Both the position numbers and the translations under genes were made by a program. DNA of 5,626 nucleotides. It comes from a virus (lineage: Duplodnaviria > Heunggongvirae > Uroviricota > Caudoviricetes). Shown piece by piece: positions 1 to 5,626 of the stretch. The stretch covers positions 1 through 5,626 of IMG/VR virus record IMGVR_UViG_2645727555_000026, one strand, 5' to 3'. How positions within the stretch are numbered: the stretch's first letter is position 1; each line of letters starts with the position of its first letter. The notes below the pieces were generated by a model. It was not told where the DNA came from, ran no database searches, and saw nothing but the letters and a program-made list of their open reading frames with translations.

Positions 1-310
1 CTGGCTGACCACGTACAATATTGATTTCATCAAACTGCTCGTCATCAATGAGCACTCCCGCATGCGTCAGCGCATCCAGCGGTGCTTTCAGAATATTGTC
101 CAGGTCACGACGACGCTTATCCGGTGGCTCTGCAATAATTTTTATTGCCAGCCGTCCGGACAGGCTTAATTTCAGTCGCTGCTGGCGAACAATAAGCGCC
201 ACTGCCCGGCGATAACGCTCCCCGGCTTTTGATACAAAATATGTGCTGCCACGGCGTCGCCAGTAAGTGTTCACCGTCGGCGGGTAAGGTAAAACCAAAT
301 CTATGAGCAT
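1..310 (-). CDS. rusA: Crossover junction endodeoxyribonuclease RusA-like Holliday junction resolvase; partial, C-terminus beyond the left window edge
   Basis: Hand translation of the minus strand from ATG at 310..308 gives MLIDLVLPYPPTVNTYWRRRGSTYFVSKAGERYRRAVALIVRQQRLKLSLSGRLAIKIIAEPPDKRRRDLDNILKAPLDALTHAGVLIDDEQFDEINIVRGQP, open to position 1. It shows the RusA hallmarks as I recall them (PP.N.Y near the N-terminus, the acidic DKRRRDLDN block, DALT.AGV..DD). It is not in the ORF track because it has no in-window stop. It begins 12 nt downstream of the DUF968 stop. Confidence 0.85.
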   Translation of the reverse strand, partial: MLIDLVLPYPPTVNTYWRRRGSTYFVSKAGERYRRAVALIVRQQRLKLSLSGRLAIKIIAEPPDKRRRDLDNILKAPLDALTHAGVLIDDEQFDEINIVRGQP

Positions 311-322
311 CAGTCACCTCTT

Positions 323-1372
323 TTACCCGAGCACGCCGGTTGCAAAGGCGTGATCAAGAAAACGAAAAATTAACTCAATCTGAGAGCCGTACTTTTTCTC
401 AAACTCCAGCGGGTCTGCATGAAGTTCGTTGTGGTGCTCCCGGCACAACGGTAACGTGAAAATATCGTGGGCCTTTGTCCCCATTCCCCCCTGACCATGA
501 CCAATCAGGTGATGCGGATCGTCAGCAGGCTTACCACAACACGCACACGGCTGTGTCTTTACCCAGCGCGTGTATTTCTCGTTAACCCAGCGGCGACGTT
601 TAGGTCGTTTCATGAAAGATTCCGGAGACTCAGGATCAACGGCAATGCTGACCACCGTCTTTTCCTGTGGTGGGTTCTGTTGCTGGTGGGCGTGAGGCAG
701 CGGCGCAAGATTTTTTGTGCGCTGCTTCAGTATGCTGGTGGCGGTCTGCTCTCCCGGTACGATGTCGCTTTCACGGTACACTGAGCGGATTTTTTCCGCA
801 CGCAACCCCAGCGAACGACGTAATACCGCTTCCGGTAGCGCGTCCGCCACCTGATTGCGGACCGCCCACCAGGATAATTCAGCCAGAGATAATTCACGCT
901 CCTGCGTACCGCATATTGCGTGACCGATGACGTCAATCATCCATGCTGACAGGTTTTGATGAGCAAGTTGCTCGAGTGATTCGGATGTCTGGTCACGCAG
1001 CTGGTTGTCGCAGTGCCAGCACAACACCATTGCGCCGGTACCATAACGGTGAATAACGGTTTCACTGTGATGATAATCGCCGTGTGGCCACTGGCAGGAT
1101 TTAACATGGCGCAGTAACCAGTCAGACAATGCGCCAGCGCCACCAGCAGCACGAATCACCCGTGCGTTACTGAAAAACGGCAGCAATGTTTTGTCTTCCA
1201 CTAGCGGCTGGCGAACGGCAGGGACGATGCCGGACGGCAGATTACGCATGCTTTTCGGTTCCGGCTCCACCAGTACCCGGGTATTGTGGAATACCGGCAT
1301 GGATTCACGGCCCGGCTTAACGATCACCAGCCCGAGTTCCGGTACCAGAACAGGTCGAAGTAATACCCGCAC
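323..1372 (-). CDS. Phage nin-region protein, DUF968-like (YdfU-like), with a C-terminal HNH-like Cys/His metal-binding motif
   Basis: 349-aa ORF from the track, GTG start at 1372 preceded by a GGAGGT Shine-Dalgarno. The C-terminal segment CACCGKPADDPHHLIGHG...LPLCREHHNELH is a Cys/His cluster of the HNH-endonuclease-like type. The start overlaps the stop of the upstream ORF (TAA-C-GTG) and the gene is immediately followed by rusA. Family assignment is from memory, not a search. Confidence 0.75.
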   Translation of the reverse strand: MRVLLRPVLVPELGLVIVKPGRESMPVFHNTRVLVEPEPKSMRNLPSGIVPAVRQPLVEDKTLLPFFSNARVIRAAGGAGALSDWLLRHVKSCQWPHGDYHHSETVIHRYGTGAMVLCWHCDNQLRDQTSESLEQLAHQNLSAWMIDVIGHAICGTQERELSLAELSWWAVRNQVADALPEAVLRRSLGLRAEKIRSVYRESDIVPGEQTATSILKQRTKNLAPLPHAHQQQNPPQEKTVVSIAVDPESPESFMKRPKRRRWVNEKYTRWVKTQPCACCGKPADDPHHLIGHGQGGMGTKAHDIFTLPLCREHHNELHADPLEFEKKYGSQIELIFRFLDHAFATGVLG

Positions 1373-1373
1373 G

Positions 1374-1646
1374 TTACCTCCAGATGCGTTGCTGGAATGT
1401 GCGGGACGGACGCGGCGGGCGTTCGGAATAAAGGAGCCTGACGTAGATTATCCAGTGACGGTAGTCGAGGCTAAGGGCTTTCTTAAACTCATACCCACGT
1501 CTGCGGTAGTTATGAATCAGCCATTCGGCCTGTTCTTCAGTGCAGGGATCGTGCTGATACCAGTCATATTTGAATGTGTGAGAACACCGCCCTTGCCTGC
1601 TGGCAGGGGCGATATCAGAATTGTGATGTTTGGTATTGTGCGCCAT
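1374..1646 (-). CDS. Hypothetical small phage protein, about 90 aa; an alternative TTG start at 1700 would give 108 aa
   Basis: ORF from the track (1374..1700) with an internal ATG at 1646 (MAHNTKHHNSD...). Its TAA stop at 1376..1374 abuts the DUF968 GTG start, suggesting translational coupling. No recognisable family motif and no strong SD for either start, so start and function are uncertain. Confidence 0.5.
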   Translation of the reverse strand: MAHNTKHHNSDIAPASRQGRCSHTFKYDWYQHDPCTEEQAEWLIHNYRRRGYEFKKALSLDYRHWIIYVRLLYSERPPRPSRTFQQRIWR

Positions 1647-1716
1647 CGGTTTTCTCTGCTGGCGCAGCAGGTGCCAGTTGTTCAAGCTGGCGTGCGGCAA
1701 TATTGTCTCTGATTTC

Positions 1717-1746
1717 TGTTGTCGTCAACAGGCAACGTGCTATCAT
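1717..1746 (+). promoter_or_regulatory. Putative sigma70 promoter of parDE overlapping a short palindrome (possible ParD operator), inside a divergent promoter region
   Basis: TTGTCG (1719-1724), 16-nt spacer, TATCAT (1741-1746), about 35 nt upstream of the parD ATG. TGTTG (1717-1721) and CAACA (1726-1730) form an inverted repeat around the -35. On the opposite strand TTGACG (complement of 1721-1726) could serve as a -35 for the leftward operon. Pattern-based only. Confidence 0.35.
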
Positions 1747-1781
1747 CGAATGGTGTTCTATCCTACTCCGTGAGGTTTACC

Positions 1782-2039
1782 ATGCGTACAACCCAACAAT
1801 TCAGCATTACATTAACTAACGAAATGGCTGACATGGTGCGCGCCCGTGTGGCTTCCGGTGCCTATGCTTCAGAAAGCGAGGTCATTCGTGAAGGGCTTCG
1901 CGCACTGAATGAGCGCGATAAAGCAATCGAAGCGTGGTTAACGCATTCAGCCGCCCCCTCTCTTGATTCTATCCGCGAAAACCCAAACAACGGACGCTCC
2001 ATTTCACAGGTTCGCGCCGCGATTCGATCCGGGAAGTAA
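1782..2039 (+). CDS. parD: Type II antitoxin, ParD-like (ribbon-helix-helix, COG3609 type)
   Basis: 85 aa from ATG 1782 with GAGG SD 6 nt upstream (the track's upstream TTG start at 1719 is less likely). Sequence MRTTQQFSITLTNEMADMVRARVASGAYASESEVIREGLRALNERDKAIEAWL matches the ParD-type motif (..SASEVIR..LR.L.ER..). The stop lies 5 nt before the toxin start, the usual antitoxin-first TA layout. Confidence 0.85.
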   Translation: MRTTQQFSITLTNEMADMVRARVASGAYASESEVIREGLRALNERDKAIEAWLTHSAAPSLDSIRENPNNGRSISQVRAAIRSGK

Positions 2040-2044
2040 TCTGC

Positions 2045-2344
2045 ATGACATATGAAGTCATCATTACTCCTGAGGCCGAAGAACAAATAATCAACCTGCA
2101 CAGATATATAACGGAGAAAGCAGGGAACGTCATTGCTGACAATTTTGCCAATGCGCTTCTTGATTATCTTGATGGGTTTTCTACATTCCCGCATCGGGGC
2201 AATAAACGCGATGATATTCGCCAGGGGATGCGGGTAACTCATTTCCGCCACAGAACGATTATTGCTTTTGCCGTTGATGGCAGAAAAGTCTTTATTGTCG
2301 GTATCTATCATGGTGGGCAAAGTTATGAAACCGATTTCTTATAA
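2045..2344 (+). CDS. parE: Type II toxin, ParE/RelE superfamily (ParE-like)
   Basis: 99 aa, MTYEVIITPEAEEQIINLHRYI...FPHRGNKRDDIRQGMRVTHFRHRTIIAFAVDGRKVFIVGIYHGGQSY. Size and conserved pattern (Y.V.IT..AE.D, P..G..R.D.R.G.R, HR..I.F.V.G..V.I..I.HG.Q) are typical of ParE toxins. Immediately follows the ParD-like gene. Confidence 0.88.
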   Translation: MTYEVIITPEAEEQIINLHRYITEKAGNVIADNFANALLDYLDGFSTFPHRGNKRDDIRQGMRVTHFRHRTIIAFAVDGRKVFIVGIYHGGQSYETDFL

Positions 2345-2425
2345 ACTTTTACCCACATCATTCCGGTGTTAGAATTAACCGTCCGCCCCCCTCTCTTACT
2401 GGCGGATTCGTAGGCTATATAAATC

Positions 2426-2462
2426 AAAGATCCCGGCTCATGTTTGTGTCGGGATCTTTTTT
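2426..2462. terminator. Rho-independent terminator hairpin, probably bidirectional, shared by the convergent parDE unit and the minus-strand three-gene operon
   Basis: Perfect 10-bp inverted repeat AAAGATCCCG (2426-2435) / CGGGATCTTT (2450-2459) around a 14-nt loop, followed by a T-run on the plus strand (TTTTTT, 2457-2462) and preceded by an A/T-rich tract that gives a U-rich tail on the minus strand. It sits 80 bp after the parE stop and about 10 bp after the small-peptide stop. Confidence 0.7.
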
Positions 2463-2469
2463 CGGCGAT

Positions 2470-2553
2470 TTATCCCCAGCGGCAAATCGAATACACCACC
2501 AGCGCCACCGCCATCGCAATTCCTACCGTTGTGAATGCTTCAGGCCTGGTCAT
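2470..2553 (-). CDS. Unannotated 27-aa hydrophobic (single-pass membrane-type) peptide, third gene of the coupled operon
   Basis: Hand translation of the minus strand from ATG 2553..2551: [30 protein letters not shown] at 2472..2470. The ATG overlaps the TGA stop of the upstream 114-aa ORF (ATGA), with GGAGG (complement of 2563-2567) 9 nt upstream. A hydrophobic core is followed by a basic/aromatic RW end, and the terminator hairpin follows directly. Below the ORF-track size cutoff. Confidence 0.5.
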
Positions 2554-2894
2554 CGTAAAACATCCTCCACGCTTGTCAGTCCGTTTCGCTCCAGGTAGTC
2601 CATCGCCTTATCCGGCAGTTTGCAGTCCGGCTTCGCTTTCCTCAGTTGCCAGGCTAACTGCTTTACCTGCATAGTTAACTCGTCGACCAGACGCTGATAC
2701 CCCACTGGTTTGTATTCATGCAATTTACCGGCTGGCTCTGCTGCCAGCGATGCCAGTGCGATTTCCAGAACAGCAATATCCATCTTATATGTGCGGATGA
2801 TGTCATGGTCGATTGTGCCCGGTATACACAGTCTCTGTGCTTCAATAGTCTCCTCTGCGTGAGCTATTAACTGCTCTCTGGTAATAGTGGTCAT
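2550..2894 (-). CDS. Hypothetical 114-aa protein (predicted mostly alpha-helical), middle gene of the coupled operon
   Basis: ORF from the track. ATG at 2894..2892 overlaps the TGA stop of the upstream 171-aa gene (ATGA) and an AAGGA SD lies about 9 nt upstream. No family motif recognised. Confidence 0.7.
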
Positions 2895-3406
2895 GCCGCG
2901 TTTCCTTCTTTCTTATTAACAATTACACCGTCATATATTTCATTAAGGTGCCCTCTCAACTCCATGCGCCTTAATGCAGACAACATGTAATCGCATTCAA
3001 CCTGCTTATTTCCAGTAAATGGCTTATCGTCAGGATTACCCCAACAGCAATTACCCTTGGGCCACCCATGTACTTTCCGTACTCTTCCGTTAACAACGTG
3101 AAGTAATCCCCAGCCAGGTGGTAAATCCTCAATTGAAATAATTCCCGGCTCACTAATAAAGAATCGCCAGTCGCCCATTCCAAGAGACGGATTTTTACGA
3201 AAACGCTTTTTTCTATCTGCCAACAAGTCAGCACGAGAACATTTCGCCTCTATCAGGCATGATGCTGAATTTCTGAATCCCATAGCATCTGGCTGTTCTC
3301 CGGTACTGGTTACAGCTATAAAGCGGTCATGAAAACAAACCTTGAACCCGTTGCGCTTAAGGAACTTGTACGCAATCTGACAGAGTTCGCGGTGTGTTAA
3401 CGCCAT
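2891..3406 (-). CDS. Putative PD-(D/E)XK-fold nuclease-like protein (171 aa), first gene of the coupled operon
   Basis: The track ORF 2891..3436 starts at a TTG; ATG at 3406 with a strong AGGAG SD (CAAAGGAGAGTGAT-ATG) is the more likely start. Sequence: helix with Glu ([17 protein letters not shown]), beta-strand [12 protein letters not shown] (D40, codon 3289..3287), then 13 residues on, CLIEAKCS (E53-x-K55, codons 3250..3242), i.e. a PD...(D/E)XK arrangement. The C-terminal half has no recognised motif. Fold assignment is a motif-level inference. Confidence 0.7.
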
Positions 3407-3551
3407 ATCACTCTCCTTTGATGCGAATGCCAGCAAGCCAGTTTCTTATGCCGATATATTCAGCGTTCCTGAAACCGCTTTTTACATACGCTGGGCTAAA
3501 AATGAAGTTATCGCCAGAGATCGCGAAGACTGGAAGCGCATCTCCGCATCA

Positions 3552-5144
3552 ATGCGCAAACAACCTGATGCGCTTCGCTACAGCCGCCAGACTATTTTTG
3601 GCCTTGTCCGTGAACGCCCGATCGACATTCACAAAGATCCCGTGGCACTGAACAAATACATCACTGAATACCTGACTACAAAGGGCGTGTTTGAAGATGA
3701 CGAAGGAACAAATCAGGGCACAGCTAATACTCTCTCGTCGCCAGTACCAGAAACTGACGCAGTGGAAACGGCAATTCAGGACAACGAAAAAACCGAATGC
3801 AAAGTGGAAGTCGAATCATCTGTAGAGCGTGAGGGGCCGTTCTACTTCCTCTTCAGCGACAAGGATGGCGAAAAATACGGTCGTGCAAACAAACTTTCTG
3901 GTCTGAATAAGGCGCTGGCTGCAGGGGCTACTGAAATCACGAAAGAAGAATATTTTGCCCGCAAAAACGGTACATACTCAGGTTCACAACAAAATACTGG
4001 TGCATCTGACACGATCGCACAACCGGAGCCGGTAAAAGTTACCGCTGACGAAGTAAACAAAATTATGCAGGCAGCCAATATCAGCCAGCCTGACGCCGAT
4101 AAGTTGCTTGCTGTATCACGTGGTGAATTTGTTGCAGGGATTAGCGACCCGAATGATCCGAAATGGGTGAAGGAGATTGAAACCCGCGATTCAGTGAATC
4201 AGAACCAGCAAGAAACGGAACAGAACGACCAGAAAGCGGAACAAAACAGCCCAAATGCGTTACAAAACGAGCCAGAAACGAAACAATCCGAACCAGTAGT
4301 GCAACAGGAACCGGAAAAAGTCTGCACCGCCTGCGGTCAGAGCGGTGGCGGCAACTGCCCCGATTGTGGCGCTGTCATGGGCAACGCAACATACCAGGAA
4401 ACATTCGATGAAGAGAATCAGGTTGAAGCTCAGGAGAATGATCCGGAGGAAATGGAAGGCGCTGAACATCCACACAAGGAGAACACTGGCGGCAATCAGC
4501 ATCACGCCAGCGATAGTGAAACTGGCGAGGCGGCAGATCCCTTAATTAAGGTGAATGGTCATCACAATCTCACATCCACCAGCAGAGCGGGGATTCATCT
4601 GATGATCGACATTGAAACCATGGGAAAAAATCCCAATGCCGCGATTATCTCAATAGGCGCAATATTTTTCGATCCACAAACCGGAGATATGGGACCGGAA
4701 TTTAGCAAGACCATCGATCTGGATACTGCTGGCGGAGTTATTGATCGTGACGTCATTAAATGGTGGCTGAAGCAATCACGTGAAGCGCAGTCTGCCATTC
4801 TGACCGATGAAATCCCGTTAGATGATGCACTACTGCAATTGCGGGAATTTATCGCCGAAAACTCCGGTGAATTTTTTGTTCAGGTCTGGGGAAATGGAGC
4901 CAACTTCGACAACGTGATTTTACGCCGTTCATACGAACGGCAGGGGATCCCCTGCCCCTGGCACTACCACAACGATCGCGATGTACGCACAATCGTTGAG
5001 CTAGGGAAAGCCATAGACTTCGATGCCAGAACAGCTATCCCATTCGAAGGTGAGCGCCACAATGCACTTGATGACGCCCGTTACCAGGCAAAATACGTTT
5101 CAGCTATCTGGCAAAAACTGATCCCGAGTCAGGCTGATTTTTAA
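3552..5144 (+). CDS. Multidomain phage protein (530 aa): N-terminal region of unknown function, acidic Gln/Glu-rich low-complexity linker, C-x2-C-x8-C-x2-C zinc ribbon, C-terminal DEDDh (DnaQ-like) 3'-5' exonuclease domain
   Basis: Long ORF from the track; 3552 is the first in-frame ATG after an upstream stop, with no obvious SD. Zinc ribbon CTACGQSGGGNCPDCG at about 4321-4370. Exonuclease motifs: Exo I MIDIETMG (about 4602-4625), Exo II VWGNGANFDNVIL, Exo III HNALDDARYQA near the C-terminus. Low-complexity segment NQNQQETEQNDQKAEQNSPNALQNEPETKQSEPVVQQEPEK at about 4195-4320. Confidence 0.85.
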   Translation: MRKQPDALRYSRQTIFGLVRERPIDIHKDPVALNKYITEYLTTKGVFEDDEGTNQGTANTLSSPVPETDAVETAIQDNEKTECKVEVESSVEREGPFYFLFSDKDGEKYGRANKLSGLNKALAAGATEITKEEYFARKNGTYSGSQQNTGASDTIAQPEPVKVTADEVNKIMQAANISQPDADKLLAVSRGEFVAGISDPNDPKWVKEIETRDSVNQNQQETEQNDQKAEQNSPNALQNEPETKQSEPVVQQEPEKVCTACGQSGGGNCPDCGAVMGNATYQETFDEENQVEAQENDPEEMEGAEHPHKENTGGNQHHASDSETGEAADPLIKVNGHHNLTSTSRAGIHLMIDIETMGKNPNAAIISIGAIFFDPQTGDMGPEFSKTIDLDTAGGVIDRDVIKWWLKQSREAQSAILTDEIPLDDALLQLREFIAENSGEFFVQVWGNGANFDNVILRRSYERQGIPCPWHYHNDRDVRTIVELGKAIDFDARTAIPFEGERHNALDDARYQAKYVSAIWQKLIPSQADF

Positions 5145-5213
5145 TGTTCAACCATCGCCGGTTGTGACTGGTATTCTGCAACCGGCCCTCATCTGATGTA
5201 AGAGATAAAAGCG

Positions 5214-5465
5214 ATGAGCGAAGTAATCATGATTGTCTCTCCCGGTAAATGGGTATCTGAAGAACAGCTAATTGCACTGAAAGGAATAAAAAAGGGAACG
5301 CTAAAAAAAGCCAGAGAAAAATCGTTTATGGAAGGAAGGGAATATAAGCATGTCGCCCATGACTGTATGCCATGGGATAACAGCCCATGCTTTTACAACC
5401 TGGAAGAAATAGATCGCTGGATTGAACGCCAGGCATCAGCAAGACCAAGGCGTCATCTTACTTGA
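5214..5465 (+). CDS. xis: Excisionase-like (Xis-type) small DNA-binding protein
   Basis: 83-aa ORF immediately upstream of, and co-oriented with, the integrase gene. Contains a GREY motif (MEGREYKHV) reminiscent of the lambda Xis DGREYLF segment. Assignment rests mainly on size and position; an alternative start at ATG 5229 is possible. Confidence 0.6.
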   Translation: MSEVIMIVSPGKWVSEEQLIALKGIKKGTLKKAREKSFMEGREYKHVAHDCMPWDNSPCFYNLEEIDRWIERQASARPRRHLT

Positions 5466-5499
5466 GTAAAAACAATACTAACCAATGAGAGAAGCTGAA

Positions 5500-5626
5500 A
5501 TGAAATATCCGACAGGCGTGGAAAACCATGGTGGGAAATTACGTATCTGGTTTGTTTATAAAGGTGTAAGAGTCCGGGAAAATCTTGGGGTTCCTGACAC
5601 AGCAAAAAACAGGCGCATTGCAGGTG
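5500..5626 (+). CDS. int: Tyrosine integrase (lambda Int family), N-terminal arm-binding region only; continues past the right window edge
   Basis: ATG at 5500 with a GAGAGAAG SD-like stretch upstream. Hand translation MKYPTGVENHGGKLRIWFVYKGVRVRENLGVPDTAKNRRIAG resembles the N-terminus of enterobacterial prophage integrases (PTGVE..G..RIWF.YKG.R.RE.L). Open to the window end. Confidence 0.75.
   Translation, partial: MKYPTGVENHGGKLRIWFVYKGVRVRENLGVPDTAKNRRIAG

Follow-up and report, generated by a model that had tools for sequence, protein, structure and literature searches.

Lambdoid prophages related to the K-12 prophage Qin share a gene order that runs int-xis-exo-dicB-immunity-replication-nin-Q, in which the nin region is composed of ead, ParDE or hok/rem, a gene for a 90-aa protein, DUF968 and rusA. 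This order is found in intact rspB-site prophages of STEC strains and other Escherichia coli, namely 2013C-3342 (L001), 12E115 (L008) and 14EC001 (L006), as well as in the phages mEp460 and PPompW (L007). In the latter two it reads int-xis-exo-dicB-immunity-replication-(hok/rem)-90aa-ydfU-rusA-Q, and in K-12 Qin it has decayed. Qin, at the ydfJ-rspB locus, retains the dicA/dicC immunity region together with dicB/dicF, but its replication genes are lost, rusA is missing, and the C-terminus of the exonuclease as well as xis have been lost at an IS2 insertion, ydfE being the remaining N-terminal fragment. Decay of this kind is documented in enterohemorrhagic strains: the Sp-series lambdoid prophages of EHEC O157 Sakai owe their defects to deletions, frameshifts and IS insertions (Asadulghani et al. 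2009, PMC2669165). Similar losses that bring nin genes close to int have arisen by independent deletions in O145:H28 strains, where the integration site is potC and an IS3-family element sits at the junction, and in strain A10; strains ES3 and LR-46 have a similar juxtaposition, as judged from their listed features only.

The stretch of DNA considered here (the window, 5,626 bp) is one entire contig of a draft assembly (DF970465.1, GCA_001297725.1) and therefore comes without flanks, and both of its ends sit within repeated prophage genes. We propose, with a probability of roughly 0.85, that it represents the early region of a Qin/DicB-type lambdoid prophage from which about 9.5 kb have been removed by a single internal deletion through illegitimate (non-homologous) recombination. 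The element belongs to the lambdoid prophages with an integration site next to rspB, where Qin resides in K-12, and it is a lambda-like E. coli prophage undergoing ordinary decay, a phenomenon that is well known.

The two arms and their intact relatives

The left arm of the window carries nin-type genes on the minus strand. A RusA-family Holliday-junction resolvase gene (rusA, 2-310; PF05866, 59.8 bits; phrog_34) is cut by the contig end such that about 17 codons are missing from its 3' end, the homologous coding sequence of L001 being 360 bp long. It is followed by a gene of the DUF968/YdfU family with an HNH-like C-terminus (323-1372; PF06147, 261 bits; phrog_96, 583 bits), which occupies the same position, beside rusA and Q, in L001, L003, L004, L006, L007, L008 and K-12 Qin (as ydfU). 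Directly upstream of DUF968 lies the conserved hypothetical gene for the 90-aa protein (1374-1646; phrog_1212, 122.6 bits), annotated at the equivalent position in all of these prophages other than Qin. Past rusA, the relatives continue with a DUF1133-family gene (L001, L006 and L008) or with an antitermination/Q gene (L003 and PPompW); in the window, this next gene is beyond the contig end. Two further minus-strand genes encode proteins of 114 aa (2550-2894; phrog_660) and 171 aa (2891-3406; phrog_9263, 411.7 bits). The former has counterparts at the equivalent position in L001, L008 and the Stx2a phage ArgO145. The latter matches only positions 62-230 of its 230-position profile and may be a shortened version of a longer protein; in L001 and L008, PGAP calls a frameshifted pseudogene in the equivalent region. 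Searches against NCBIfam returned no match for the 90-aa, 114-aa and 171-aa proteins, and the 114-aa protein also had none in Pfam. The PADLOC defence models matched neither these three proteins nor DUF968 or ParDE. The arm ends in a remnant of an ead/Ea22-like gene (3408-3488, minus strand), consisting of the last 26 codons and the stop; its translation, YVKSGFRNAEYIGIRNWLAGIRIKGE followed by the stop, is the C-terminus of the 315-aa ead/Ea22-like protein of L001.

Embedded in this arm on the plus strand are genes for a ParD-family antitoxin (1782-2039; PF03693, 32.1 bits against a cut-off of 21; TIGR02606, 53.8 bits against 46.2) and a ParE-family toxin (2045-2344; PF05016, 40.4 bits against 23; phrog_5232, 'toxin'). 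With parE 5 nt downstream of parD, the pair has the makeup of a type II toxin-antitoxin module, in which a small ribbon-helix-helix antitoxin gene is adjacent to and co-oriented with that of a putative ParE/RelE-fold toxin. A weak sigma-70-like site upstream of parD (1719-1746) is a consensus match only. Between the convergent parE and 114-aa genes, an inverted repeat (I8) forms a strong hairpin at 2426-2459 that is followed by a U-run on the plus strand, with a fold energy of -23.2 kcal/mol (z = -5.5) on the plus and -17.4 kcal/mol (z = -4.4) on the minus strand; this is likely a terminator, possibly a bidirectional one. Apart from it, a search of the window for internal repeats gave nothing but short pairs at chance level. 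The first-pass annotation had regarded the genes between rusA-DUF968 and exonuclease-xis-int as accessory cargo inserted between modules. In intact prophages, however, ParDE is found at the same place as here, together with the 114-aa and 171-aa genes, between the ead genes and DUF968, which is their normal nin-region location.

The right arm lies on the plus strand and starts within an exonuclease gene, of which codons 274-824 and the stop remain (3489-5144). It is followed by an excisionase gene (DUF1233, XisR-like; 5214-5465; PF06806, 104.7 bits; phrog_539) and by the first 42 codons of a tyrosine integrase gene, encoding the Arm DNA-binding domain (5500-5625; PF12167, 49.4 bits), before the contig end cuts the gene. 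The exonuclease sequence is 100% identical to L006 20001-21656; the L006 coding sequence measures 2,475 bp (19182-21656), such that the match to the window begins 819 nt inside the gene. What had been taken for a complete exonuclease gene is thus a 530-aa open reading frame (3552-5144) that begins at the first internal ATG and lacks the first 273 codons. The frame is open from 3489, the upstream in-frame stop is at 3378-3380, and there is no start codon before the ATG at 3552. The profile matches agree with this (phrog_2082, positions 295-823 of 823; PF16473, 225 bits, residues 349-520), and the DEDDh-type 3'-5' domain is intact in the truncated gene. An identity as lambda Exo or RecE (PD-(D/E)XK) was considered and rejected, since the catalytic domain is of the Rv2179c-like DEDDh 3'-5' type (PF16473) and the resemblance to RecE is confined to a non-catalytic middle stretch (PRK09709, 269.7 bits against a cut-off of 1269). 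No bet or recT is annotated next to the exonuclease gene in L001, L006 or L008. The gene thus holds the exo position and yet is neither Red- nor RecE-type.

How do these arms relate to intact prophages? Window positions 4-3488 align without gaps and with 99.68% identity to L001, an intact prophage beside rspB, which continues past this arm with ead/Ea22, replication protein P, a DnaT-like replication protein, YdaT, Cro/CI, a LexA-family repressor, dicB, an 820-aa exonuclease, xis and int, and then reaches rspB. Positions 3489-5626 are 100% identical to exo-xis-int of L006, likewise beside rspB. L001 and L006 match the respective other arm more weakly (84-92%), and no single complete genome exceeds 99% identity for both arms, which means that the true parent has to be deduced from mosaics; it is lambdoid mosaicism that leaves no single reference best for both arms. 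L008 does contain both in one prophage, where they are collinear, keep the relative orientation seen in the window and are separated by 9,461 bp (97.1% and 98.8% identity). Taken together, the rspB-site prophages of the three strains are 97-100% identical to the two arms, and the intact relatives differ from the window by about 9.5 kb of additional early-region genes and by a full-length exonuclease gene of 820-824 aa, which in PPompW is frameshifted. The approximately 9.46 kb between the arms comprise ead/Ea22, ydaT and the replication genes, a repressor and a cro-like gene, ydfC, dicB and DUF1482, as well as 273 codons from the start of the exonuclease gene. The integration site of the element itself is presumably rspB, the one indication being that the integrase fragment and xis are 100% identical in DNA sequence to those of L006, which abut rspB.

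This comparison bears on several claims of the first-pass annotation. The genes that it named (rusA, DUF968, ParD, ParE, exonuclease, excisionase and integrase) are confirmed by profile matches, and rusA and DUF968 do lie about 5 kb or less from int and on the opposite strand. The module order, described as non-canonical, is the order of the intact relatives, which share its divergent orientation and merely have about 9.5 kb more in between; only the spacing is abnormal. The int and xis genes lie at one end, co-directional with the adjacent exonuclease gene on the plus strand, as in a leftward early operon, and DUF968/ydfU and rusA lie on the minus strand, the direction leading to Q. The repressor, the cro-like gene and the replication genes expected between the early operons are all absent. 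These absences are a defect that marks the element as a deletion derivative and are no argument against common descent. Measured against its closest intact relatives, the element has lost the genes for repression, induction and replication: no repressor, cro-like gene, ydaT or replication gene of either kind remains, and the 5' part of the exonuclease gene has gone. The suggestion of a rearranged, deleted or cryptic prophage thus holds in part: the element is deleted and cryptic, like Qin, and a single internal deletion of approximately 9.46 kb with its junction at 3488|3489 accounts for it.

Qin belongs to the same phage group and shows the same order on the shared parts: Q-ydfU(DUF968), a toxin-antitoxin module, then dicB-exonuclease-int beside rspB. 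Its ydfU is about 85% identical to the window gene at the DNA level, and both prophages are defective by internal losses. The toxin-antitoxin pair upstream of ydfU is likewise of type II and placed like parDE of the window, but it is relBE. In the window, one blunt deletion took the immunity and replication genes as well as dicB; unlike Qin, the window has kept rusA, xis and the half of the exonuclease gene that Qin lacks, and int follows these. The defective Sakai prophages exemplify the same phenomenon, although their defects were established in a closed genome with excision, replication and packaging tested (PMC2669165), whereas the window is known from contig sequence alone. In O145:H28 and A10, Q-rusA-DUF968 lies within a few kb of a 5'-truncated or intact exonuclease-xis-int module, much as rusA-DUF968 does in the window, and the immunity and replication genes are missing. 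The end-points of these deletions differ from those of the window; they are independent events that yielded different alleles. Derivation from a Stx2a-phage arrangement was also entertained: ArgO145 has a ParDE cassette near int, but its strand relations differ, and window positions 1-3488 match the nin regions of rspB-site prophages contiguously, which is a better account of the left arm.

The junction and its scar

Homology of the left arm ends at 3488, and that of the right arm begins at 3489. The junction is blunt: the left parent reads ...TTTTACATA|TATAAATGG, the right parent ...GCATCCTT|CGCTGGGC and the window ...TTTTACATA|CGCTGGGC, with zero microhomology to the best-matching parents. 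Neither microhomology nor repeats were found at the end-points, and the sole 10-mer shared is more than 100 nt from either breakpoint; for this reason, a homology-driven or site-specific deletion was rejected.

The junction falls into a stretch (3407-3551) that had been described as a 146-bp divergent intergenic region. Instead, it is made of two coding fragments, 81 nt of the ead 3' end and 63 nt of internal exonuclease coding sequence, the latter (3489-3551) being codons 274-294 in frame. Being a junction between ead and exonuclease fragments, the 146-bp region is best understood as a deletion scar. A consensus scan of both strands found no promoter-like site in it, and folding gave no significant secondary structure. 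An Rfam search of the window for hidden RNA genes such as dicF returned only sub-threshold chance matches. Spanning 27-37-mers or a 221-nt probe gave no match across the junction, either among 5,426 complete E. coli genomes or among GTDB species representatives, IMG/VR or JGI metagenomes. A look-up of the identical 530-aa product returned the window's own contig only, and no record in the phage collection covers at least 80% of the window. The junction is documented by one 5.6-kb singleton contig of a draft assembly.

Alternative origins of the junction

Might the junction have arisen without a deletion in the cell? A chimeric contig, assembled from reads of two places in one or two prophages, would have this appearance: the window is a whole short draft contig with both ends in repeated prophage genes, the junction is absent from all other collections searched, and the right arm matches an intact copy at 100%, with no sign of the decay that might follow a deletion. 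Yet the best parents overlap by 0 nt at the join and would have offered a k-mer assembler no repeat to mis-join, the arms are collinear and co-oriented as in one intact prophage, which a deletion predicts and a random chimera would achieve only by luck, and comparable deletions are real in the closed genomes of O145:H28 and A10. We thus consider an assembly artefact unlikely. We give even less credit to an exchange between two resident prophages, or a more complex rearrangement, in which the nin side from one prophage came to adjoin the int side from a different one. The best matches of the left arm (L001, 99.7%) and of the right arm (L006, 100%) do come from different strains, each of which matches the other arm at 84-92% only, and STEC genomes contain as many as 18 sites with a match to the window. 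Nevertheless, such exchange normally needs homology, of which the junction has none, and recombination between two chromosomal prophages would leave the intervening chromosome deleted or inverted. The split best matches are accounted for by mosaicism, and L008 has both arms at 97-99% in one prophage.

The first-pass annotation had raised the further prospect of a non-lambdoid integrative element built from phage modules. Read in this way, the window would be such an element, or a phage satellite, that combines int-xis, an exonuclease, a toxin-antitoxin module and nin genes by design, with 3407-3551 as its divergent control region. The compact layout, the divergent gene sets and the toxin-antitoxin module do lend the window a superficial likeness to a small integrative island. 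However, the supposed control region is two coding fragments lacking a promoter-like match, the exonuclease gene has lost everything up to codon 273, both arms match ordinary lambdoid prophages almost perfectly (99.7-100%), and the compact arrangement is conserved in none of the phage, genome and metagenome collections searched, which does not show it as the norm of any phage group. These findings largely refute such a reading, and we regard it as scarcely credible.

Consequences for the remnant

We envision a scenario whereby one event that involved no IS element eliminated the early region. The deletion would have extended from just inside the 3' end of the ead/Ea22-like gene, on the rightward, nin side, to exonuclease codon 273 on the leftward side. 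Gone with it would be the remainder of ead, several small neighbours, DUF977, DUF1627, both replication genes and ydaT, the repressor and cro-like genes along with the divergent early promoters that they flank, then ydfC, dicB, DUF1482 and the first third of the exonuclease gene. Loss of about 9.5 kb in this way brings the late-side genes rusA, DUF968 and ParDE beside exonuclease-xis-int, and because the surviving flanks retain their original orientation, nin-type genes come to lie back to back with exo'-xis-int.

Such an element would be incapable of repression, of replication and of induction by the normal route. Deprived of their early promoters, rusA, DUF968, exo', xis and int probably show little or no expression. 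ParDE, with a promoter-like match upstream and the terminator hairpin downstream, is likely the sole module that is still autonomous, and it may help to retain the remnant. One could go further and picture the deletion as selected 'domestication' rather than neutral decay: once rid of its repressor, its replication genes and dicB, an inhibitor of cell division, a harmless locked remnant would be kept by ParDE, and the shortened but catalytically intact DEDDh exonuclease, perhaps along with RusA and DUF968, would be expressed from chance promoters to the benefit of the host, for example in DNA repair or phage defence. We deem this very improbable.

For annotation, it follows that 3407-3551 is not to be treated as a regulatory region and that the 530-aa 'exonuclease' is to be labelled a 5'-truncated pseudogene. 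The case also counsels caution, as a short draft contig from a prophage-rich genome may mimic an exotic small element while being a scarred fragment. For the biology of E. coli, the locus adds one further documented case of lambdoid prophage decay, with little significance beyond annotation.

A probable deletion junction within a lambdoid prophage

When the 530-aa ORF was looked up by exact match, the window proved to be the entire contig DF970465.1 (5,626 bp) from the draft assembly GCA_001297725.1, and with no flanking 20-40 kb on record the genomic context must be read from relatives. The contig edges (window 1-3 and 5626) lie within the 3' end of rusA and the 5' end of int, and the assembly broke at both ends because these genes recur across lambdoid prophages; a single genome may have as many as 18 sites that match the window.

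In Megablast the window falls cleanly into two arms that meet at 3488/3489. The left arm (4-3488) gives a gap-free alignment with a prophage of E. coli 2013C-3342 (L001) at 99.68% identity, and the right arm (3489-5626) matches one in strain 14EC001 (L006) at 100%. Both prophages adjoin rspB, the locus of the cryptic prophage Qin in K-12, as does a prophage of strain 12E115 (L008), in which the two arms are found together, collinear and in the same orientation, with a gap of 9,461 bp. Left of the junction, an ead/Ea22-like gene survives as precisely its final 26 codons plus stop (3408-3488, minus strand); to the right, the exonuclease CDS is entered 819 nt in, after codon 273, with its reading frame kept. 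The left parent runs ...TTTTACATA up to the breakpoint and continues with TATAAATGG, and the right parent runs ...GCATCCTT and continues with CGCTGGGC; the two share no sequence at the join, and no IS element or nearby repeat is involved. Judged from the sequence, the junction is a blunt non-homologous deletion, and the perfect match of the right arm to an intact copy suggests that it is recent.

What the first-pass annotation had taken for a 146-bp divergent intergenic region (3407-3551) is a scar of two coding fragments, since it consists of ead 3' codons on the left and in-frame exonuclease codons on the right; neither a sigma-70-like match nor a significant fold was found in it. This precise junction is a singleton: neither 5,426 complete E. 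coli genomes nor the GTDB representatives, IMG/VR or JGI metagenomes contain it, and contig DF970465.1 is the sole record of the 530-aa product.

Might the junction have arisen otherwise? A chimeric contig is unlikely: at the join the two parents have no common k-mer, and the arms are collinear and oriented as a real deletion would leave them. The absence of homology at the junction likewise disfavours an exchange between two prophages. A purpose-built non-lambdoid island is disfavoured as well, given the truncated exonuclease gene, a scar composed of coding fragments and an arrangement that is not conserved in the phage, genome and metagenome collections searched.

Gene order in the window and in intact relatives

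In lambda and its relatives, int-xis-exo run leftward and nin-Q rightward from a central immunity region, a layout seen directly in L001, L006, L008 and phage PPompW (L007). In window orientation, the intact relatives begin with a DUF1133-family gene, rusA, DUF968 and the 90-aa gene, followed by ParD and ParE, the 114-aa and 171-aa genes, ead/Ea22 with several small genes, DUF977 and DUF1627, and then the replication genes, YdaT and a cro-like gene; across divergent promoters come the repressor, ydfC, dicB and DUF1482, and at the far end an 820-824-aa exonuclease, xis, int and rspB. Phages mEp460 and PPompW share this plan, but carry hok/rem where ParDE sits.

The window holds, on the minus strand, rusA (2-310, its 3' end clipped by the contig edge), DUF968/YdfU (323-1372) and a conserved 90-aa gene (1374-1646); on the plus strand, ParD (1782-2039) and ParE (2045-2344); on the minus strand again, the unknown 114-aa (2550-2894) and 171-aa (2891-3406) genes; and, on the plus strand, the exonuclease ORF (3552-5144), a DUF1233 excisionase (5214-5465) and codons 1-42 of the integrase (5500-5625). 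The gene list of the first-pass annotation was right, every named gene being present, and their proximity is real. Its non-canonical order does not hold up: the divergent orientation is retained as in L001, L006, L007 and L008, and the centre alone is missing. Nor has cargo been inserted between modules: ParDE and the two unknown genes stand at the identical nin-region position in intact prophages (L001, L008). The alternative it had offered, a deleted or cryptic prophage like Qin, was correct and can be placed with base-pair precision.

A 27-aa ORF (2470-2553, minus strand), absent from the gene caller's output, begins 3 nt past the stop of the 114-aa gene and may be the third member of the 'three-gene operon' named in the first-pass annotation. 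The 171-aa ORF aligns to the phrog_9263 profile over just positions 62-230 of 230, and PGAP labels the equivalent region a frameshifted pseudogene in complete genomes (L001, 23225-23403; L008, 13794-13972); it may itself be what is left of a longer protein.

The exonuclease gene

The 530-aa ORF is merely the part of the exonuclease that follows the first internal ATG, at 3552, and phrog_20376, a 530-aa family in PHROGs, matches it end to end. Its C-terminal catalytic domain (residues 349-520) is Rv2179c-like DEDDh 3'-5' (PF16473), and although the gene occupies the exo position it is no lambda Exo or RecE-type nuclease; the sole RecE-like part is a non-catalytic middle stretch (residues 154-333), scoring 269.7 bits against PRK09709, where the cut-off is far higher, at 1269. 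The relatives have no annotated bet or recT partner. The gene has been broken repeatedly and in different ways in different prophages: it is frameshifted in PPompW phages (L007, 1676-4143), 5'-truncated beside an IS3-family element in an O145:H28 prophage (L003, 15238-17130) and cut by IS2 in K-12 Qin, where it is ydfE (L009, 20079-20999).

The ParDE cassette and the decay of the prophage

parE and the 114-aa gene converge on a strong hairpin (2426-2459) that is followed by a U-run (region 2415-2475, -23.2 kcal/mol, z = -5.5). It folds on the minus strand too (z = -4.4) and is likely a bidirectional terminator; a simple terminator scan of the window did not list it. The cassette of ParD-ParE, the 114-aa and 171-aa genes and the ead 3' end (1699-3488) is 96.9% identical to part of Stx2a phages such as ArgO145 (L010, 4248-7830). 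In those phages it sits between int and exo as part of the leftward early operon, and its minus-strand genes are co-directional with that operon; in rspB-site prophages it belongs instead to the rightward nin region. One cassette in two operon contexts is a clear mosaic exchange.

The deletion removed the repressor and cro-like genes, ydaT, both replication genes, ydfC, dicB, DUF1482, ead-region genes and the exonuclease N-terminus. Because the early promoters are gone, rusA, DUF968, the truncated exonuclease gene, xis and int probably show little or no expression; the rusA gene of K-12 DLP12 is silent unless an upstream insertion activates it. The element should be incapable of its own replication or induction. 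ParDE, with a weak promoter-like match upstream and the strong hairpin downstream, is probably the one module still working, and may hinder loss of the prophage remnant.

Deletions and IS insertions are well documented in EHEC lambdoid prophages (PMC2669165). At the potC site of O145:H28 strains, the order is Q-rusA-DUF968...IS3...5'-truncated exonuclease-xis-int; strain A10 has Q-ydfU-rem-hokD-...-dicB-exo-xis-int and is missing immunity and replication genes, and strains ES3 and LR-46 are apparently similar, going only by the features listed under their window matches. K-12 Qin, the classic decayed member, keeps the other half of the exonuclease gene, the N-terminal one. This type of deletion event is common, though the exact junction is found only once, and the window shows ordinary prophage decay of a known kind.

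Follow-up and report, generated by a model that had tools for sequence, protein, structure and literature searches.

Several described toxin-antitoxin systems resemble the prophage-borne parDE pair analysed here. The classical ParD-ParE systems compared are those of plasmid RK2, Caulobacter (ParD1-ParE1, 3KXE), Mesorhizobium (ParDE3, 5CEG/6X0A), V. cholerae (ParDE2, 7R5A), M. tuberculosis (ParDE1, 8C24), and P. aeruginosa (ParDE, 6XRW). The cryptic lambda-like prophage CP-933P of E. coli O157:H7 carries the three-component system PaaR2-PaaA2-ParE2 (PDB 5CW7/5CZF) beside its immunity region, and its toxin likewise has the ParE fold. In K-12, the cryptic Qin prophage carries relBE and hokD, together with rem, just before a 90-aa ORF and the DUF968 gene ydfU. 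RelE belongs to the same superfamily as ParE, but to the mRNA interferase branch, and its antitoxin is of a different family. PfiT/PfiA is an accessory type II pair with a ParE-fold toxin on the filamentous Pseudomonas prophage Pf4 (9W3A). A role of PfiT in limiting phage production has been reported, the deletion of pfiT raising Pf4 production (PMC12328805). As for ParDE-I, it is an enterobacterial ParDE-type module of mobile elements, reported on more than 150 IncI/IncF resistance plasmids, and the expression of its toxin leads to filamentation and SOS-dependent tolerance (PMC6614396).

The window (the whole stretch of DNA that was analysed, 5,626 nucleotides) contains a parDE pair and the following features around it.

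1374-1646, minus strand: left flank, outside the cassette; conserved 90-aa phage ORF (phrog_1212) leading the DUF968-RusA-Q block (RefSeq in L001, the prophage of strain 2013C-3342; PHROG)
1697-2468, plus strand: whole parDE cassette, 772 bases (comparison with related prophages)
1716-1731, no strand: inverted repeat CTGTTG-tcgt-CAACAG over the -35 hexamer, candidate ParD operator (read from the sequence)
1719-1746, plus strand: candidate sigma-70 promoter of parDE, TTGTCG (1719), 16 nt, TATCAT (1746), with the extended -10 TG at 1738-1739 (promoter scan)
1782-2039, plus strand: parD, 85-aa antitoxin with a ribbon-helix-helix (RHH) DNA-binding domain (profiles, phrog_6494, matches to solved ParD)
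2045-2344, plus strand: parE, 99-aa toxin of the ParE branch of the RelE/ParE superfamily (PF05016, phrog_5232, fold)
2426-2462, no strand: intrinsic terminator, hairpin with 15-nt arms (2426-2440 / 2445-2459) and T6 at 2457-2462 (inverted repeat, folding)
2470-2894, minus strand: right flank, outside the cassette; 114-aa ORF (2550-2894) and a possible 27-aa hydrophobic peptide ORF (2470-2553)

As in the classical systems, the gene of an RHH antitoxin comes first, and the gene of a ParE-fold toxin of about 100 aa follows after a tiny gap. Both proteins fall within the family profiles, and the structural match lies at TM 0.67-0.72. In contrast to the classical systems, identity to the solved ParE toxins does not go beyond 14-25%, and this clade occurs mainly on Enterobacterales prophages. 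The ATG of parD follows a GAGG at 1772-1775, and exactly 5 nt (TCTGC, 2040-2044) separate the two genes. Minus-strand genes flank the pair on either side, namely the DUF968 gene (323-1372) and the 90-aa ORF on the left and the ORFs 2550-2894 and 2891-3436 on the right. A preliminary description of this DNA had placed the pair on the strand opposite the surrounding phage genes and had called it a canonical antitoxin-first pair with 5-nt spacing. Both statements hold, the second being backed by the profiles, the fold, and a gene order kept in four other genera. Indeed, parD precedes parE, with a gap of at most 6 nt or a short overlap, in loci of E. coli, Salmonella, Yersinia, Erwinia, and Enterobacter. 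A minus-strand ORF of 152 aa (1862-2320) was rejected as a real gene because the profile matches and the substitution pattern fit the plus-strand frames. The search for known RNA families in the whole window returned two chance-level matches only, both outside the cassette.

The profile search suggested earlier for ParE/RelE and ParD/RHH domains placed both proteins above the curated cut-offs. ParD matched PF03693 over residues 6-51 (32.1 bits, cut-off 21) and TIGR02606, the CC2985 type (53.8 bits, cut-off 46.2). It belongs over its full length to phrog_6494 ('antitoxin', E 1.7e-56) and has sequence matches to seven solved ParD antitoxins (3kxe_C, 7ycv, 7b22, 6x0a_a, 7ycs_D, 8c24_C, and 5ceg_A). 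Compared with an 86%-identical copy, pN/pS was 0.23 for parD and 0.17 for parE, and both genes are under purifying selection. Within ParD, the C-terminal part changes faster (pN/pS 0.38 for residues 51-85 vs 0.04 for the RHH part). This is suggestive of a partner-specific region that would bind ParE. The pair is an ordinary, previously annotated toxin-antitoxin pair and is not new, since RefSeq and PHROGs already name it as such. RefSeq lists these exact proteins as 'ParD family antitoxin' and 'RelE/ParE family toxin', both PHROGs families are in the category 'moron, auxiliary metabolic gene and host takeover', and the record of phage ArgO145 annotates both genes as a toxin-antitoxin system. 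The literature searches returned no work on the pair itself.

ParE matched PF05016 over residues 5-94 of 99 (40.4 bits, cut-off 23) and is a full-length member of phrog_5232 ('toxin', E 2.4e-42). PF05016 covers both branches of the superfamily without separating them, the RefSeq label spans both as well, and RelE, YoeB, and YafQ structures do appear further down the fold search. The toxin could therefore be taken for a RelE-like, ribosome-dependent mRNA endonuclease and not for a ParE-type gyrase poison. This is highly improbable in view of the structural matches. With the AlphaFold model of ParE (pLDDT 84.5, pTM 0.76), Foldseek ranks 1-22 in the PDB were all ParE-type chains (TM 0.63-0.76), whereas RelE, YoeB, and YafQ reached only 0.40-0.49. 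The ParE-type matches came from Mesorhizobium, P. aeruginosa, M. tuberculosis, V. cholerae, Caulobacter, and E. coli O157 (ParE2), along with PfiT and PrpT. Moreover, the partner is a ParD-type RHH protein, above the TIGR02606 cut-off, and not RelB, YefM, or Phd, and the sole sequence-level PDB match of the toxin is 6x0a, a ParE. The closest solved relative is 25% identical. As modelled, the toxin fold appears nearer to ParE toxins than to ribosome-dependent RNases.

Not all proteins with the ParE fold poison gyrase. Other activities have been described for PrpT and PfiT, which are among the matched structures, and the target of O157 ParE2 is not regarded as settled. Since some proteins with this fold have other or unsettled targets, we infer gyrase as the target of ParE by analogy with the family.

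The pair also differs from the toxin-antitoxin system of CP-933P. The toxins share the fold (TM about 0.70) but only 16-18% identity. No third gene lies inside 1697-2468, and a DNA-binding RHH ParD takes the place of the short PaaA2 (PF21217); a separate PaaR regulator is absent too. The parDE pair lies in the late-early region and not beside the immunity region, and one E. coli prophage (L009) holds both parDE and a PaaA2-ParE pair.

The preliminary description had given the pair its own putative promoter with a palindrome, and the scan indeed finds the 1719-1746 site overlapping the 1716-1731 repeat. Promoter-like sites are, nonetheless, no commoner in the region than in shuffled sequence (5 found vs 3.6 expected). 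The core of the repeat, GTCGTCAA, is unchanged in 8 copies from 5 genera despite unrelated flanks, and the TGCTAT block of the extended -10 and the leader and RBS blocks upstream of parD are invariant in all 8. The palindrome itself is not upheld by compensatory changes in distant copies. Because its symmetry is lost in the Yersinia and Enterobacter copies, we infer only tentatively that the repeat may serve as a ParD operator and that parDE may be autoregulated. The repeat tool missed it because its 6-nt arms are under the 7-nt minimum of the tool. A LexA (SOS) box was considered at the same place, as CTGT-N8-ACAG is the LexA core. The central bases are not rich in A and T, and the outer ones are different in ArgO145/VT2phi_272 (GTGT..ACAA), in Salmonella, and in Enterobacter; the resemblance was treated as coincidence. 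A divergent promoter-like site lies on the minus strand (TTGACG 1728-1723, 18 nt, AATATT 1704-1699). Its -35 reads the invariant GTCGTCAA block in reverse, and its -10 is shared by the E. coli, Yersinia, and Erwinia copies but is not conserved in those of Salmonella and Enterobacter.

At the other end, the terminator hairpin is predicted to be stable on the plus strand (-23.2 kcal/mol, z -5.5) and on the minus strand (-17.4 kcal/mol, z -4.4). A simple terminator scan overlooked the 2426-2459 hairpin because its loop is beyond the limit of the scan, and folding recovered it. The terminator may work both ways, because on the minus strand the hairpin is followed by UUUGAUUUAU. It had been proposed that the terminator is shared with the convergent minus-strand operon. 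The hairpin and the convergent geometry are there, but the hairpin is part of the cassette rather than of the operon next to it. It falls between the cassette boundaries, and relatives without the cassette lack it and have a different sequence after the peptide ORF. From the geometry, it is plausible that the terminator also serves the minus-strand genes.

A comparison with related prophages lacking the insert, as the preliminary description had advised, sets the boundaries of the cassette at 1696/1697 and 2468/2469. On the left, homology ends at 1693-1697 in phage vB_EcoS-689R5 and in five E. coli prophages without parDE, and the homology to ArgO145 begins at 1699. On the right, it picks up again at 2469 in two prophages (L004 and L008). 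In genome-wide junction searches, most matches end at 1696/1697 and 2468/2469. The left flank is present in 2334 of 5426 complete E. coli genomes, and parDE lies beside it in only 328 of these; at the right flank, the pair occupies the junction in only 238 of 1370 genomes. The pair is thus an accessory insert and not a core gene. The right flank is convergent with parE and accompanies the cassette in ArgO145; the frame of its peptide ORF (2470-2553) is broken in two relatives. With a predicted promoter and terminator, presence or absence with sharp boundaries, and differing contexts, the segment has the features of an accessory ('moron') cassette.

Base composition is less telling. The pair had been called visibly AT-richer than the DUF968 gene, which is true of the cassette (47.0% vs 54.8% GC) and of parE (42.3%) but not of parD (52.7%). 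Other genes of the window are similarly AT-rich (ORF 2891-3436, 44.5% GC; xis, 42.9%). As only parE is AT-rich and lies within the range of the window, composition was rejected as a discriminator of foreign origin.

In lambda-like prophages, addiction and defence cargo is exchanged at the site that precedes the DUF968 gene. Elsewhere this swap slot contains hokD, the rem-hokD-relE-relB group (K-12 Qin), or an NgoMIV-type restriction-modification pair. The parallel with Qin, drawn in the preliminary description, was found in K-12 MG1655, where the order is ydfU - rem - hokD - relE - relB. The Qin relBE genes are, in contrast, on the ydfU strand, while parDE is antisense here, and there is no DNA homology past position 1663 of the window.

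The cassette is not confined to this slot. It is found in another region (early-left) of the Stx2a phage ArgO145, and diverged copies with the conserved promoter block occur in Salmonella, Yersinia, Erwinia, and Enterobacter, on prophages and on one island. The Yersinia copy is in a tail module and the Enterobacter copy in the island. The exact ParE protein occurs in 1049 blocks of an assembly index, and the pair was found in Shiga-toxin-producing E. coli O26, O103, O111, and O145 and in Stx2a phages. As for plasmids, the nearest relatives are 47-53% identical. When 72,556 plasmids were searched by tblastn (E <= 1e-5), only 3 Escherichia records gave a match, against the more than 150 plasmids reported for ParDE-I, which is therefore not a close relative.

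These contexts bear on the possibility that parDE tunes the life cycle of the prophage. ParE might restrain or trigger phage production, or antiterminated lytic transcription antisense to the pair might lower ParD and free ParE. PfiT, second-best among the structural matches (9w3a, TM 0.68-0.72), is the toxin whose deletion reportedly increases Pf4 production (PMC12328805), and parDE converges with early phage genes with a single hairpin between. The identity to PfiT is, however, only 15-16%, and PfiT comes from an inovirus of another host. The cassette also occupies unrelated positions (late-early here, early-left in ArgO145, tail module in Yersinia, island in Enterobacter), so dependence on one transcriptional context is disfavoured, and the window has lost its immunity and replication region. 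A life-cycle role is therefore quite unlikely.

The window had been described as a prophage, and lambda-like phage genes do surround parDE, but the prophage is a deletion remnant in which the late-early genes are joined at 3488/3489 to a truncated exonuclease gene. This junction was found in no complete E. coli genome. It might be argued that the module was once active and is now an inert hitch-hiker in a decayed prophage, the more so as the module itself decays in related phages, some with an orphan parD minus parE and one, phi349, with a split parD. Nevertheless, both ORFs are intact, and the cassette is 100% identical to copies in apparently complete prophages. The many exact ParE copies, the low pN/pS (0.17-0.23) indicating continuing constraint, and an intact predicted promoter and terminator make an inert state very unlikely.

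Taken together, positions 1697-2468 are probably a complete, self-contained type II cassette and most likely a selfish addiction module. A predicted promoter with a weak -35 and an extended -10 would drive a parD-parE transcript that ends at the terminator. By analogy with the ParDE family, the C-terminal part of ParD would wrap and neutralise ParE, and a ParD dimer, with or without ParE, would bind the conserved block near 1716-1731 and so repress the parDE promoter. Once synthesis stops, through loss of the DNA or shut-off of transcription, the labile ParD would decay, and the freed ParE would poison DNA gyrase, block replication, and induce the SOS response. The cassette is mobile cargo, placed antisense in a recombination hot spot before the 90-aa ORF - DUF968 - RusA - Q block. 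As an addiction module, it would stabilise itself and the surrounding prophage DNA, and exclusion of other phages may be a side effect. This maintenance role, although most likely, is assumed by default for such modules rather than found here. The prophage in the window has already been reduced to a deletion remnant, so the module did not prevent decay.

Alternatively, parDE might act mainly in anti-phage abortive infection. An infecting phage would cut transcription or degrade ParD, and ParE would halt the lysogen before progeny are made, sparing its sisters. The slot holds defence or addiction cargo elsewhere (the restriction-modification pair, hokD), the cassette is prophage-borne in five genera, and its own predicted promoter lies antisense to the phage genes. 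Several toxin-antitoxin systems are, moreover, established phage defences (discussed in PMC9519451). Still, ParD, ParE, and five neighbouring proteins had no match in PADLOC-DB 2.0 (E <= 0.01), and a known defence system was rejected on this ground. No reports of ParDE in defence were found in the literature, ParD and ParE are unmentioned in one E. coli functional screen, and a gyrase poison is slow compared with RNase toxins. Abortive infection as the main role is thus unlikely, and the addiction module is preferred.

As a discovery, the pair carries little weight, the proteins being already named in RefSeq, PHROGs, and the ArgO145 record. What is added here are the base-exact boundaries of the cassette, the evidence for a swap slot, and a conserved promoter block as a candidate for ParD binding. 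If ParE were an SOS-inducing gyrase poison, the release of the toxin could be linked to the induction of Stx phages; at present, this is speculation. It is also conceivable, though doubtful, that the cassette is one side of a conflict between phages. In that case, O157:H7-type Stx2a phages would have retained their orphan ParD as an antidote to the ParE of resident prophages bearing parDE and would so escape exclusion or addiction by ParE. The orphan ParD might also control the induction of Stx prophages triggered by ParE, since gyrase poisons induce SOS.

Further observations concern incomplete copies in related phages. In phi349, parD is split by an insertion. The O157:H7-type Stx2a phages (VT2phi_272, PA2, PA8, and about 40 other records) carry an intact orphan parD with the same promoter, and of parE, these phages retain the first 13 nt only.

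The interval flagged in the preliminary description is occupied by two plus-strand ORFs, parD and parE, flanked on both sides by minus-strand phage genes.

Features of the parDE region (window coordinates)
Left neighbours, minus strand: partial RusA gene, DUF968 gene (323-1372), 90-aa ORF (1374-1646)
1716-1731: inverted repeat CTGTTG-tcgt-CAACAG, overlapping the -35, read from the sequence by eye
1719-1746, plus strand: candidate parDE promoter, sigma-70-like, from the promoter scan; TTGTCG (1719-1724), 16 nt, TATCAT (1741-1746)
1782-2039, plus strand: parD, 85 aa; GAGG at 1772-1775, six bases 5' of the ATG
2045-2344, plus strand: parE, 99 aa, exactly five bases after parD
2426-2462: terminator hairpin, 15-nt arms (2426-2440 and 2445-2459) into T6 (2457-2462), 82 nt past the parE stop
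Right neighbours, minus strand: 114-aa ORF (2550-2894), 181-aa ORF (2891-3436)

The antitoxin-first pair on the opposite strand is real and far beyond chance, because both proteins exceed curated profile cut-offs and match PHROG families of the moron class over their whole length. ParD scored 32.1 bits against Pfam PF03693 (cut-off 21) and 53.8 bits against NCBIfam TIGR02606 (cut-off 46.2), and ParE 40.4 bits against PF05016 (cut-off 23). The PHROG matches were phrog_6494 "antitoxin" for ParD (E 1.7e-56) and phrog_5232 "toxin" for ParE (E 2.4e-42). Since PF05016 and the RefSeq name each span the ParE and RelE branches of the superfamily, folds were compared. The ParE model (20 homologues; pLDDT 84.5, pTM 0.76) shows the expected architecture, a two-helix hairpin and then a three-stranded sheet. 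In Foldseek against the PDB, ranks 1-22 were all ParE-type toxins (TM 0.63-0.76), namely Mesorhizobium ParE3, PfiT, PrpT, P. aeruginosa ParE, M. tuberculosis ParE1, V. cholerae ParE2, Caulobacter ParE1, and E. coli O157 ParE2, whereas YoeB, YafQ, and RelE reached only 0.40-0.49. The sole sequence-level PDB match of ParE is itself a ParE (6x0a, E 0.003), and the RHH domain of ParD matches seven solved ParD antitoxins. At every computable level, the pair belongs to the ParD/ParE family.

The best-supported account of its action is the standard one. ParD dimers would repress the parDE promoter and sequester ParE; once ParD replenishment ends, ParE would poison gyrase. For the window pair, we infer the gyrase target, ParE neutralisation, and autoregulation from the family. 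As a kind of module, parDE is already known, and RefSeq, PHROGs, and the GenBank record of the Stx2a phage ArgO145 already carry a toxin-antitoxin annotation. No experimental study of this particular pair was found in the literature. The two-component pair differs from the PaaR-PaaA-ParE type of O157 cryptic prophages and is not the same system as plasmid ParDE-I. One E. coli prophage bears two ParE-family modules, parDE and a PaaA2-ParE pair next to the immunity region (L009, 14542-15013).

Comparison with related prophages lacking the insert set the cassette boundaries at 1696/1697 and 2468/2469. Homology to phage vB_EcoS-689R5 ends at 1696 and restarts at 2469, with hok and another ORF in between in that phage. 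Five other parDE-less E. coli prophages break at 1693-1697, and the ArgO145 match begins at 1699. With junction-spanning queries, the left flank was found in 2334 of 5426 complete E. coli genomes, 328 of them with parDE at the junction, and the right flank in 1370, 238 with parDE; the remaining matches stop at 1696/1697 and at 2468-2474. The pair is clearly not a uniform core gene. As a whole, the cassette is matched in 375 of the 5426 genomes (at least 80% covered in 328), and all copies are chromosomal. Other prophages carry hokD, rem plus hokD, or an NgoMIV-type restriction-modification pair in this slot. The parallel with the K-12 cryptic prophage Qin, drawn in the preliminary description, was confirmed: its slot holds rem-hokD-relE-relB adjoining ydfU. 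The pair had also been described as AT-richer than the DUF968 gene. Indeed, cassette GC is 47.0% against 54.8%, but parD has 52.7%, and it is only parE (42.3%) that lowers the figure, at a level comparable to the 181-aa ORF (44.5%) and xis (42.9%) in the same window. Base composition is not diagnostic of the cassette.

The module also occurs in other settings. In ArgO145 and two related Stx2a phages, it is accompanied by the 114-aa ORF and sits next to an anti-repressor gene in the early-left region. Copies in four other settings (63-72% protein identity) are located between the tail tube and tape-measure genes (Yersinia prophage), adjoining Q (Salmonella prophages), beside lysis genes (Erwinia prophage), and in an integrase/IS island (Enterobacter). 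Every one of these copies keeps parD ahead of parE, the two genes being at most 6 nt apart or overlapping slightly. This variety of positions fits poorly with a possible role in tuning phage production, although such a role was reported for PfiT/PfiA of Pf4 and PfiT is structurally similar to the window ParE. The Yersinia locus (L024, 3738-5848) continues past the ParD-ParE homologues with another ParD-like ORF, only 63 aa long, and a gene for a YafO-family toxin, all of them wedged between the tail genes.

Promoter-like sites in the parDE region are not above expectation (5 against 3.6 in shuffled sequence), so the promoter call rests on conservation. A TG at 1738-1739 makes the candidate an extended -10 type. 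In a 130-nt alignment of copies including other genera, GTCGTCAA, TGCTAT (the extended -10), a leader block AAT.GT.TT..ATCC, and the ribosome-site TGAG are invariant upstream of parD, and the sequence beyond is unrelated. These blocks are the best evidence for what would be a functional parDE promoter region. The preliminary description had given the pair its own putative promoter with a palindrome; the promoter-like site and the repeat are present, but the Yersinia and Enterobacter copies do not preserve the symmetry through paired changes, so the repeat is a hypothetical operator. With arms of 6 nt, it falls short of the 7-nt minimum set for the repeat tool. The repeat also contains the LexA core (CTGT-N8-ACAG), yet it has a GC-rich centre, and other copies do not conserve the outer bases; the resemblance is probably coincidental. 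A possible divergent minus-strand promoter (TTGACG 1728-1723, 18 nt, AATATT 1704-1699) points toward the 90-aa ORF and DUF968. The -35 corresponds to the invariant GTCGTCAA block read in reverse complement. ArgO145/VT2phi_272, Yersinia, and Erwinia retain the -10 (TATATT), whereas Salmonella and Enterobacter do not.

The terminator folds at -23.2 kcal/mol on the plus strand (z -5.5; 0 of 200 shuffles as good) and at -17.4 kcal/mol on the minus strand (z -4.4), followed there by UUUGAUUUAU. Its proposed sharing with the minus-strand operon holds for the geometry, but the element belongs to the cassette, as cassette-less relatives have unrelated sequence past the peptide ORF (2470-2553); "shared" describes geometry, not function. 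Directly past the parE stop, 2348-2462 (plus strand) contains a promoter-like TTTACC, 16 nt, TAGAAT with a TG, then a GTCCGCC/GGCGGAT hairpin and the terminator hairpin. The layout resembles a small RNA of about 80 nt; an Rfam search of this segment gave no match, and a 117-aa ORF replaces its equivalent in E. coli strain SCU-171.

Three observations agree with a selfish maintenance role: the other cargo found in the hot spot, the module's independence of context, and its own transcription signals. Abortive-infection defence by parDE is possible, but no PADLOC model supports it and no paper backing it was found in the literature.

Both genes have low pN/pS ratios. For parE, the ratio to the 92%-identical SCU-171 copy is 0.17 (pS 0.276, pN 0.047). 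A full HMMER search across 1.84 billion representative proteins gave 1136 related clusters at E <= 0.001, so the family is large and ordinary; close homologues (63-91% identity) are almost only from Enterobacterales. Divergence of the SCU-171 copy (L008, 4086-4648, against window 1782-2344) is uneven. The pS of 0.03 in parD against 0.28 in parE points to a breakpoint of recombination located between the two genes.

Furthermore, 45 of 49 cassette-matching phage records, mostly O157-type Stx2a phages, share only 1699-2058 at about 86% identity (L006, 2501-2860, in VT2phi_272). The similarity runs through the promoter, parD (85 aa, intact), the 5-nt spacer, and on into parE for 13 bases (ATGgCATATGAAGT) before the sequences diverge. 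These orphan parD genes therefore derive from a full parDE pair whose toxin gene was lost. They were noted, unexplained, in a 2025 paper (PMC12502783). The orphan is still under purifying selection: between the window parD and its 86%-identical VT2phi_272 counterpart, pN/pS is 0.23, with 0.04 for the RHH half and 0.38 for the C-terminal one. In phi349, a 1.3-kb insertion splits off the 5' end of parD. We consider it quite unlikely that intact orphan ParDs serve as anti-toxins against cassettes like the window's. Downstream of the orphan lie a small "lipoprotein" ORF and an HTH (HigA-like) antitoxin.

The preliminary description placed the pair in a prophage, of which the window contains a remnant. 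A deletion or recombination junction at 3488/3489 joins the late-early genes to a truncated exonuclease gene, with an ORF of only 530 aa where relatives have more than 800, and xis comes next. To the left of the junction, the sequence shares 99.7% identity with the late-early region of the 2013C-3342 prophage; to the right, it matches mEp460-like phages at their exonuclease-xis end (89-93%). The immunity and replication region is absent in its entirety. The junction was found in no complete E. coli genome of the collection.

Among the neighbours, the 181-aa ORF shows a PD...E-A-K pattern (QPDAMGF...CLIEAKC) typical of PD-(D/E)xK nucleases. Its Pfam search gave no match, and its similarity to a PHROG "DNA repair protein" family is weak (E 0.0035); the 2013C-3342 counterpart is a frameshifted pseudogene according to RefSeq. 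On the minus strand, 2470-2553 could encode a 27-aa hydrophobic peptide, with an ATGA overlap with the 114-aa ORF stop. The DNA is conserved, and its coding status is doubtful because in phage 689R5 a 1-nt deletion disrupts the reading frame and in SCU-171 codon 3 is a TAG.

Follow-up and report, generated by a model that had tools for sequence, protein, structure and literature searches.

The window analysed here, a 5,626-bp stretch of E. coli prophage DNA taken at its full length, carries three open reading frames (ORFs) on the minus strand that are in all likelihood independent accessory cassettes of lambdoid early operons (an MmcB-like nuclease, a mosaic helical protein and a coupled membrane peptide), stranded in a decayed prophage. 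The evidence consists of the ORFs themselves, the fold and the conserved catalytic residues of the first product, the coding selection on the peptide, the non-conserved linkage of the three genes, and a deletion in the prophage that carries them. The region would represent the distal end of an accessory array of early lambdoid genes, of the type found in exo-xis/'ea' left arms and nin-like right arms, in which three independently assorting cassettes are joined, like several of their neighbours, by translational-coupling junctions.

Arrangement and linkage of the three genes

The ORF listing places a 171-aa gene with an ATG start at 3406-2891, a 114-aa gene at 2894-2550 and, with additional coding evidence, a 27-codon ORF for a predicted single-pass membrane peptide at 2553-2470, all on the minus strand. 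Read on this strand, ATGA stop/start overlaps join the first gene to the second (2891-2894) and the second to the third (2550-2553). Purine runs resembling Shine-Dalgarno (SD) sequences lie upstream of each ATG: AGGAG at 6 nt for the 171-aa gene, AAGGA at 8 nt for the 114-aa gene, and GGAGG at about 10 nt for the 27-codon ORF. The initial annotation, which described three minus-strand genes with two ATGA overlaps and an SD for each, was correct in these respects. Its statement that the genes are richer in AT than the neighbouring DUF968 gene (54.8% GC) holds for the 171-aa gene only (44.4% GC), and not for the 114-aa gene (49.9%) or the 27-codon ORF (54.8%). A longer version of the 171-aa gene that would start from a TTG at 3436 (181 aa) was discarded because the Ea22-like gene of the relatives stops at the equivalent of position 3408 and all homologous gene calls begin at the ATG.

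Complete E. coli genomes (5,426) were searched for these genes, with coverage of at least 80% applied to the 171-aa gene and to a query spanning the trio. The 171-aa gene is present in 910 genomes (250 of its 1,300 places are on plasmids), the 114-aa gene in 563, and the 27-codon ORF in 1,609 (~30%; 3,061 places), with up to 7 copies per genome. The contiguous trio is found in 49 genomes, which amounts to ~5% of those that carry the 171-aa gene and ~9% of those that carry the 114-aa gene. The trio is not a conserved unit. Co-occurrence of the three genes across genomes, which had been proposed as a check that could refute the idea of one functional three-gene module, is not conserved (49 versus 910, 563 and 1,609), and with a linkage of 49/910 and many alternative partners the module itself is not borne out. 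Within the lineage of the 49 genomes, the three genes may interact functionally.

The identical 171-aa protein was found by assembly look-up in 10 distinct neighbourhoods, with an Ead_Ea22 gene upstream in 7 of them and, downstream, a DUF551 gene in 6 and the 114-aa gene in 2. Contexts of the 171-aa gene include P22-like left (pL) arms (cIII, kil, Erf, SSB, Abc2 ... int), replication-side arms (replication genes, DUF1627, DUF977 ... DUF968, RusA, Q), Stx phages and P1/P7-like plasmids; in the Stx2 phage 1717, it is flanked by an Ea22-like gene on one side and by a 44-aa gene plus DUF551 on the other. The gene begins 1 nt past the upstream stop in all 10 neighbourhoods, and overlaps the next gene by 4 nt in 9 of the 10. 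Since these 4-nt and 1-nt junctions recur between cassettes, ATGA coupling is a trait of the array and not the mark of a system. Blocks of similarity end within ~20 nt of the junction between the 171-aa and 114-aa genes: matches to other phages stop at window position 2880 for the 171-aa cassette and at 2898 for the 114-aa cassette, and the segment that is common to both adjoining cassettes (2880-2898, minus strand), which comprises the SD, the ATGA and the first codons, constitutes a mosaic boundary.

The array resembles the exo-xis/'ea' genes of lambda and Stx phages (Ea22, orf60a, orf61, orf63, orf73) and the nin region, which are non-essential, early, tightly packed and mosaic; the Ea22 genes of the exo-xis region have been described as mosaic (PMC10834534). 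The likeness extends to the cassette boundaries, which fall at gene junctions, and to the 171-aa gene, which in phage 1717, as in many others, is immediately preceded by an Ea22-like gene. Unlike the studied exo-xis genes, the trio is located on the replication-side arm, and none of its products is among those proteins; a paper on modelling of the exo-xis region mentions no nuclease and no transmembrane protein.

The initial annotation suggested that the trio might be one compact abortive-infection or exclusion system, with a nuclease as sensor or effector and a membrane peptide as second effector. The tight ATGA coupling of the genes, the nuclease fold of the 171-aa product, the membrane peptide as last product, the toxin-antitoxin cassette (ParDE) that adjoins the trio, and the retention of the trio in 49 genomes could all be accommodated by such a system, and there is a superficial likeness to the nuclease-plus-membrane-effector systems of PADLOC in that a nuclease and a small membrane protein are encoded together in a prophage. 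This interpretation is nevertheless extremely improbable, considering that each gene has many alternative partners, that the trio is kept in just ~5% of 171-aa and ~9% of 114-aa carrier genomes, and that it forms part of a lytic early operon and lacks a separate promoter-like site. The 27-aa peptide also occurs in the virulent phage Av-05, and the GC contents of the three genes are unequal (44, 50 and 55%). A search of PADLOC-DB v2 with all three proteins (E <= 0.1) gave 0 matches; the trio differs from the PADLOC systems in matching no model, in lacking conserved linkage and in that no promoter-like site was found for it. The suggestion of a defence module does not withstand this evidence, while the broader description of all three as uncharacterised phage accessory genes is borne out.

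The 171-aa and 114-aa proteins

The 171-aa protein is identical to gp06 of Stx2 phage 1717 and to Upf89.0-type proteins of P7. It has no match in Pfam (E <= 0.1), NCBIfam or PADLOC, and its homologues across the Enterobacterales are named 'hypothetical protein' in every case. In PHROGs it belongs to function-unknown families (phrog_9263/631), with a weak match to a 'DNA repair protein' family. A profile made from 29 homologues retrieved 3,258 cluster representatives at 50% identity, and the AlphaFold model obtained from the profile-derived alignment (pLDDT 83, pTM 0.78) contains an alpha-beta-beta-beta-alpha-beta core, which is the fold of the PD-(D/E)XK phosphodiesterase superfamily. The QPD...LIEAK motif supplies D40, E53 and K55, which are (nearly) invariant in homologues; in the model, D40 is just ahead of the strand formed by residues 41-45, and E53 and K55 are at the end of the strand formed by residues 48-54. 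Among 107 representatives (35-61% identity), D40 is invariant and E37, E53, K55, R58, D64 and K67 are at least 90% conserved. The solved structure closest to the model is the MmcB-like member 3DNX, which aligns over the full domain at 22% identity, and a profile alignment matches D40 and E53-x-K55-x-S-R-x-D-F to the same motif in 3DNX, with E = 0.3 only. Because the fold model, the motif alignment with 3DNX and the conservation of D40, E53 and K55 agree, the protein as modelled is assigned to the PD-(D/E)XK fold class, and the nuclease-type signature that the initial annotation had recognized in the first product is confirmed by fold and conserved motif residues.

The same model places the 171-aa protein nearest to the MmcB-like family; with its relatives, it is predicted to form a divergent, phage-borne sister group of that family, a placement derived from structure and transitive hits. 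The 171-aa protein falls below the gathering threshold of PF06319/DUF1052 (Pfam scan, E <= 0.1). The MmcB-like model PF06319 is matched at E <= 0.01 by 11 of the 107 family representatives, one of which (P0264) exceeds the cutoff (23.1 bits versus 22), and phage proteins that bear the name MmcB family DNA repair protein are among the viral structural neighbours of the 171-aa protein. Fold and catalytic motif are shared with the MmcB-like family (PF06319; 3DNX, SPO1766; Caulobacter MmcB), whose classic DUF1052 members are mostly chromosomal and belong to alpha-proteobacteria (PMC3424549), whereas the 171-aa protein is sub-threshold in Pfam, phage-borne and from Enterobacterales. MmcB of Caulobacter is a PD-(D/E)XK endonuclease required for resistance to mitomycin C and cisplatin (PMC9578287); a role in the SOS response and crosslink repair is known only for this Caulobacter protein.

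Weak matches to the Pfam Hjc model cover the catalytic motif in 21 of the 107 representatives (best E 1.3e-4), and recombination genes (Erf/Rad52, SSB, Abc2) are often found near the 171-aa gene in P22-like arms. Both observations would suit a Holliday-junction or branched-DNA resolvase (Hjc-like) that serves phage recombination, in place of an MmcB-like nuclease of the repair type, but we give this alternative little chance. As an MmcB-like enzyme, the 171-aa protein would be a metal-dependent DNA endonuclease that acts through D40, E53 and K55, and it may be made early in lytic growth and act on DNA structures of the phage or the host.

RefSeq marks the 171-aa gene as a 'frameshifted' pseudogene of 179 bp in both E. 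coli 2013C-3342 (locus 9225-9403) and O145:H28 12E115 (locus 13294-13472). The DNA of these copies, which corresponds to window positions 3228-3406, does not differ from the window's intact ORF (100% identity), and judging from this identity the label is probably an annotation error in both genomes.

Homologues of the 114-aa protein were found only in prophages of Escherichia, Shigella and Salmonella, and none has a named function. Their alignment consists of several exchangeable N-terminal segments and one conserved C-terminal region of ~50 residues; PHROG matches of the 114-aa protein are segmental, to families of unknown function, with the C-terminus corresponding to phrog_660. The AF2 model is all-helical, with five helices (pLDDT 75, pTM 0.41), of which the N-terminal hairpin is confident. 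There is no match to Pfam, NCBIfam or PADLOC, and the Ead_Ea22 coiled-coil model (PF13935) is likewise unmatched. A profile search of the PDB returned designed coiled coils only, and Foldseek comparison of the model with the PDB gave nothing below E = 0.7, fold matches being uninformative at a model pTM of 0.41. As far as its sequence indicates, the 114-aa protein resembles in its behaviour the mosaic proteins of the Ea22/Eaa/DUF551 type that are found in this region. It may be an Ea22/Eaa-type protein that serves in binding or as an adaptor, in which the N-terminal hairpin is exchangeable and the C-terminal module is conserved. In ArgO145, a gene for an HNH endonuclease directly precedes the 114-aa gene.

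The 27-codon ORF

The 85-nt segment at 2469-2553, which contains the 27-codon ORF, recurs in many phages and prophages at 74-99% identity, and twelve copies were extracted from differing contexts. The upstream gene may be DUF551, EaA, a 131-aa gene or an 81-aa gene, and the hosts of the ORF include lambdoid prophages, Stx phages, a P1-like phage and the virulent Avunavirus Av-05. The frame of 27 codons is intact in 11 of the 12 copies, with conservative, hydrophobic substitutions; the copy in Shigella phage POCJ13 (locus ~1500-1585) has a TAG stop at codon 3. Differences at codon positions 1, 2 and 3 number 212, 170 and 429, respectively, and Nei-Gojobori dN/dS ranges from 0.08 to 0.79, with values of 0.2 or less for the most diverged pairs. 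The peptide has one hydrophobic helix (best 19-residue Kyte-Doolittle mean of 2.1) and a basic C-terminus. Its third residue is arginine in the window (W3R) and tryptophan in the other copies examined, except that of POCJ13, in which the stop is located there. Because frame and length are kept, differences are biased towards the third position and dN/dS is below 1 in diverged copies, the ORF qualifies as a genuine gene that is subject to purifying selection and encodes a predicted single-pass membrane peptide. The hydropathy and the coding selection together uphold the tiny hydrophobic last product of the initial annotation.

In the annotated loci examined, the ATG of the 27-codon ORF almost always overlaps the preceding stop as ATGA; the overlap is longer in JLK-2012. 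An SD sequence (GGAGGTGAATCAATG) is found ahead of the ORF in most contexts. The ORF would be translated by coupling to whichever gene precedes it, and its 27-aa product would be inserted into the inner membrane as a single pass.

The ORF is unannotated in all RefSeq and phage records examined, and a few GenBank records name the peptide 'bacteriophage protein', one of them for a sequence identical to the version in the window. A search of the literature for this peptide sequence gave no result. Searches of Pfam, NCBIfam and PADLOC gave no match beyond sub-threshold compositional hits to KdpF and DUF883_C, the HOK_GEF model being unmatched in Pfam and NCBIfam, and a search of Rfam (E <= 1) found no RNA family in the three-gene region and two sub-threshold chance matches outside it. 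The possibility of a fusion between DUF551 and the peptide, which was prompted by 121-aa DUF551 proteins in the same cluster as the peptide, was dismissed as a clustering artefact because those 121-aa sequences do not contain the peptide.

The absence of the ORF from the RefSeq and phage annotations examined would also be expected of a conserved non-coding boundary or linker, such as a recombination hotspot or part of a hok promoter, that is open by chance. The ORF lies exactly on a mosaic boundary and immediately upstream of hokD in many prophages, and the stop at codon 3 of the POCJ13 copy points the same way. A non-coding element is unlikely, however, to keep its start, stop and 27-codon length in 11 of 12 contexts while both flanks differ, to accumulate an excess of third-position differences (429 versus 212 and 170), or to have dN/dS well under 1 in diverged pairs. 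The amino acid changes are conservative and hydrophobic, a good SD (GGAGGTGAATCAATG) precedes the ORF in most contexts, and the ORF is present in P1-like and Avunavirus phages, where hok does not accompany it.

As a coding gene, the 27-codon ORF has small, single-helix hydrophobic counterparts in KdpF, AcrZ and the type I toxins (Hok), and hokD adjoins it in many prophages. Hok is controlled by antisense RNA, whereas the sequence of the 27-codon ORF suggests coupling to the upstream gene, and its product has no Hok/Gef match. It is evenly balanced whether the ORF represents an unrecognised, widespread family of small phage membrane proteins, coupled to the Ea22/DUF551-type gene that ends the array and acting early on the host inner membrane or a membrane complex.

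The Avunavirus phages 18-1-2 and Av-05 (virulent Vequintavirinae; locus ~1500-1580) contain the 27-codon ORF together with an EaA/DUF551-type gene, and another gene is located directly 3' of the ORF (TGATAATGA). Since both are present in virulent Vequintavirinae, these cassettes cross between temperate and virulent phages.

Prophage context and significance

Between the trio and a ParD/ParE toxin-antitoxin cassette that is convergent to it (1782-2344, plus strand, identified by profile matches and relatives), a fold calculation found a hairpin with a flanking A-run and T-run (2416-2465, core ~2426-2459, assigned to no strand). The hairpin has a centroid energy of -14.7 kcal/mol (z = -2.3) and is flanked by TTTGATTTAT on the minus strand and by TTTTTT on the plus strand. 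Because its two flanks carry an A-run and a T-run, respectively, it probably terminates transcription from both directions, that of the minus-strand trio and that of parDE. The hairpin of the initial annotation is present and stable, but the consensus terminator scan did not call it; the loop exceeds the limit of that scan. The sequence past the stop codon of the 27-codon ORF is the same in ArgO145, which also has ParDE, and different in hokD contexts; since this sequence tracks ParDE in the loci compared, the hairpin goes with the ParDE cassette and not with the 27-codon ORF.

In related prophages, the slot after the 27-codon ORF and before DUF968 is occupied by hokD in place of ParDE, with or without YgiW/YdeI or rem, and it looks like an exchange site for toxin-antitoxin genes. 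The DUF968 protein (window 323-1372) has a weak HNHc_6 match, and its PHROG is annotated as HNH endonuclease; the RusA gene follows DUF968 and runs off the left end of the window.

Window positions 4-3488 match a prophage of E. coli 2013C-3342 at 99.7% identity; the genes there run cro, YdaT, replication genes, DUF1627, DUF977, several small genes, the Ea22-like gene, the 171-aa gene, the 114-aa gene, convergent ParDE, DUF968 and RusA. Positions 3489-5626 show 100% identity to that end of a Qin/Rac-type prophage which carries exonuclease, xis and int. Both parts occur in one prophage at rspB in O145:H28 12E115, with the junction points 9,460 bp apart, and in this prophage the trio ends a long operon that extends from cro through the replication genes. 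The annotations of 2013C-3342 and 12E115, the intact relatives, show no break between the trio and the early lytic operon.

At the junction (3488/3489, assigned to no strand and located by matches to the parents), the 3' end of the Ea22-like gene is head-to-head with the interior of the exonuclease gene, the right side beginning ~273 codons into its 823 codons. The remnant of the Ea22-like gene (3408-3488, minus strand) comprises the last 26 codons and the stop, and matches both 2013C-3342 and 12E115 at 100%. In the relatives, the 171-aa gene is coupled to this upstream gene (TGAtATG), of which 78 nt of coding sequence remain here at 3411-3488, so the operon does not begin at position 3406 as had been supposed. 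Nor are the three genes in a cargo slot beside the exonuclease/xis module: their adjacency to it is the scar of the 9,460-bp deletion. Through this deletion the prophage lost dicB, its immunity region and replication genes, the greater part of the Ea22-like gene and presumably both early promoters.

The same junction could have arisen as a chimera of the draft assembly, in which case the genes would still reside in an intact prophage. It is of some relevance to this that the window makes up a draft contig of 5,626 bp from end to end, that the exact truncated 530-aa exonuclease product is recorded only in this contig, and that coverage of the window reaches 80% in no complete E. coli genome; the deletion was found once only in the collections searched. 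We nevertheless regard a chimera as quite improbable, for the parents have no common repeat at 3488/3489 that could mislead an assembler, and internal deletions are common in Qin-type prophages at rspB, for example in strain A10. Because no repeat is common to both parents at the junction, the sequence makes a real illegitimate deletion more likely than mis-assembly.

The contig in question is DF970465.1 of the draft assembly GCA_001297725.1 (window 1-5626), and its ends fall in repeated prophage genes, namely RusA on the left and the start of the integrase-side ORF on the right. The 530-aa 'exonuclease' ORF (3552-5144) is a 5'-truncated form of the 823-aa Rac/Qin-type protein with an internal ATG start, and it retains an intact Rv2179c-like 3'-5' exonuclease domain (residues 349-520). 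A separate PHROGs family of 530-aa proteins (phrog_20376) implies that similar truncated forms exist elsewhere.

No promoter-like site was found on the minus strand from 3407 to 3700 by a consensus scan, a crude search that could pass over a weak or non-sigma-70 promoter, and the trio in this window is probably not expressed from a promoter of its own. In intact prophages, the trio would be transcribed within the long cro-side early operon. The proposed illegitimate deletion of 9.46 kb would have removed the immunity and replication region together with both early promoters, and on account of this loss the trio is probably now silent, or expressed by read-through only.

As a dedicated system the trio is not real; as genes, its members are new, uncharacterised representatives of kinds already known. 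A plausible-looking candidate for a defence system is thereby removed. ATGA coupling combined with a nuclease and a membrane peptide is no evidence of a system in lambdoid accessory arrays, where similar coupling is repeatedly found between cassettes whose recombination takes place at the borders of genes. A large nuclease family outside Pfam (~3,300 cluster representatives at 50% identity) is now placed beside the MmcB-like enzymes, and this placement provides a testable activity for a protein of Stx phages and P1/P7-like plasmids. The 27-aa membrane peptide, which is missing from the RefSeq and phage annotations examined, is a candidate for small-protein study, and its family is the sole element of the trio of some wider interest.

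Follow-up and report, generated by a model that had tools for sequence, protein, structure and literature searches.

A probable 27-residue inner-membrane micropeptide gene from an undescribed family of phage early regions

The window, that is the whole stretch of DNA analysed here, comprises 5,626 nucleotides of a virus of the Caudoviricetes (IMG/VR record IMGVR_UViG_2645727555_000026), and three same-strand ORFs follow one another on its minus strand. The first, a 181-codon ORF of the ORF listing (2891..3436), overlaps by an ATGA (2891-2894) with the second, a 114-codon gene (2550..2894) for a hypothetical protein that is WP_033804843.1 in NZ_CP027766. Pfam gave no match for the product of either, and NZ_CP027766 annotates the stretch matching the 181-codon ORF as a frameshifted pseudogene. 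The third is the micropeptide gene (2470..2553), with 27 codons and a TAA stop read on the minus strand from 2553 to 2470, which confirms the 27-aa ORF proposed here by an earlier reading made from the letters of the DNA only (hereafter the sequence-only reading); it is recognised from the ORF listing, its homologous copies, coding signature, protein family and predicted helix. Its ATG and the TGA that closes the 114-codon ORF have two bases in common, in an ATGA overlap at 2550..2553 (plus-strand tcat), a translational-coupling junction that can be read directly in the sequence and that had been correctly noticed before. The ORF has, besides its own ATG, its own ribosome-binding site, a Shine-Dalgarno (SD) GGAGG at 2564..2568 (plus-strand CCTCC) located within the last codons of the upstream coding sequence. 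The GGAGG was earlier said to stand at ideal spacing; the motif is present, but its 10-nt spacer (2554-2563) is usable and slightly long rather than ideal, while after DUF551 genes, the commonest homologous context, the spacer is 7 nt. The 4-nt ATGA overlap recurs in the other inspected loci, distant relatives included, and is replaced in a minority of copies by TAATG or an adjacent stop. No unusual fold was found in the start region (z = -0.05). As the window holds 84 ORFs of at least 20 codons, a 27-codon ORF taken alone does not go beyond chance, and it is the comparative evidence that raises it above that level.

Past the stop codon the operon meets a convergent neighbour that lies outside the gene, a ParD antitoxin / ParE toxin pair on the plus strand (1719..2344; Pfam PF03693 and PF05016, and annotation). 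Between the two lies a hairpin (2412..2462, stem 2426-2437 / 2448-2459), for which a folding energy of -17.4 kcal/mol (z -4.05) was obtained on the minus strand and one of -23.2 kcal/mol (z -4.71) on the plus strand. An uninterrupted T-run is found only on the plus strand, on the parDE side (2456-2462), giving UUUUUU after the stem; on the minus strand the U-tail is interrupted (2425-2412): UUUGAUUUAU. The hairpin is restricted to copies joined to the parDE module, was not listed at 2426-2459 by a simple consensus terminator scan, and fits the convergent parDE operon better than the micropeptide operon. Of the terminator said to stand directly downstream, a stable hairpin was confirmed, a possible terminator specific to this context. 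The gene does end at this putative terminator, and other copies end at unrelated ones, but no general rule follows from it: in phage Av-05 and in P1-like plasmids the next gene begins 2 nt past the micropeptide stop.

Homologous copies of the 84-nt unit are numerous. With search patterns derived from the window sequence, 1631 of 5426 complete E. coli genomes (~30%) were found to hold it, at 3104 places in all and with up to 7 copies of the gene per genome. Stx phages, P1-like plasmids and the lytic phage Av-05 have it as well. The two Shiga-toxin phages of O157:H7 Sakai are among the carriers, and in the VT1-Sakai type the gene is the last ORF ahead of xis. In the E. coli K-12 prophages Qin, Rac and DLP12 (tblastn and motif search) no copy was detected, and identity with a known E. 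coli K-12 small protein was rejected for this reason. The gene is widely conserved and annotated almost never (0 of 13 annotated E. coli, phage and plasmid loci inspected). Its neighbours vary on both sides. Upstream, the unit is joined to at least five unrelated gene families, among them the 114-aa family, DUF551, Ea22-like genes and eaa; downstream, at least twelve unrelated sequences follow, comprising hok/sok, parDE, the pre-xis region, a gene starting at once, or one of at least five unrelated hairpin terminators. Most E. coli copies directly adjoin a hok/sok or parDE addiction module, and in most of them a Hok gene lies ~200-300 nt downstream; hok/sok is a separate unit that begins past the micropeptide stop codon. 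In all loci inspected the location is an early region (ea, nin or recombination).

The borders of homology coincide with the gene. In an alignment of four contexts it extends from the ATG to the stop codon, and BLAST matches in phages and plasmids (74-99% identity) cover query positions 8-91/92, the extent of the ORF. When copies with 64 different combinations of flanks are compared, mean pairwise identity amounts to 0.32-0.53 in the upstream flank, rises to 0.83 at the SD positions (-12..-7), is 0.81 over ORF nucleotides 21-84 and falls to 0.34 directly past the stop. It can be said that the SD site, ATG, 27 codons and stop form a self-contained cassette, which is shuffled behind many early-operon genes in lambdoid and Stx phages, P1-like phage-plasmids and a lytic myovirus.

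At the protein level, a profile search among 1.84 billion representatives recovered 111 clusters at E <= 1e-3, in which x-W-P-E-A-F is followed by a hydrophobic run of about 17 residues and by R/K. The signature of the family begins with Met-x-Trp-Pro-Glu-Ala-Phe, continues with ~17 hydrophobic residues, of which those at positions 11/13/15/17 are small, and has Arg/Lys at position 25. All 56 diverse members have W3, P4 and A6; F7 and A17 are each kept in 50 of these, and R/K25 in 42 of 54. Members were found in Achromobacter and on one high-GC phage contig; distant ones (P0144, P0146) show the 4-nt overlap with the upstream gene and lie in RecT/YqaJ early regions, and the relatives MSWPEAFFGAVFIICVAWVYVTAIKDKDD and MTWPEAFFYSVIAISIAMTAVVKILKGVDE, from phages of other genera, have the same architecture with another hydrophobic core and tail. 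Two clusters hold true in-frame fusions of the peptide. The only sequence labelled PF01848 (P0142) is a chimeric ORF in which the N-terminus of the peptide is fused to Hok.

The family is undescribed and stands outside every curated family searched. The best Pfam-A match reached 17.9 bits (cut-off 27), the best PHROGs v4 E-value was 0.0015, the PHROG that was hit changing from nearly every member to the next, NCBIfam contained no family above threshold, PADLOC gave no match and the best PDB E-value was 0.17; such sub-threshold matches are inconsistent and driven by hydrophobic composition. The peptide strings were not found in the portions of the literature consulted, including the searched supplements of Huecker 2017, Fesenko 2024 and Pro-SMP finder, and the titles and abstracts of the DUF551 literature do not mention the peptide. 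The literature and supplements searched also yielded no ribosome-profiling or proteomic record of it. Two other origins were rejected. Clusters at 90% identity group the peptide with DUF551 proteins, a grouping due to partial ORF calls in the peptide frame; the peptide is not a C-terminal tail of these proteins, which end in ...PQEVNQ and do not contain it. Nor can a programmed frameshift that fuses it to the upstream protein be the general mechanism, since the genes upstream have no relationship to one another and in several contexts (e.g. VT2-Sakai) a stop closes the peptide frame a short way upstream.

The copy in the window departs from the family at position 3. It carries W3R, an arginine where all of the 56 diverse members, and 39 of the 43 unique 27-residue peptides in the E. 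coli-type set, have tryptophan, and its exact allele occurs in 3 E. coli records only. It sits in a deletion-scarred Qin-like prophage: past ~3488 the window departs from NZ_CP027766 and joins a truncated exonuclease (530 vs 823 aa) and xis, and the three-gene minus-strand unit starts ~115 nt from the divergent truncated exonuclease gene. A promoter scan of 3437-3551 found no sigma-70-like minus-strand promoter. Given W3R and the location in a promoter-poor remnant prophage, the window copy may be impaired. It is thus a serious possibility, though less probable than its opposite, that the family is real and this copy is a decaying allele, whose peptide is not made here or is non-functional; the operon would have lost its promoter through the deletion which created the Qin-like remnant, and the junction near 3488, the negative promoter scan, the rarity of the exact allele and the altered invariant residue all speak for it. 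On the other side, R3 occurs on several backgrounds (V10, T10, A10, L7), always with an intact frame, the more complete prophage of NZ_CP027766 has an R3 copy too, preceded by a long array of genes on the same strand, and promoter scans of this kind overlook many real promoters.

The single membrane-length hydrophobic stretch seen in the sequence-only reading was borne out, with a mean Kyte-Doolittle value of 2.11 over 19 residues from residue 6 and an AlphaFold2 model in which residues 3-26 form a single helix (pLDDT 84). The flanks follow the positive-inside pattern of a helix that spans the bilayer once: across the family, the N flank holds 17 K+R vs 85 D+E and the C flank 96 K+R vs 48 D+E. 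Within the helix, G11/A15 and A13/A17 are spaced as small-xxx-small pairs, a pattern typical of helices that self-associate, and here the argument divides. A real family could consist of non-specific membrane-damaging peptides of the type I toxin, holin or pinholin kind, devoid of a specific partner, which would oligomerise via the small-residue stripes and then depolarise the inner membrane. In size and hydrophobicity the micropeptide resembles TisB, DinQ, ShoB and Ibs, an addiction module adjoins most E. coli copies, and there is a weak sub-threshold likeness to the DUF883_C glycine-zipper model (14 bits vs cut-off 27). Against this stands the arrangement of the gene. The own promoter, regulated leader and small RNA antitoxin of a type I toxin were not found, and the gene is coupled to the upstream ORF; even at a permissive threshold no Rfam family matched the ORF of the window or its vicinity, and since conservation stops at the ORF borders, no antisense RNA, promoter or structured leader around it is conserved. 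Toxin, effector and regulator, which the sequence-only reading gave as frequent roles of such peptides, are candidate roles, and no observation favours the arrangement of a type I toxin. Expression is coupled to ordinary early genes and is not tightly repressed, up to 7 copies are tolerated per genome, and the Pfam and NCBIfam toxin models (e.g. PF01848 Hok) do not match the micropeptide. The usual traits of a holin or pinholin are lacking too, as the gene occupies early regions, never a lysis cassette in the loci inspected, and codes for 27 aa vs the usual 60-150 aa. The invariant five-residue N-terminal cap, kept in phages of Gamma- and Betaproteobacteria, points to specific recognition. A membrane-damaging peptide is considered unlikely, and a dedicated micropeptide with a specific partner is preferred.

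That the unit is translated at all is indicated by its variation. Exactly 27 codons are kept in 120 of 128 copies, and both internal length changes observed (24- and 25-residue variants) are in frame. No internal in-frame stop occurs in 52 distinct DNA versions, every one of which has stops in the other two sense frames. Synonymous events number 75 vs 88 non-synonymous ones (75/163; 27% synonymous expected; p = 9e-8), pairwise dN/dS is ~0.37, and the replacements are chiefly conservative (I/V, A/V, L/F, M/I). The ORF keeps its frame and length and is under purifying selection, which is the outcome that the reading-frame check proposed with the earlier reading had called for. As a control, ~40 matches to the 20-nt pattern in unrelated genomes, which came mostly by chance from the scan of genome contigs, led to ORFs of 8 to >80 codons in which the hydrophobic core was absent. 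The first 20 nt of the ORF are near-invariant, synonymous sites included; the search anchor accounts for part of this, yet it holds in unanchored BLAST hits too, so that some constraint at the nucleotide level, or homogenisation by recombination, may be at work.

This invariance, together with the position of the unit exactly at the mosaic joints of unrelated modules, is what would be expected if the 84 nt were an untranslated junction, a patch of recombination homology between accessory-gene modules with an incidental open frame, short conserved boundary sequences being a familiar feature of lambdoid mosaicism. Such a patch would not have to finish at a stop codon, and neither the excess of third-codon-position variation, the constancy of frame and length and the conserved SD at a proper distance nor the retained architecture of MSWPEAFFGAVFIICVAWVYVTAIKDKDD and MTWPEAFFYSVIAISIAMTAVVKILKGVDE with their different core and tail agrees with it, and the idea is very improbable. 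The substitution statistics alone leave the strand unfixed, because the mirror antisense frame, which shares the wobble positions, is also open in 52 of 52 versions with a synonymous excess (72 vs 77, p = 2e-9). The reading in which the plus-strand ORF 2444..2674 (76 codons) is the real gene can nevertheless be set aside as the least credible of all, for although POCJ13 gp73 and Stx2 II ORF C38 are annotated on the antisense strand across the unit, a mirror frame is expected to give an equal dN/dS, its translation in the window copy has no methionine inside the 84-nt unit, its start and stop would have to fall in non-homologous flanks because conservation ends at both unit borders, its direction is contrary to every host operon, and the Met-x-WPEAF protein family is confined to the sense frame.

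It is concluded, with a probability of about 0.8, that 2553..2470 on the minus strand of the window is a protein-coding gene for a 27-residue single-pass inner-membrane micropeptide of an undescribed phage early-region family. The suggestion that a genuine small membrane-peptide gene had been missed by annotation is supported by the kept frame and by conservation bounded by the ribosome-binding site and the stop. Ribosomes ending the upstream gene would re-initiate at the AUGA with the assistance of the SD, so that the peptide would be made along with the delayed-early phage genes. Because it is too short for co-translational targeting, it would insert in the inner membrane after release, presumably with the acidic N-terminal cap towards the periplasm and the basic C-terminus towards the cytoplasm (N-out/C-in). 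The W-P-x-A-F interfacial cap and the small-residue stripes could then pack against a specific inner-membrane partner, which would be a host protein or further copies of the peptide, and a modified infected cell would be the effect. Both partner and cellular effect are purely inferential. If the gene is accepted, modulation of a host membrane protein falls only just short of an even chance, with superinfection exclusion or lysis-lysogeny control of the FtsH/HflKC type as candidate roles; a self-associating, membrane-perturbing pore is rather unlikely without being negligible, and cooperation with, or anchoring of, the upstream gene product is more doubtful still. More broadly, it is tentatively proposed, as an idea with a minority chance of being right, that the 'WPEAF' micropeptides constitute a pan-proteobacterial phage family, in which the cap and slim helix dock onto one conserved inner-membrane machine, the candidates being either the FtsH/HflKC protease complex, with its control over the lysis-lysogeny decision, or the phage DNA entry channel.

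Defining the family supplies annotators with a missing gene. For phage biology, the micropeptide offers an early-gene product that is compact and amenable to testing, from accessory regions (ea / exo-xis / nin) that are poorly understood but known to affect lysogeny and prophage induction. If it has a specific host membrane target, it would be an addition to the short list of phage micropeptides controlling host membrane machines; if the docking proposal is true, an early-gene switch that is very common among Stx, lambdoid and P1-like phages would have been overlooked.

Among known systems, the class of AcrZ, MgtS, MgrB, KdpF, MgtR and CydX is similar in having fewer than 50 residues, one transmembrane helix and short, positive-inside charged flanks, and in being often missed by annotation. 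These proteins pack their helix against a larger membrane protein, and the same mode may apply to the micropeptide. There is no sequence relationship (KdpF model TIGR02115, 14 bits vs cut-off 26.85), and unlike the whole class the micropeptide is phage-borne, AUGA-coupled in early lytic operons and provided with an invariant W-P-x-A-F cap. Hok/Gef, TisB, DinQ, ShoB and Ibs are likewise very small hydrophobic peptides of prophages or chromosomes, but the micropeptide lacks the antisense RNA, own promoter, folded leader and Hok-family match of type I toxins and is translationally coupled to an ordinary upstream gene. Phage-encoded proteins with one or two transmembrane helices that act on a specific inner-membrane target are also known: phiX174 E acts on MraY and LysM of phage M on MurJ, while T4 Imm and HK97 gp15 are superinfection-exclusion membrane proteins made early. 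All four are longer (37-91 aa or more), and in the libraries searched the micropeptide showed no sequence similarity to them. Closest in location are the lambda exo-xis/ea/nin genes (ea22, orf60a, orf61, orf63 and orf73, as well as DUF551 and eaa), which share the neighbourhood and the delayed-early class of the micropeptide; Ea22 of this region is reported to favour lysogeny (PMC10834534). The micropeptide matches none of the named exo-xis ORFs and forms a separate 27-codon cassette behind whichever gene is last.

The micropeptide gene occupies 27 codons of the minus strand (2553..2470; ATG 2553-2551, TAA 2472-2470), and its start codon shares bases with the TGA of a 114-codon upstream ORF (minus strand, 2894..2550) in an ATGA at 2553-2550. 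The 114-codon ORF overlaps in like manner the stop of a 181-codon ORF (minus strand, 3436..2891); no Pfam family matched either product. The N-terminus of the 114-aa protein (MTTITREQL...) is similar to that of some 185-aa DUF551 proteins (database protein P0020, MSTITRER...IALASLEAEP), and the 114-aa gene and DUF551 accessory genes may have a common N-terminal module. A Shine-Dalgarno (SD) motif, GGAGG, is located at 2568-2564 on the minus strand. Between the micropeptide and the ParD/ParE toxin-antitoxin pair (plus strand, 1719-2344; Pfam PF03693 and PF05016), which is convergent on the micropeptide operon, there is a hairpin (core stem 2426-2459) stable on both strands (minus strand -17.4 kcal/mol, plus strand -23.2 kcal/mol, with z between roughly -4 and -5) and common to the two converging units. 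On the plus strand a clean run of six T lies 3' of it and would end the parDE pair; the minus-strand tail after the hairpin is UUUGAUUUAU. The ORF, the ATGA overlap, the GGAGG and the downstream hairpin are thus present as described in the sequence-only reading, which had claimed an unannotated gene for a small hydrophobic membrane peptide, although the SD spacing, there called ideal, is usable but at 10 nt a little over ideal.

The ORF alone means little because the window contains 84 ORFs of at least 20 codons (ORF scan). That it is a real small-peptide gene is upheld by the test proposed in that same reading, conservation of the reading frame across homologous loci. Exactly 27 codons were found in 120 of 128 copies; the two internal length changes (24- and 25-residue variants) are both in frame, as are longer variants repeating a 6-nt GCGATG-type unit inside the helix, and the rest have a premature stop, reach the end of their contig or have lost the stop at a new junction. 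Such repeats, which are necessarily in frame, lengthen the helix by 2-8 residues in the database proteins P0066, P0068, P0069 and P0072-P0074 (GIAMAMAMAMAMAVAL, GIAMAVAVAVAL), and these variants look like slippage on a GCGATG/GCGGTG repeat within the ORF. Internal stops were absent from the reading frame in all 52 distinct DNA versions, and the other two sense frames were stopped in 52 of 52. When substitution events were counted once each on a minimum spanning tree, with the anchored first 20 nt left out, 75 were synonymous versus 88 non-synonymous (27% synonymous expected; p = 9e-8); pairwise dN/dS was 0.37 in the reading frame versus 0.67-1.96 in shifted frames, and residue replacements were mainly conservative (I/V, A/V, L/F, M/I). 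A negative control ran the 20-nt search pattern against a one-genome-per-species collection, where it matched 45 places. About 40 of these were chance matches with scattered ORF lengths (8 to >80 codons) and without a hydrophobic segment; the true matches (27 codons, Kyte-Doolittle hydrophobicity >=1.75) came from Escherichia sp., Achromobacter aloeverae and two tiny contigs. The contigs of Xanthomonas pisi (L145, 431 nt) and Acinetobacter idrijaensis (L168, 369 nt) encode the VT2-Sakai and P1-like peptides residue for residue, and most likely these non-enteric assemblies are contaminated there with phage or plasmid DNA of E. coli.

A 76-codon antisense ORF (plus strand, 2444-2674) has its wobble positions in common with the micropeptide frame. 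It is open in 52 of 52 variants with the same substitution numbers, as expected of a mirror frame, so substitution counts alone leave the strand unfixed. The coding strand is nevertheless that of the micropeptide, since its ATG and SD are conserved and its stop is fixed, conservation ends at both ORF borders, it is co-oriented with every host operon, and it has protein-level relatives. Antisense-strand ORFs annotated in some phage records (POCJ13 gp73, Stx2 II ORF C38) are probably over-annotation.

The 84-nt unit (the ORF with its stop) is a discrete, mobile and conserved RBS-plus-ORF cassette under purifying selection, AUGA-coupled to the final gene in early accessory arrays of phages. By BLAST it was found at 3104 places in 1631 of 5426 complete E. 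coli genomes, with up to seven copies in one genome and 163 places plasmid-borne, and it matched 88 phage and 178 plasmid records. Its hosts include VT2-Sakai and 933W-type Stx2 phages, VT1-Sakai (with no further ORF between it and xis), ArgO145, P1-like IncY phage-plasmids and the lytic Vequintavirinae phage Av-05. Even for copies at only 74-86% identity the match covers almost exactly the ORF (query 8-91/92), and in a four-way alignment homology begins at the ATG and ends at the stop codon, with differing neighbours on either side. Among 119 viral contigs retrieved with the window-derived pattern ATGANNNGGCCTGAAGCATT, the upstream genes belong to at least five unrelated families (114-aa family, DUF551, Ea22-like, eaa, others) and the downstream sequences to at least 12 classes (among them hok/sok, the parDE hairpin, a spacer ahead of xis, a following gene that starts 2 nt past the stop, and five or more hairpin terminators unrelated to one another). 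Mean pairwise identity across 64 distinct flank combinations was 0.32-0.53 in the upstream flank, 0.83 at the SD (positions -12..-7), 0.81 in ORF nt 21-84 (search anchor excluded) and 0.34 directly 3' of the stop codon. For the majority of E. coli copies the micropeptide stop is directly followed by a module of the hok/sok type (Hok/Gef, MokW-like; loci L002, at 1586-1950, L003, L004 and L006), and there the micropeptide marks the upstream edge of an addiction-module insertion site.

The predicted product has a single helix of membrane-spanning length. Profile searching across 5.8 billion clustered proteins, together with a complete HMMER pass over 1.84 billion representatives, gave 111 clusters at E <= 1e-3, with members such as MSWPDAIVTLGVVFAAAFVVFSICRWG (which some annotations start at an ATG further upstream, as a hypothetical protein of 40 aa), MSWPEAFFGAVFIICVAWVYVTAIKDKDD (Achromobacter), MTWPEAFFYSVIAISIAMTAVVKILKGVDE and MNWPEAFTAVGVAWAVAWALCTFMKAVSANR. 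Over 56 diverse members W, P and A are invariant at positions 3, 4 and 6 (56/56 each), followed by A, C, S or G at 15 (55/56), F at 7 and A at 17 (50/56 each), E or D at 5 (45/56), A at 13 (41/56), G at 11 (40/56) and R or K at 25 (42/54). The N-terminal flank is acidic (17 K+R versus 85 D+E) and the C-terminal flank basic (96 versus 48), so that by the positive-inside rule the N-terminus is predicted to be out and the C-terminus in. AlphaFold2 with the family alignment gave a single uninterrupted helix at residues 3-26 (pLDDT 84). Two distant members, P0144 and P0146, belong to early regions of the RecT/YqaJ type and overlap the gene of an upstream small HTH protein by 4 nt, and on a high-GC phage contig the gene is one ORF 3' of an ORF whose C-terminus carries a DUF551-like motif, again with ATGA.

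Terminating ribosomes would re-initiate at the AUGA with the assistance of the SD, so that the peptide should be made alongside delayed-early genes; in lambdoid phages the transcripts would be of the pL or pR type. With 27 residues it would be released before leaving the ribosome tunnel and would therefore require post-translational insertion; other enterobacterial small membrane proteins likewise insert after translation. The W-P-E-A-F cap would then lie at the periplasmic interface and R25-W26 at the cytoplasmic one. The cap, which does not vary between Escherichia and Achromobacter phages, and the small residues alternating along 11/13/15/17 point to specific helix packing, and for this reason modulation of a conserved inner-membrane protein is tentatively favoured, with a probability of roughly 0.45. 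A self-assembling, membrane-perturbing peptide is ranked next and appears unlikely, the invariance of the five-residue cap being hard to explain by bulk membrane perturbation. It is less likely still that the micropeptide is a partner or anchor of the upstream gene product, which has some support from P0151 (143 aa) and P0153 (206 aa), where an Ea22-like coiled-coil ORF runs in frame into the micropeptide (...DLPPLESNKMSWPDAF...); such fusions would be tail-anchored and possibly hint at a functional link with upstream proteins. A type I toxin architecture (no antisense RNA, own promoter, leader or Hok match), a part in hok/sok (a separate unit, beginning after the stop codon in most E. coli copies), a lysis-cassette gene (the location is outside lysis cassettes) and the C-terminus of DUF551 proteins are ruled out.

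The 90%-identity clusters nevertheless lump the micropeptide with genuine DUF551 proteins from which it is absent, and many partial ORFs in its frame (P0015, P0037, P0097, others) carry the NCBI label 'DUF551 domain-containing protein, partial', which is an annotation-propagation artefact. No family member scored above threshold in Pfam-A, NCBIfam, PHROGs v4, PADLOC or PDB sequences, and Rfam had nothing at or near the locus. The weak matches (KdpF, DUF883_C glycine zipper, POT and MFS helices, a different PHROG for nearly every member) reflect hydrophobic composition. The micropeptide is annotated in none of 13 annotated E. coli, phage and plasmid loci inspected, and its sequence was not found in the published papers or supplements searched; a few submitters name it 'bacteriophage protein' or 'prophage protein', for example KRR59888.1, the exact window allele. 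It is without a K-12 small-protein name because it is absent from the K-12 Qin, Rac and DLP12 prophages.

Over its leftmost 3.5 kb the window shares 99.7% identity with a lambdoid prophage in E. coli 2013C-3342, where the order is ea/nin-like gene array, 114-aa gene, small ORF, parE/parD (opposite strand), rem-like gene, DUF968 (ydfU-like) and RusA. Because the block of 114-aa gene, micropeptide, hairpin and parDE also occurs in the early-left region of the Stx2a phage ArgO145, it moves between pR-side and pL-side arrays. Identity with the E. coli genome NZ_CP027766 ends at about 3488, beyond which a 530-residue exonuclease (plus strand, 3552-5144; Rv2179c-like domain) and a DUF1233 excisionase stand on the opposite strand. 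The exonuclease thus abuts the minus-strand nin/ea-type operon (flank 2891-3436), with no immunity/replication region between them and no sigma-70-like site on the minus strand of the junction interval 3437-3551 (promoter scan). Since the exonuclease is shortened from the 823 residues of its homologue in strain A10, where a Qin-type prophage adjoins rspB, the window appears to be what deletion has left of a Qin-like prophage, with a junction that lacks the immunity and replication region. Its allele carries Arg at position 3 (TGG to AGG), where Trp stands in 56 of 56 diverse relatives and in 39 of 43 unique 27-residue peptides of the E. coli-type set. The exact allele is present in only three E. 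coli records, and R3 occurs on several sequence backgrounds with the frame intact. The W3R allele and the remnant state combined give somewhat less than even odds that the window's copy, within a family that is itself real, is impaired or silent.

The micropeptide family is real, very widespread, unannotated and, in view of its Stx phage hosts, medically adjacent. It is a previously undescribed family in a familiar class, the small membrane proteins of phages and bacteria made by translational coupling.

Follow-up and report, generated by a model that had tools for sequence, protein, structure and literature searches.

Gene content of the window

The window, that is, the whole stretch of DNA that was analyzed (5,626 bp), is the entire contig DF970465.1 of the draft assembly GCA_001297725.1. 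Positions 1-3488 correspond to the nin-like region of lambdoid prophages, with up to 99.7% identity to sequences in a set of 5,426 complete E. coli genomes. This part encodes RusA, a DUF968/ydfU protein, a small hypothetical protein, the ParD/ParE pair, and two further hypothetical proteins, and it closes with the end of an ead/Ea22-like gene. Positions 3489-5626 contain an exonuclease reading frame followed by xis and int, with identities of up to 100% in the same genomes. At either end, the window stops within prophage sequence that is present in multiple copies (RusA on the left, the integrase on the right). The coordinates of all features are given in Table 1.

Table 1. Features of the window, with position, strand, and basis or remarks.
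Feature	Position	Strand	Basis or remarks
DUF968 (ydfU-like) protein	323..1372	-	
ParD/ParE toxin-antitoxin pair	1782..2344	+	
Hairpin after ParD/ParE	2426..2465		A-tract before, U-run after
171-aa ORF	2891..3406	-	intact
ead/Ea22-like gene, 3' end, ~27 codons	3408..3488	-	5'-truncated by the joint 3488/3489
Rearrangement joint between 3488 and 3489	3485..3492	none	blunt join, ...ACATA/CGCTGGG..., no shared sequence
21 more exonuclease codons, residues 274-294 (RWAKNEVIARDREDWKRISAS)	3489..3551	+	in frame, without a start codon
530-aa ORF	3552..5144	+	residues 295-824 of the 824-aa prophage exonuclease; its start is an internal Met of the intact gene
Last two helices of predicted five-helix domain	3552..3701	+	AlphaFold2; domain cut by the joint and Met295
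Predicted small alpha/beta domain, ORF aa 91-141 (full-length 385-435)	3822..3974	+	AlphaFold2, pLDDT 86-95
RecE-homologous module, ORF aa 181-331: GISDPNDPKW motif, Q/E/N linker, zinc ribbon, acidic tail	4092..4544	+	NF007259 positions 440-603
Imperfect 21-nt (7-aa) tandem repeat coding for the Q/E/N linker	4196..4286	+	4.3 copies, 68% matches
Zinc ribbon C-x2-C-x7-C-x2-C (C258, C261, C269, C272)	4323..4367	+	motif reading
Rv2179c-like DEDDh 3'-5' exonuclease domain, aa 349-520	4596..5111	+	PF16473, E 6.9e-67
Excisionase, DUF1233, xisR-like	5214..5465	+	domain match and annotation of locus L001
Site-specific integrase, 5' end, arm DNA-binding domain	5500..5626	+	cut by the contig end

The ORF listing confirmed the extent that the preliminary description had assigned to the 530-aa ORF, and its placement just upstream of xis-int held as well, with the DUF1233 excisionase and the integrase following in this order. 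The multi-domain layout proposed for the protein was also recovered. The frame upstream of the ATG at 3552 is open for 57 codons, to a TGA at 3378. In agreement with what had been reported, these codons contain no ATG, GTG, or TTG, and no Shine-Dalgarno sequence. No sigma-70-like site was found on the + strand near the start of the ORF.

Relationship to the 824-aa prophage exonuclease

Over its whole length, the ORF matches residues 295-824 of the exonuclease WP_001473550.1 from E. coli 14EC001 with 100% identity; this exonuclease is an 824-aa protein encoded by a gene of 2,475 nt (L001:5182-7656). The identity extends to the DNA, and the copy in the window carries no inactivating mutation. 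Against the PHROG 2082 profile, the ORF matched positions 295-823 of 823. Judged by sequence, the ORF is the 3' 64% of this prophage gene, which is already known and very common. In phage mEp460, the protein is annotated as "exodeoxyribonuclease encoded by cryptic prophage CP-933P"; other names are ECO26_1771-like and "3'-5' exoribonuclease domain-containing protein". Its gene occupies the same place as the ORF, immediately upstream of xis-int. The copy in the window lacks residues 1-294 of the 824-aa exonuclease (1-273 when counted on the DNA) together with its native start, and the dicB-ydfD genes that precede the intact gene are absent too. A complete coding sequence of the PHROG 2082 gene is absent from the window, where only residues 274-824 are encoded and the first start codon is that of residue 295. 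The usual gene order, under the early-left promoter, is dicB - ydfD/DUF1482 - exo - xis - int; xis and int are present in the window, whereas the upstream half is replaced by - strand genes of the nin region.

Of the 5,426 complete E. coli genomes, 3,511 (about two-thirds) contain the intact gene, the DEDDh version, at a coverage of at least 80%, and a single genome can have it in as many as 10 places. Phages mEp460 and HannyBb, which are viable, carry a nearly full-length version of 823 aa between dicB/DUF1482-type genes and xis-int. A sensitive search of 1.84 billion representative proteins with residues 1-340 of the ORF returned only 117 relatives. In all the long relatives among these 117 representatives, the matched segment is internal and starts at about residue 280-450. 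We considered whether Met295 is a natural internal start, and rejected this possibility: there is no Shine-Dalgarno sequence, conservation is unbroken across Met295, and the segment is internal in the long homologues.

The joint at 3488/3489 and the interval missing from the window

Matches to exonuclease genes begin at 3485-3489 in all genome and phage hits, and matches to the left part of the window end at 3488. In a three-way alignment, with a slash marking the joint, the sequence is ...TTTTTACATA/TATAAATGG in the left parent, ...GCATCCTT/CGCTGGGCT in the right parent, and ...ACATA/CGCTGGG in the window. The joint was not present in any other record among the 5,426 complete E. coli genomes, the species-representative genomes (including an exact-match search), phages, and plasmids. 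There are no Ns at the joint. Truncation mediated by an IS element, as in ydfE of K-12, was rejected because no IS sequence is found at the joint.

The two genes that abut the joint, the exonuclease and the Ea22-like gene, are each 5'-truncated. Position 3488 of the window corresponds to position 9485 of the related locus L002, which lies within an Ea22-like CDS (9405-10352, - strand), and plasmid matches to window positions 3430-3488 carry an ead/Ea22-like annotation.

Strain 12E115 (O145:H28) contains both halves of the window in one prophage and in the same orientation, with 9,460 bp between them. Missing from the window with this interval are 820 nt (273 codons) at the 5' end of the exonuclease gene, as well as dicB, ydfC, and DUF1482/ydfD. 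Also absent are the replication genes together with ydaT, a cI-like and a cro-like regulator in divergent orientation, the larger part of the Ea22-like gene, and several small genes. Relative to 12E115, the immunity/replication region with both early promoters is absent from the window.

The nearest upstream operon on the + strand is parDE, and a strong hairpin with a U-run behind it closes this operon. Between this terminator and the joint are 0.9 kb that code for - strand genes. ParD/ParE is located within an otherwise - strand nin-like region, and the hairpin, with its A-tract and U-run, looks like a bidirectional terminator. The region from 2370 to 2470 has a minimum free energy of -31.8 kcal/mol (z -2.5).

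RecE-type region, linker, and zinc ribbon

The preliminary description regarded the N-terminal 340 or so residues of the ORF as uncharacterized. Their homologues are RecE-type proteins, in which they correspond to the N-terminal/central region; this region is recognized in the literature, although without a known function (PMC11611040). Residues 181-331 of the ORF are 74% identical over 151 aa to residues 471-614 of RecE from Rac-SA53. Around the truncation point (about residues 279-336), the alignment with RecE is weaker, at 29%. The NCBIfam RecE model (NF007259) and PHROG 607 also gave partial matches to the ORF. The equivalog cutoff of NF007259 (1269 bits) was reached neither by the ORF (269.7 bits) nor by the full-length protein (293.1 bits), and the PF06630 nuclease had no match in either of them.

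A search of ORF residues 1-340 against Pfam-A, in a version without PF27430 and PF27432, gave no match. In precomputed Pfam assignments, these two families cover the N-terminal domains, and the homologues that have them are all at least 759 aa (PF27430) or 649 aa (PF27432) long. Because the two families are restricted to long homologues, hits to them need sequence upstream of residue 295, which the ORF does not have.

The likeness to RecE (exonuclease VIII of the Rac prophage) consists of the common N-terminal/central scaffold and the same early-left operon neighborhood. The nucleases differ: RecE has a PD-(D/E)XK 5'-3' exonuclease (PF06630), whereas the 824-aa family has a DEDDh 3'-5' domain in this place and is not followed by recT. 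No RecT-type annealase gene was found as a neighbor, and xis follows directly in the window and in loci L001, L003, L005, and L006. The DEDDh version is therefore not a two-component recombinase of the RecET type. Among 38 long RecE-like representatives, the C-terminal nuclease was PF06630 in 19, a DUF3799 PD-(D/E)XK domain in 13, and Rv2179c-like in 8. Since three types of nuclease are found on one N-terminal region in these 38 representatives, the scaffold is shared and the nuclease module is swapped. One of the 38 representatives also carries a RecT domain.

The low-complexity segment rich in Gln, Glu, and Asn was confirmed at residues 215-255 of the ORF (Q 24%, E 20%, N 15%), where it is encoded by the imperfect tandem repeat listed in Table 1. 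Variation in repeat number among homologues, which had been suggested as something to look for, exists: from DPKW to the first Cys, the linker has one of five lengths (32, 38, 46, 52, or 54 residues). The zinc ribbon that follows is present as described, but the spacing between its two cysteine pairs is seven residues and not eight. It is conserved in RecE and found in about 30% of the 38 RecE-like representatives.

Predicted structure and DEDDh domain

We modeled the full-length protein with AlphaFold2 from a 38-sequence alignment (mean pLDDT 67.7). A single-sequence prediction (mean pLDDT 34) was set aside in favor of this model. Confident domains were predicted at residues 1-205, 241-344, and 385-435, and the DEDDh domain at 640-824. 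The domain at 241-344 consists of five helices with pLDDT values of 84-94. In the small alpha/beta domain at 385-435, the model places strands at 391-397, 400-406, and 421-423, and helices at 409-417 and 425-432. Segments with low pLDDT (207-237, 345-384, 440-475, and 501-638) are read as probable disordered linkers. Both the joint (codon 274) and Met295 are located inside the five-helix domain; a product started at Met295 would therefore be without three of the five predicted helices. Conservation is unbroken across residues 241-340 in the 38 RecE-like representatives.

The DEDDh motifs named in the preliminary description (DIET, NGANFD, and H-x4-D) are indeed present and belong to a complete PF16473 domain in the last 172 residues. 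The match scored 225 bits against a gathering cutoff of 27 and covered profile positions 2-177 of 177. All five catalytic residues are in place: D353 and E355 (DIET, 353-356), D453 (NGANFD, 448-453), and H503 and D508 (HNALDD, 503-508). The domain has the RNase-H-like DEDDh fold, and the fold matches RNase T, Cap18, T4 DexA, and Rv2179c (4hec). RNase T, T4 DexA (PDB 8KEL), Cap18, and the Rv2179c-like enzymes are stand-alone proteins of about 170-230 aa. In contrast, in the 824-aa family the DEDDh domain ends a long RecE-type scaffold. In PADLOC, the only match to the exonuclease was to a generic Cas-associated DEDDh model (E 7e-5), and no window protein was assigned to a defense system. We found no published biochemistry on the DEDDh version and no literature on Rv2179c-like/PF16473 prophage exonucleases.

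Origin of the ORF

It is highly probable that a common gene of the lambdoid-prophage early-left operon was truncated at its 5' end by a deletion joint and that the 530-aa ORF is what remains of it. A blunt illegitimate join at 3488/3489 in a Qin-type prophage would have removed about 9.5 kb and left an in-frame tail of the gene. The first usable start of this tail is Met295, with no ribosome-binding site or promoter, and the remnant would have arisen recently, through decay of a defective prophage. The same sequence would result if the source genome had an intact 824-aa gene and two prophage segments were misjoined at 3488/3489 as an assembly or library chimera, an explanation that we consider unlikely. 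It draws some support from the window being a whole short draft contig, from the uniqueness of the joint in the genomes, phages, and plasmids searched, and from the multi-copy state of the exonuclease gene, inside which contigs of many assemblies break. However, there is no shared sequence at the join, and graph and overlap assemblers need spanning reads to create a join of this kind; neither are there Ns that would mark a gap. In addition, the two sides are collinear, correctly oriented, and 9.46 kb apart in the same type of prophage, as a simple deletion would produce them but a random chimera would be unlikely to. Whether it arose through deletion or as a chimera, the ORF is not a native gene. 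The preliminary description had presented it as a native and unusual fusion protein, a new kind of protein with an uncharacterized N-terminal domain. The failure of residues 1-340 to match Pfam-A would agree with this reading. Given that the entire ORF is identical to part of a longer annotated protein, that its N-terminal part is homologous to RecE-type proteins, and that the exact 530-aa protein is on record from contig DF970465.1 only, the probability of a native fusion is close to nil. A fusion artefact, through frameshift or assembly error, had been foreseen as the finding that would overturn the description. This was right in spirit, but the ORF was created by truncation and not by fusion.

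The truncation also accounts for the expression signals, which had seemed puzzling: the start, the Shine-Dalgarno sequence, and the promoter are missing because they were taken away with the sequence upstream of 3488/3489. As the signals are lacking and a domain is cut, we infer that the truncated copy is not expressed and that it is most likely silent and non-functional. Nevertheless, neither the DEDDh domain nor the linker modules are damaged, and spurious transcription with initiation at Met295 could give an active nuclease. That the host expresses the truncated ORF from Met295 as a shortened yet active 3'-5' exonuclease is very improbable. The intact reading frame and the complete set of catalytic residues are in keeping with it, and a nuclease without its scaffold is plausible in principle because the RecE nuclease domain is active without the N-terminal region (PMC11611040). 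Against it, a + strand transcript coming from upstream would be antisense to three genes and could reach the ORF only through the terminator, there is neither a Shine-Dalgarno sequence nor a promoter-like site, and the product is predicted to begin inside a folded domain. Moreover, that the fragment is still perfectly identical to intact copies suggests that the event was recent, and not that the fragment has been under selection.

The exonuclease family and its decay

The remnant in the window is not the only damaged copy of this gene. The ydfE pseudogene of the Qin prophage in K-12 (L009:5079-5999) encodes the N-terminal 256 residues with 88% identity and is cut by IS2E. It belongs to the same family and occupies the same chromosomal site (dicB-ydfD-ydfE...intQ-rspB). 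However, ydfE retains a 5' fragment cut by an insertion element, whereas the window retains a 3' fragment cut by a deletion joint. PHROGs contains separate families that consist of fragments of the exonuclease gene. Going by ydfE and these fragment families, decay of the gene is recurrent. The literature on ydfE and Qin gave no information on function.

For annotation, the label of the ORF should be that of a partial copy or pseudogene of the prophage exonuclease and not that of a new protein. A flag on the contig should mark it as derived from a Qin-type prophage by deletion or, possibly, as a chimera. In the wider family, enterobacterial prophages swap nucleases of opposite polarity, PD-(D/E)XK 5'-3' or DEDDh 3'-5', onto one RecE-type scaffold. 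This swapping is a property of the family and not a discovery made in the window. A survey of lambdoid phages reported sporadic DnaQ-type nuclease genes near int in early-left operons, which were not members of Rec modules (Genome Res 2025, PMC12315714). These genes, uncharacterized in the survey, resemble the family discussed here in class and location.

Intact members of the family would probably be expressed from pL upon induction and trim the 3' ends of nucleic acids. A probable role of the unstructured linkers and the scaffold domains shared with RecE is the positioning of the nuclease. For RecE, the full-length protein is known to raise linear-linear recombination (PMC11611040). There is a slim chance that the role of the intact family is distinct from RecET-type recombination, for example 3'-end trimming that modulates host recombination or counters defense, and that the fragment has perhaps kept residual nuclease activity.

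Other genes in the window

The 171-aa ORF had no sequence match in Pfam, NCBIfam, PADLOC, or the PDB. It is intact in the window; in the closest relatives (L002 and L003), the annotation of its counterpart is that of a hypothetical protein with a frameshift. Its PHROG matches (9263 and 631) are to families of unknown function. A PD...EAK-like motif (GEQPDAMGF...CLIEAKCS) suggests that it may encode a PD-(D/E)XK nuclease. The C-terminal part of the DUF968 protein had a weak, sub-threshold match to an HNH-nuclease-like family (PF16784, E 5.5e-5).
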